A stretch of DNA of 64,000 nt from Piedraia hortae CBS 480.64 (lineage: Eukaryota), in the NCBI GenBank assembly GCA_010093745.1, contig MU005969.1:62001-126000 (forward strand), in the 5' to 3' direction. Position 1 is the first letter of the stretch. Each line of letters starts with the position of its first letter. Below are positions 1 to 64,000 of the stretch, piece after piece. The notes below the pieces were generated by a model. The model made no database searches and was not told the DNA's origin. It saw only the letters and a program-made list of their open reading frames with translations. Made by a program: the position numbers and the translations under genes.

Positions 1-591
1 GCGGCGTCGTTGAAGTTGCAGAAAGAGGCAAAGGGTTACTTAGACTCGCTGCGCGCGATGACGGCGTCGCAGATGCGCATTGCAGAGACGATTGATACCT
101 TTTACGGCGAGGCGGGCGCGCGGGACGGCGTCTCCCGGAGTTATAAACAGGCGGTTGAGGATCTGGATGCCGAGACGATCAAAGCCTTGGATGGGCCGTA
201 TCGGTAGGCGGGATCAAATCGTTGCAAGCTATGGCTAATGATTGTAGGACCACCGTCATTGACCCCATCAGCAGATTTTGCGCATATTTCCCCGACATTA
301 ACGAGTGTATGTGGATTGCGTTGATTAACAGGCAGGTACTGACAATCCAGGCATAAAAAAGCGCAACCACAAACTGCTCGACTACGACGCCATGCGCAGC
401 AAAGTGCGGAGGCTGGTGGACAAGCCCGACAAGGATGCATCCAAGCTGCCTCGCGCAGAAAAAGAATGCGAAATGGTGAGCAAGCCCCAGTCCACCTCCA
501 CCTCGTTTGATCTCCCCCCGTTGAGTCCGGACATGCAACATTCTTCAAGAGTGATGGAGTGGCTTGCGCCGTTGCGTGCACGCCAAGGAGG

Positions 592-634
<43 letters not shown>

Positions 635-1401
635 AATGCAACATCGCGTGCAAGAGCAGCGACAAACCCCGTGACGAGGGACTTTGCCACTGCGCCTGAT
701 AGCAAGAACCATCCAGCTTGGAAGAACCGAGCGGTAAGCATTACCATTCCGGGGGACAAAGAAGCGACGACGCTTCAGCGTGACATCCATCCAGCTTACA
801 GGTCTCCTGCATTCTGCATGTCAGACGAAGGCAACTCTTCAACAGAGCCGTCTTTGCCGCAGACGCCGGTATCGTATACCGGAAACCAAGCCAGGGACTC
901 GGGATCATTGCCCTCACTACCCTCATTCACATCAGGATCGTACACAGCAGAGCCGCACAGCTTCTTCGACTGGTCCAGCGACGAGAACCGCAAAAAGCAC
1001 AAGAAGGAAAAGCGATCAAAAGCTAACAAGATGTCGCAGGCCAAAGCAGGCTATGACCAACTGAACGACCAGCTAAGGAACGAGCTCCCGCAACTAATCG
1101 AACTGCGGTAAGCACATCCCACCCAACCCTGAAATTCACTAACAGAAAACCAGCGTTCCCTACCTCGACCCCACGTTCGAAGCCCTCGTCAAGATCCAAC
1201 TCCGCTTCTGTGCAGAGGCATACGGCCGCATGGCGCAGGTGCAGCAGTGCGTTTTTGACATTTTTCGAACATCACAACTAATTGCATAACAGATACCTAG
1301 ACGCATCAACCCGCGACCAGTACGCAAGCGGCGACCTCGACGCTAGAGTCGAAGACGTCCTCGGCCAGATCCGCGAGCTTAGCATTGCAGGGACAGTCTA
1401 G
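1..1401 (+). CDS. RVS161: Amphiphysin/BAR-domain protein Rvs161 (Hob3), 5'-truncated by the window
   Basis: Spliced reading LQKEAKGYLDSLRAMTASQMRIAETI...PYR/TTVIDPISRFCAYFPDINEC/IKKRNHKLLDYDAMRSKVRRLVDKPDKDASKLPRAEKECEM/AKAGYDQLNDQLRNELPQLIELR/VPYLDPTFEALVKIQLRFCAEAYGRMAQVQQ/YLDASTRDQYASGDLDARVEDVLGQIRELSIAGTV*. GT-AG introns at 204-247, 307-350, 476-1039, 1108-1153, 1247-1292. Confidence 0.95.
593..634 (+). repeat. (GAT)14 microsatellite inside the long RVS161 intron
   Basis: Read directly; encodes poly-Asp in the frame continuous with the flanking exons. Confidence 0.95.
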
Positions 1402-1510
1402 TAGCATTACAATGTATCATGATCCAACCAATTCCATCCGCTGTCCCATCAATCCCATCCTGCCAATGAAATTCCATCCCACCCAATCATCTCATCCTGC
1501 TCCCACCACC

Positions 1511-1511
<1 letters not shown>

Positions 1512-1546
<35 letters not shown>

Positions 1547-1555
1547 CCCCCCCCG
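1512..1555. repeat. Poly-C tract (~44 nt, one T interruption)
   Basis: Read directly, between the RVS161 stop and the NOP2 start. Confidence 0.95.
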
Positions 1556-1639
1556 CATGGCTTAGTAAGCACGGCCTCTCCCGCAAATCCACCTCGCCAA
1601 AATATTTTTTTTTTCCCGCGCAGCAGAGTATAGGGTACA

Positions 1640-3298
1640 ATGGCCCCCAGCCGTCGCATGCAGAAACAGCCCCCACCGGAGCCTCTTAGCACTGTCACAA
1701 AGGGGAAAAAACGCAAAGCAACCGCTCCTGCCGTTGGGAAGGGGGAGGGGAGGAAGAAGTTGAAGTCGAAACCTACATCTGCGCCGAATAGGAAAGACGT
1801 TGACTCAGATCTCGATCTTCCAGACGACGAGTTTGATGTAGAGGATGGGCTGGACGACACGTTTGAGGGGTTTAGCGACTCTGTCGATGGGGGGGATTCC
1901 GATGGAGGGGATGCCAATGACGGGGTGGATTTTGATAATGACGATGAAGAAGTAGACTCCGACGCAGAAGCCTTTGCCACTGCCCCCTCTCCTGAAGCAG
2001 AGCACCCCAGAAAACAAATCTTCTGGTCCGACGACGAAGAGGACGAAGACCTCCTCACGGCCGCAAATCTTGAGGGCCTCTCCGCGCGACGGGATAAACA
2101 GATCGCAGAAGAGGAAAAGGACGCAGAAGCGGAATTACACCAAACTGCAGCGCAAGCCGACCACGCAGCAGAAGAGCTCGGTGATGTGGGCGAGACGGCC
2201 GACCTCGCACTCCTTCGATCGAGGATCACAGAGACGGTGCGCATCTTGAGCAATTTCTCGGAACTGAGAAAAGAGGGGAAAAGTAGAGCCGAGTACGTCT
2301 CCTCTCTGTTGGAGGATATTTGTGGCTACTACGGCTACTCTCCCTTCCTGGCGGAGAAGTTGTTCTCTCTCTTCCCGCCTCAGGAGGCATTAGCCTTCTT
2401 CGACGCGAACGAGACGCCTCGCCCGGTTGTTATACGCACGAATACTCTCAAAACCAACCGACGGGCTCTCGCCCACGCGCTGATTAACCGCGGCGTGACC
2501 CTCGAGCCGGTGGGGAAGTGGACGAAAGTCGGATTACAAATCTTCGAATCGCAGGTCTCCATTGGGGCGACGCCCGAGTATTTGTGTGGGCACTACATGA
2601 TCCAAGGCGCCTCGTCGTTCTTGCCTGTTATTGCCCTCGCGCCGGAGGAGGGCGAGAGAGTGTTAGATATGGCTGCTGCACCGGGGGGTAAGACTACGCA
2701 TATTGCCGCGCTGATGAGGAATACCGGGTGTGTGTTTGCGAATGATGCTAACAGGGAGAGGGCGAAGGGGTTGTTGGGGAATGTGTATCGACTGGGGGCT
2801 AGGAATACGGTCGTGTGTGCGTATTCGGCGTTGGAGTTTCCGAGGGTGATGGGGGGGTTTGATCGTGTGTTGCTTGATGCGCCGTGTTCGGGGACGGGGG
2901 TTATTGCTAAAGATGCGAGTGTGAAGATGAATAGGGGCGAGGAGGATTTTCTGAGGCTGCCGCATTTGCAAAAGAGGTTGCTCCTGGCGGCGGTGGATTC
3001 GGTGGATCATGCGAGTAAAAAGGGGGGGATCGTGGTTTATTCGACTTGTTCGGTGGCGGTGGAGGAGAATGAACAGGTTGTGCAGTATGTGTTGGGGAAG
3101 AGGCCGAATGTGAAACTAGTCCCTACGGGACTGGGGTTTGGGAGGGAGGGCTTCACGAAATTCGAGAGGAAGAGGTTCCATTCTTCGATGAAGGAGACGA
3201 GGAGGTTTTATCCGCATGCACATAATGTGGATGGTTTTTTTGTGGCGAAGTTGAAGAAAATGGGGCCGTTTGTGGAGAAGAAGACTGTAGAGTTATAG
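1640..3298 (+). CDS. NOP2: 25S rRNA m5C methyltransferase Nop2 (NOL1/NOP2/Sun family)
   Basis: 552 aa ORF with acidic N-terminus, RTNTLKT, GATPEYL, VLDMAAAPGGKTT, FDRVLLDAPCSGTG, YSTCS, RFYPH..NVDGFFVAKLKK. Confidence 0.95.
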   Translation: MAPSRRMQKQPPPEPLSTVTKGKKRKATAPAVGKGEGRKKLKSKPTSAPNRKDVDSDLDLPDDEFDVEDGLDDTFEGFSDSVDGGDSDGGDANDGVDFDNDDEEVDSDAEAFATAPSPEAEHPRKQIFWSDDEEDEDLLTAANLEGLSARRDKQIAEEEKDAEAELHQTAAQADHAAEELGDVGETADLALLRSRITETVRILSNFSELRKEGKSRAEYVSSLLEDICGYYGYSPFLAEKLFSLFPPQEALAFFDANETPRPVVIRTNTLKTNRRALAHALINRGVTLEPVGKWTKVGLQIFESQVSIGATPEYLCGHYMIQGASSFLPVIALAPEEGERVLDMAAAPGGKTTHIAALMRNTGCVFANDANRERAKGLLGNVYRLGARNTVVCAYSALEFPRVMGGFDRVLLDAPCSGTGVIAKDASVKMNRGEEDFLRLPHLQKRLLLAAVDSVDHASKKGGIVVYSTCSVAVEENEQVVQYVLGKRPNVKLVPTGLGFGREGFTKFERKRFHSSMKETRRFYPHAHNVDGFFVAKLKKMGPFVEKKTVEL

Positions 3299-3847
3299 AC
3301 TGCTTTTGGGGGTTATGAAGAGGGCTTCGCCCTCGGCGCATACTCTTTCGTTTTGGATTACCCTCGCGGAGATCCATTCTTTTCGTCGTCCGGATCGTTT
3401 GGTGTATTTTGCTTCGACGAGGACGGCGCCTGGGGTGGTAACCGGGGCGAGGTATTTGACGTTGAGATAGGCGGTCATCCCGGCGGATGTTCCTGTCGGT
3501 TCGTTGACGGCCTGTAGGATCCCCATTGCTTCGTCGATCAGTGTGGCGGTTATCCCGCCGTGCAGGATGTTGGGGTGCCCGTTTAGTCCGTCTCCAATAC
3601 AGAAGAGGGTCGACACTTGATCGGTTTTGAGCTCGTCGTTGGAGACGGGCGTATAGAATGATATGGTGGCATTCAGGGTGTCAGGCGTGTTCAGCGTCAA
3701 GGCGTAGAGGGAGTCTTCGGTAGTGGGCTTTGGGTGTCGAGATGCAGAGGTGAAGTATTTGGTGATATTTGGTTGGGACTCGAGGAGTGTACGAGTCCAG
3801 GAGGTGGCAAGAAAGGGTTCTTTCATGGAGGACATGGTGGATGACAT
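3293..3847 (-). CDS. Hotdog-fold acyl-CoA thioesterase (PaaI/THEM4-like)
   Basis: 184 aa; GLNGHPNILHGGITATLIDEAMG and TAYLNVKYLAPVTTPG motifs. Confidence 0.85.
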   Translation of the reverse strand: MSSTMSSMKEPFLATSWTRTLLESQPNITKYFTSASRHPKPTTEDSLYALTLNTPDTLNATISFYTPVSNDELKTDQVSTLFCIGDGLNGHPNILHGGITATLIDEAMGILQAVNEPTGTSAGMTAYLNVKYLAPVTTPGAVLVEAKYTKRSGRRKEWISARVIQNERVCAEGEALFITPKSSL

Positions 3848-4419
3848 TGAGCCGAGGATGGGGGCTGAACAGCCCCGAGGGGTGGATACCGAACTTTCGA
3901 TGATTGATTTGATCGAACAGGAGACAAGGAATCAGGGCTAGACAAGGCTCGGTGCTTAAGGAACGCCTTTTAACAGTATGTATGATAGATTGAAACTGTG
4001 CTTGCTAGTGTATCGTCTGCAAAGCTGAGATTTGCACAACGTGAACTTAACTGCTACGACTATTGAACTACGAATGCTTTGCCTCGAGTAGACGTTCTAC
4101 AAGTTAGCTGCAAGTTTCGATCAAACGAGGCCTTTGGCCTACGGTGTGACGTTTGAGCAGGGTTTTGGGTGACCCAAGTTGGGCGGCCATGCTCGAGAGA
4201 GAGAAAGAGAGAGAGAGTCAATACAGTTCTCCGTAATCAACCCATGGATAACTTTAATGCTAGGTAATTCTCACAATACCTCAACTGATTCACAATCCCA
4301 CAAATCCATCTACTCGAACAACTGACGGTCAACAGTTGACAGCGATCACGTGTCTGACAGCGGCCCGCGCAACGCCAAATCCTCCCCCCCCCCAAAAAAA
4401 AAGTTCCTGAACGCGTCCG

Positions 4420-6138
4420 ATGCATCGCCTGCGGCCACCATTCTCCAATGGCTACATCTCCCATCAATGCCGGCATAGCCTCCATTCCCGGTGGAAGTCA
4501 TCAATACCCCAACCGGAATCCCAACAGAACAACGACATCCGCACCCTAAACATCAACACCCTCCACCTCCAATCTCTCCCCATCCCCCAACCCCCCGTTC
4601 CCCCCCTCCAATACGGCCTCAGCCGCGTATTGTTCAATCCAGGAATGTACCAACTCCAAGACCCGTACACCCGGGTCTACAATTTCGATCCTTACCTCCA
4701 ACAAATTATCCCCATCTCCGACTTCAACTTCTCTTCCTTAAAAGAATACAAAACCTCCTCCAAAGACGGAGCCCTCTCCGCCCTTGCCCGCTCCCAACAA
4801 AAGAAATACATCGGAAGCACATCCTCCATGACCTCATCCCTCTCCCACTTCCACTACCTCTTAAGCAACTGGCGACCCATAAACCTCAACATGCTCTCCC
4901 GAGGCTTTTCAGGTGACCAAACAATGTTCACCCTCATAAACCGTGCTCCGGCCGCAATCTTCCTCAAACACCAAGGAGAAGGACAATACGCAATCGACGC
5001 AGACAAAGAATTCGACGGCGCGACCGTGCTCATGATGCTGGGCAAAGCACTCGAAAAACTCCTCACCCTCCCAAAGGAGGAATACGAACGCTACCGCCGC
5101 GATAGCGACAATCCTATCAGCGAAACCGAGGCCGCTTCGCCGGAGAGTTACAACTACACCACCTTTGGGAATTTTTTGATGCGCTCGCAGCTTGATGCAT
5201 ACGACCCCCGCCTCCCTGGCACGGGCATGTTCGATATAAAAACCCGCGCGGTGCTGACTGTTAGACACGATGCCTCCAACCCTGAAAAAATGCTCGGTTA
5301 CGAGATTCAGAGGCTGCAGGGTGATTATGAGAGTGTGGAGAGGGAACATTATGATATGCTTCGCGCGACGACGCTGAAGTATTTGCTCCAGGCAAGGATG
5401 GGGCGGATGGATGGGATTTTCGTGGCGTATCATAATATTGAGCGGATTTTTGGGTTTCAGTATCTGAATATTTACGAGATGGATCGCGCGTTGCATGGGC
5501 AGATGCAGAGGTGTCTTGGGGATGGGGAGTTTATGGCTAGTTTGGGGTTGTATGATGATGTTCTTGAGAGGGCGACGGCGAGGTTTCCACATAGGCATTT
5601 GAGGGTGCATTTCGAGGCGGTTAGGGCGCCGACGACGATGTTGTGGGTGTTTGTGGAGCCGGTTAGCGAAGAGGAGATTGAGGTCATTCAGGGACCGAGT
5701 CGGAGGAGGCAGGTTCTATATGAGAGGAGGGTTATGGGGGTTGAAGGGGAGGGCGATGTGGTCGAGGAAGAGGAGCCTGGGGAGGAGACGACGGATAAGA
5801 AGAAGCCGCTTATGGTCATGACGCTGATTGTGGAGAATAAGGTGAATGGTGCTCCGTGTCCGGATAATAGGCCGGAGAATCTCCAACCGACGGATGAGTG
5901 GACGGTGGATTATATCCTGAAAGAAGTGACGAGTATTTCGGATGAGGCGAAATGGGAACTCTACGAACAGTGTAAAAAGAGGAGGAAGACGTATACGGAA
6001 AAGGTGCCGAATAGTAATGAGGATGGTGAGGTGAGTGGGTATATCGCCGTTTTACGCGCGTTGGCGGAGAAAGGGAGGAAGTATCGCCAGGAGATGGATG
6101 AGTTGGACAGAGGAAAGGAAAAGGTCGTCTATGTATGA
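4420..6138 (+). CDS. PET127: Mitochondrial RNA 5'-end processing protein Pet127
   Basis: 572 aa; LQYGLSRVLFNPGMYQLQDP..RVYNFDPYL, FLMRSQLDAYDPRLPGTGMFDIKTRAV, KYLLQARMGRMDGIFVAYHNIERIFGFQY; Arg/Ser-rich presequence-like N-terminus. Confidence 0.93.
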   Translation: MHRLRPPFSNGYISHQCRHSLHSRWKSSIPQPESQQNNDIRTLNINTLHLQSLPIPQPPVPPLQYGLSRVLFNPGMYQLQDPYTRVYNFDPYLQQIIPISDFNFSSLKEYKTSSKDGALSALARSQQKKYIGSTSSMTSSLSHFHYLLSNWRPINLNMLSRGFSGDQTMFTLINRAPAAIFLKHQGEGQYAIDADKEFDGATVLMMLGKALEKLLTLPKEEYERYRRDSDNPISETEAASPESYNYTTFGNFLMRSQLDAYDPRLPGTGMFDIKTRAVLTVRHDASNPEKMLGYEIQRLQGDYESVEREHYDMLRATTLKYLLQARMGRMDGIFVAYHNIERIFGFQYLNIYEMDRALHGQMQRCLGDGEFMASLGLYDDVLERATARFPHRHLRVHFEAVRAPTTMLWVFVEPVSEEEIEVIQGPSRRRQVLYERRVMGVEGEGDVVEEEEPGEETTDKKKPLMVMTLIVENKVNGAPCPDNRPENLQPTDEWTVDYILKEVTSISDEAKWELYEQCKKRRKTYTEKVPNSNEDGEVSGYIAVLRALAEKGRKYRQEMDELDRGKEKVVYV

Positions 6139-6146
6139 TATGTGTA

Positions 6147-6224
<78 letters not shown>
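6147..6224. repeat. (TAG)26 microsatellite
   Basis: Perfect trinucleotide run starting 8 nt after the PET127 stop, in the convergent PET127/ADE12 spacer. Confidence 0.97.
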
Positions 6225-6226
<2 letters not shown>

Positions 6227-6316
6227 ATTCATAGTATGATCATACGCTGTATCTTGTCAATGTGCACACAATTTTTGTATATGTACCCTTCATGTCATGA
6301 TGGTCTATGTCTCTAC

Positions 6317-7625
6317 TCACCGCACAATCATGCTCTCCTGTCCCGGACCGGTGCCAATGTACTTCACCCTCACGCCCAGCTTCGTCTCGATAAACTCAAC
6401 ATACTGCTTCGCATTGGGCGGCAGATGATCATACTCTGTCAGACCAATAGTCGATTGCTTCCAACCCGGGAGGGTCTCGTACTCGACTTGGACTTTCTCC
6501 AGCATGGACAAGTCAGCCGGGAGAGATACAAGCGTCTCCCCATCAAGACTATAAGAAGTCGCGATCTTGATCTCATTGAAGTCGTCGAGGACATCGAGTT
6601 TGGTAAGATTCAGCGAATCGTACCAGTTGATATCCTGGGAGAACTGCAAAACAACAAGATCTAGCCACCCACACCGACGTTTGCGACCGGTTGTGACGCC
6701 GAACTCCTTCCCAACCGTCTGCAGCTTCTCGCCTGTTTCGTTGAGCTGTTCGGAAGGAAACGGTCCGCCGCCGACTCGTGTCGTGTATGCTTTCACAACA
6801 CCAATGACCTCTTTGATATACTGCCGCTTCAGATTCAGACCGGTGAAGATGCCGCCCAGGCCCGTATTAGACGAAGTAACGTAGGGGTATGTCCCATTGT
6901 CAATGTCCAGCATAAGAGCGTTGGCACCCTCGACAAGCATCGGAATGTTTCCATCAACAGCGCTCTTTATCAGCGGCACTTGATCAACCACATACGGCTG
7001 CAGACGCTCGCGATAAGAGTCGAAGCGCGCAATCTCTTCGTCTGGATCATACTGCAGCAGATCCCCGTAGCGCTTCTTGAACCCTCGCGCGAGGTTGCGC
7101 AGCTTCTCGTCGAAGCGCTCTTTGTCAAAAATGTCGTGTACGCGGATGCCGCTTCGGGTCGCTTTGGTAGAATACGTAGGCCCAATGCCTTTGCCAGTGG
7201 TGCCGATCGAGGCGCGACCGAGCTCGACTTCCTCTAGTCCGTCTACTTTGCCGTGCAGGTCCAAGTCTACATGGCAGCGATCGCTGACGAGGATGCGATT
7301 GTGCGTGTTTATGCCGTGCTTCTCCAACGCTTCGACCTCTTGGAAGAAACCCGGGACGTAAAAGACGCAGCCGGTACCGATCAAATTGACGCATCCATCC
7401 GTCAGCGTTCCGGATGCTGTTTGCTGTCAGCATTGATCATTCACTGGATTGATGAAACGCACGCAAGATGTGCACATCAAACTTCTTCCCGTCCTTGACA
7501 ATGGTATGGCCGGCATTGTGTCCGCCTTGGGCGCGGCAGCACAGCTTCACGTCCTTGCTGAGCACATCGACGATTTTTCCTTTTCCTTCGTCACCCCACT
7601 GCGTGCCAAGGACTACCGTAGCCAT
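6317..7625 (-). CDS. ADE12: Adenylosuccinate synthetase
   Basis: [29 protein letters not shown], intron 7417-7462 (HIL/PSG), [36 protein letters not shown]. Confidence 0.97.
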
Positions 7626-7827
7626 GCTGTACAGAGCGTCTGTGGATAAGAATCGCAAGATGACGCCATTGACGATGGCGGCATCGGCTGCATGTGCCTG
7701 TTTTCGGCCCGGTCCTTTGACACTTCGGTCCGGACCTAAAACGTGGGGGGCCCCGCAATTTCAATCACGGGTTCCGTACCACCCCTGTCAGGATGAAAAT
7801 AGCTTGTTGATGGCATGTCCTATACAT

Positions 7828-8501
7828 CTACTCGTCCTTGACTCCGCCCCTTCGTGACCGTTCTGCCGTCTCCACGCTCTTCTTGTCCGTCTTGACATCG
7901 TTGGCGTTTTGGCCGACGAGACCCATCATGCCCGCGTTTGCCTTCCAGGGACGCTTCATATCGCCCGTAGCCGGCTGTCCAAGGACGTGAATCTTGACCA
8001 AGTTGCCCTCAATGGCGCCTTTCAACGGCAGGATGCTCTGGATAAGGAGTGGGTTGGTATACTTGAAGTAAAGGTGCATGACGCCAATCATGGCAACGCC
8101 CATGAGCTGGGCCTTGAAGAGGCCGCGGAGCTGTTGCAAGTCGTAGGCGTGGACAGTAGTCGTAATGGCCTTGGGCTCTTCGGTGCTGCCCATTGGCGCT
8201 GGTTCAACGTACTTTAGAATTGTCATATCTGCGGCTGTCAGCGATGAATCTTTGTATCAGGCAGCTTGGTACGCACCCCGCTTCTTGTCAATCTGGTACT
8301 TTGTGTACAGATACAACCCGGCGATGATCAGATTGCTGAGAATGTACAGGGCGCGAACGCCATTGAGTACATTGGGATCGTCAAACGGCACCTTTTTGCT
8401 CGCCTGCATCATCACCAGGATGACGATGAGGTTGGTTCTGTCGCGCGCATTAGCATATTGAACGACTACATTTCTGAGGCTTCCCACATTTGCGGATTCA
8501 T
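7828..8501 (-). CDS. PHO88: Pho88/Snd3 ER membrane protein
   Basis: MNPQI/TNLIVILVMMQASKKVPFDDP...LKYVEPAPMGS...MHLYFKYTNPLLIQSILPLKG...LVKIHV...GGVKDE*. Introns 8438-8487 and 8229-8276. Confidence 0.9.
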
Positions 8502-8655
8502 GGTTGATTACTGTAGCGCAGGTTTGAAGATCCGACCAAGACTATCCTTGTAGGTGCAACGTGTTTGGAAGAAATTGACCGGGAGCAGCCGCTGCGCCAA
8601 GGCCCTGTGGCTGAACAGACCAACGTGATTTCGTGAGGCTTCAGAATCTACTTAA

Positions 8656-10374
8656 CTACAGCTCCTTCCTATCGTGATTCAGTACCTTTCGTTCAATCGT
8701 CTTTCTCAACTCAGTCGCCTTGGGTCCGGGGGCAATATATCTCCTCCTCTTCACCTCCTCCAATACTTCGTCTACGATTTCATCGAGCTCTCGCCCCGGC
8801 TCGGATGGAACACCTAGCGTGGCACCTTGTAGGCTCTCCATGCTGTCTGACCGGTGCAGGTCTTTCTTATCGCTTTGTCTCGCCTTGACCTTGTGCATCA
8901 ACCAGGCCTTACCGGGTGATGCGAGGAAAGCTGATGAGATGGCAGTGCCGACGATGCAGTACATGTAATTGGCAGCCCATACATGGAGGCTGTCTCTGGC
9001 ATTGAGCAGCACAAACGGCGTAGTGGTAAAGCAAAAGGCCAGCTGAGTTACAATCCAGGTGAAGAAGTCGTAATATCGTTTGCTAGGCAATGGTTGCGTG
9101 CCGTCTGGCGTCATGAAGAAAGGTCGTAGCAAACGGCGTGCGTCTGGGAGATGTTAGAAAAGTCGTATACCAGCAATAGACGACTTACTCTTGGCCACAT
9201 TTTGGATGAAACTTGCCAGGATGAACGACATGTAGTAACCTGGATAGAAGCCGTGCCAGAAAGCACTGGTAACAAAAGTTGCCATGCTAGCCCTAAATCC
9301 TGGCTTATTGCCCGCCGGAGTAACTCTCAGGTAAACGTAATATTTAAGCCACCCGTTGGTGTTGATATTCCAGTTGCCAAGGTATGCGTGACTGTTCTGC
9401 GCAAATTCCACTCCAGCAGGTCTGATATTCGTAAGACGGCTCCAGTCTGCCCGTCCCGTCACCGGGTCCAGGCCTTTGTATCCTATCCCAGCAAGAATAC
9501 AAGCTCCCTCGGTAAGTGACCAAACGCCATAGTACTTCGTGCGTGCCAAGAGGTTCATCATATAGAGGTAGAAAACACGGAGAAGGATGTTCATATCCGT
9601 GTATTTTTTGCTCAATATGACAGCCGGGCTGAAATAAGGGCCAATGCGAATGAAAATCAGCAGCCAAAGCAAACCCTGAGCCATCTTCATCATGGCCGGC
9701 GTACCGCTCCGTGGAGTACGACGTCTCTTACGCGTTGGAGGAGCCTTGAACGGATCCGTTCCCGGTGGCAGAGAGAACATATCCAAAGTAAGCCATTTAT
9801 GATATTCCCCAAAATCAAAAGCCGGACCAGCCATGAGGGAAGGAAAGAACGCAACGAAACCAGCATAATCCAACGGACGCGGTAACTTCGTCAGCATCCC
9901 CGATTTCTGGGCCGCACTTAGCTCAGAAACCTTTCTTTTCCCATCAGCTACGTTCCAGCAAAACGCCGAGAGTTTCATGACCATGACCATCTGCGCCCCG
10001 CTGATGTCCACAGAGGTTGGCTTGTTCGCAAACTGACGCTGGAGATGGCTGACAGACATGTGGCCCATGAGAAAGCAAAACCCTATCCAGGGCATGTACG
10101 GGCCTTGAACGTAAGCTGCAATCAAGTACGCCCCCAATGCATCAAAAGCCATGGTAAAAAGCCCGGCCCAGAGGTCGAACATGCCGACCAGGAAGAAAAT
10201 GCTAGTGCATATGCTGAAGACATTTTTGAGGTCGGGGCGGTCTTCGGGGATGCGTTTCAACAGGCCGGCAAGAGGGTAGGAGAGGAGAAACACAAAGATG
10301 AGTTTCAATTCATCCGTTGCAGCTCCAGTGATTCCACTCAGGTAATCAAAGGGCACGTTGATGTAGGGTATCAT
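8656..10374 (-). CDS. ALE1: MBOAT-family lysophospholipid acyltransferase
   Basis: DISGAQMVMVMKLSAFCWNV.DG, GNWNINTN.WL..YVYLRV, TFVTSAFWHGFYPGYY (catalytic His); intron 9144-9188. Confidence 0.92.
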
Positions 10375-10640
10375 TTTTCTTCGTCTGCGGTTTATATCAT
10401 GTTATCGTACGCCCTCAATATCGGTCAAATTTTCAATGCGGTGTCAAGCGAGCACGGACGTTTTCACATGATGTCAATGTCCAACGACGGAGAAAATTGA
10501 AAGAGATTGGACATTGAAGCCAAGTAATCAGAATACACCGCCTTACCACTGCCTTCAGAGCACGACCACCTCCCCAAACTCCCAACCCCAAACACCTTTG
10601 CTCGAGTACTTTTACAAGGTAAGCCCATGATGCCAGCCAT

Positions 10641-11093
10641 TTATTCCCCACGAATCCGCCTCGCCAGTTGAATATCTTTTTGCATGATCGTTACACGCTT
10701 GGCATGGAGTGCGCATAGATTAGTGTCTTCAAAAAGATGCACCATGAACGCTTCCGTGGCCTCCTGCAGAGCCTGTATTGCTTGCGATTGCCATCTCTTC
10801 ACTTCCGCTGAAACAACCATGTTCATGCAAATCTCTCGCACCTATACAGTTAGAACATACCAGCCACGGGATTTTGATTGACTGACCAGTCGCGCAAATG
10901 GTAGCTTCGCCATGAGGAGGTCGGTGCTTTTCTGGTACCGTCTGATTTCGCGCAAGGCTACCGTTCCGGGCTTGTATCGCATCTTCTTCTTTTCTGGCTT
11001 GAGTAGAGATTTGCCGAAAATATTTGGTTTGGAGGAGCTGGGTGCGCTCTTGCCTCCCGTGCTTCGGCGCTGTTTCGTTGCAGTGGGCGCCAT
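10641..11093 (-). CDS. CSE4: Centromeric histone H3 variant (CenH3/CENP-A)
   Basis: Divergent N-tail plus histone fold [36 protein letters not shown]...[51 protein letters not shown] in RWQS and 'IMQKDIQ' are CenH3-type; intron 10842-10886. Confidence 0.9.
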
Positions 11094-11303
11094 GTTTTGG
11101 GTGTTTGTGATCAATTGTCGGTTTCGAGCATGTATCCTTGGGTTAATGACACTCTGGGATTGAATGCGCCCAATGTGTTGACTTGTCGCGCGCGTCGATT
11201 ATGTAAGCTGAGAAAGCTTAATGCGGATTTGACATGTGATTGGAGGACAGCTGTCACGTGCAGTTACGACAGCGTGGCAGTCTCCTTCCGCAAAGACGTC
11301 CCA

Positions 11304-12149
11304 ATGGCCGCCGCGATGCTAGGCGGAGGCGAGGGCATGCCTATTGAGCAATGGTTTTTGGAAATGCCCATTTGCACGCGTTGGTGGACGGTTGCGACCA
11401 TGGCTACGGGGGCTCTGGTTCTATGCAAGGTCCTAACGCCCTTTCAACTGTTCTACAGTTTTCGAGCTGTTTACTACAAGCAACAGGTTGGTTTTTTTCT
11501 TTTAAAAAAAATTACTTCGAGTGGTTAATGCTAAGATGGGTAGTACTGGAGAATACTGACCTCGTTCATCTACTTTGGTCCGCTATCGCTCAGCCTGTTA
11601 TACAACATCTTCTTCATCCAACATTACGCTCGAGCTCTGGAAGAGTCTTATGCCGGCGTTGCTCAATTCTCTTGGCTTCTGCTTTACTCGTCTGCTGCCA
11701 TTGTAGCTGTTGCTCCGCTGTTCAATCAAGAGTTTCTTGGTGGAGCTCTAACGGCTACGCTGGTGTACTTGTGGTGCAGACGAAATTCAGAGACTCGATT
11801 GATCTTGATGGGACTTGTGACTGTTCGAGCAGAGTGGTTGCCATGGGTGTTGATTGGTGTCAAAGTTGCCTTCAACGGACGTTGGCCTATGGATGATCTC
11901 TGCGGACTTATCATTGGCCACAGTAAGTTGTGCTGAATCATCATTTGAGAAATACGCTTATGCACAGTAGTTTGCTACTTCTTCAACGACATTTATCCTG
12001 CCACTCATGGCGGATACAGGCCTTTGGATCCCCCTCAATGGTGGATCCGTCTGGTGGAGGGCAACCCGGCAGCCACTCCAGACGCTGGTGTTCAAGAAGC
12101 GGCTATGAACCGTAGAGACATGGCACCAGCCGTACGTGACGTTCGCTAA
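11304..12149 (+). CDS. DER1: Derlin (ERAD membrane protein)
   Basis: EQWFLEMPICTRWWT, TPFQLFYSFRAVYYKQQ/YWRILTSFIYFGPLS, RYARALEES, VRAEWLPWV, GH/ICYFFNDIYP. Introns 11487-11543 and 11923-11970. Confidence 0.9.
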
Positions 12150-12594
12150 CGAACCATGACCGCAATGAAAGATTCAAAAATATGTCCCTATGACATCACG
12201 GAAGGTTAACGTAATTCCGATCTCAGAGACTTATTTTGGGCATATCGTGTCCCAAAGCAGCGGAAGTGAAATACCTTTGCAGTTCAAGATCCTGCTTGCC
12301 CATGCCGCAACGGAGTTGAACCTCCAATCCAGACAGTGAGAGTGTGTACAGTAACTATGACTAGATGATACAACGTGTCCATATCCTTTCCAAGTAAAAT
12401 CCATGTATGAAGCTGTGTGTTCTGTCGGCCCGATTGATCGGTGTATTTTGGCCTGGCCGGATGACGTTTTACAGCGGAACTTACCACACGTGATATCAGC
12501 ACCATGACGTTGATACTGCCCCGCTGAGCGGTGAAAAAGATTCGACGCTTTCTCTGCTTCACTCCATCGACATTGCACAGAAGACTGCGTTAAG

Positions 12595-14310
12595 ATGGCT
12601 GATAACACTTCCCCACACGACAAGAACTCGTAAGTTTTTTTTTAACCATCCTAAACAGCTTTGTACTGACCTGTCACAGCAACGCTGGGTATGTGTCAAC
12701 CCCTGATTCGGGACTCGAAGTCATTGTGACAGCTGCGTCGACGAATTCGAGGCTAACTTGATCCTTCCCAGCACCGTAGAGCTTAAGGATGACACGGTCG
12801 TTATTGTTTTGGGAGCCTCGGGCGACCTTGCTAAGAAGAAGACCTTCCCAGCGCTCTTTGGACTGTTCTGCAATTCGTTTCTGCCCAAGGGCATCAAGAT
12901 TTTTGGCTATGCCAGGACAAAGATGGACCGGGAGGAATACCTAAAGCGGGTCAAATCGCATATTAAGACTCCCACGAAGGAGAGCGAGGAACAACTCGAG
13001 AAGTTTTGTGAGTGCACCCATTACATTAGCGGGCAGTACGATCAGGACGAGGGATTCGATGAATTGGAAAACAAGCTCGAAGAAGCTGAGAAGGGGCAAA
13101 AGAGGAACAACCGGGTGTTCTACATGGCCCTACCTCCTTCTGTTTTCATCCCCGTTTCTGAGAAATTGAAGAAGTGGAATTACCCCAAAAATGGAATTGC
13201 ACGAATCATCATTGAGAAGCCATTTGGAAAGGACTTGGAGTCGTCTCGCGCCCTTGACAGGGCACTGCGTCCGAACTGGAAGGAGGAGGAGATTTTCCGC
13301 ATCGACCACTACCTGGGGAAGGAAATGGTCAAAAATATCCTGATCCTTCGATTCGGCAATACATTTCTCGGTGCTACATGGAACCGTCAGAATATCGACA
13401 ACGTTCAAATTACCTTCAAGGAGCCTTTTGGCACCGAGGGCCGCGGGGGGTATTTCGACGAGTTTGGCATCATCCGCGATGTGATGCAGAACCATTTGTT
13501 GCAGGTTCTTACACTGCTGACCATGGAGCGTCCAATCTCATTCTCTGCAGAGGACATTCGTGACGAAAAGGTGCGTGTGTTGCGGGCAATCCCCAGCATC
13601 GAACGCACCAATGTCATCATTGGGCAGTATGAGAAGTCAGTGGATGGGTCGAAGCCGGGTTACAAGGATGATGACTCTGTGCCCAAAGATTCCCGCTGCC
13701 CAACGTTTGCCAGCATGGTGGCATACATAAAGAATGAGCGCTGGGATGGCGTTCCATTCATTTTGAAGGCAGGGAAGGCGCTCAACGAGCAAAAAACGGA
13801 AATCCGCATTCAGTTCAAGGATGTCATGTCGGGCATCTTTAAGGATATCCCGCGCAACGAACTCGTCATTCGAGTGCAGCCCAATGAGTCGGTCTACATC
13901 AAGATGAACTCGAAGCTGCCCGGGTTGAGCATGCAGACGGTTGTTACCGAACTTGACCTCACGTACCGACGTCGCTTCTCGGACCTGAAGATTCCAGAGG
14001 CATATGAGAGTCTGATTCTCGACGCCCTGAAGGGTGATCACTCAAATTTTGTTCGAGACGACGAGCTTGATGCATCGTGGCGGATCTTTACTCCGCTGTT
14101 GCACTATCTCGATGAGCACAAGGATATTACCCCAATGGGTTATCCATATGGTAATTCTGCTATCGTGGATTGTCGAATTGTCGCTGACACGTCACAGGAT
14201 CACGAGGTCCGGCAATGCTTGATGACTTTATGGCCAGCTATGGTTATAAATTCTCGGATGCGGCCACTTACCAATGGCCACAGACTTCTGCAAAGGGTAG
14301 CAAGGCGTAA
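12595..14310 (+). CDS. ZWF1: Glucose-6-phosphate 1-dehydrogenase
   Basis: GASGDLAKKKTFPALF, EKPFG, RIDHYLGKEMV, GTEGRGGYFDEFGIIRDVMQNH. Introns 12630-12679, 12689-12771 and 14151-14197; ends ...YQWPQTSAKGSKA*. Confidence 0.96.
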
Positions 14311-14436
14311 GTGAAAGCATAGCTGGCAACGTTTGATGAGTAAGTAAAATGTATTCACACGATCTCCCGTGACTTGGGTGTGAAAGCCTCGGACGAGGCT
14401 GTGGAACCTTCAACGGTCGCTAGCCGTCACAACATC

Positions 14437-15900
14437 ATGGCCGTCTCAGGGCCGATATGGATGGGCCAGTCGCACATCAAAGGCTCTACGGAGTCGATGC
14501 GTATGATGCTACTGACGTTTGCCTCGTTGGGATTGCAGTTTTGCTGGGGCACAGAGATGACATACGGGACTCCGTATCTGCTGAGCCTGGGGATGAGCAA
14601 GAGCAAGCTGTCTTTGGTGTGGGTGGCCGGACCTCTTTCTGGCCTAGTAATGCAGCCCGTGGTCGGCCTGCTGTCAGACCGGTGCACAAACCGGTGGGGA
14701 CGACGGCGGCCGTTCATGATGGCTGGGACGTTTGCCGTAGTCGTCTGTCTCCTAATCCTAGGCTGGACGGAAGCCATAGTGAAGTACTTTGTCGGTGATG
14801 AAGAGCGAATCCGCAGCCTCACCGTGGTCCTGGCCGTGGTGGACATATATATCTTGGACTTCATGATCAACATCTCACAATCCGCATGCCGCGCCCTCGT
14901 AACAGACGCCCTACCCGCAGAGAAACAACAACTAGGCTCAGCCTGGTGCAGCCGCATGGCGGGCTTCGGCCAAATGCTCGTTTACGGTCTCGGGGCGATT
15001 GACCTCCAACACATCTTCGGTCCCTTACTCGGCGACTCCCAATTCAAACAAGTTTGTGCCACAGCCGCGATAGCCATGTTAATAGCTCAAGGAACAACCT
15101 GCTGGGCCGTTTCCGAACGAATCCTAACCTCCCCCCCATCCCAAACACCCACCAGCAACAATAGCATAACCTCAATCCTAAAACAAATATCCCACACAAC
15201 CCTCAACCTCCCTGACGGCATCCGCGCAATTTGCCACGTGCAACTCTGGTCCTGGATAGGGTGGTTCCCCTTCCTCTTCTACGGCAGTACCTGGGTGGGG
15301 GAACTGTACCTCCTCTCCGCCCCGACAACACGAAGTAAACAAGCCATCCTAACCGAAACAGGCCGTCACGCAAGCCAGGCGTTTATGCTCTTCTCAATCC
15401 TAAATCTGCTTGGTTCGATCTTTCTTCCTTCTTTGCTCTACGACCCCTCATCCTCTGCTGGCCTTCCAGCAAAGAACCCAATCCACTCGAAGAAACCAAC
15501 ACTAAAGCAAGCGTGGAGGTGGAGTAACTTCTCCTTCGCAGCCTTAATGGCGCTTACGCCGTTCATCTCATCCTTCCATCTCGCGACGATCCTCATCGCG
15601 CTCTGCGCTTTTCCCTGGTCGGTCGCGGGGCTCGCGCCGGGGACGTTTCTCGGTGTGCAGGTCAATCGCTTGGCATCCCTACCGCTGGATGATGAACAGG
15701 GAGATGCAGCAGGGATCTATTTCGGGATCCTGAATATCTATACTACGATCCCGCAGTTTCTTGGCACGGGGATTAGTTGGGTTGTGTTTTCGGTGGTGGA
15801 GGGGTTGGGGTTGGGGGGAGGGGGGATTGCGGCGTGTTTGTGTATTGGTGCGGGGTGTGCGTTTAGGGCCGGGAGGGAGTGCAGGTTTTTGAGGGAGTAG
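14437..15900 (+). CDS. GPH/MFS sucrose or alpha-glucoside transporter (Sut1/SLC45-like)
   Basis: GLQFCWGTEMTYGTPYLLSLG, VWVAGPLSGLVMQPVVG.LSD...WGRRRPF, WSWIGWFPFLFYGSTWVGE, GIYFGILNIYTTIPQF. Confidence 0.88.
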   Translation: MAVSGPIWMGQSHIKGSTESMRMMLLTFASLGLQFCWGTEMTYGTPYLLSLGMSKSKLSLVWVAGPLSGLVMQPVVGLLSDRCTNRWGRRRPFMMAGTFAVVVCLLILGWTEAIVKYFVGDEERIRSLTVVLAVVDIYILDFMINISQSACRALVTDALPAEKQQLGSAWCSRMAGFGQMLVYGLGAIDLQHIFGPLLGDSQFKQVCATAAIAMLIAQGTTCWAVSERILTSPPSQTPTSNNSITSILKQISHTTLNLPDGIRAICHVQLWSWIGWFPFLFYGSTWVGELYLLSAPTTRSKQAILTETGRHASQAFMLFSILNLLGSIFLPSLLYDPSSSAGLPAKNPIHSKKPTLKQAWRWSNFSFAALMALTPFISSFHLATILIALCAFPWSVAGLAPGTFLGVQVNRLASLPLDDEQGDAAGIYFGILNIYTTIPQFLGTGISWVVFSVVEGLGLGGGGIAACLCIGAGCAFRAGRECRFLRE

Positions 15901-16127
15901 GGGTTTCATATCTTGGGAGGGTGGGGGTTTTATGAGGGTGGGTATGTTCTGTTTTTTCTTTTTTTTTTTTCCCTAGGCGGGGGAGGGTTCCTTTGGTAGG
16001 AGTTTTCACGGTTAAGAGGTATGATAGTCCCTACGCTCATAAACCATTTGTCAATGTAAAAATTCCACTCATCACGATTGATCATTACCGTTCTTCCACA
16101 AGGTATATAATCCTAACCGACGATCCA

Positions 16128-19100
16128 TCAAGGCGGATAGCCATCACAGTCCAAAAGCGAAGTTGGTCTTTCAAACTTCTCGTCTTCAATCATCATCTCC
16201 ACCTCTACTCCGTTCATTACGCACCAGTTACGCTCGAGGTACCGGCCTAGCCGGAAAATCTGCCTGTCCCATTGCTCTGACAAGAGCCTGTGCGTCGTTT
16301 GAATGTCCTGCACCGTGAAACTCATTGCCGAAGCCGAGACCGGCGTCGACGGCGTTTGTCGTGATTTAGTCGTCAGCCCACGTGTGAGCGGAGAAGAAAG
16401 TCTTCTCTGCAGACGGCCAGACGAATTTGAAGGAGATCGGTAAGATGGTAGAGCGGGGAATGAAGGTGTGTAGGCTGATGTGGTGCGTGATGCTGTGCGA
16501 CGCACACTGGCGAAACCCCTCCGCATCACCGACCCTCCGAGGCTACCGTTCATGCTTGACCGTGGGGTGGGCGAAGCCGGTGGCGATTCGGCACCTCTCA
16601 TGGTCATCTCTGCCGATTTGAAGGCTGCTGCTCGACCATCGTCCATCGTGGGCAGGTAGCAGAGCGATGTGTTGGCAACGAGGGAGTTGACGAGGTCCGT
16701 CAGTCCCTGTAGTGGAATCTCGTTGTTTGCACAGTGCAGCTCGCGGAGATGAGTGTTCTCTTTGAGGACTTCTGCCAGGGTGCTTGCTCCTTGCAGGCCA
16801 AGTTTCTGCTTTTCTATGCGGAATATTTGCAACGACTTGTTGTGCTTCAATCCCATCAACGCCTGGTTGATTCCCGGCCCAAACTTGGATGTTGCTAGAC
16901 GTGAGTCTTCACCTGACAGATCCATCTCAGTGATGGTCTCATTCTCCGCCAGCAGTCGCTCCAACGCCCGGCTCGTCTCTTCACTCGCATCTCCCGGTAA
17001 CGCCGTCTGAGACATGTCGATATACCGAATTGTTTTGTTCTGAGCCAATGCTACAAGAATCTTGCGGAATTGGGAGTCTTCTCGGTACTCGATTGCCCGC
17101 ATAGTCAGATGCGTGGGCGCCATACCCTCTGCAATTGCCTGGGCCACGGCTTCCAGCCCTTTTGCCAACGAATTCTGGCTAATGTCTAGATGCAAGAACC
17201 GCTCTCCATGGGCATCCCCACACATGCTTCGCAACATTGTGGCAATACCGTTGCCCGTCAGGCTCGTGTTGTCCACGTATAGTTCCTGCAGACTGCTCGA
17301 CTGCGGATGTGCCAGAAACGTTGCAACTGCATCCGTCGTGGCTTCGTTCAGAGTCGTACCGCTCAGCCGCAGCTCCTGAAGCCGCCAGATGAGCAGAGTC
17401 TCGGCTTGTATCAACGGCTCGTTGCCCGACGTCCGGGAAACATAGGAAAGATTCAGCTTGCGAATGAAACCAAACATTCCCAGCTGTCCGTCAAACGTTA
17501 CCGGGTTGAAGCGTGCTGTATTCCCAGCCAACTCCAGCGCCTCCAGCGTATTGTCCTGCGCCCGCAGTGCATCCAAGATCAACCCCATGCTCCGGTCGTT
17601 AAGACCGCAGCGATTGAGCTCAATGGCACGAAAGTGGCACGACTTCTCCACCGCCGCGCCTACCAGATAATCCAGATCAGTGTCGCTAAGGTCGATGCCG
17701 TTGAGGCAGATCCAGTCGACATTGGTAGTTTGGTGCTTGCAGAGCGGAAACAATGCCTCGACAATGCCGCAGCCAATGTCTTTGGGACGTGTGGTATCGT
17801 CGTCCACCGCATCTACGGCCGGGGACGATTTGGCCGTGATGCACTGCGAAAAGTCCATCCGCCTCAGCTTTTTGCTGGTTGCCGCCAACGCCCGCACCTC
17901 CTGCACCAGCAGACAGGACCGGCTCAGCTCCTGCATCGACAACGGGATCGGAGTGCCCTGCTTGGTGCGAGTGCAAACATGTTCTTGGCCATACATGTCG
18001 TGCAGACCATTCAAACTGTCGAGGCTGACGCCGGCAAAGGAGATGGTGCTGAAGCTCTCGTTATATCGCAGCGCCCGCATGATAGCCATCAGCTCTACAG
18101 GGCCATAGTCGGGCTTGCGGGCATCGACACGGGGAAGAAGTTCAAACCTAGGGGCATCCTCACAGTGGTATTCAATCATATATCGCACCTGGGCTGGATT
18201 AACTCCGTATGCCACGCAAAATGCCGTCAGTGTGCGGTCCAAGCAGCCATGTTCCTCATCAGACTGCGGTGCCGTCGGCAGAAAATCCTCCACCTCCGGC
18301 GGTGCAACCAAACGGAACAGCCGTTGGCCACACTCTGGTCTCAGGTAACTCTCGGCCCAGTCTAGCCGAGCTGCAATCTCGTGTGACGCCGAAGATGCCA
18401 GGTACAGCCGTTTGGGCCGCTGCAAGGGCGCGCGAAACGTCAACTCTAGGGAGTCATCGTGGCCGCTGATGAGGGCGCCCGTGAGCGTCAGGATGCCATA
18501 AGAAGCATGAGACGGATGTGGCGCGCGGGACGGACTGGTGCTCCGTAAAGGAGCCTTTACAACTCGCACCAGATGTACCTTATGCACGCCGACAACCAGA
18601 TAGCATACGGCCGACGTTACTTTGGCCAGATCGTCAGTCGAAGACCGACCACTGCTCTTGGCCGACTGACGCTGCACAACACGGAAGAAGGCGCAGTTGG
18701 CCGGATCGTAATCATTCTCCCGCTCCAGCATGCGCGCCGCGTTTTCTATATTGCACGTCGTCAGGGCAGCTGCGTCGGGCAAACGGTCTTTGACGGCACG
18801 GCGAAGCGTACGTAACCAGACGTCCCGTTCATCCGGCTGATTGAACTGTAGCGCCATTGACGAAGCCTGGCCTGACTCGTCGTCCAGGTAGCTCAGCTCA
18901 ACGGCAAAATACGGCTTGCCATCGTCCAACCGCGTGACGGCCACCACCTGGCGCAGCGGCACACGGCCGTCCTTGTCGCCCGAAGAATCTGACATGGTCT
19001 GCAAATCGCTCGCCGACCCGACCGATGGCATCGAGCCGTGCTTGACCGTCGCTGAGCGGCCAATCGGGAACGGAATGCTCTTGAACGTATCGGCCGCTTT

Positions 19101-19706
19101 GGCCTGCGACTTGTAGCGCAGCAGATGCGTCTCCGTCAGCACCAGGTACTCGCGCTTCTTCCGAAACATGCCCGCGCTCGTCTGCACCTCGTCGTGCAGC
19201 AGCACCGTCCTTGCTGCCCCCTGGTGCTCCATTTCCGCCTCTCCCGGCACGTTCCCAGAGGCGGCGTAAAGGTGATCTAGGTTGTCTCCGCGCAGGTCAT
19301 CGCAGCTGGACCGCACCGACTGGCGGAGGGAGCCAAAGACGGACGGCGGCCGTCTCGACGCAGCTCGAGCACTGAGCGACGGTCGACGGGACCGCGAGGG
19401 CTCCGAAGTGGTGGTGGAGACTGTGCTGCCGGCGGCGTTGTGGCGGGCGTTGGCGTCGTTATCCTGGGCGTGGCCGTGTGGGTCACCGTCGAGGCCGTCG
19501 TCAGCCACGGCGGCGACGCGTTGGGCGTTTGGGCCATGGCTCCACGTGCGCGCGAGCTTGGCCTTCTTCAGCGTCGCCCCGGCTTTTCCCGCTTCTCCGT
19601 TGGTGGCTGGCTTCCCTCCAGGCGGCACAATTGGACTCAGTGCCGACAGGGCAAAGAGGCTGCGGCGTTTGGACCAGCTGCCAGCATCTTGGCTGCGTCT
19701 GGACAT
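16128..19706 (-). CDS. Large PH-like plus leucine-rich-repeat protein
   Basis: 1192 aa intronless ORF. PH-like segment (FRKKREYLVLTETHLLRYKS...ERDVWLRTL) followed by RI-like LRRs (LEALELAGN, LQELRLSGT, LHLDISQN, LRELHCANNEI). Confidence 0.8.
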   Translation of the reverse strand: MSRRSQDAGSWSKRRSLFALSALSPIVPPGGKPATNGEAGKAGATLKKAKLARTWSHGPNAQRVAAVADDGLDGDPHGHAQDNDANARHNAAGSTVSTTTSEPSRSRRPSLSARAASRRPPSVFGSLRQSVRSSCDDLRGDNLDHLYAASGNVPGEAEMEHQGAARTVLLHDEVQTSAGMFRKKREYLVLTETHLLRYKSQAKAADTFKSIPFPIGRSATVKHGSMPSVGSASDLQTMSDSSGDKDGRVPLRQVVAVTRLDDGKPYFAVELSYLDDESGQASSMALQFNQPDERDVWLRTLRRAVKDRLPDAAALTTCNIENAARMLERENDYDPANCAFFRVVQRQSAKSSGRSSTDDLAKVTSAVCYLVVGVHKVHLVRVVKAPLRSTSPSRAPHPSHASYGILTLTGALISGHDDSLELTFRAPLQRPKRLYLASSASHEIAARLDWAESYLRPECGQRLFRLVAPPEVEDFLPTAPQSDEEHGCLDRTLTAFCVAYGVNPAQVRYMIEYHCEDAPRFELLPRVDARKPDYGPVELMAIMRALRYNESFSTISFAGVSLDSLNGLHDMYGQEHVCTRTKQGTPIPLSMQELSRSCLLVQEVRALAATSKKLRRMDFSQCITAKSSPAVDAVDDDTTRPKDIGCGIVEALFPLCKHQTTNVDWICLNGIDLSDTDLDYLVGAAVEKSCHFRAIELNRCGLNDRSMGLILDALRAQDNTLEALELAGNTARFNPVTFDGQLGMFGFIRKLNLSYVSRTSGNEPLIQAETLLIWRLQELRLSGTTLNEATTDAVATFLAHPQSSSLQELYVDNTSLTGNGIATMLRSMCGDAHGERFLHLDISQNSLAKGLEAVAQAIAEGMAPTHLTMRAIEYREDSQFRKILVALAQNKTIRYIDMSQTALPGDASEETSRALERLLAENETITEMDLSGEDSRLATSKFGPGINQALMGLKHNKSLQIFRIEKQKLGLQGASTLAEVLKENTHLRELHCANNEIPLQGLTDLVNSLVANTSLCYLPTMDDGRAAAFKSAEMTMRGAESPPASPTPRSSMNGSLGGSVMRRGFASVRRTASRTTSAYTPSFPALPSYRSPSNSSGRLQRRLSSPLTRGLTTKSRQTPSTPVSASAMSFTVQDIQTTHRLLSEQWDRQIFRLGRYLERNWCVMNGVEVEMMIEDEKFERPTSLLDCDGYPP

Positions 19707-21173
19707 GGCCGTGGGGCCCCTGGCACAAGAAAAGTGTCAGCGAAGCGGCATAGGGCTGGTTGACGGTTGCAGCCAGCCCATGATATCTAAATCTACAGGC
19801 AGCAAGAAAGAGACTTTCTCGCCTGGGCCGCTTTCTTCCCAGGCACCGCACACGCGCGCAAGCGAGGATTGATTGGATTAATAAAGTCGAGGGGCTTCAC
19901 TTGGTGGGAACCGGTGGAGCATTTGATGAAGAAACCCTCTAGGGTTAGGCGTGTCATCGGGACTTCTGCAGCATCCACCCCGCTTTTGCGTAACTCTGGG
20001 CGTGCGAGCTTCCGATGCTTGCCCCAAAAATCACGCGGTGAGCATGCGTGCGCCCCCTGTCACTACGTCCATCTCCCGCTGCTATCTATACTCGATGTAC
20101 GTCCATAGCCAGTGCTTTGTCCGATTTGCCGGGCGGGGAAGCCAGTCTTTAGTGACGATTGGTCGTTTGATGTACTGCTAACTTATGCTCGTCACCTTTG
20201 CGATCTTGTGTTCCAATGGTAACTTTACCTCTCCTGAACCCCACCCACAACCTGAAATATCTCCGCATCAAGTAGCATGGCTCTATAATTAAAGAAGTGC
20301 CAAAAGGATGGAAGGAAGACGACCGTTGCTCATCCTCAATCTTTTTTGCTTTGTTAATGTTTGCTCGATACGAGGGATGATTCAATTGTGCAGACATGCT
20401 GCAAACAAGATCTAGGGCACCTTGCCTAGAGATTTGTCAAGATTGAGCCCTCGTCACCGGACAAACAGACTTGTGCTTATATACCCATGCCTTGGATGTG
20501 GTATGCTTGTCCCATCACCTTGTCATAATAATCACTAAACAAATCAAACTTCTCGGTGGCTCGACGGTGAATCGTCCCCAACGATGGCAATACATTACTG
20601 ATCATCCCTCACATAACTGCTGCAAGTGGACACAGAGTAGCCACGTTTGGTGGTCTTATTGCTTTCGTAATGGGATTCGAACAGAGTATGTGAAACAGAT
20701 TTCTCGATGAAATGTCGACTCAAAAGGAGAGAAATGTACGTAGAAACCTCCCCCCCCCCTCCTCCCCCCGTCCCCTCGTCAAACGCCAACCACCCGCTTT
20801 TCCTTAATATTTCAACGTACCTATGATGCAATACAAAACTAGCCTTAATGCCTTCTCCGTCGAAACGAACATTCACCCCAATCATCTCAGAGAAAAACGA
20901 AACCAATACGTTCGTGTCAAACTTTAATAAGAGCACTACAGTACCTACCCATGCCACCAACCCCCATAAACTTCCCCCATGAAAATCTCTCTGCAACCAC
21001 AACCCCTTCTCAACCCAACCAATCCATCAAACTACAGTATAACACATAACAACTAATCAATTAGCAACAACAAACATGATCCCTCACACAATCCCATTAG
21101 AATGGATTGAACAACCCCCCCCCCCCCCACTCACAAAAAAACCCTCTCACCCTCATCAGCCCGGCCGACAGCA

Positions 21174-22013
21174 TCACCGTTTATCCAACCTCAACAACTC
21201 CCTCAACTGATCCTCCATGCCCTTCAGATCCTCAGTTGTCTCTTGCCCTCTTTTCTTCGAAGATTGCTGTTTCGCAGTCTGAAACAGACTCTCAAGGTTC
21301 CTATTCCCGTAGTGATAGGTCTCCTCTGCATCGTGAGGTTCCTGTGGTTGCCGCATTGGGGATCCATCTTTTGGGAAAGGGCCGGGTGGACGGCCGACTT
21401 TGGGTGGTGCAGATTGGCAGATCTTGGATGGCGGAACGGGAGAGGCGTACGGTGGTCCTTTCGGCACAAAATCGTGTCGGAGATGGGATTTTTGTTCTTT
21501 TTCTGCGCGGTCGGCTTGGAAGAGAATGTTTAGTGTCACTGGTGATGAGGTTGGGTTTGGTTGGGGAATAGAGGGTCGGGTTGAGGTAGGGTTTTGTTCG
21601 GGTGGGGAGGTCACTGCTGGGGGTTGGTCGAGAGGTACTGGATCACGGGGGAAGCGAGGTAGAGGAAGAGAAGACGGGGCAGGGGATATGTGTTGAAAGG
21701 TTGAACCTGCGAAGGCTTTTTCCCGAACGGGGGTTGTACTTGGTATGAAGGGACCAGCAGATGATGCTGGCCTCTGCTTTCGTTGGCTACGGGGCGCTCC
21801 ACCTTTTGGGTTGCCTTGCCTCTGCTGCTGGGCCTGCTGCTGAGGATCTTGGGCTTTGGCCATCAAGCTTGTTGCTGAGTCCGACATGGTTCCATCATTG
21901 CGCGGGAGGTCTTGCATGCTACGCCTCTGCCCAGCCGATGCAGATTTGCGTCCCCTACCTCTTTTCGTTGGCGTGCTGTACGAAGGAGTGGTCTCATTAC
22001 TTTTGTCTTCCAT
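21174..22013 (-). CDS. Disordered protein with Edc1/PNRC-type decapping-activator motif
   Basis: 279 aa, low complexity; AFAGSTFQHISPAPSSLPLPRF motif and C-terminal helix DLKGMEDQLRELLRL. Confidence 0.7.
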   Translation of the reverse strand: MEDKSNETTPSYSTPTKRGRGRKSASAGQRRSMQDLPRNDGTMSDSATSLMAKAQDPQQQAQQQRQGNPKGGAPRSQRKQRPASSAGPFIPSTTPVREKAFAGSTFQHISPAPSSLPLPRFPRDPVPLDQPPAVTSPPEQNPTSTRPSIPQPNPTSSPVTLNILFQADRAEKEQKSHLRHDFVPKGPPYASPVPPSKICQSAPPKVGRPPGPFPKDGSPMRQPQEPHDAEETYHYGNRNLESLFQTAKQQSSKKRGQETTEDLKGMEDQLRELLRLDKR

Positions 22014-22790
22014 TTCCTGTGGGTATAGGAGCAGAACGAGATCTAATGCAGTGGCGGGGTTGGCGATAGTGCTGACCAGAGTACTTCGTATTGGTAGGAG
22101 CGAATAGAAAAGTTACAATTCACGACGATCGACATTTGAAAATGTGTGGTGTCGTTAGACAATATGAAGCATTCACAACAGGAACGATGTGAACTCTAGT
22201 TGTGGTTGTCAGGGACGATGATGATGATTGTTCTTGCGACAAGACGGAAGCGGGCCGATACCGGCCCCCGCAGCCTCCAAAGAGGTATATAGGCACTATT
22301 TACAGAACGGATTGAGCAAACCTGTGCTTCGGAGCTCCCCAGTGACCGTGATTCTATGCAGTCACGCAACACGGGTGAGGGTCGACCCGACCTGTTCATG
22401 CCGCATTAGGTCTTTTGGACTTCTCATTTCCGGAAATTTTCAATTTCCCCAGCCTTGGTGCAATGAGATAATCTTGCAGAGCAAACGTCCATACGGCCTC
22501 TCTGCAAGTTGCGAAATTCTGTAGTGAGTGCCGCGATCTTACATTCCTGCCGCTGTGCCGTCATGCATTATTGAACGTAGCAGTTGTGCCGAGAAACAAC
22601 AAAGTAGTCATGTGTTGTTATTTTGAGTGTACTGCCAACCAGGCCCAAAAACTCGCCCAAAATTGGTGGAGGTGGAGGTGGTGGTTGTTGTGGTGTTAGT
22701 AAGTTTTACTCCACCTGCAGTTGCAACGTCAAAGCTGAGTAAGCATTCCAACAATTGCACACATTTGGTGTTCCACGCAACAGAAAAGAT

Positions 22791-23237
<447 letters not shown>

Positions 23238-23314
23238 TGGTTTCGTCTCATAGACTGGCAAGCGTTACAATAGGGCAGACACTCTTATGACGGACATGAC
23301 ATCTTTCTTATCTC

Positions 23315-23671
23315 TCAGCTTCCCAGCTGCTTCCCATCCACGTATATGCCATCTGGTAGAGCGACTCCGTGCCTCGAAGACAACCACCTCACAGGGTGAC
23401 GGTTGAAGTAGGGCCACGGCGGCACTACCAGTAGGAAAGTAAGCGCCGTCCCAACTAGACCTGCGTAGGCTGCGTAGAAGATGTTCCCCGTCAAGATGCC
23501 TAATAGAAACGAGACTGCGCCAGTGATGGTGAGGAGGGTATAAGTCACGAGCTCAGCAAGCCGTTGGCCTTCGAAATCCTTTGGTCATAAGTACATTGAC
23601 GGTACCGTGGTGCCAAGACTTACGATTTCGCCTTCATATACGCAGCGAGCCTTTTCCATCAGGTCGTCCAT
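23315..23671 (-). CDS. SPC1: Signal peptidase complex 12 kDa subunit
   Basis: MDDLMEKARCVYEGEI/DFEGQRLAE...LVVPPWPYFNRHPVRWL; intron 23579-23623. Confidence 0.9.
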
Positions 23672-24612
23672 TTCGATAATCGCACTGGCAGTCACTCCGC
23701 TTCGTTGGACGCAAGTTAGATGTGGACCGGGCCGACCCCAGTTGTGGGGCAAGCCCCTACATTCATTCTAGAAGAATCTTGTAGATTCCTACCGAGAAAA
23801 GCCACCCTTCACGTAGAAGATCAGTAGTCTGGGCGTTTGGGTTGACAATCGTTGAATCGAGGAAAGTCGCTGCCATGACCGCCAATTATGTAGTCATCTG
23901 ATTCAAGGAAGGTGTGTTAAGATAGCGTAGCCTCGCCCACATGCACCCGAGGGGAGATAGATGACAATGTCCCGTATCACTGTCTCTGATAATTATATAC
24001 TCGGGTCTTGCCATGGTTGGTTGAGGCTCGTTGTTTCCAGCGATGAATGCACGTGTCTGACGCAGAGCGAGGGTTGGAGCCAATAAAAGAATTGTAGCTC
24101 ATGTTGCGTGACGGAGGAATCAGCCCTGTTAGCAGTGCGTTTAACGGTCCAATCGGACGGCTTTGTGATTGACTGCAACCGTTTGACCGCGGCTGAAGGG
24201 CGCAAAATCAGCAGTGGCAGAAGCAAAAGAAAACTATTTAGCGACAAAGCATGATTTACAGGACTTTTACTCGTGAGCAGATGAATTTGGCGCCATTGGC
24301 GTTCCCAACCGGCGAGTGACTTGGCAAAATTTCTTCCCGACACGCACACACCAACACAACAACACCCCCCCAGATTGCCAGTCGCGCACAACCGCTCGTT
24401 TAACTCATAATTCACGTGGTCGCATGGTGGACTCTCACATCAACCGACGTAAAATCTTTTCCTGACAGAAGGGCGATTTGCAAATGGGTTGAAATAGACA
24501 CCCGTCTGACAGGCACCGTGGCGACTCTTGGAGACAGATTCAGAGGCCCGCAACGCGTCAAAATAGCACGCAACAAAACCTACAGAGGACAATAAATACA
24601 CGGATAGACATA

Positions 24613-26619
24613 ATGTCGTACAGCGCTCAGCACAAGAGCGAGCGGCGATATGCAGCCGACCACGACCTGGATGACCATCGCAACCAGCCCGAGAGTCTGC
24701 CACTGCCCGCGGAGGGCCAAGGCCAACGGCGCGGGACATTGGCTAGTCTCGCTAGCAACGAGCGGCCTCGGCTTTACTCGCTAGAGCCGCCGCGGGAGGT
24801 GCACGGGTCAATTGCGCAGGAACTGGAGAGCGCCATCGTGGATGACGGCAAGAGTGCGTGCAGCGGAAGATCGTCGCGGCGGTCGCCAACGTCGCGGCGG
24901 GCCACGGATGATGCCCCAGTTGCCATGCGTCGCGAGTCGTCGCCGATTGTCGCCCGACGCGGCACCTTTCGCCGTCAAGCACAGGCTCGCAACAACGAAA
25001 GCTACCAGAATTCGCGCCCGTCGTCGAGGAACAGCGGTTCGACCACGCCCAACTCAGTCGCCGCATTCGCGCCTCCCCTCAGCCGGCCGCGCGCAGATAC
25101 CATAGAGAGCCGCGCAGTGGCCTCGGCCTCAAACGTCAGCCTGAACCACACACTGTCTAACGGAGGGCGTTTCTCACGCCGGCGCATGACGGCCGAGTCA
25201 TCGGCGCATGGAGGCCGCACAGACTCGACCTCGGTGCGCAGTTCTGTCGAGGAAGACGTGTGCTTCCCGCCCGAGGGCCCTACGAGTACCTATACCATTG
25301 ACTTTGATGATCTGGAGGAGTTTGTGGCCGAGAGTCACTCCAAGACTCCCGTCGCTCACCCTTTTGCTCCCCGCTTCACGCAGCACAACGAGGGACACTA
25401 TGCCAACCATGATAATGAGCCTCAACGCTCCTCTGCCGACCAACTGTACCGCGACTCGTCCGAGTCCAAGGCAGAGCTGGATGCGGAGAAATGCGAAAAC
25501 AAGGTAGCCAACGGCACACCCAACCCCACCGACCCCATCCCGCTCAACCGCCTCCCCAGCTACACCGACCGCCAGAATCGCTTCACCTTCTTCTCCTCGG
25601 AGATTGAAGAAACGATCCACTCTCCGGAACTCGGTGGTCTGCTCCTACCCGGTGAGCGCTTCCGCGATCTCTTCGAACTCGGTCCCGAGGGCGGTGTCTG
25701 GTGGCTCGACATGCTGAACCCGAGCGAGGAAGAAATCTTCGCCATCTGCGGCGCCTTCCGCGTCCATCCACTCACGCGCGAGGACATCACCACACAAGAA
25801 ACCCGCGAAAAAATCGAAATGTTCAAAAGCTACTATTTCCTCTGTTTCCAATCCTTCAACGCCCTCGACAGCAACAGCGAAGACTACCTCGAGCCCATAA
25901 ACGTCTACGCCGTTGTCTTCCGCGAGGGTCTCTTGACATTTACATTCTGCCAGACAGCCCACGCCGCAAACGTGCGTAAACGTATCGGTAGACTGAGGGA
26001 CTACATCAACATTTCCGCAGACTGGATCTGTTACGCTCTAATCGACACAATCGTCGACTCCTTCGCTCCCGTGCTGCGCGACGTGGAGAAGGAAACAGAT
26101 ACCATTGAAGACAACGTCTTCACCTTCCGCACCGAAGACGGGCCCGCAATCCTCCATCAAATCAACGATTGTCGCAAGAGGGTCGTTAGTTTGATCAGAT
26201 TGCTGGGTGGGAAGGCGGATGTGATTAAAAGCTTCGCGAAGAAGTGCAATGAGGCCCACGAAGCCGCGCCAAGGGATGTAGATTTGTACCTCTCGGACGT
26301 GCAGGATCATATCGTCACCATGACTTCGAATCTGGGACATTTTGAGACGATCCTCGCGAGGTGTCATCAGAATCATCTGAGTCAGAGTACGATGCTGAGG
26401 ACGGAACAGGGTATGCAGCAGAATGCGCTGCTTAGTCGTCTGACGGTTTTCGCGACGGTTATGGTGCCTATGAATCTCATCGCGGGTATGTTTGGGATGA
26501 ATGTCAATGTTCCCGGTAAGGATGCGGATGGGTATGGATGGTTCTTCGGAATCCTGGGGACGATGTGTACTATTGCCATCGTTTGCGTGGCGTTGGCCAA
26601 GAAACTTCAGTACGTATGA
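24613..26619 (+). CDS. ALR1: CorA-family Mg2+ transporter (Alr1-type)
   Basis: EEDVCFP, RFTFFSSE.EETIH, WWLD, VHPLTREDI, DWICYALID, GMFGMNV (GMN signature) and two C-terminal TM helices. Confidence 0.88.
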   Translation: MSYSAQHKSERRYAADHDLDDHRNQPESLPLPAEGQGQRRGTLASLASNERPRLYSLEPPREVHGSIAQELESAIVDDGKSACSGRSSRRSPTSRRATDDAPVAMRRESSPIVARRGTFRRQAQARNNESYQNSRPSSRNSGSTTPNSVAAFAPPLSRPRADTIESRAVASASNVSLNHTLSNGGRFSRRRMTAESSAHGGRTDSTSVRSSVEEDVCFPPEGPTSTYTIDFDDLEEFVAESHSKTPVAHPFAPRFTQHNEGHYANHDNEPQRSSADQLYRDSSESKAELDAEKCENKVANGTPNPTDPIPLNRLPSYTDRQNRFTFFSSEIEETIHSPELGGLLLPGERFRDLFELGPEGGVWWLDMLNPSEEEIFAICGAFRVHPLTREDITTQETREKIEMFKSYYFLCFQSFNALDSNSEDYLEPINVYAVVFREGLLTFTFCQTAHAANVRKRIGRLRDYINISADWICYALIDTIVDSFAPVLRDVEKETDTIEDNVFTFRTEDGPAILHQINDCRKRVVSLIRLLGGKADVIKSFAKKCNEAHEAAPRDVDLYLSDVQDHIVTMTSNLGHFETILARCHQNHLSQSTMLRTEQGMQQNALLSRLTVFATVMVPMNLIAGMFGMNVNVPGKDADGYGWFFGILGTMCTIAIVCVALAKKLQYV

Positions 26620-26728
26620 ATATGTGGAAGAAGTGTCTCGAATGTGGACGGTGCATTTTCAAAAGCAGACTGTGTACAATTCTCGCATGTTCATATGTAC
26701 ACTGTGCTGCGGTCACACTGCCATCGCT

Positions 26729-27850
26729 CTACTGCGGATTCTTGACAAACTCGACTCCTTTTGTGATGTTACCCTTGAGTCCCTCGTAACATTTGGACAG
26801 CAATTTCTTTTCGTACTCGTTCGCGTTCTTGACGACATTGATGGCCTTCTGGGCCCCGTCCTTGCCAAGTTCGACGGGTACGGAGAAAAACTCACACCCC
26901 GTCTCCTTTGCGATTTCCTCGCCTCCATTGACGCCCGGGAGGTAGACAAAAGTGGGCTCAATGACGCCGCTCTCACCTTTGGCGGCTTGCATCACGCGCT
27001 GCGCAAAACGGAAGCCTGCGTACGCCATAGAAAGCGTGGCGGATCCAGCACCATCCTTTGCCTTGACTACCTCGTCACCTCCGAATTGCACGCGGTTCGT
27101 GAGCGCATCGAGCTTATCAGCAGGGATTTTTACAGACGGCTTGGCCTGAGAGAACAACGGAACAATCGTCTCTCCCGAGTGCCCGCCAATAACCGGAATG
27201 ACAGTCTTCGTCGGATCACGCTCTCCGGTAATGGACTGCACAAAAGTCTCTGCGCGGACGACGTCGAGAGTGGTCACACCAAAGAGTTTCTTCGGGTTGA
27301 ATTTACCGGCCTTCTTCAAAACTTCTGCGGCGATCGGTACTGTCGAGTTGACGGGATTGGAGATGATCAGGATGAAAGCATCAGGGCAGTTCTCGGCGAT
27401 ACCCTCAATCAATCCTTTAACAATTCCGGCGTTGATCTTGAAGAGGTCATCACGGGTCATGCCTGGCTTGCCTAGAATAGTCAGTTTGAACGGCTCATTT
27501 CATGATGAACCTACGGGGAATGCCAGCGGGAATGACCACAATATCGGCACCGCTCAATGCCTTCTTGAGGCCCTCTCCGTTCTCGGGAAGATAACCCTCA
27601 ATCGTGGCAGTCGACGAGATGTGGGATAGATCCGTCGACACTCCGGGAGTGTTCACCACATCGTACAACGCCAGCTTGTCCACAAGGGGACAGGTCTTGA
27701 GCAGCAACGAGAGGGGCTGTTTGGTTAGTATAGCTGGATAAGGACTTGATAGTGCTCTTACCTGGCCAATGCCGCCGGAAGCGCCTGCCACAACTGCTTC
27801 CGTCAGCACAAGGCTTCTCCACGCAGGCCTTGCAACGCACCAGCCTTCAT
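26729..27850 (-). CDS. MDH: NAD-dependent malate dehydrogenase (no mitochondrial presequence)
   Basis: [21 protein letters not shown]...[54 protein letters not shown]. Introns 27794-27840, 27717-27761 and 27472-27514. Confidence 0.96.
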
Positions 27851-28039
27851 TGTGTATGTAGCGTAGATTGGATTACAGGGAACGTGGTCCTGGGGGTGGT
27901 GTGAGGTGGGAGAAAAGAATAAGAAAGCGAACAGAGGGGTCCAGGCGGGGCATGGAAGCACGTGCAACTCTTGTCCATTGAATACGCTATCATACCCCAC
28001 CGAGACTTGGACCACGGTGAATTGTACACGCTCTGAGAC

Positions 28040-29566
28040 TCAATCGCTTTCTTCGGCTGCCCTTGATGCCCGCTTCTCCTTCTTCTTCCGTTTCCGCTCA
28101 GCCTTCTCCTCTGCTGTCTCGCCTTCGTGCTTGCGCTTCTTCTTCTTGGGCTTCTCGCTGCTGGCATTGACGTCGGCGGCGGCGGCGTCAGCCATTTCAA
28201 TGTCTTCGCTGGTGGCCCGCTCTTTGCCCTTTCCGGGTATGCCTTCCTTGACTGCCGCACCCTCGGCTGATTGCTTCTCGTTCCCGCTCGGGTCTAGCAC
28301 CGTCTGTTCGTGCGTAGTGTTCTGTTCGGCGTAGTCTTTGTAATCTTTCTTCCATTGTGCCGGCGTCTCTTCATTCGGCCGTCCGTACTTGTCGAGTTTT
28401 CCTATCTCCTTCATCTTCTTCTTCTCTACGGCAACCGGTCCCATGCCCCATCGTCTAGGGTAGAGATCCCGTTCCATTATGCATCGTTTTACCTTTGCTA
28501 CAACGCCATGGTCACATGAGCTGAGCTCGACCGTCGACATTTGGGCTATGGCGAGGGCAATGGCTTCGCCCTTGGTAGTGATAAGAACCACTTCCTCGTG
28601 CACATCAATACCCTCTTCATAGCGCAAAAGGCCGGGGATCATCAGCTTCGCACCGTAGCAGACGGCATTCACGGCGCTGTCTTTAACAACAATTCGCTTG
28701 TACATAGTAAGCAGGCTCTCCAGAGGCTGGACCATAGCGCGAAGATAGGATTCGTCTCGCTGGTTGTCATATAGCCACTGCGCGTCAAGAACATCATGCA
28801 GGGTAACCATGCCATGTTTTTCGTCCATTGCGCCGGAACGCACACGACGCAGCTCCTGCATGTGGCCACCTACGCCCAGCAATAGGCCTAGATGGACACA
28901 GAGCGTTCGAATATAGGTACCGGCCTCGCACGAAACCCAGAAGACGGCCAGCTGTCGATCATTGTCAAATTCCAGCAGCTTGCTTTCATGGATTGTTCGA
29001 ATGCGAAGCTGCCGCTTGACCGCCGAGATGAGCGGAGGGCGCTGGAAAAGAGCACCGGTGAGGGTTTCCAGGGCACGCGCAAGTTGCGCTTCACCGCCAG
29101 GCAGCTTCCCGTGGAGCCTCAATACGCACACGTACTCTTTTCCAGCTCCTTGCTGGCTCTTGACCAGACGTGTGGCGCGGTCGATGCAAACAATGAGACA
29201 ACCTGTAACCTTGGGATCAAGTGTACCCGAATGGCCTGTCCTGTCAACACGCAGGATGCGCTTTGTCCATGCTACAACTTCATGAGATGAGGGGTTTGAC
29301 GGCTTGTCTAGATTGATCACGCCCGAGGCGAGGTAGGACCGGAGATCACGGCGGAACGGAGTGCAGCCCGCCGGAATGGGAGTGAAATGACTTGTACGGA
29401 CCAGCACTATCTTCATTAGCGCATGTTCTGATCACGTTGGTGCAAACGTACACTTGCTCCAGTCCTTGAGCAACAACGGCCAGCCACTCGTGTCTATCTT
29501 GGGCGCGATGGCCTCTGGCTTGATCACCAGATCATCGTCGCCGTTCTGCTGCTGTACCAGCGCCAT
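28040..29566 (-). CDS. CBF5: H/ACA snoRNP pseudouridine synthase (dyskerin)
   Basis: [59 protein letters not shown] domain, Lys-rich tail; intron 29407-29451. Confidence 0.97.
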
Positions 29567-30406
29567 TGTAAAATTGTGGAAGACACGGCGCACTACTGGT
29601 GTGCGCTGTGCAGTTGTGCTATGTTAATTGCGACTCTGAACAAAATTCTGCGACTTGGTGGCCGCTTGGCTGTTTTTTTCCAGCAACTTGTTCGGAAAGT
29701 TCCGTAGTCCGGCGCTAAGCTGTTTGTGTGGGGCACATACTCAGGCACCACACGCCACACGATGCAGGAGCTGCGTCGTCGGGCTTTGGAATGTGCATTT
29801 GATTTATCTGTTCGTATCTGTGAATGCATTCAAGGGATCTGAAGAACTTGCCATTGGAAACCAGCTTCAGTGACCTGATATACTCCCCCAAAGTCATTCC
29901 AAAAAGCTCATGGAGATCGTAGGGTACAGCAGGATGGTTTTGTCGCGGTATTTAAGGGTATGCTGGTGAGTTGTCTTCTCGGCTCCAGGGTTCTGAAAAT
30001 ACTCGGTCCGTTGTCAGACCGTCGGACATAGAGTCGCTGTCAGCCTTGTCCATTTTTACAAGTCCTGTACGAGTCATTCGCAAGACATTTTGCCTTCTCG
30101 ACGTCAGTCAAGACGTCAGACACAAAGTAAGTTCGGCGGAGACTTTCAACATCTTGTATGGCTTAGGAACGATTCTTCTACGAGACCATTCGAGGCCAAG
30201 AAACATTCCTAGCGTAAAGCACATTTGCAGTCGTTTCGGCCGATGTTGAGTACTGTCAATGCAATGAAACCTACATGACAGAGACACAAACACTATCCCC
30301 ATCCCGACGCCGTACTACCGACCCAGCACGCCATGCAACCCCCATGGTATCAGGTTTCTCCTTCATGTGGCAGAGATAGAACACGTGGACCAAATCACAC
30401 GGCAGC

Positions 30407-30820
30407 TCATTTACTGGCCGATGTCTTGCTGCCGAATTTGGGGTCCTCGGAAGCAGTGGTCCCGGTACTTGGGTTTCGGGTGAAGAGTTGACGGGAAATG
30501 GAGCTTTTACTATTGTTGCTGGTTTCTGTGAGTTTGATGCCAGTAGTCATGTGATTACAATGAACATACAGTTGCTTGCTGATTTGCTTCTGCTTGAAGC
30601 CAGCTAGCTTCTCACTGGCGGGGCTCATGATGGAATCTGAAGGGCTGACATAGGTCCCATTATATTTACTAGCGAAGCGAGATCGGTCAGCGAAGGGAAT
30701 GCTTGCATCCCACTCCGCCACATACACACTGTCCATGGCGTTTTTCATGGTCTGTCGGGCTTCATCTGAACCCTTCGCAGCGCGCGAGTTCTTGTCAATG
30801 GGTTGGTCTGAGTCGGACAT
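30407..30820 (-). CDS. Spo12-family small protein
   Basis: YVSPSDSIMSPASEKLAGFKQK matches the Spo12 motif (SPSD.IMSP.S.KL). Probable introns 30669-30725 and 30519-30569. Confidence 0.75.
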   Translation of the reverse strand: MSDSDQPIDKNSRAAKGSDEARQTMKNAMDSVYVAEWDASIPFADRSRFASKYNGTYVSPSDSIMSPASEKLAGFKQKQISKQLYVHCNHMTTGIKLTETSNNSKSSISRQLFTRNPSTGTTASEDPKFGSKTSASK

Positions 30821-31933
30821 TGTGCAAGTGATTTGGAATTTGGCAAAAGTTGGAATGCCAAAACTTTTATTCCACAAACATCGTTGTTGCCGCCGGCCAC
30901 AATTGCGGGGTCTGACACTCACGTGGACTTCGTTCCTTCCCCCCCAGGCGCAAAATGCCTGTGACCCGTTGGTATCGTCATGACGCATGCTCGGCTTAGT
31001 CAAGGCAGGGCAATCATTGATAGGCTTTCACCGTCTGTTCTCCGTGTATCATAGCAGGAGGAGGGGCCCCGTTTCTTTTCTCTTTAGCACCCTAACCTGT
31101 TCCTTTCCCCTCCACGGCCTTTGTGTGAACGGTTCCTTCATTCGACAGGATTTTCCATGCGCAACAGAGATTTATTTGTGACTGGACTATCTTTGGTACA
31201 AACTGAGCCGTTTCTTTGGCTCCGCTGGCCTATGATGACGATTTCAGTTGTCAGACGGGAAGCCCAACCTTGGAGGTGAAAGACTAGACTTATAAACGCA
31301 CTTTCTCGCATAGGAGCGGAGATGAAGTGCTTGCAAGCGTAGGGAACTGACTAAGCAAAGGATTCTACGACAGAATTACAACCCATCCCGCCCGGCATGA
31401 TCTCAGCAACTGAATGAGAAGCTCAAACCCACGGCGCGGCAATCGACATCAGTATTTGCTCGCGTTGTTCTGCATACGCCTCCTGTCTTGGCAGCAAGAG
31501 GTTTGGCGACGACAGAGGGTCGTACCGAAGCGCGAACGGGCCGAAGCGCAGCCGAGCCGCTCCGAACTTCTCACGGGGGCGCCCGGGCGAGGCTCTTGCC
31601 CTATTTTCCCTGCACCCAAGACCCGTCGGCGGCCATCAAACACGTCGCCGGTCACCCCGCCACGGCCATCCCGACTGTTAGCATTCACCCCTCGGCTATC
31701 GCCACCCGAATTAGTCGCGCACTCACGTGTTTTTTTGCACTTGCTTTTGGCCTCACACACTTGTCGCTCGTCACGGGACCGCGAGACGCGGCTTCCACCC
31801 GAGCTTCGCATCTGGACGCGACGCGTTCTCAGTGCGCGCTCAACATAGCTCCACCACTGCGCTGCTAACACGCCACGTCAAACATATTTACTACCCTGTG
31901 ACGACCTTGTGCGATCCTTCTGCCGGAGCCAAG

Positions 31934-34900
31934 ATGGCCGCTGTGCAACCTGCGCAAGTTGGCGCATCGCAAAACAGCTCCAACAATGCTGCAAATCTTG
32001 GCTTGCCGCCGGGCATGACCAGAGAATCTGTCCAGGCTCTTTGGCAAAAGTTTCAATTGATGCGGCGTAATGGGGTGCCGGAATCGGATCCAGAATTGTC
32101 GCAGATCAAGCAGACCCTGACCCATATCCAACAACGTACCGAACTGCTACGAAGACAGCAAGCATGGCGGCAGCAGCAGCAGCAGCAGCAAAAGTCTGCG
32201 GCGCAACAGAATGACGCTACACCACCGGCGCAATCCAATCCGGCTGACGGCGAGAGTCAGGCGACAGGTCAAGCAGCTACGGCCAACGGTGCTATGCATC
32301 ACGCTGCGACGCCTCCGGTACCAATACCACCTAGTTCAGCCCAGAGCACAACGGATGCAGCTGGCGAGACAAGCCTCACCAAGGAGCAGACGGCTATTGT
32401 GCGGGCCCAGCTACATGCATTCAACCTTCTCCAACGCAATATGCCAATACCAGCTCAGGTTCAGGCCACATTGTTTGCATCCCGAGAGAACAAGCCGCCA
32501 ACGCCGGCTGATACAACGGCATTGGCTGGAAAAGTGCTAAACGATTCCGTCAAGGCCATGTCTCGGGACGGAGCATCATCCACTGGTCCTAATATCACGG
32601 CAATCCACCGCTTTGAAACCTTTGTCGACCCACACTCTCTATATGCCCGAACCATAGCCTTTGCCGATCACAACCATCGTCCATACCTGCTGAATATCCC
32701 CAGCATCATGCCTCTTGGAGTAGACGTAGAGCGAGTGCGTGAGGAGCGGGAGAACGCTGTGTATAACCGCGTATTGGCCAGGCGCAACGAACTCGCAGCC
32801 CTCAAGGCGAATATTGGGGGATGGGACAGCAGCAAGTCAAATGAGCCGGATGACAATGCCAACGTTAAGCTAAGGACATTGATAGAGTTCAAGTCGTTGG
32901 GTCTGTTGCAGAAACAGCGTGAGCTTCGGCTCAAGGTTGCCAGGGAAATGGTGCAGGCCGACAGTCTATCCATGACTGCTAATCGCTCTCAATACCGTCG
33001 GGTGAAGCGACAGTCATTGCGTGAAGCACGGATTACTGAGAAGCTCGAGAAGCAACAACGGGACGCTGCCGAATCCAAGGAGAAGAAGAAGCAAAACGAG
33101 CATGTGGCTTCGATTATCCAACATGCCGAAGATATCCGCGGAGCCGCCGTCCAGCGCAAGCAGCGCGGGCAAAAGATCGGTCGCCTTGTGGCATCGGCGC
33201 ATTCTGCAATTGAGAGAGAGGAGCAGAAACGGGTGGAGAGAACGGCGAAGCAGCGTCTACAGGCGCTCAAGGCTAATGACGAAGAGACATATCTCAAGTT
33301 GCTTGGCCAGGCCAAAGACAGCCGTATTTCTCACCTGCTTAAGCAAACAGATGGCTTCTTGCAGCAGCTGTCGTCGTCGGTCAAGGCGCAGCAGCGCAAT
33401 ATGAAGCAGCGCTATGGCGGCGCGGACAATGCTGAATCAGACGCGGACGAACGGGACAGTGATGACGAGAGCAGGCCCAAGGTGGACTACTACGAAGTTG
33501 CGCATCGTATCAAGGAAGAGGTGCACGAGCAATCGTCGAACCTCGTCGGCGGCGTGCTCAAAGAGTACCAGCTCAAGGGTCTCCAGTGGATGCTGTCTCT
33601 GTACAACAACAACCTCAACGGTATTCTGGCCGACGAGATGGGGCTCGGCAAGACCATCCAGACCATTTCCCTAATTACATATCTCATCGAGAAGAAGCGG
33701 CAGAATGGGCCGTTTCTCGTGATTGTGCCTCTTAGTACGCTTACCAATTGGAATAATGAATTCGAGAAGTGGGCTCCAACGGTGCAGCGAATGGTCTACA
33801 AGGGCCCGCCTAACCAGCGAAAGGCCCAGGCCCAGCAGATTCGCTACAATGGGCCGCCAATGGTGCTGCTCACCACGTATGAATTTATCATCAAAGATCG
33901 GCCAGTTCTCAGCAAAATCAAATGGGTGTATATGATTGTTGACGAGGGTCACCGTATGAAGAACGCCGGATCCAAGCTGTCAAGCACAATCACCCAGTAT
34001 TACCACACTCGATACCGTCTCATCTTGACGGGCACGCCGCTGCAAAATAATCTGCCCGAGCTGTGGGCGTTGCTGAACTTTGTGCTGCCCAACATCTTCA
34101 AGTCGGTCAAGTCATTTGACGAATGGTTCAACACGCCCTTTGCAAACACGGGCACGCAGGACACCATGTCGCTCAGCGAAGAAGAGCAGCTGCTCGTCAT
34201 TCGACGGTTGCACAAGGTCCTTCGTCCTTTCTTGCTGCGTCGTCTAAAGAAGGACGTGGAAAAGGATCTGCCTGACAAGCAAGAACGCGTGGTCAAGTGC
34301 AACTTTTCGGCCCTCCAAGCCAAACTGTACAAGCAACTCGTGACCCACAACCGCATTATGGTCAATGACGGCACGGGCAAGAAGACGGGCATGCGAGGCC
34401 TGTCGAACATGCTGATGCAGTTGCGTAAGCTGTGCAATCATCCGTTTGTGTTTGAGGAGGTGGAAGACCAGATGAACCCAACTCATGTAACAAATGACTT
34501 GATTTGGCGGACGGCCGGCAAGTTTGAGTTGTTGGATCGGATCCTCCCGAAGCTGCGGGCGACGGGTCATCGTGTGCTCATGTTCTTTCAGATGACGCAG
34601 ATTATGAACATCATGGAGGATTTTCTCCGACTGCGCGAAATCAGTTATCTGCGATTGGATGGAGCAACGAAAGCTGATGATCGATCGGAACTTCTTAAGC
34701 AGTTTAACGCACCAGACTCGCCTCACTTTTGCTTCTTGCTGTCCACTCGTGCCGGAGGTCTGGGGCTGAACCTGCAGACGGCGGACACTGTCATCATCTA
34801 CGATTCTGATTGGAATCCCCACCAGGATCTGCAGGCTCAAGACCGCGCACATCGTATCGGGCAGAAGAACGAGGTGCGCATCCTGCGTCTGATCAGCTCG

Positions 34901-36111
34901 AATTCGGTCGAGGAAAAGATCCTGGAGCGGGCACAGTTCAAGCTGGACATGGACGGCAAGGTCATCCAGGCCGGGAAGTTTGACAACAAGTCTACAAACG
35001 AGGAGCGTGATGAGATGTTGCGTGTCATGTTGGAGTCGGCTGAGGCCGCAGACTCGTTGGATCAGGACGAAATGGATGATGACGACCTCAACCTCATCAT
35101 GATGCGTAACGACGAAGAGTTGGAAATCTTTCAGCGGCTAGACCGTGAGCGAGCGGAAACCCAGCCTTATGGCCCAGACAAGAAACTCCCGCGACTACTG
35201 GGCGAGAGCGAGCTTCCTGACATCTATCTCCATGAGGATAATCCCGTTGTGGAGGAGATTGAGTACAACTACGGTCGTGGAGCTCGGGAAAGGGCCAAGG
35301 TAAAGTACGACGACGGCCTCACGGAGGAGCAATGGTTGGATGCCGTCGATGCAGACGACGATACAGTAGAGGACGCGATGAAGCGGAAGCAAGATCGTGT
35401 TGCCAGGCGAGCTGCGAGGAAGGACGCGCGCCTCAGGGGAGAATTCTCACTAGGCGAGTCTCCGCCAGGATCTCGTGTCAGTTCAGAGTCGCCAGCGCCA
35501 AGAAAACGTGGTCGCAAGCCTGGTCGACAGGCAGACAAACGCAAGGCGGATGACGTCCTCGAGGCAGAACCGCCAAAGAAGCGTGGTCGACAAGTCAAGG
35601 TGACGGAGACGTTGTCCAAGGAAGAGCGCGATCGACTCCAACGCATCCTCGACACAGTGCACGATTGGCTACAAGACCTAGAAGAGCAATCAATGGATCC
35701 AGCCGTGCCAAACCGCGGCATCATCGATCCCTTTTTGGAACTGCCCCCCAAATCACAATATCCCGACTACTACCAGCTAATCAAAACTCCCATTGCGATG
35801 AAGCAGATTGAGAACAAGATCAACCGGAAACAGTATCAAAGTCTGCGGCAATTCCGGCAGGATATTGCATTACTCTGTAACAATTGTCGTCAGTACAACG
35901 AAGACGGCAGCATTCTGTACCAGGATGCAAACCTCATAGAGGTGAGTTAATTCATCCATGTACATGAACCTGACTGATTTTTCCCCAGAGCGAATGCGTC
36001 AAGAAACTGCGAGAGGAAACGCGAGACTATCCAGAATTGCAGGATTTTGACGGCATGGGAAACTTCAAGATAAAATTAAACGGACCAAGGGAGGATGAGA
36101 TGAGCGACTAG
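31934..36111 (+). CDS. SNF21: SWI/SNF-RSC ATPase Snf2/Sth1 (Snf21)
   Basis: QLQ and HSA regions, [64 protein letters not shown], SnAC, C-terminal bromodomain (YPDYYQLIKTPIAM...NCRQYN); intron 35942-35988. Confidence 0.95.
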
Positions 36112-36197
36112 TCAGGTAGTCTTTCTGTGCGATATTTTGAAATTCAATGAGATGTTTTTATCATTGACTGGAGCCATCACTACCTGAATGTTTGTAT

Positions 36198-36722
36198 CTA
36201 CCTTCCACGATTCTTCCCCTTGACAGTCTTGACAGATCCATCATCACAAACAGTCTGAGCCCCATTCACCTTCTCGCCAGCACGAACAATCTGAAGGCCA
36301 GCCCGCTTCCCATCCGCACGAACATCTTTGACAGACCCAGCCCGCTTCCCATCCGCACGAACACCTTTGACAGACCCAGTCCCCTTCCCATCCGCACGAA
36401 CATCTTTGACAGACCCAGTCCCCTTCCCATCGGCATGAGCAGTCTTAACCGACCCAGTAACTTTCTCACCAGCACGAACAGTCTTCCCATCATCAATATC
36501 AAACGTCTCCACCGCGCGCAGCATTTCCATAAAATCCAGCTTGGGAGGGTTATCACCATACTTCTCCTCACAAAGTTCCTCACACATCTCCATGAACGCA
36601 GGTTCTTCATCGGCGAGGTCTTCTGCGTAGTCCTCGAGAGCTGCTTCGATTTCATCCCAGATGGCTTCTTCTTCTTCCTCCAATGACATGAACCGTTTCT
36701 TCGGCTTGGAGGGGGGTCTCAT
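36198..36722 (-). CDS. Orphan 174-aa protein, acidic N-half plus 13-aa tandem repeats
   Basis: ATG-initiated ORF with acidic helical segment, then GSVK[DGT]VRADGK[GR][TA] repeats. No family recognised. Confidence 0.5.
   Translation of the reverse strand: MRPPSKPKKRFMSLEEEEEAIWDEIEAALEDYAEDLADEEPAFMEMCEELCEEKYGDNPPKLDFMEMLRAVETFDIDDGKTVRAGEKVTGSVKTAHADGKGTGSVKDVRADGKGTGSVKGVRADGKRAGSVKDVRADGKRAGLQIVRAGEKVNGAQTVCDDGSVKTVKGKNRGR
36302..36457. repeat. 39-bp minisatellite, ~4 copies with degenerate flanking copies
   Basis: Unit ~CCCGCTTCCCATCCGCACGAACATCTTTGACAGACCCAG. Confidence 0.9.
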
Positions 36723-38499
36723 GGTTGGAATAGTCTTGGTGGGTTGCTCACGTAGAGGGTTTGGGTATTCTATGGGAATTTCGGATTATGAGAGAAGTGG
36801 ATTAATAGGGAGATGAGGTGGCTGTATGACCGGGTGGAAGCATCTGCATGCGTCTCTTTTGGGGTGGTGAGCCTGCGGGTGGGTGCATCGTACGAGTGCA
36901 TTATAAGTCCCTCTTCTGGCACATCATCAACAAACCTGGCTGACCCTTGTCATCGCATAGATGGGTTCCTATATTGTAAAGGTAACAGAAGGATTCTGTT
37001 CCCCTGGCTCTTTGATGGTTCCAGGGAAGCGTCTGCTGGTGTGCCTTTGGTGTGATGCACGCTCTCGTTGGCAGCCTTGGACAAGGGTATTTTTTCGACT
37101 TGGTGGATCTTCGTACCACTCTTCTATGGAGGCTGGGAAGGATCAAGGGAGGGCTCCCTGTTTTGACGCAGCGACGTGGAGACGTGCTCGCCGCTGCATG
37201 CACTTGGATGTTGTTTGGAAGTGCATACAAAATCTTGGTCCGCCTGATTTATCTCGCAGACACCAAATCCAAGACAACAATGTGAGGTCGTCCAGAAAGC
37301 TGATGTATCTAAGCTCCAGTCTCTCGAAAGTAGCAGAAAGCACAAACTCCCTTTGGTGGGACAATGTTTGCGAGGCTTTCTCGAGATAGTTTTTTGCAGC
37401 AAATCATGTCTTGCTAGAACATATCAAAATTTGATTCATTGAGGTCACCGCGGAGATATGCGCCTTTAAAGTCGATAGTGACTGCATATCAACCTCTTAC
37501 CTCCTTCAGGGCGAGGATCTGGTGGCCCTAAAGGTTGTTGCATTGAATTATTTTGAATTTGGATTCTAATAGTGGAAGAAAGACTCGGCGAGTGGAGTGT
37601 CGTCCTCTGCAAGGAGGGGGCGAGATCCTCTTCCCATGTGCCTGTGTTGGCCTGTGTAGCTGGAGCCACTTCTGGTGGAGGCCTCTAGATGGGAGTCCTG
37701 TTTGTACGTAGTGTCGGAGGGAGTCCACTTCTGAGATAGGTATGCCGGATATGCTCTGTGGTGAAGTACAATATGCAAAGGAAATGTACCCACCAAGCTC
37801 TCTTTAGGTTGTCTTTGAGCCATTCGTCTTGAGGGCAGGGGAAAACTCGGCTTCCAAGATATGCACAATAGGTACTCCCTTTTGTAAGACCTCCAGTGTA
37901 CACCGAAGCGGTTGGTTCTTCAAAGGGAAATGAGTCTGTTTCAACACCCTTCACATCGAGGGCTACCGTTGTGAAAAAGAGAGACCATCGCCGCCTGCTG
38001 ATGGGCTTGTATTGCTCACCGTGACGGCAAGGTGATCTTGTCTTCCCTGAACAGCCTTCATTCTTTGACTTCATATTTCAAGAGGGCGATGGTTTCTAAA
38101 TCCCACTAATATTTCCCACCATTGCTGAGTCCACAAATCTCGTGTTGCAGCTCCTCGGTTGCGGCGGGTGATTTGCATTGGATTAGGGCATATACCTTTT
38201 CGTGGGTTTGGTATTACGTACCGGCGTCCATTCCCACTATCTGCAAAAGTGACTTTTGAACCATGTGCTGCCAAACATTTGTGCAGATCAGTGCACGAGC
38301 GTCACCAGGAACGTCCAGAGAGCGAGCAGAAGACATCATGAGTTCGAGAGGACATGGGACCTGAATGCTTGACGTCCAGATGACAAAAATGTGGGAAATT
38401 TGGGGGTATAATTGATTCCATAGCTGGCAATCTCTTTCAAATTCCCTCTCCCAGTATCAGTCTACCTGCCCATCCCCCCCCATCCTTTGCACCTCTAAA

Positions 38500-39168
38500 T
38501 CAAAACAGCACCCCCTTCGTCGAGCCAATCTCCCCCTCCTTCCCCTTAACCCTCGCACACGCCTTCCTCAGCGCGAGCGCGAGAGCCTTAAATGCACTCT
38601 CCGCCTTATGATGATCATTCTCACCATACAAATTCCTCATATGAATCGTAATCCCCGCCGCCATCGCGAACGAATGGAGACAATGCGGTATCATCTCCGT
38701 CGAAAGATCACCTAACTTCTCCCTCTTCAACCCCAGGTCGATAACAGCGAAAGGTCTGTTCGACAAGTCAACGACAGCTTCCGAGAGTGCCTCGTCGAGG
38801 GGTGCTTTTGCATCCCCGAAGCGGGCAAGTCCCTTGGCGTCTCCTAGAGCGGACTTGAATGCTTGGCCTAGAGCGAGGAAGGAGTCCTCCGCGCTGTGGT
38901 GGTCGTCAATCTGTAGGTCGCCTTGGGTGCGCGCGTAGAGGGTCCAGCCTGCGTGTTTGCTTAGCGCATGCAGCATGTGGTCTAGAAAGCCGATGCCGGT
39001 GTCGATGTCGATGTTTTGAGTCGGGGAGGTTTGGATCGCATGGTGCGCGGAAGGGGAGGGGGTGTATGTGGATGGGATCACGCCGCCGTCGAGACTGAGG
39101 TAGATTGTTACCCGTGTCTCGTGTGTTGAGCGCGAGATTTGGGAGGTGCGGCGTGGTGGGGTTGTCAT
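38500..39168 (-). CDS. HIS3: Imidazoleglycerol-phosphate dehydratase
   Basis: RSTHET, DTGIGFLDHMLHALSKH, GDLQIDDHHSAED, APLDEALS, GENDHHKAESAFKA, STKGVL. Start taken at MTTPPRR. Confidence 0.96.
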   Translation of the reverse strand: MTTPPRRTSQISRSTHETRVTIYLSLDGGVIPSTYTPSPSAHHAIQTSPTQNIDIDTGIGFLDHMLHALSKHAGWTLYARTQGDLQIDDHHSAEDSFLALGQAFKSALGDAKGLARFGDAKAPLDEALSEAVVDLSNRPFAVIDLGLKREKLGDLSTEMIPHCLHSFAMAAGITIHMRNLYGENDHHKAESAFKALALALRKACARVKGKEGEIGSTKGVLF

Positions 39169-39297
39169 TGCAGATGGTGGGCGTGGAATTAGAATCCTTC
39201 GTCGGCGGCGTCGGATCATATTGACGTTTGATGTGTTGGTGGGGTTCGAGATTTTTTTTGATACGCAGATTACATACAACTTTAAAGTCAGATTATC

Positions 39298-39810
39298 ATG
39301 CCGCAAGACGTGGAAATGGAAGATGTGGCTGCGGCCGCCGATGCTACTACTGCTGCTGCTGCGGCACTGCCTAAGAAACAGAATTTGCGCTTGGTGAGCT
39401 TTTTGCCGCATTGTAAAGCGACAAAGACTAATACACCCCCGCTAGCTCCCGGGTTCTACTGAAACTGCGGCTTCGTGGGAGTTTGCAAAGGAATCGCATA
39501 CCCTCGGAAATGCCCTTAATTATGTTGTTTCCAAAAAGTATTACATCCCACAAAACATCTCGGGCAGACATCTAACATCTCAACAGCCCAGATGTCCAGT
39601 TCAGCGCCTACACGATCCCCCATCCGTCAGAGAATGTCATGAACCTGCGCATTCAAACCTATGGTCAGTATGCCACCAACCTCGTTACCAAACAAAACTG
39701 ACAGAGCAGACGGAGTAAGCGCGGCCTCGGTTCTACGCAAGGGTCTTGCCGACTTGCAGGAATTGTGTGATGTCGTCGAGGATAAGTTCAAGGCTGCTGC
39801 CAAGGTGTAG
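39298..39810 (+). CDS. RPC19: RNA polymerase I/III shared subunit AC19
   Basis: Absent from the ORF track. Spliced: MPQDVEMED...LRL/LPGSTETAASWEFAKESHTLGNALNYVVSKN/PDVQFSAYTIPHPSENVMNLRIQTY/DGVSAASVLRKGLADLQELCDVVEDKF. Introns 39394-39445, 39538-39586 and 39664-39709. Confidence 0.93.
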
Positions 39811-39896
39811 ATTTAATGCTGCTTCATATGATACCCACATTGCGAAAAAAAAATAAAAATTGGCATTTGACTATTGCCGTGCTCTGTACAGAAAAC

Positions 39897-40420
39897 TCAA
39901 TTCCTCCCCTGAACAAACGCCTCCATAAAACTCTTCGGAAGCTGTGCCTTGGGGTCTTCGTCCTCGCGAAAGTACTTTAAAACGTGCGTCAGCTGTTTCC
40001 AGTAGTTGAGAGTTTCCTTTAAAGTCAGCAACGATTTGGTGTACTGAAAGGCTCGGCATACTTGGAATTCCTGTTGGCTCTTGGCGAGCAGTACGTCGAC
40101 CGTTGATAGTTGCGAAACAAAGCGATGTCGTTCAAACTGCTGTCGGACCTTATTGCGTATGGCCGATACGGGCATGTTCAGCGAGTACATTGTCTGGATC
40201 TCGGGCGACTGTCGCCAAGTTAGCTCCCACTGTCCTTCCTCTCCCCTCTTATGTCCAGACATACAGCGCGGTACCACCCCCGGTAGGCATGAATGACTCT
40301 CCGCTTCGCATCGTTCCAGTTTGTCGCTGCAAAAACACCCCATCAGCTCCAAAGTCTCTTCTCCAACGGCCATAACCTACAGCTGCGCGTCCGCTGCGCG
40401 AGATACGTCGGGTTGATCAT
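39897..40420 (-). CDS. NDUFA6: Complex I LYR subunit B14/NDUFA6
   Basis: MINPTYLAQRTRS/STNWNDAKRRVIHAYRGWYRA/SPEIQTMYSL...IRNKVRQQFERHRFV...EFQ/ETLNYWKQLTHVLKYF...FVQGRN*. Introns 40327-40380, 40209-40264 and 40017-40061. Confidence 0.92.
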
Positions 40421-40611
40421 GGTCAATTCATCGATTAGAGAGGTGCGGTCGGGCGTCCTAAATTGGAGAGTCACGTGATACACACGATGTACGAAAATGT
40501 ACGTGATTAACGCACTCTACTGCTACCACCGAGGCGGCACCCGCCCGCGGCCGTCCAACGCCTACGGGGCAATGCATCGCTGCGTAAACTCATCATAACG
40601 CTCGTTTTCCG

Positions 40612-42043
40612 TCAGTCCAACCGTGCCATCATCTGGTCCTTGCTTAATGGCTTCAATGTTTCGATGTCTAGGCCTTTTGCCGCCAATACAGGCCGCATGT
40701 GCGGCGGAACAAGAAGGTGATTGACTTCTGGTCGAATGGATAACTCTGCTTTAAGATTAGTCCAGCTCTCTTAGCAAAATTCAGAACACTGACCATGATG
40801 CGAAAAATCAAAAAGGTTGGGCATCTCTCGTGGGCTGCCGCTCGAATCGCGTGAATCGGGCAGTCGGATATCTGGATTGCGTAGCTCGTCAAAGAAGGGA
40901 TGGATCATGGCATCGATTGCCGACAAACGCTGCGTGGGCTTGTACTCCAGCAACTTCGAGAAGAGATCAAGGGCATTGTTATCCGCTCTGCGAAACACCT
41001 TGCTAAACGGATGAGGCCTGATCTGAGGGAACTTGTGTTCCATGTAGTTTGGGTTCATTGTTCGGATCTGATCCCGCGTCGGTGTTCCCAGTACCTTGAT
41101 GATCTCGACCAGTTGATCGATGCCCGACTCGCCCGGAAACAGAGGTTGCCCCAACATCAGCTCTGCCATGACGCAACCTGTTGACCAGACATCTGCAAAC
41201 GTCAGCGTATGGACTACAAATTGGGAAAAAGACCTTACCGATCTTTGTTGTGTAATTCGTAGCGCCGAAGATCAATTCGGGGGCCCGGTAGTACCGCGAG
41301 CAAATGTACGACACGTTGGGTTCGTTCTCAATCAGAATCTTGGCACTACCAAAATCACACAGCTTGAGAACGCCCGTCGTGGGGTCGAGCAGTAGGTTCT
41401 GAGGTTTGATGTCTCGGTGACAAATGCCCTGGGAATGAATGTAGGCGAGGGAACGGAACAGCTGGTAAATGTAAAGCTTGATTTCCAGGATGGGCATCGT
41501 CGTTTTGAGCTTATTGAAATGTCGCGAGGCGCGGTACACTGTTTCCGGCACGAATTCGAGAACGAGATTCAGGTAGACTTCATCTTTCTGCACATCCGTC
41601 AGAACAGTATGCACACCCATGGCATTGTCTGACCTACCCTGTCACCATTCGAGTAGTAAAAGGCTTTCAGTTCAACAATATTCGGGTGCCGCACAATGCG
41701 CATGATTTGCAACTCGCGATTCTAGTCCCGTCAGTGCTGGAGTGCCAATGCATACGCCGTGACTGACCTTGAAGCGCTTGTCTTGCAAAACACGCTTGAT
41801 GGCCGCATCCTCGCCCGACGGCGAAAGTTTTGTCTGGAAGACGACGCCAAAAGATCCATTGCCGACGACTTTACATTGTGTATATTGCATCTCTTTTGTC
41901 TCGCCCGTGAGTCCATCTTGGACCTTTTCACGGATGACCTCTGTTCAAGTCAGCGTTCGTGCATGGATTTGTGGGGAGGGGCACTGAGGCAACTTACCGC
42001 CCATTCGCAGGCTGGAGAAGGGAGACGGCCGATTTTGCGACAT
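40612..42043 (-). CDS. GSK3: Glycogen synthase kinase-3 homolog
   Basis: [67 protein letters not shown]. Introns 41941-41997, 41722-41767, 41588-41637, 41193-41238 and 40746-40793. Confidence 0.97.
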
Positions 42044-42776
42044 GGCTGGGAATTGCACGGGTAGAAGAGGGAATCAGCGCGGCTTCTGGAAGGGCGGTTG
42101 GAGGGGTAGCGAAGATTGGAACGAGATTGGGGTGTGGTGAATGCGACGCGGGGCGGGGGTCAGGTGACAGTGGTGGTCATGAAGGGGTGGTCCCCCCCTC
42201 CAAAAAGCGTGACAGGAGGGGCGGATGGGGCCCCGGTGCTCCGGGGAGTTGTCAAGGTGCTGTAGCAGCAACTTGCGAACTAAACTAATACCACAGATCG
42301 CCTCAACACGATATGCAAGACAGATAACACTCGGACGGCGTGACTTTCCGATGTTCCCCTTTTCATTAGTCGGCCAATTAATTTGATTGGCTAGAACGGA
42401 GAATTCCCGCAGTCTTTCCATACCACCCCCATATTGCTATATGCTACTTGAGCAGGCAATAACGTGTGGCGTCAAACATGGTTGTGGGTAATGAATACCA
42501 GTAGCAGGAACCACCATGTCATCAGTTCTGTTTGAACCGCACGGTCAGGGCCGCGAACATGGCGTGATGTACTGTAATAGAAACAGCGAGCAGTTGGGAT
42601 CAATTGACCGTAATCTGACTACACTGCCATCGATTCGAGAGGGCATGACCGCTGGAGTGTGGTTTCAGTTTGGTCATCAAAGGCCAGGCAGGCACTCCCT
42701 ATGCGGACTCTGTGTATGCAATCTATCGTATCATTAACCTCCTCCTATCATACAAGACCTTCATCGTACATCGTCT

Positions 42777-44750
42777 TCATGTGACCGTAAGCCTCTGCCG
42801 CGTACGAATGTGTGCCAGAAGCAGCAACGTGCCTGATGGCGTCATGCCCTCAATGCGTCTTGCTTGTCCCAGCGACTCCGGCCGCGTGGCTTTCAGCACT
42901 TGACGTTCCTCCCAGCTAAGGCCCACCACGGCCTCATAATCCAGGTCTGGGGCTATTAAGAGCTTCTCATCTCGGGCCAAAGCAGCTACCGATGCCCCCT
43001 GACGCGAAACCAGGGCCGCGTATGCCCCATCTAGGTCCACTCGCGCGCGTATGCGCTCGGGAAATTGACCAATGGCAGGAATGATAGATCTTAAAGTCTC
43101 GGTAGAGATATCAGAGTGTCGCAGCAGCTCAAAAGCGTCTGAACGGGTCGAGTCAAGCCTCATGGCTACGCCAGACTTGATCCAGCCATGCGAGCTTTTC
43201 TTTTCCCCTCGAAGAAGTGACATTAGCTGGTCCATTTGTTCCTTTTCATCACAAAAAACCCGCCAACGTCTGTCGCCCACCGCACCAGCGGCTCGTCCTA
43301 GTGCCGTCAGTCGAATATCTGCGTTGTCCGCCCGCGTTGAAAGCCGATACTCGCTGCGACTGGTGAACATGCGGTATGGCTCACTCACGCCTTTGGTGAC
43401 CAAATCATCGATCATGATGCCAATGTACCCATCTGCTCGGGAAATGGTGAATGGAGATCGACCGACGGCGGCATTTCCAGCATTAATCCCGGCAACAACT
43501 CCTTGCGCAGCTGCTTCCTCGTAACCGGTTGTGCCATTTATTTGACCTGCTAGATAGAGACCATTAATCTGCTTCGTCTCCAATGTACTCTTAAGGGCTC
43601 GGGGATCGACATAGTCATACTCCACACCATACCCTGGTTGGATCATCTTTGCGTTTTCCAAGCCGTCAATGGTTTTCAGCATCGCTTCTTGTACCTCTGC
43701 CGGGACAGTCATGCTAATGCCGTTGGGGTAGATGACTTGGCTATCGAATCCTTCCGGCTCGAGCCAAATTAGGTGCTCGGACTTTGCTGGAAACCTGATG
43801 ACCTTACTTTCCAGCGAAGGGCAATATCGTGGACCCTTGACCTCTTCGCGAATATGAATACTCTGATTCAGGTTCGCTCGAATAATGTCGTGCGTACGAG
43901 GATTGGTATAGGTGCTCCAGCAGCGAAGTTGTTCCTCAACACTGACTTTCTCATTGAGGTAAGAGAAGGGAGCTGGCGGCTCATCACCGGCTTGTATTGG
44001 AAGCTTTGCAAAATCGATCGTGTTCTTGTCTAGCCTCGGCGGTGTACCGGTTTTCAAACGTCCCAGCTGGAAACCCGCATCCCTGAGTGACTGTGAGAGC
44101 CCCGTGGTAGCGGCTTCGCCCAAGCGCCCAGCAGGGAACGATTTCAGCCCGATGTGTATCTCTCCTCTGAGAAATGTGCCCGTCGTTATGATAACATTCT
44201 GCGTCTGAATGACCTCTCCAGTTTCGAGACGCACACCAACGATTTTGCCATGTCTGTCGTGTGATGTTTCTGGGTCAGACTTATCGATCACAATATCTGC
44301 TACTTTGCCTAGTTGCACTTGTAATCCTGGATATGATAACATTTCCTCGCGCATGTGTTTCTTGTACAAGCCCCGATCAATCTGGGCTCGAGGGCCCCAT
44401 ACCGCTGGTCCCTTTTTGCGATTTAAGATTCTGAAATGCACTCCTGCCTTGTCTGTGATGCGACCAACAAGCCCGTCCAGAGCATCGATTTCGCGCATCA
44501 TCGTTCCCTTGCCAATCCCGCCAAACGACGGATTGCAACTACATACTCCCAAGTTGTCATAAGAGGGAGTGATTAGTTTGGTTCGCGCGCCCGTACGCGC
44601 AGCAGCGGCCGAGGCCTCGCAACCGGCATGGCCTCCTCCGATGACGACTACGTCTACTGGAAGTGCGCATGACGCACTCGACGCTTGTCGCAGAGCTCTG
44701 ACTGAGCATACGCGCGGACAGAGCAGGCGCGTGCGTGCTGCAAGAGCCAT
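42777..44750 (-). CDS. MTO1: Mitochondrial tRNA modification enzyme Mto1 (GidA/MnmG)
   Basis: [76 protein letters not shown]. Confidence 0.96.
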
Positions 44751-44882
44751 TTTTGCGGGTAAAAATTCCATTTCCCAAAACGGCAAGAGACAGTTTGATA
44801 GCCGCTGGTCACAACACGAGCGACTCAGCCCCCAGCACTCGCCAGTTGGCCTGATGCTTGTGTAACATGCGGCAAAGAGATC

Positions 44883-47237
44883 ATGTTTGATGTCTGCTGT
44901 CGCTGTCTATCGTTAGCGCTCTTTTTCGTCATCAGTTCGGCTCTGTCTGCTGCACAGTTGGGCTCTGTGGAAACGCCAAGACTCGAAACTTGTGCGCGAA
45001 ACCCAGATATCTACCTAACTCGCCTACCGCAGCAATGCTTGCGCACAGAACGGCCCCGCTCCGCCGATTCCGCAAGCCAGGTTGAGCTGACAATTCTCAC
45101 GCATCAGACTCTCTCATCGCAAAATCTATCATTACTGCAGAGCCCTACAAACAGCGAGGCTACAAGTACGCAAGGACTAATCACAACCTCTGTTGCTGTG
45201 ACTTCTGCCGCAAACTCATCCGCAGAACCTTCTAATCCCAACGAACCGGAAGCCGAACCCGACTCGCCGCTGGACGTTGCCCATTTCCTCTCGTTTGAAG
45301 AATGGAAGAAGCAGAATCTGGCAAAAGCTGGTCAGTCACCCGAACACATCGGCCAAGCTCGTCCGCAAGCGAGTGGGAAGCGTCAGAGACCTGATCTTAA
45401 TGCTCTTGAATCGCTGGGAGATGAAAGCGAGATCAATCTCGACTTCTCGTTTGGAAGTGCAGATCCTCTTCAGCCGAGTGTATCCCCTATCAAAACAGAC
45501 GAGTCACCTTCCACCGGACTCACTCCAAGGTCCAAAGACGCAGGCAAAACATGCAAAGAGCGAACCAATTATGCATCCTTTGACTGTGCTGCGACGGTGC
45601 TTAAAACCAATCCCGAGTGCAAGCATGCTTCATCCGTGCTTATTGAGAACAAGGACAGTTATATGCTCAACACCTGCTCCGCTCCCAACAAGTTCTTCAT
45701 TGTGGAGCTTTGCAACGATATCCTGATCGATACCATTGTGTTGGCGAACTACGAGTTCTTCAGCTCCATCTTCCGGCACTTTCGTATCTCTGTCTCGGAC
45801 CGCTATCCAGTCAAGCTAGACAAGTGGAAAGACTTGGGCACCTTTGAGGCCAAGAACACACGGGAGGTGCAGGCATTTCTAGTGGAAAATCCTCTGATAT
45901 GGGCTCGTTATCTGCGCATCGAGTTTCTTTCGCATTTTGGCAACGAATACTACTGCCCTCTGAGCTTGCTGCGTGTCCACGGTACGACCATGATGCAGGA
46001 GTTCCGACACCAAGAAGAGCTGGCTCGAGGAGAGAACCCAGATGATGACCCGACGTTGACTGCAGAAGCGTCTCCTGCTCCGCCGGTGGAACCAGCGGTT
46101 TCCGACGCAATCAAAAATAGCCAATCCATTATCGAACCTGCCCCTGAGGACACGCACACGCCAGCTCAAATAAAACCAACATCCTCTAGTGAGACGGCAA
46201 GTGTCAGCAGCGATGAACCCAAGAGTCCAGAAACGGCCCATGTGGCATTCGCTGCAGCGTCGACATGTCCTCGACTGGACAATCCTCTTGCTTATTGGCG
46301 GGAAGCCGTAGGCTCCACCGCTTCAGCATCTTCAAGGTCATCTGCTTCGGCGACCAGCGGTCCAACTAAGGACTCGGTAACTCCCACGAGCACTCAAACA
46401 ACTTTCCTCGAAGCGAAGACCCAGTCATCCCGCCCTACATCTCCCAATCCTCCTGTAGTTACAACAGCATCACCAATCCGATCTGCCGACGACATCAACC
46501 ACAGCCAACGAAGCACAGCATCTACATTCATCGCCTCCGCCCAACCGCCCACCCAAGAATCCTTCTTCAAATCAATCCACAAGCGCCTCCAGCAGCTCGA
46601 AAGCAACAGCACGCTCAGCCTCCAATACATCGAAGAGCAATCCCGTCTCCTACGCGACGCATTCACCAAAGTTGAAAAGCGCCAGGTCGCATCCGCCTCA
46701 AAATTCCTCTCGCGACTAAACGAAACCATCCTCGCAGAACTCAACGGGTTCCGCCAAGCCTACGACCAACTCCTACGAACCACCGTCGTCGAGGTCGAAA
46801 GCCAGCAGGAGCAATACCGCCGCGAACTCCTCGCTTTAAACAACAGACTAACCCTCGTTGCTGATGAGCTGCTTTGGCAGGAACGAATGGGGGTTATTCA
46901 GTCGACTCTTCTCCTCCTCTGTCTCGGTCTGGTACTCTTCTCCCGCCAGGCGGCGGGTGGGGTGGAAGTTCCCTTTGCGCAGCAGATTATTCTTAAATCG
47001 CAGGCTGCGTTACGGACGGCGGGATGGGATAGTGATGGTAGCCCGTCCTCGCCTTTGTCTGCGTTTAGGTTGAGGAGGGGGACGAATCCTTCTGTTGCGT
47101 CGGGATCGGAGGAGCATGTGTCTGAGGATGAAGGGTCGGAGGAGGGGTCAGTGTTGGGTACGCAGAGTGGACCGGCGACGCCGAGTGGGAGCGTAGCGGG
47201 TTTGAAGAGGATTGATACCACTGGGGTGGAGATATGA
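44883..47237 (+). CDS. SLP1: Mid-SUN-domain ER membrane protein Slp1
   Basis: Signal peptide, [95 protein letters not shown]-terminal TM. Confidence 0.92.
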
Positions 47238-47264
47238 TGGTATGGAGTAGAGGATGGAAATAGT

Positions 47265-47798
47265 TTAATCAGTACTAGCACAACCACGACACCCACAATT
47301 TACGCATTCGATATCGCCCTGACCCTCGCCCAGCTGAGCTCGTGGAACCCGACAGATGCAAGTGCTGTTGAAGCTCGTCTCTTTGGGTTGGATGCAGCGG
47401 AGGCAGCAGAGCTGATCCCAAGGGTCAGCACACCAAACTTCAAGACAAAGGGGTGGGCATTACCTTTTCATAACCCTGTTTCTTCCACTTGGCAATCAAC
47501 AAAGCATCAGCATAGTTATTCTTCAGTAACCAGTCGTACAGCTCTTTCGATATCGCTTCTTTTTCGTAGTAGAGTTCGTAGATGTACCTTGAACCTAAAC
47601 CATGTTAGCGGGTTTAGGCTGAACCCCCAGGGTGGATATACGTTGATGGGAGATTTGAAAGATGGGCCATTGGGCTTCGTGTTTTCGTTTGCCTTCGTCG
47701 GTGGATTGCTCGGCATCTTTCATTCGGGCTTGGAATTCGAGGAGGGTATCTTCGATGTCTTCGTAGCCTGCTGGAGGCTTGGATTTGGGTTTGGGCAT
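47265..47798 (-). CDS. BUD31: Splicing factor Bud31/G10 (Cwf14)
   Basis: WPIFQISHQ/RSRYIYELYYEKEAISKELYDWLL...LIAKWKKQGYEK/LCCLRCIQ...CICRVP...CVNCGCRGCASTD*. Introns 47595-47641 and 47412-47463. Confidence 0.96.
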
Positions 47799-48185
47799 TT
47801 TCGAATTTCTAGATTTTGGATCCTGTGCAGTTTGGATCTTCTGAGATTTGTGCGGCTTGAGGATTTCTATCTGGCTATTTCTGATGGTGTCATAGACTGG
47901 CTCGGGCCGATCCGATGTTGCGCACTCGCATGAACTGACAGCCCTGCCTTCGACGGGATACCTTGTGGCACACGAGAACTCGATACCAGAAGTACAGACC
48001 TAAAAAATTACACAAGTTGCTTAACTAGATGGAGAGAGTTGTGTCTGTCAGGTTTCACGCTCCACAATGTGGAGAGCGCTAGTACTTAAGTAGTTTAGCT
48101 TGAGGCGCGGGGAAACTCCGGTCCGCAGCCCTACGGCACCGCGTCAGGAAATGCGCGCAAACTACACGCGCAATCCAACATCAAC

Positions 48186-50559
48186 ATGGCAGATACTGAG
48201 CGACGTGACTATCGAGGCGGTCGCTTCAACAGAAAAAAGCGCGGACGAGGTAAGCTGACCCATGCATGTATTTTCTTCCATGATCTAAGACTGACTCGGC
48301 GCAGAGGAAGACAACGAAGACAGCTACGGACGACGCCCTCAACGGCCCCGCCAGGAAGCTCCACCCGGCACCCGCTTGCGACGGGGTCTACTCGATGTTG
48401 CCGAAGACATTCGCGAACCGGAAGAAGCGGTGCAGCAACTGGCGCAGCTGGCGGCGGACAATGCCGACGACGAATACGTTCGCGAAACTCTCTGCGTCGT
48501 TGCTTTGAAGCTTGTCAGCGAGCAGCCATTCAAGATTCCCTTTGTGGCTGCAGTGGTCTTGCAGGCCAACCGCATCAACGGCGATGTGGCTATCGATGTT
48601 GTCGAAAAGGCTGGGCAGCAGCTTCAGAAACACCTTGATGCAGGCGAATGGCGGGCTTTTAAGCTGGTGCTGCGTTTTCTGGCTTGTCTGCGCCCGTTGT
48701 TTGAAGCTGATGGCGTTTTCCCCATCCTCGCCCAACTTTTGGATGTGGCTGTTGAACTCCAGACGGCTTCAGCGGACGATACGCTCGGTCTGGAGCTTGT
48801 GCGCATCATTCTGCTTACCTTGCCTTATCTCATGGCCGCAGCTAAGGACGAAGAAGCACTGCGAGAACAGGCAATTGATTTGCTGCAGAAAACGGATGTT
48901 ATTGCATCTAACTCTGGCCCTGTCGAAGCCCTGGTTGATCCTTACCCGATAAATGAGGACGACAAGCCAATGGCCTGCCCCAGCTTGCTCTCCATACTCC
49001 AGCGACAGCTGCTCGACGAAGCTAACAACAACTGGCCGCTGACATGTATCCCTCGCCTTTGCCAAGACACCGACGGGGAGGCGCGGCGGCATACTTTCCC
49101 GGCCATTTCCATTCCAGCGCAGATCAATCCCGGCTCACAGGTGATCTTCCCTGAGCTCTTCTTCTCCCTCTACGCGGATCACGATATCGAAACAGTCCCC
49201 TCGACGGCTCAGGTGGCATCTTCACTCTTTCGCGACGCTGTCCGGGACACGGTGGACTTGCTCGACTTCAATCGCAATGTGACGGCACGTCTACTCAATT
49301 CCATAGATGCATTCTGGGCACCGGGCCATTTTGTCAAACGATCCACTGCATTTGACAAGTTGCAAAGCCTACAAGAAGCGGGAAAGCCTACATGGAGACC
49401 CGAGGACGTTGTGATTGACGCCATCTTTTCGCAAATGCTGCAGCTTCCGGCGCCGGAGCACAAGGTGGTTTATTACCACTCCCTCATTACGGAATCTTGC
49501 AAAATCAGTCCTGGAGGGATCGCTCCAAGCCTGGGCCGAGCCATCAGGTTCCTTTTCAGAAACATTGAATTCATGGATATGGAACTGAGCTACCGCTTCA
49601 TGGACTGGTTCGCCCATCACCTTAGCAACTTTGACTTCCGATGGAAATGGGCAGAATGGGTTCCAGAACTGGAGCTTCCTGACATACACCCGCGAAAGGC
49701 ATTCATTATCGGCGCGCTGGAGAAGGAAGTCCAGCTCTCATTCGCAAGACGCGTCAGAGATACACTTCCTGAAGCAATGCACTCCCTCATACCAGCACAA
49801 AAGGAAGTCGAGACCCCAGATTTCAAATACGACAATGACATTCCATTTGCAGCCGAAGGCCGCAAAGTCATGGCCCTCCTGCGCAAGAAGCGCCCGGACG
49901 AGGAAGTTCAGGCCGTACTCTCCACCCTCGAAGAAGCCGCAGCAGCACAAGGCGAAGACCCAACTACGGTCGCAACAGACGTGTACATGACCTCCATCTG
50001 CTTCATCGGCTCGAAATCACTCTCCCACGTCCTCTCAACAATCGACCGCTGCCAAGAGCGTCTCCAAGCCATGGTACGCGACAGCGAAGCAGCCCGCCGC
50101 CAAGTCATTTCCAGCGTCGTAGACTTCTGGCACGACCACCCCGGCACCGCAGTCAACATTATCGGTAAACTCCTGAACTATACCATAGTCACGCCTTCGG
50201 CGGTGGTGGACTGGGTCCTCGGCGATCGTTTGAACGGAGGACGCGCGCTAGCGACCCTACAAGTCTGGGACCTTGTCAGTGTCACTATGGATAAAGTCGT
50301 GAATCGCATGCGACAGTTGACGGAAGAGGCTTCAAGGCCTGATCTTGATGAGGAGCAGGTTCAGCAGATCGAGGCTGCGTTGCCTAAGGAGCGCGCGGGT
50401 ATGGGTGACTTGTTTCGTGCGATTGAAGATGGGGTTCGGCGGGTTGCGGAGGGGGAGGTTGAGTCTGAGGGTACGGAGGAAGAGGTCGATCTCGTGAGAC
50501 AGTGGGGTGCGAGATGGGAATGTGTCTGGAGGAGGAAAGCGGCTGTTGAGGGTTTGTAG
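48186..50559 (+). CDS. STO1: Nuclear cap-binding complex large subunit CBP80
   Basis: N-terminal NLS (RKKRGR), EQPFKIPFVAAVV, VYYHSLITESCK, RFMDWFAHHLSNFDFRWKWAEW, IGSKSLSH; intron 48250-48304. Confidence 0.93.
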
Positions 50560-53249
50560 TGTACTGTTCTGCTGTGAAATTACATGGTTCTTCCCTGTTG
50601 ATGTTATGGGTAGATGACCTTCGGGGGGAAGAGGGAGGGGGAGGGGGGGTGTGGGAGGGGTTGGTATATAATATGCACGGTCAGATGGATTACATAGATG
50701 GCCTTCGGAAGAAAGAGTATATTCGGTCAGAACACCGATCATGGTGTGGAAGGATTCTTGATACCGTTTTTCCGAGGAGAATTAAAATTTATATTACCCT
50801 GACGCCGAGAAATGCCACTCAATTTATGTAATTCGGTAGAGGAAATCCTTGGCTAGTGAAGAGCGAGATGGGAATGGGAATGGTTAAGCCATACAAGGAA
50901 ACGTGAAGGAACTCTGGATGTGAAGATGTTGCGAGTTCGACAAGGCAAAACACGTTACGAACTCTATTGGCACTTATACCTGTGGCATGGGTGTATGATA
51001 GCTATCATATCGGTGGACTTGTTCGGCTACCTTGCCGCACAAGCCCACGGTCTAGACCGATGGAATGGTAAGAAAATTTATTTATGATACCTGTCACACG
51101 GTGACTCCCCTCAACCACAACTCCAGTCCCAATATTGCTATTCGCACACGATCCAGGTTCCGTTTGCCTATGGCATGATCTTTCGCGTATGATGAATCGG
51201 CAATCGTCTTAAAACGACACCTCGAGTCGAGGCCCTTGAGAATGGGGACATGCGTTCGTCTTTAAGGAGGAGGCTGGAATGATTCGCCTGTTCGTCCTTC
51301 TCGTCGGGTCAAAGAACGACATCTTCCTTCCGAGGTCGGTAGGAACAAGAACACGCGTTCATTCAAATTAAAAGGGGAAGACAGGTGGGGACTGAGTAGC
51401 GTCTAAATCGTCAGCTCCCGACTTGCTATTCGCCCAGTTGAATCGTGTTTTCCAATGGTGCGAGTGTCCCAGTAAGGCAGGACACGCGCTCATCTTGGAG
51501 GATATGGATTGATCGAAGTCTGCTTGGGCAAAGAGATCGAAACCCCCCTATATGTATTCGTCATCGAGGGATCTCCAAGATACCCCGCTTCTCTATGATG
51601 TCATCAGAGTAACGAAGAGCCCGGTCAAGAGCCGGTTGTGACCGAGGCTCCACCCCAGGGCCGGGTCTGCAATGGGAAGAATAGGAAGAATGACTCGCAT
51701 ATGTTTTGCGTTGCAGACAGCCGTGAAATTGATATTGCATTGGGAAATGAGATTTGTTCGATCAATCCAATGGCGGCGATTGTGACGTCTCATTCGCGTT
51801 GCTGCTCTGGTTTTTCACAGCGTCCAGCTGCAGTGATCAGGAGATATGGCATGCACTGGTCAGCGCCCCCGCTTGCGATACGAGCAAAAAAGCCCCACTT
51901 GTATCGAGAAGGAAGTGACACGGGACTTGTAGCGTATTAAACGTCGTTTGCATAAGGCTGAAAAGTCGGTTAATGGGGCAAAAACAAAACTTGACAACGG
52001 TCAATATAGCTTGCAACGGGTGAAGAAAAAAGTCAATGCTGATGAACCATGACATCGAAAGAATGACCTGCTGCACTATCGTGGACATCACAAAACATGC
52101 GTCTGCAAGGGCAAGTTAAGATTAAAGCGCGGGAAAAAAGCGCGATATGACGATCTCTTTGCGAGGCTGAGTAATCAGGCACAGATTGTGGCTTGGACTG
52201 CGGACCAGAGAAGCGTGATGAACATCACCAATAACCTGGTCCACATGGTGGGGACTTGAAACGGAGCACAGTGGTAAGGCTCCTGCTACACTGGGCCTCG
52301 AGGGCTGCCCGAAGAGAGAACATGTGACGCTTACACGTGAACGGGGAGAGCGGCTTAGGTCAGTCCAGCCTTGACCGTGGGCCACAAACGTCTGCCCAAC
52401 GTCTTGTGGTTGAAGGTGGGAATTTCCTCTCATCTTTCCCGTGGGCGGATGCAGCCGCCGCGCAATGTGGAACGCGGGCATTACATCTTTCCTTTTTCGG
52501 GCCAGTCGTTTCTGAAGCAGCGCTGGCCAACGCTCCGGCAGCTGGCGCTGTTCTTGGAGAACCGGGCGTTTCCATGGACGGTAAGTGCCGTAAGGTGCAG
52601 ACGGGAGTTGGCAGCGAAGCGCGGATCTTGGCAGCGAGGAAGCCGGGGCTGGATGCTGATCGGATGGCGTAATTCTGGACCGAGGAGTACGTAGCTTGAG
52701 CGCGGGGGAGATGGAGGGGTGGTTTATCAGGCTGGAGAGATGGGATTCGAGGAGGGGCTGAGGCGGAATAATGATATGATCGGACCGGGAAGGCCCAACC
52801 ACAACGACGGTGACCCACGAGAAAAGACGACGGCCCACGTGGGGTGGCGCGTCGATCCCGGGCCTGATTCATCGCCACTCGAATCAGCCTGTGGGGTAGC
52901 TTGGCCGTCCTTTCCCATGCCCACTTGTAGTTCCCCATCGCACTAGCACCCAGCACCCCCACTTCTTCGCTCGCCTCTTCACAAACCAAAACAAATAAAG
53001 ACCGTTCGCTCCTCCAGCGAGACTTTTACTTTTGACTTCTGCCAGCGCTCCAAGGCCTGAAAGCTTCTTGCCCGGAAGCTTTGATGCTGTGTGACCTTTT
53101 CTGCCTCTACATCTGATTATTCTTTAGGTGAGTTCGGCGGTGCTCGGCCTGCCGCTGGGTTCTGCCTTTACAACCAACGCCCTCTCGTGGACCCAAGCCA
53201 AACTCGACCCCGCCCCCGCTCCCGCCTCAGCACCAACACACCGCCCTTC

Positions 53250-54530
53250 ATGAGCGGTGGTGGCGGGGTCGGCCCGTTGATGCCAACCTTTCACGGCTTT
53301 GTCAACGATACGTTTGACGGCCTGCTGCTGTTCGAGGCGTGTTTAACGGGTAAGCTGCACCACGTGCCGCGGCGACCGCACGACCGTGAGCGCACGTCGA
53401 TTATCAAAAGCGGCAGCATCTTCATCTACGAGGAAAATGCGTCAGACATCAAGCGATGGACAGACGGCGTCGCCTGGAGCCCAAGCCGCATCCTCGGCAA
53501 CTTTCTCATCTACCGTGAACTGGAGAAGCCCTTTGCGCCGGGCGAGAAGAAACGGGCGATGAAGCGAAAGCGATCAAGTCCACAGCGCGACCCTTATTCC
53601 GCCCGCACCGACGACTCCGCTAGCGGCCCATCACGCACACCGCCCGATTCGGATCCGCCAGCTACGGAGGAGGAGCGTTCGTTGGACCGCTCGCTGATCG
53701 GCTCTCTCGTGGACTCGTACGGCTTCCGGCCCAACGGCCTCGTCAAGAAGACGCTGAGCATCACGCTGAACGGCATCTCACACCACATGGTGTCGTACTA
53801 CCGCGTCGACGATGTCAAGAGCGGCCGCCTGCAACGCCCCACGGCCGACCCTCAACTTGCCGGCATCCGTGTGCGCCGCCAGCTGTTCACGAACCAAAAC
53901 TTTCGCGTTCCCGTGGAGGAGTCGGACAGCTTCGTGTGGGACGAGAACGGCAACGCGTGCACCGTCATCTACTCGCCCGCGGCCATGGCGGCTCAGGGCC
54001 CGTCGCGCTACATCACCCCGGCCCCTGCTCCCCAATACATCAACACGGCGGGCTACCCGGTGTACGCGATGGCGGGCAGCTATGCCGGCTGGCCCCAGCA
54101 GGCGCCTTCTCTGCAAAACTATCCCTACGCTTTCAATGGCAACTACTCTGGCATACCCGTGCGGCCCAAGGAGGAACAGTCGCCGCAGCAGCAGCCTCAG
54201 TCGGCGCCACATCAGACCCCACCCAATCCTTATGCTTACGCCCAGTATCCTCCCACGACATACTACCGCGCCGAACGGCCAGACGAGCAGTCCTCAGCAT
54301 CATCGCCAACGTCGGCTACCACATCGCAGCCGCAATTCGACGCTTCTTATTATCAATATGCCGGTGCCATCCCGCGGGCGCATAGCTACGCCGCCGCCGG
54401 CGCCCCGAATATGCCTCCAACTTACGGAAACCTGGCCGTATCTGGCGCCTCCGCCTCCGGACCGACCTACCCTGCATACAATATGCGCTCTCCCGGCGAG
54501 TACAACTACAGCCGACAAGATTCTACGTGA
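53250..54530 (+). CDS. WOPR (Gti1/Pac2) transcription factor, Wor1/Ryp1/Sge1-type
   Basis: PTFHGFV..TFDGLLLFEACLTG, RRPHDRER..IKSGSIFIYEE..SDIKRWTDGVAWSPSRILGNFLIYREL, LVDSYGF..NGLVKKTLSI....HHMVSYY; P/Q/Y-rich tail. Confidence 0.92.
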   Translation: MSGGGGVGPLMPTFHGFVNDTFDGLLLFEACLTGKLHHVPRRPHDRERTSIIKSGSIFIYEENASDIKRWTDGVAWSPSRILGNFLIYRELEKPFAPGEKKRAMKRKRSSPQRDPYSARTDDSASGPSRTPPDSDPPATEEERSLDRSLIGSLVDSYGFRPNGLVKKTLSITLNGISHHMVSYYRVDDVKSGRLQRPTADPQLAGIRVRRQLFTNQNFRVPVEESDSFVWDENGNACTVIYSPAAMAAQGPSRYITPAPAPQYINTAGYPVYAMAGSYAGWPQQAPSLQNYPYAFNGNYSGIPVRPKEEQSPQQQPQSAPHQTPPNPYAYAQYPPTTYYRAERPDEQSSASSPTSATTSQPQFDASYYQYAGAIPRAHSYAAAGAPNMPPTYGNLAVSGASASGPTYPAYNMRSPGEYNYSRQDST

Positions 54531-56119
54531 AGAAAATACGGCTATTCTAGCTATATATAAAAGTTTTTGGGCAATGATGTCATGCATCTTGGGTTTGTGC
54601 GCAGGGGAAGCTATGGGACATGAGTGGAAAGGAGTCTTTGGGCTCCGCATGCATCCGAGTATACCTCTGTTGTACATAAACAAAAAAATTCGTGGGCTCC
54701 TCTATTGCGTGCTTAATGACTGAGTGATTCGTGGACCCTTGTAGCTGACGTTCACATGTTTTAGGCTGTCAGGGATAAAGTGGCCGTGGGACAAGGATGG
54801 CCTTGGAGATGTGGCGAGGGATCTGCAGCCGTGAACCTCTGCAGTGTGGCTGGTGCATTTCCCTTTAATCTAGAAGCGGCAAACCCCGGATCGCTTCCGC
54901 CCCTCTAGCGTGCAGGTTGGCTGTCTGTCAGTGGCCAATGATTATGGCGCTAGCGTCATAACCTATAACAACCTCGACGAGTCTCAGAGCTATGCACCTA
55001 GATCATGCTCGTCCGCCTTGATGTGTAATGTATTGTAAAAGTGACGCTCTGGTAAAGAAAACATCCTCCAATCATTCTCCAACGGGTGACGATTCTCCAT
55101 GAATGCATGGTGGAATAGCCCAGCCTGGAGCCAACCCCGATGAGCAAGACCATTCCCCATCATTCTCTCTATCGTTCTACCCAATATGTATCCTTCGCTA
55201 AACGCGCCGCAGAGCAATCCCTCCTAATCTTTCCCCTATCAAACGACCCGCCCACCCAGTCCTTTCTTTTCTGCCTTGGATGTTGCGGGGTGAGGGGTAA
55301 CTGTTACTGTACCACGCTTGGCAAGTAGGCTTGACAAATCTGCATACTGCAATTCACTGGGGGATTTGCAAGATTTGGGAGGTGGTACCCGCGTCTATCC
55401 TTTTTCTTTTTCATGTGGGGGTGGGCGGTGCGTGGGAGGGCATGTTTTTGGGGGTAAGTTGGGCGGTGGGTTTGCGTGGGATGCGTTTTCTTCGCTCCAT
55501 GGAAGGGAATCCACATCACAATTATGGACTGATGTGGGAGAGTTCGGGTTTTGTGAGCTGGTCAGGGTGTGATGTCTTTCAGAGGTGGGAAGGGTTGATT
55601 GCGGATTGAAGAATCTTTGGTGGCAAGCCTCGCATTTCGAACGGAGTTGTCCCTATCTTAATCAGGCTGGAAGCAATCTAATATAAACCCTCTCGAAAAG
55701 TTTAAGCAACCAGGCCGTGTCCAGAGCCTCTAGGTGGTTATCAAGGTATGAGCACCCATGAGTTCTTCGTTTAGCATGCCCCGTTCCCAAAACTTAAATC
55801 TCACCGAAACCACTCGCATCCAGCTTCGACGAGAGTGTGAAATAGGTCTCGGTGGGACAACCTCTTCATATTTACAGATGGATGAGGTCTCCCCATCGAA
55901 AAGATAGGGGAGGGCATGATCCCGTGAATGTATAGTTGACTCCTGGCATGAGGATATTCATTTTCAATATGTTGGCCATAAACTACTTCCCAACCACAGG
56001 TCACAAGTGAACATTCGTAGAACATCCACACTCATCTCCCCTTCTATGCTACACCGCACAGAATTGAACCATCGACAAAGTATCTCCTACACGCCCATCC
56101 CAACCCCCAACCTCCTCCA

Positions 56120-57040
56120 TCACCCCTCCCAAACCCACACAGCAAGCGCACAAACCCCCGAAAACAGCACGCCAACAACGCCCCTCCCAACCCGTCCCTT
56201 CCACGCCTTGACCTTCTCCCCCTCATTCCCCAATATCGTAACCACATCCCTCCTAACCGCATACTCAGCCCCACTATAGGCCGTCGTGACCGCGACAACC
56301 GCGCCCCCGTAACCAATCACCTCCGGGGACACGACCCCTGGAAACGCCGCACCAACCAACACACCCCCCATCAACCCCAACTGCAGAAGGGTGTTCCCCT
56401 TCGACACAGCCGTCGGATGAACCTCTGCAGACGGAATCCCAAAATCCCAGTACCTCCTCCACGTCTTCGGGTCTGGGAGCGAAGCGTAGCGGTACCAGAT
56501 GGCAGCTAAGCCGAGCGAAGCATCCCTCCCTAGAATTAGAACTGCGAGGGAGAGGGGTAAAGCGCCCTGGGCTGCGAGGGATGTGGTGAGGGTTATCATT
56601 AGGACTTTATCTGCTAGGGGGTCCAGGACGGAACCAGCGACGGTTTGGAGAGAGTATTTCCGTGCGAGGTGGCCGTCCAGGAGGTCGGTGAGGCCGGAAA
56701 GGAGGAAGAGTGTTAGGGCTGAGGGGTAGGATGAGGTGAGGATTAGGTAGCCAATTATGGGCGTTGAGAGGAGGCGGGAGGTGGTGAGGATGTTGGGGAC
56801 GTTGAGGAGTTGTTCGCGTGCTAGGGGGATAAGTTTGGGTTGTTTTGGGGGCGGTTTTTGGGAGGGAGGTGGTGGGTTGGTGGGTTGGGATTGGTAGCGG
56901 ATCCATGGGGGAGGGTGTGGTGTTGTGGTTGGGAGTCGTTGGGAGAGAGGGCTGGTTGGGATTCGGGAGAGTGGACTGGTAGGTAGTCTTCGAGAGATTG
57001 GGCAGGCTGATAGCCGCAAAAGAGTGACTGAACGCGACAT
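56120..57040 (-). CDS. CRD1: Cardiolipin synthase (CDP-alcohol phosphatidyltransferase)
   Basis: Presequence-like N-terminus, NVPNILTTSRL, GLTDLLDGHLARKY..QTVAGSVLDPLADK, RYWDF..PSAEVHPT..SKGNT.LQ. Confidence 0.92.
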   Translation of the reverse strand: MSRSVTLLRLSACPISRRLPTSPLSRIPTSPLSQRLPTTTPHPPPWIRYQSQPTNPPPPSQKPPPKQPKLIPLAREQLLNVPNILTTSRLLSTPIIGYLILTSSYPSALTLFLLSGLTDLLDGHLARKYSLQTVAGSVLDPLADKVLMITLTTSLAAQGALPLSLAVLILGRDASLGLAAIWYRYASLPDPKTWRRYWDFGIPSAEVHPTAVSKGNTLLQLGLMGGVLVGAAFPGVVSPEVIGYGGAVVAVTTAYSGAEYAVRRDVVTILGNEGEKVKAWKGRVGRGVVGVLFSGVCALAVWVWEG

Positions 57041-57295
57041 TGCGCCGCTCACTTCTTCCCGCCTGTGGGCATCAACAGTTGAGGTTGCGCGGGAGCTTCC
57101 GCAGATACCCGTTTGGGTCAACGCAATCAGATGAGGGCGAAGTTCAGTAAAATTCAGCTTTGCGGTTGAATTAAATCCACTAGAAGAAGCATGCTCGAAG
57201 ATCACTGAGCTTTTTTTGGCTATTATCCATCCACTGGTCAACTCCGTTTTAATTCAGCACATGATATTAATTGGTAGAGATACACGTCTGTAGAC

Positions 57296-60200
57296 CTAAT
57301 CCTCCCCATCCACAACGGCCAGACGGGCCTTGACTGCTCTTGCTTTTTTGCTGAGGCCCTTGGTCTTTGCCTTCTTGGTAGCTGGTTCACCCCAAGAATT
57401 AGGCGTTGCTGCGCCCGAAGGCTCATGACTTCCATCTTCAAATTTACCTTCGCCTGGGATGAAGTCAGCCATGAACAATGTAAGCTCTTCAGGGAAACAT
57501 ACCTTCGTGATACATATCATCCAGCGCCACTTCCTTACGCTTTGCTTTTCTCTTTCTCTTTCCGCCAGTCTTCTCTTCTTCTTCCATGACTTCAGCCTCT
57601 CGTCGCTCAATGGCAGCGACCTGGTCATCATCGGCCAACCACATGGCCATTTCCTTTGTCCTGTTACCCTCTCTTCGACTGTTGAACGCAACGGAACTGC
57701 CAGTCTGGCCCGAGATGACAACCCGTTGCACTTCTTCCTTTTGCAATGCCCGCTTCCGGATGCGCTCTTCAATGGTGCCGCGCGTGATTAGGCGGTAGAC
57801 CGTAACCTGCTTGGTCTGTCCCAGTCGATGAGCGCGATCCATGGCCTGTGAGTCGATGGTCGGGTTCCAGTCAGAGTCATAGAAGATGACGGTATCGGCA
57901 CTCGTCAAGTTGATGCCCAAACCTCCGGCTCGCGTGCTCAACAGGAAGACAAAGATTTCTGGAGTGTTTTGGAAAGCGGCGACTGTGTCTCGCCTATCCT
58001 CCAGCTTGGTAGATCCGTCAAGCCGACAGTATCGGTAGTTGCGGTAGGTCAGATATTCCTCCATAAGGTCTATCATGCGCGTCATCTGGAAATAAAGCAG
58101 GACCCGATGGCCACCTTCTTTAAGTTGTCGCAGCAGTCTGTCCAGGCACGCCAGCTTTCCGGAGTCGGTCACGAACCGGCGCATACTGGGCACTCGGATA
58201 TATGTAAGCCGCTGCCTGTGCGACGACGGCTCAGGGAGCAGATTCGTGACTGGCCACAGATAACGCGGCCGTTTAGAACGCAGGAGAGCTACCTCGGTGT
58301 CCAGGCTGATGGGATAGAGTGCACGACGGAGGGGCACATTGAAGAAGCATTCTTCCTTGTCCACCAGCGCATGACTGCTGCGGCAAACGAGCTCGATTGG
58401 AGGAGCGGTTGCCGTCGGTAGGAAGCAAGTTTCAATGACGCCGTACCCTGCTGAACCAATGGCATTCTGCGAGATCTGCCGCAGGGGAGAATCCGCCGAT
58501 AGAGGTCCGGACTTGTTGAACAAGCCAGAGGGCTCGCCACGGGCGTGATCAATGATGCGCTCTGCCAGCGTCTGACGAGCCGTCTTGGACGCACTAGTAG
58601 CAGACCGGCCAACGAAGCGCAGCCAGGAAAACGATGCATTCTTCTCTTCGTTTTTCCGCACATGTCGCTCGTCCCAGATGCTCAAGTCTGTACCCGTTGC
58701 CTTCTTGAACCAGCCAGCGCGCTTGTTGCGTGGGCCGGCGACGTTCAAACGCCCAGAGTCATCACCCAAAAAGGCCGGAAGCCAATACTGGATTAGATTA
58801 GTGGCCGAGTACGGCACGTTGACAAAATGGCCCTCACGCAAGAAACTGGCAGTCTCTGCAAAGGTCGACATGCTCAATGGGCTCCAGGTATCGGCGCGCT
58901 CAAACAGGTCAGGATGGTTGCAGACCTTGCGGAACTGCATAACGAGGTTCATCAGAGTCGCCGTATCCTGATCATCTCCAACAGCTGCCTTTTCAATGAG
59001 ATCCAAAATGCTAATCTTGTTGCGCAGGTTCGTATAGTACGCGCGTTGGCGGTAGCTGAGATCGCAAAACACATCCTCCTCGACCTTTTCGCCGAGCTCT
59101 TTCTGCACATGTTTCTTGACACGCCGCAGCATAAATGGCTTCAGGATGAGGTGTAGACGACGGAGCTGGTCCTCATTCAACTTGCTGTTGGATTGGGCAT
59201 GGCTCTCAATATCTTTGGAGAACCACTCCGAGAACTCGTCGTGGTTATCAAACAGCGACGGCATGATGAAATGCAGCAGCGCCCACAGCTCCTGCATGTT
59301 GTTCTGAATGGGCGTGCCCGTCAGCAGCAGCCGGTTGCGGCAGTGAAAATTGAGCAGCGACTTCCAGCGCGACGACGACGACGACTTGATGGCTTGGGCC
59401 TCGTCGAGGATCATGTACTGCCACTTGATCTTCTGGAAGTAAATGGCATCTTGCACCACCAACTGGTACGATGTTACGAGGACGTGGAACCCGCTGTCCT
59501 TGTTATAGGTGAGGTGTTTGCGGTCCCAGTACTTGCGCAGCACTTTGCGGTCCTTGGAGGCACCCCAGTATGGCAGGATTTTGATATTGGGCACAAAGCG
59601 AGAAATCTCCTGCTCCCAGTTGTGCAGCGTGCTGGCAGGAGCCACGACGAGGAAGGGGCCCCAGATGTTGTGCACTTCAGCCAGCCAGGCCATGACGGAG
59701 ATGGACTGCACCGTCTTGCCGAGACCCATCTCGTCAGCCAAAATGCCGTTGATGCCCTGATCGTACAAATTTACCAGCCAGTTAAGGCCCTTGAGCTGGT
59801 ATTCCTTGAGCTGGCACTGCAACATTTTCGGCTGTTCAACGTCCAATGACTGCAGCGACGTTGGGTTCTGAAAGTTCATCTCGCCCTCATCGTTCGTGTC
59901 TGCTGGTCGATCGAATTCTCGCGCACGCTGCTGTGCTGCCTGGATTGCATGCTGGGCGTTGCTCGCTGCCGCCGCCCGTAGAGCAGTCTCATCCTCGGCA
60001 TCAAAATCGAGCTCGTCGAAGCGAGTTACGGGGGCTGCCGATGCTTCGGGCACACCAAGGTCGTCCGGCAACTTGTCCGAGGCGCCGCCATCGTTACTGC
60101 TCCCGCCCGCATCACCACCATCGACTCCGGCCCGCTCGATCTCATCGGTGCGCACCTTCTTCCCTACAAAGTGCGAGTACAGCTCTGTCTGTGAGATGAG

Positions 60201-61712
60201 AAAGTTGAGCTTCCGCTTCTGTCGATTGGCTTCGCGCTCGGCCTCGGCCTTGCGTGCCTTGTCGAGCTCATGGCGCTCGGCGGCTTTGCGGCCCTCACGT
60301 TCGTCCCGTTCGTTGCGCTTCCAGAAGCCCAACATCTCACGCATGCCGCGTTTTGCTCGTGCAGCCACGTCCTTGGAGCTCTTGTTGGTGCGCTGTTGCC
60401 AACGTCGCGCCTCCTTGGATGACAATTGGGCTGTTTTGCGCGCATTAGACTGGCGCGTGTCCAGGCTGCTGTTACGGAGACGCACAACGCGTGGTGCTGA
60501 GCGGCCGAGATCGCGCGCAATCTGGTCGTAGATCTGGCGGTAGCCCTTGGTGTCTAGCTTGGCTGCCAGAGGCTCCCCGTCGCCGGTATCCAGCGTCTCC
60601 AACTCCTCCATCTCAATCCTGCGTTCCTCGACCTTGCGTGACCGGGCCGTGGACGAACGTGGTGCTCGCGATCGGCCCTTGGGCGTCGGCTCAACATCGT
60701 GTTCGCCAGTGGCCTGGAAGGATGTCATCAGCGCATCAGCCCCTCCCGCGTTGCCATCGATGCGGCTACGTGTGTCACAGATCTTCTTCTCGCTCTTCAT
60801 AATCTCCTTGTTGAGCCGGGCGCGCTCCTCATCGTTGACCGAGTGCGATAGCGACTCCTTGGCCTCGTTGAGTTTGGCCTCTTCATCAGCAAGAGCTTTT
60901 TCGCGGCGACGTTTGCGTTGCTGGTCTTTCTTGCGTTCCTTGTCCCTCTCATCGTCCTTCTTCTTCATTTCGTCCGTGACCTGTTCCTCGTGTGTGCTAA
61001 TATAAGCTGTGCGTTGGGCCTCGGCCACGTTGCCAAACTGACCCTGGAACTGCTTTGTGGCATGCGTTCGACGACGCTTCCGCTTCGCCGTCTCGGCCAC
61101 CACTGCGTCAAGCAAGCGTTTGTTGGATTTCTGGGTCCACTCCTCACGTAAAGTCTCCATACCGGGGATATCGACCGTGGGGTCCGACTTTTCGCGAGCT
61201 TCGATCTCCCTCCATGCCTTCTCCGTGTCGCGTATGGTGAGGCCCGGCGGATCCTCGTCCGGCGGTGCCATTGGCTCAAACTTGGGGGCGTACGTGTCGA
61301 GCGCCGGGAGCGGCTGCGTCGCAGGCAACGCGGTTTGCGGAACCACAGGAGAGGCGGCAGCGTCGGAGAGCAGATTTTTCATTGACATTGGATTGGACGG
61401 ACGCAGCGGCACGGGGCGGGCGGGCGGACTGTAGGCCGCGCGTGTGGGTTCGTTGTAGACAACGGCCGACGACTGGCTGCCGGGGCGGTCCATGTACGGC
61501 TGCTGTTGGCTGTAAACTGGAGCAAACGGAACAGGCGGCGTGTAGGACGCAGACAACGCGGTTACCGAACTGGCGGGAAGCGGCGAGTTTTGCGGGAAGA
61601 CGGCCGTGACGCGCGCTTCATCCACGGGATCGTAAAACCCCGGCCTCGTGACGTTAGCACCGTGTTCTCTGTGGGAAGAGGAACTGCGCTGTCGCCCCTC
61701 TGCCCCGTACAT
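57296..61712 (-). CDS. INO80: Chromatin-remodelling ATPase Ino80
   Basis: DBINO domain ([12 protein letters not shown]...[19 protein letters not shown]), [27 protein letters not shown], split ATPase with long insertion, [11 protein letters not shown]; intron 57454-57502. Confidence 0.96.
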
Positions 61713-62239
61713 GGTGGCTTATCGTAACCGCGTTTAGAGCATCAGACAATGGCTTCAAGCTACAGTCCCGGCTGTGTATTACTGCCTTGGGTGCCGCGAG
61801 ACAAGGCGCGATTAGTAGAGTTAAAAGAGAGAATAACTAGAGAGCGATTGAAAAGCAAAATGGGATCATGAGCCTCGTCCTCCTCGTCTGGAGTTCGCCC
61901 GTTGATTACGTGCATGAGTCACTAGTGGTCTCGTAATTTGGTCCTTTTTGAGCCTAGCGCATACTACATGAAGAAAGGTTTGTAACAATTTATCCCTGCA
62001 CCAGCCACATTTGCCCCTCAGGCTGCCGCACCGCCCACGTTGGGATTTTGGATCCCTTGCTTTGGACCCTTCCACCATTCCGTGTTCGGTCGGAAAGTAG
62101 TCTTGATCATGGGACAACTGGGAACGCACCATAAATTGCCTTGATTTCCACATGACAAAAGCGGTGCGATAACACTCACAGTCCACCGATACTCGCCGAA
62201 ACGGCATGCTATTCTCTTAATCACAAGTGGCGTCCAAGA

Positions 62240-63240
62240 TGTCCCACGACAACCGCAGAATGTTGTCGAGCGCCATATCAAAAGCGGCTCAACTGTGCAA
62301 GGTCCAGCAAGAAAGCAGTCCGATGTGGTATTCAGACTAACCTTCGTGCGTGATGGGGATGAAAAGTGTTCCAACCGGACCACGGCAAGTGTTGTACCTA
62401 TGTCGCAAGAGGCAGCTCCGAGACAAACTACTGCCTTAAAGCCTATGTGTGTCTCAACCCTAATGGGACGCATAATGCTGTATATCAGGAGTGGCCTTGA
62501 CTTCGGTGCCGAAACAGTTCGAAAAGCCTTCAAGGAGCCCGGTTCAGAGCAATAAATGAAGAATGCGCCAGCACTGTCGAAGAATTCCATGGCTGATCGC
62601 CTTCGGTGGGCCACTGAACACCTGTACTGGACCGTGGAGAATTGGAAGAAGTTCTTATTCTCCGATGAGACCAAGATCAGCCGTATAGCATGTGATGGTA
62701 TGCAATGGTTGTGGGCTTCCCCTCACGAAGCCGGATCTGAAGAACACAATGTGCGGGACCCTATTCAATACGGGGGCGGCCGGTCCATTGAGTGCAACGT
62801 TGTATTCCACCAGAATTATTCCAACCCGCTGAAACTAGAGTTGCAAATGGCGGAATTTGCCATTTCACTTGGCAAAGCTACCCTGATTTGGGGGTGCATG
62901 TCAGAAGCCCGGATGGAAAAGTTCGACTTTGTTGTCGGACGAGTGAATGCAACGCAGTGCGCTGGCATACTGCGTAACAGTCTTCGGGGAAGCACGCGCT
63001 CTCTCCGCTGCTGCAAGTTCCAGCAGGACGGAGACAGCAAGCATATTTCCAAGCTTGCCCGGAACTGGTTTGAGGGTAAAGGAATCATCGTTCTGGACTG
63101 TCCCCTTACTTCCCGGGCCTCAATTCCATCGAGGCCCTGCGGGAAACTGTGAAGAGGCTCAATATGAGGCCATTGCCAAGAGCCAGGAAGCTTTGAAGGA
63201 GAGAATAGACAAGACATGGGCCTTCGTCACACCTTGGAGG
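62240..63240 (+). mobile_element. Degenerate Tc1/mariner (IS630-Tc1) transposase remnant
   Basis: ETVRKAF..., PALS....RLRWATEHLYWTVENWKKFLFSDETKI, GGG...IWGCMS, FQQDGDSKH, and frameshifted FPGLNSIEAL (cf. SPDLNPIE). Contains a stop, a frameshift and insertions; boundaries approximate and no TIRs found. Confidence 0.85.
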
Positions 63241-63613
63241 TCGACAGGGAAATCACTAACCCACCACAACACCAATCCTCCGGCAACTCAAATAATTCAA
63301 GAACAGCAGGCGGCTTCTGATGCTGAACGGAGGGTGGAGAACTTGAATGTGAAGCTCGAAGACAAGTGGGCCTATGATACAAGTGATGATGCGCACGTTA
63401 TCAGCCTCTATGCCAAGGTAAACTTCATCGTTAGATCCACGCCAAAGAACTACTTCGTGGTAGCATGGCTTAGCGAGTTCTCGGTAGTAGTTATAGGCAC
63501 AGCCACTATTCTCGTCAACGATGTGACATTCCACCTGAGCGATGTTTGGTAAGGCATCGTGCCGATGTGGTAAAGGCCAAGGGTGATATAACGAAGTATT
63601 CTGACCGCTAATC

Positions 63614-64000
63614 ATGTCGCGCAACCCATCGAACTGCATATTGGCCACTGCAGCAGTTGCTTCATCGGCTCCTGTTGTCGCCGCCGTTGTCGAACAGTCG
63701 CTCATCGACGAAGAAGATGATGATGTTCCTTACTCTCCTCCAGACGCACCGACCACGCTGGACAATGTCGGTGCCGGTGCAGTACCCACACGTCGTCTAG
63801 TCACTGGCCCATACGAGTACTGTGGTGCGCACACGCGCTCGAGGCAGAGCACCTTCCAGATCCTGATGGACAAGCTCATGGTGTTAGGCTTGTGGAACAC
63901 ACGGTTCAACGCGGACGAGAAGGTTTGCATGTTCTTGACCTACAGTCCAAACAAGAGAGCCCATCGCCAGCTGCGTAGCCTGTACCTGCATTCCTTGAAA
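63614..64000 (+). mobile_element. PIF/Harbinger-like transposase N-terminal region (3'-truncated by window)
   Basis: Open frame from ATG 63614 to the window end: ...GPYEYCGAHTRSRQSTFQILMDKLMVLGLWNTRFNADEKVCMFLTYSPNKRAHRQLRSLYLHSLK. This resembles the Harbinger pattern R...TF..L...L...GL..TR....E.V.MFL........R.L...F.HS. Confidence 0.6.

What the first reader, a model, noticed from the sequence alone, without database searches (positions are those of the whole stretch)
476..1039. 564-nt in-frame, stop-free intron in RVS161: candidate long BAR-protein isoform
Seen: canonical donor (ATG|GTGAGC at 476), branch point GCTAAC (1022-1027) and acceptor CAG| (1039). Removing it restores a contiguous Rvs161 (EKECEM|AKAGYDQLN). 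Its length is exactly 188 codons, phase 0, with no in-frame stop, whereas the gene's other introns are 44-46 nt. The embedded (GAT)14 reads poly-Asp in this frame and TGA stops in another. The encoded peptide is S/P/T-rich with an acidic run and ends in a basic cluster (RKKHKKEKRSK). Inference: intron retention would insert a 188-aa disordered region near the helix 2/3 tip of the BAR arm, giving Rvs161, normally a BAR-only protein, a switchable extra module.
Basis: partly seen in the sequence, partly recalled or inferred. Interest (0 to 1): 0.8.

Follow-up and report, generated by a model that had tools for sequence, protein, structure and literature searches.

The report
Translatable long intron in fungal RVS161
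The 564-base stretch is a real intron that is cut out of the main RVS161 messenger RNA, and in related black fungi the same site holds a protein-coding, selectively conserved "exon-like intron", although this genome's copy has lost the relatives' conserved peptide motifs.

Summary
Observation confirmed. Window 476-1039 is a GT..AG intron of 564 nt (188 codons, phase 0, no in-frame stop). An RNA contig from a public run joins 475 to 1040, and the gene's other four introns are 44-46 nt.

The open frame is unlikely to be chance: 22 of 20000 dinucleotide shuffles stay open.

New here: most fungal RVS161/Hob3 genes have no intron at this site (56 of 80 metagenome loci). A Teratosphaeriaceae-type clade has a 567-969 nt insert there. 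It is 3n and stop-free in 17 of 19 complete loci. It evolves like protein: dN/dS 0.23-0.39, third-position excess, 3-nt indels, and the motifs PSPPKAL and TPFFxPSELExxMxPL. It also keeps GT, CTRAC and CAG signals, and it is spliced out in a relative's cDNA-like contigs.

This is an exitron-like coding intron of the known PTC7 / NUP116 kind.

Caveats for this window:
- Its peptide matches none of the family motifs.
- It has no homologue in the searches.
- The one RNA run shows intron-body RNA at about 14% depth, but no contig bridges an exon-intron border.

The long isoform is therefore plausible here but unproven. New member of a known kind; interest moderate.

The parts
1..203 (+). RVS161/Hob3 exon (gene starts upstream of the window); BAR domain
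   Evidence: Pfam BAR PF03114, E 9.4e-08. Exon end set by the RNA joint 203|248. Identical to own protein P0123.
204..247 (+). Intron 1, 44 nt, GT..AG, not 3n
   Evidence: RNA contig joint, table 5. In relatives this site holds a 55-82 codon open in-frame element.
248..306 (+). Exon
   Evidence: RNA contig joints
307..350 (+). Intron 2, 44 nt, GT..AG
   Evidence: RNA contig joint
351..475 (+). Exon 3, ends ...KLPRAEKECEM (end of BAR helix 2, tip loop, start of helix 3)
   Evidence: RNA contig record 2 covers 351-474. Pfam BAR.
476..1039 (+). The finding: 564-nt phase-0 intron, 188 codons, stop-free. Positional orthologue of the clade's coding intron.
   Evidence: Joint 'skips 564, GT..AG' at depth 1046.6. 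Translation has no stop. Shuffle test 22/20000.
476..481 (+). 5' splice site GTGAGC (codons Val-Ser)
   Evidence: In 52 of 53 family inserts the first residue is V, and in 35 of 53 the second is S.
593..634 (+). (GAT)14 microsatellite, poly-Asp in frame 0
   Evidence: regex. TRF places it at 592-638, period 3, 15.7 copies.
734..739 (+). Internal GTAAGC in frame (Val-Ser). A possible alternative donor, 306 nt (3n) from the acceptor. No RNA support.
   Evidence: The RNA contig 646-1020 runs straight through it.
646..1020 (+). Intron-body RNA seen in run X1 at depth 143.8. It reaches neither splice junction.
   Evidence: tables 2 and 8, record 3
1022..1027 (+). Branch-point motif GCTAAC (codons Ala-Asn), followed by 12 nt that end in the acceptor CAG, the same spacing as in relatives
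   Evidence: All 18 long inserts listed end CTRAC + 12 nt that end in CAG. Residues -6,-5 are [AT][DN] in 53 of 53 family inserts and AN in the window.
1037..1039 (+). 3' splice site CAG (codon Gln)
   Evidence: The last residue is Q in 51 of 53 family inserts.
1040..1107 (+). Exon 4, AKAGYDQLNDQLRNELPQLIELR (BAR helix 3)
   Evidence: RNA contig; Pfam BAR
1108..1153 (+). Intron 4, 46 nt
   Evidence: RNA joint
1154..1246 (+). Exon 5
   Evidence: RNA contig
1247..1292 (+). Intron 5, 46 nt
   Evidence: RNA joint
1293..1401 (+). Last coding exon, stop TAG 1399-1401. Poly(A) is added near 1431.
   Evidence: Loose poly-A end behind 1431 (table 7).

Best explanation
Window 476-1039 is a spliceosomal intron of the RVS161/Hob3 BAR gene that is removed from the main mRNA.

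It is the local copy of a clade-specific 'exon-like intron' (exitron-like, the same kind as the yeast PTC7 and NUP116/NUP100 retained introns). The clade is Teratosphaeriaceae-type Dothideomycetes. These fungi carry a 0.56-0.97 kb insert at a site where most fungi have uninterrupted coding sequence. The insert keeps GT...CTRAC-N12-CAG splice signals, yet it is also kept 3n, stop-free and under protein-level purifying selection.

Splicing gives the ordinary 261-aa BAR-only protein. Retention would give a long isoform with a mostly disordered Ser/Pro-rich loop at the tip of the BAR arm. In relatives the conserved last ~24 residues of that loop prolong helix 3.

In this genome the frame is still kept open, which I read as continued selection for translatability of unspliced mRNA. 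The peptide itself has diverged beyond recognition: poly-Asp from a GAT microsatellite, and a polybasic KKHKKEKRSK tail in place of the family's amphipathic helix.

Shown: the intron is spliced here; it is open and 3n; the orthologues in relatives are coding and spliceable.
Inferred: this genome's unspliced mRNA is translated, and what the extra loop does.
For: (1) Splicing here. One RNA contig of run X1 joins all five introns, including 'skips 564 GT..AG'. The annotated protein P0123 is the spliced form.

(2) The open frame is non-random. 22 of 20000 shuffles stay open in frame 0, while the other five frames carry 2-20 stops. The length is 3n, whereas the four short introns are not.

(3) Protein evidence from the clade. 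Of 231 retrieved RVS161-like proteins or ORFs, 53 read straight from ..EKExEM through a 92-298 aa insert into AKAAYEQLN. 52 of 53 start with V, 51 of 53 end with Q, and 53 of 53 have [AT][DN] at -6,-5 (these reflect the splice signals). 47 of 53 carry SP[PS][KR] and 53 of 53 carry a PFFxPSEL-like block, which no splice signal explains (alignment).

(4) DNA sampled through exon-3 patterns only, so not biased towards open frames. Of 80 loci, 56 have no insert. Of the 19 with an insert and both flanks, 17 are 3n with 0 stops, at 567-969 nt. Of 5 cut by the contig end, 4 are open to the end.

(5) Coding-type evolution in relatives. dN/dS is 0.23-0.39 in the insert for the six pairs among L009, L010, L012 and L018, against 0 in the flanking exons. 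In frame-agnostic nucleotide alignments, substitutions pile up at codon position 3, for example 32/32/75, chi-square p 1.7e-06. The indels in these six pairs are 3 nt.

(6) Spliced in a relative too. The intronless contigs L025 and L040 are 99-100% identical to most exons of genomic L018, L019 and L020 (95% over the short exon-4 piece) and skip the 672-nt insert.

(7) The window's copy has the same site, the same phase, the same CTAAC+12 nt register, and a Ser/Pro/Thr composition like the family's (S 14 vs 16%, P 9 vs 10%, T 7 vs 7%). There is a weak colinear BLASTP match of its last 60 residues to P0003 (E 0.002).

(8) Codon usage in frame 0 lies between coding and non-coding: +0.028 bits per codon, against 0.156±0.105 for coding windows and -0.133±0.06 for non-coding windows. 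3 of 192 non-coding frames reach the insert's value.

(9) Intron-body RNA is at 143.8 against 1046.6 for the spliced contig, i.e. 13.7%. This is nominally above the 10% used for PTC7 and NUP116 in PMC7491326 (passages read).

(10) The AlphaFold2 model of the relative P0014 shows the insert 173-439 mostly below pLDDT 50. Residues 415-462 form one helix at pLDDT 84-95 that runs from SELEDIM... into exon 4.
Against: The window's peptide has none of the family motifs:
- A profile of the 53 inserts scores frame 0 at 2.8 bits, no better than the other frames.
- For the C-terminal block, 158 of 1000 shuffles score at least as well; there is no PSPPK match.
- BLASTP against P0002 gives E 4.3.
- No homologue of the insert turned up in two searches of the 5.8-billion-protein database.

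The RNA run gives no bridging evidence:
- There is no cover of 475-580.
- The intron contig ends at 1020, 6 nt before the branch A, and does not run into exon 4.
- This looks more like excised intron RNA than retained mRNA.
- It is a single run, held as contigs only, with its RNA status guessed by the tool.

Other points:
- Codon usage is 1.2 SD below the coding mean, and an antisense frame scores about the same.
- The frame can be lost in this clade. L013 and L014 share a 1-nt deletion and have PSPPK changed to PSTPN. L006 has a stop at codon 47.
- This genome lacks the clade's second open element at intron 1 (44 nt here), which hints at a lineage that is shedding such elements.
- L008 vs L016 shows weak constraint: dN/dS 0.59, and codon positions 53/42/59 (p 0.24).
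Confidence: 0.55

Rival explanations
1. Decayed relic. The lineage of this genome has lost the coding use of the insert, as L013/L014 did. The stretch is now a plain, efficiently spliced intron, and its open frame is residual or chance.
For: - No family motif is left and the insert has no homologue.
- A microsatellite sits inside it.
- The spliced form dominates, and there is no junction-bridging RNA.
- The intron-1 element is absent here.
- Loss of frame is documented in L013/L014 and L006.
Against: Sequence diverged enough to erase all motifs should have gained stops if it were neutral. The expectation is 6.8 stops, and only 22 of 20000 shuffles are open. There is a further factor of 1/3 for the 3n length. 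Frame 0 alone is free of stops. Codon usage is above 189 of 192 non-coding frames.
Confidence: 0.22
2. Harmless read-through. Selection keeps the long, weakly defined intron 3n and stop-free only so that the occasional unspliced mRNA still yields a working BAR protein, rather than a truncated and possibly dominant-negative half BAR domain. On this view the peptide has no function of its own in this genome.
For: - It explains an open frame with a disordered-type composition and no conserved motif in the window.
- The insert sits in a tip loop where the AlphaFold2 model tolerates about 240 disordered residues.
- Weak donors (GTCAGC, GTCAGT, GTAATG) in part of the clade suggest imperfect splicing.
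Against: It does not explain the conserved PSPPKAL and TPFFxPSELE blocks, or the dN/dS of 0.23-0.39, in relatives. For the window itself, nothing run here separates it from the best explanation.
Confidence: 0.18
3. The long intron is there for an RNA-level reason: it hosts a snoRNA or another structured RNA, or it is an introner-like element of the kind known in Dothideomycetes.
For: - The intron body is unusually abundant as RNA in run X1 (143.8), and the contig stops before the branch point.
- Introner-like elements are described in Dothideomycetes (PMC4457414; search listing and start of abstract only).
Against: - Rfam: 8 matches up to E 10, and none reaches its gathering score. The C/D-box hits lie on the GAT repeat.
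- The fold is no better than shuffles (z +0.47; 66 of 100 shuffles fold at least as well).
- There is no second copy in the 64-kb window and no nucleotide similarity to the 80 loci beyond 16-26 nt.
- The whole genome was not available, so copy number in the genome is untested.
Confidence: 0.03
4. The stretch is a constitutive coding exon, and the 'intron' is an annotation or assembly artefact.
For: Gene models of relatives keep the insert as coding: P0006 and P0232 (Meristemomyces frigidus) and P0231 (Oleoguttula mirabilis).
Against: The RNA contig at depth 1046.6 skips exactly 564 nt with GT..AG. cDNA-like contigs of a relative skip its insert as well.
Confidence: 0.02

Closest known systems
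PTC7 retained intron of Saccharomyces and relatives (PMC7491326, passages read; the original Juneau et al. 2009 paper was not read)
   Same: A conserved intron whose length is a multiple of three and which lacks stops, so that spliced and unspliced mRNAs give two proteins. [quoted passage not shown] A lineage can lose the long form through a stop in the intron.
   Different: The PTC7 intron is short and encodes a transmembrane helix that changes localisation. Here the insert is 0.56-0.97 kb and encodes a disordered loop plus a helix extension in a BAR domain. Retention and translation are shown for PTC7 and are not shown here.
NUP116/NUP100 alternatively spliced coding segment in budding yeasts (PMC7491326)
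   Same: A coding segment carrying a conserved binding motif lies inside a spliceable, 3n, stop-free intron, and is interpreted as intronization of coding sequence. The criteria were 3n, no stop, and intron coverage of at least 10% of junction reads.
   Different: A different gene, clade and motif. Whether the RVS161 insert arose by intronization of an inserted coding segment or by exonization of a gained intron is not resolved here.
Exitrons of Arabidopsis and human (Marquez et al. 2015, PMC4484396; abstract and outline read)
   Same: Internal parts of coding sequence with features of both intron and exon. Splicing of 3n exitrons gives internally deleted proteins, often removing disordered regions and modification sites.
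   Different: Exitrons are defined inside annotated coding exons and are typically retained by default. Here the spliced form is the major one in both organisms with RNA evidence. My searches found no fungal exitron study by title (24 papers, 15 listed).
Rvs161/Hob3 BAR proteins (Pfam PF03114)
   Same: The flanking exons are an ordinary, highly conserved Rvs161. It is 87% identical over 261 aa to the Acidomyces richmondensis protein P0127.
   Different: Canonical Rvs161 is BAR-only. Of the 80 loci, 56 have uninterrupted coding sequence at this site.
Introner-like elements of Dothideomycetes (PMC4457414, listing only)
   Same: A new, long intron at a site that is intron-free in other fungi, in the same fungal class.
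   Different: No repeated copies were seen and there is no strong RNA fold. Protein-level selection is also not a feature I know of for introner-like elements (recalled, not tested).

Membership tests
Rvs161/Hob3 BAR protein | BAR domain (PF03114) over the gathering score | tested here: met
   Exon pieces score 40.3 and 32.4 bits against a cut-off of 28.5. The relative P0014 scores 185 bits.
U2-type spliceosomal intron | GT..AG ends and a branch-point motif near the 3' end | tested here: met
   GTGAGC at 476, GCTAAC at 1022-1027, CAG ending at 1039
U2-type spliceosomal intron | Removed from RNA | tested here: met
   Joint 'skips 564' in a contig of depth 1046.6 that also removes the four other introns
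Coding retained intron / exitron (criteria of PMC7491326 and PMC4484396) | Length a multiple of three and no in-frame stop | tested here: met
   564 nt, 188 sense codons. 22 of 20000 shuffles stay open.
Coding retained intron / exitron | Intron-containing mRNA present (coverage at least 10% of junction reads), continuous with the exons | tested here: inconclusive
   143.8 against 1046.6 is 13.7%, but only over 646-1020. There is no cover of 475-580 and no contig across either junction. Only one run, held as contigs.
Coding retained intron / exitron | Protein-level purifying selection on the intron sequence | tested here: inconclusive
   Met in relatives: dN/dS 0.23-0.39, third-position excess, 3-nt indels, conserved motifs. 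Not testable for the window's own lineage, since no close relative was found. The window lacks the motifs.
Coding retained intron / exitron | Retained transcript exported and translated | not testable with these tools
   Needs polysome or ribosome profiling, or proteomics.
Introner-like element | Many similar copies in the genome | tested here: inconclusive
   No second copy in the 64-kb window. The whole genome is not held.
Introner-like element | Unusually stable predicted RNA structure (feature recalled from memory) | tested here: not met
   z-score +0.47; 66 of 100 shuffles fold at least as well
snoRNA-host intron | Match to a snoRNA family | tested here: not met
   No match reaches a gathering score. 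The best is 18.8 bits against 40, on the GAT repeat.

The most novel reading that the evidence does not exclude
RVS161 of Teratosphaeriaceae-type black fungi carries two conserved, spliceable, protein-coding introns. One lies at the GPYR|TTV site (55-82 codons). The other lies at the helix-3 tip site (about 190-320 codons). One gene could therefore make up to four BAR isoforms.

The tip insert lengthens helix 3 by about 24 residues. It also adds a disordered loop with a proline-directed-kinase-type SPPK site and basophilic RSxS sites. Regulated intron retention could thus retune the endocytic Rvs161-Rvs167 scaffold (tip contacts, membrane binding or partner recruitment) under stress.

The window's copy would be a lineage-specific variant that swapped the amphipathic helix for a polybasic, lipid- or importin-binding tail.
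Probability: 0.35. Interest if true: 0.7.

Novelty: new member of a known kind. Interest (0 to 1): 0.55.

Why it matters
Functional proteins made from retained introns are textbook-rare in fungi, with PTC7 and NUP116/NUP100 as the main examples. In filamentous fungi, intron retention is usually dismissed as noise or as fodder for nonsense-mediated decay.

Here comparative data give a clean, testable case in a core endocytosis gene. The insert carries signatures of both intron and exon across many lineages, and it includes natural 'loss' alleles. It gives a handle on three things:
- how coding introns arise (intronization versus exonization);
- how BAR-domain tips tolerate or use large loops;
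- gene annotation: current models either keep the insert (P0006, P0231, P0232) or drop it (P0123, P0127), without noting the alternative.

For this particular genome the pay-off is smaller, because its copy lacks the conserved peptide blocks.

Tried and rejected
- Whole-genome search for other copies: no genome is held.
- Cluster look-up for names and accessions: the shared database was switched off. I took names instead.
- RNA runs: no RNA holder is listed on record. One run (X1) is guessed to be RNA. It behaved as RNA when laid, with poly(A) ends and spliced joints. There is no cover of 475-580 and none in the masked repeat 581-645. This hole proves nothing.
- Rfam on 400-1120: only sub-threshold hits.
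- RNA fold of the intron: no excess structure.
- Profile of the 53 family inserts against all six frames of the window's intron: nothing significant, so no frame-shifted homology either.
- Block profiles of the C-terminal helix and of PSPPK: no match. One search was my own script error, and I repeated the run.
- BLASTP of the insert against P0002: E 4.3.
- Search for longer proteins holding the window's insert: none among 934 candidates.
- blastn of the intron against the window and against the 80 loci: only 16-26 nt chance-level hits.
- Pfam on the insert: only DUF2486, at 16.3 bits against a cut-off of 22; rejected as compositional.
- Earlier notes of this scan: none on this genome or topic.
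- Literature:
  - 'exitron' + 'fungi': 24 papers, 15 listed.
  - 'Rvs161' + 'intron retention': 1 paper, on the Candida albicans spliceosome, listing only.
  - 'Hob3' + 'alternative splicing': 5 papers, 4 listed.
  - None describes this element by title or by the start of its abstract. I opened no supplements.
- I found no cDNA-like contig that keeps the insert while lacking the other introns among the 80 loci.
Full report
WHAT IS THERE

The window starts inside an RVS161/Hob3-type BAR gene on the + strand. The sequence and one RNA contig of a public run (record 2, k-mer depth 1046.6) give this structure:
- Exons: ..-203, 248-306, 351-475, 1040-1107, 1154-1246 and 1293-1401 (stop TAG at 1399-1401, poly(A) near 1431).
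- Introns: 44, 44, 564, 46 and 46 nt, all GT..AG.

The 564-nt intron (476-1039) has these features:
- It starts GTGAGC.
- It has GCTAAC at 1022-1027.
- It ends CAG.
- It is phase 0.
- It translates to 188 residues without a stop.
- It contains (GAT)14 at 593-634.

The record's own annotated protein, P0123 (261 aa), is the spliced form and reads EKECEMAKAGYDQLN.

IS THE OPEN FRAME MORE THAN CHANCE?

In frame 0 there are no stops. The other five frames have 5, 20, 9, 2 and 3 stops. Dinucleotide shuffles average 6.8 stops in frame 0, and only 22 of 20000 have none. The 3n length adds a further factor of about 1/3. The four short introns are not 3n.

Codon usage, trained on 21 long ORFs of the window with stops ignored, gives these values per codon:
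- Insert frame 0: +0.028 bits.
- Coding windows: 0.156±0.105.
- Non-coding windows: -0.133±0.06. Three of 192 non-coding frames reach the insert's value.
- One antisense frame of the insert: 0.024.

The intrinsic signal is therefore intermediate.

THE DECISIVE CONTEXT: RELATIVES

A full phmmer scan with exon 3 + intron + exon 4, together with two word-indexed searches, returned 231 proteins or ORFs. I classified them by two exon anchors:
- 178 contain both anchors. Of these, 123 have the ordinary uninterrupted junction.
- 53 read from ..EKExEM through an insert of 92-298 residues into AKAAYEQLN.
- Two have short unrelated inserts.
- 41 have only the first anchor, and 12 have none.

The 53 inserts share blocks that no splice signal explains (alignment):
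- MVS(L/M)xDFL.
- D-L-x-(V/I/M)-P-S-P-P-K-A-L. The SP[PS][KR] core is present in 47 of 53.
- RSPS..RVS.
- T-P-F-F-x-P-S-E-L-E-x-x-M-x-P-L, present in a PFFxPSEL-like form in 53 of 53.

They also share features that mirror splice signals. V is first in 52 of 53 (GTN). Q is last in 51 of 53 (CAG). [AT][DN] sits at -6,-5 in 53 of 53 (CTRAC).

The named members that keep the insert in their gene model are Meristemomyces frigidus (P0006, P0232) and Oleoguttula mirabilis (P0231). Both are Teratosphaeriaceae. The window's spliced protein is closest to the protein of Acidomyces richmondensis, which belongs to the same family (87% identity).

Predicted-protein libraries favour open frames, so I also fetched DNA through exon-3 peptide patterns only (80 metagenome loci). 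The results:
- 56 loci have no intron at all at this site, so the insert is a derived feature of one clade.
- 19 loci have a long insert with both flanks. Of these, 17 are 3n with no stop (567-969 nt).
- Two loci (L013 and L014, from different assemblies) share a single 1-nt deletion relative to the 94%-identical L007. They also have PSPPK changed to PSTPN.
- Of 5 loci cut by the contig end, 4 are open to the end (38-246 codons). One (L006) has a stop at codon 47, close to the contig end.
- Counting apparent duplicates once, 14 of 15 distinct complete inserts are open.
- All 18 inserts listed start with GT (GTGAGC, GTGGGT, GTCAGC, GTCAGT or GTAATG) and end CTRAC followed by 12 nt that end in CAG. 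This is the same register as the window's GCTAAC...CAG.

EVOLUTION AS PROTEIN

For the six pairs among L009, L010, L012 and L018:
- Nei-Gojobori dN/dS in the insert is 0.23-0.39 (dS 0.35-0.67), against 0 in the flanking exons.
- In nucleotide alignments made without reference to frame, substitutions fall on codon positions 1/2/3 as 16/22/46, 28/31/66, 33/39/76, 32/37/67, 36/45/67 and 32/32/75. The chi-square p values run from 0.006 to 1.7e-06.
- The only indels are 3 nt.

L008 versus L016 is weaker: dN/dS 0.59, positions 53/42/59 (p 0.24), and the gaps sum to 3n. More distant pairs are saturated at synonymous sites.

In the relatives, therefore, the insert is translated often enough to be under purifying selection typical of a disordered region with short linear motifs.

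THE INSERT IS ALSO AN INTRON IN RELATIVES

Contigs L025 and L040 contain the whole 261-codon reading frame without any intron. They are 99-100% identical to most exons of genomic loci L018, L019 and L020 (95% over the short exon-4 piece), and they skip the 672-nt insert, whose donor is GTCAGC.

I found no cDNA-like contig that keeps the insert among the 80 loci.

THE WINDOW'S OWN COPY IS THE ODD ONE OUT

It has none of the family's peptide blocks:
- A profile of the 53 inserts scores 2.8 bits in frame 0 and 6.2 in frame +1. All six frames are insignificant.
- The C-terminal block profile matches only the last nine residues, which hold the branch point and the acceptor. 158 of 1000 shuffles do as well.
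- The PSPPK block finds nothing.

The only hint of homology is a colinear BLASTP match of the last 60 residues to P0003 (E 0.002 for that one comparison). P0002 gives E 4.3.

No database protein resembles the insert. No nucleotide similarity to the relatives' inserts remains.

The composition is family-like (S, P, T) apart from the poly-Asp run. Where relatives have the amphipathic helix SELExxMxPLxxxF..., the window has SSDENRKKHKKEKRSKANKMSQ.

RNA IN THIS ORGANISM

Only one run was offered. Its RNA status was a guess, but poly(A) ends and five spliced joints show that it is RNA.

The spliced contig has depth 1046.6. A separate contig (depth 143.8, i.e. 13.7%) covers 646-1020 of the intron. 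Nothing covers 475-580, and 581-645 is masked as a repeat.

The intron contig ends at 1020, 6 nt before the branch A at 1026, instead of running into exon 4. By my arithmetic on table 2, the bins that include short-intron bases are explained by the spliced contig alone.

The intron RNA is therefore not genomic DNA contamination. Equally, it is not shown to be part of a retained-intron mRNA, and an excised-intron species would fit at least as well. Contigs cannot settle this.

STRUCTURE

I ran AlphaFold2 on the relative P0014 (528 aa) with a 70-sequence alignment. The BAR helices come out at pLDDT above 90. The insert (173-439) is mostly below 50.

Two parts of the insert are exceptions:
- A moderately confident helix at 213-236, just after SPPK.
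- Residues 415-462, a single helix at pLDDT 84-95 that begins at SELEDIM and continues into exon 4.

In the long form, helix 3 would thus be about 24 residues longer at the tip of the arm, and the short TEKETEM turn (166-174) is displaced.

Three further points are inference from motif shape only: SPPK as a proline-directed-kinase site, RSxS as basophilic-kinase sites, and the window's KKHKKEKRSK as a lipid- or importin-binding patch.

OTHER RNA-LEVEL EXPLANATIONS

- Rfam gives only sub-threshold C/D-box hits on the GAT repeat.
- The intron folds no better than shuffles (z +0.47).
- There is no second copy in the window.
- An introner-like origin cannot be excluded without the genome.

COMPARISON WITH WHAT IS KNOWN

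The closest known kind is the coding retained intron of budding yeasts. For PTC7 and NUP116/NUP100, the introns are 3n and stop-free, earlier-diverging species lack the intron, and lineages lose the long form by gaining a stop. NUP116/NUP100 is read as intronization of a coding segment that holds a binding motif (PMC7491326, passages read).

Plant and human exitrons are the same idea seen from the exon side (PMC4484396, abstract read).

My searches found no description of such an element in RVS161/Hob3 or in a fungal BAR gene (listings only).

VERDICT

The site holds a clade-wide intron that is also protein-coding, which is new as a case but not as a kind. For this genome, translation of a long isoform is inferred only from the improbably open 3n frame, against a background of lost motifs and no bridging RNA.

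I put 0.55 on 'still a translatable alternative intron'. I put 0.22 on 'relic', 0.18 on 'kept open only to be harmless', and 0.05 on the rest.

Noticed in passing
L001-L004, L006, L010-L013, L015-L018, L021, L026, L027 (site homologous to window 204-247): A second open, in-frame element sits at the intron-1 site (GPYR|...|TTVLEP) in 16 of 16 insert-bearing relatives examined. It is 55-82 codons long and carries conserved blocks ([CS]V..DL..A.D, IE.E.N, G.LMD.IY). In the L018 type it is 168 nt and is spliced out in the cDNA-like contigs L025 and L040. In the window this intron is only 44 nt and is not 3n.
   Followed up: partly
L013 and L014 versus L007: Two contigs from different assemblies share a single 1-nt deletion (not in a homopolymer) that frameshifts the insert, giving 3 stops downstream. 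PSPPK is also changed to PSTPN. This looks like a natural loss of the long isoform in one lineage.
   Followed up: partly
L040 versus L025: The two intronless cDNA-like contigs of the same organism are 99.2% identical. They differ by one codon at the end of exon 3 (EKEQ-M against EKEQEM), which could be an allele or an alternative junction.
   Followed up: no
window 646-1020: An RNA contig of the intron body (depth 143.8) starts inside the GAT repeat and ends 6 nt before the branch-point A. The 5' 105 nt of the intron have no cover. This could be a stable excised-intron fragment.
   Followed up: no
window 734-739: There is an internal consensus donor GTAAGC in frame 0 (again Val-Ser), 306 nt (3n) upstream of the acceptor. 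It could give an intermediate isoform with an 86-residue insert. There is no RNA support.
   Followed up: no
window 1512-1554: A run of 43 C (95% matches) lies between the RVS161 poly(A) site and the next gene.
   Followed up: no
window 1640-3295 (+): The neighbouring gene encodes a NOP2/RsmB-type RNA methyltransferase (PF01189, E 4.6e-70) with an acidic, low-complexity N-terminal region.
   Followed up: partly
L008-L012, L015, L016, L018-L021, L026, L027: Part of the clade uses weak-looking donors (GTCAGC, GTCAGT; L023 has GTAATG) at the coding intron, yet the GTCAGC intron of the L018 type is spliced. The ranking of these donors as 'weak' is from memory and was not tested.
   Followed up: no
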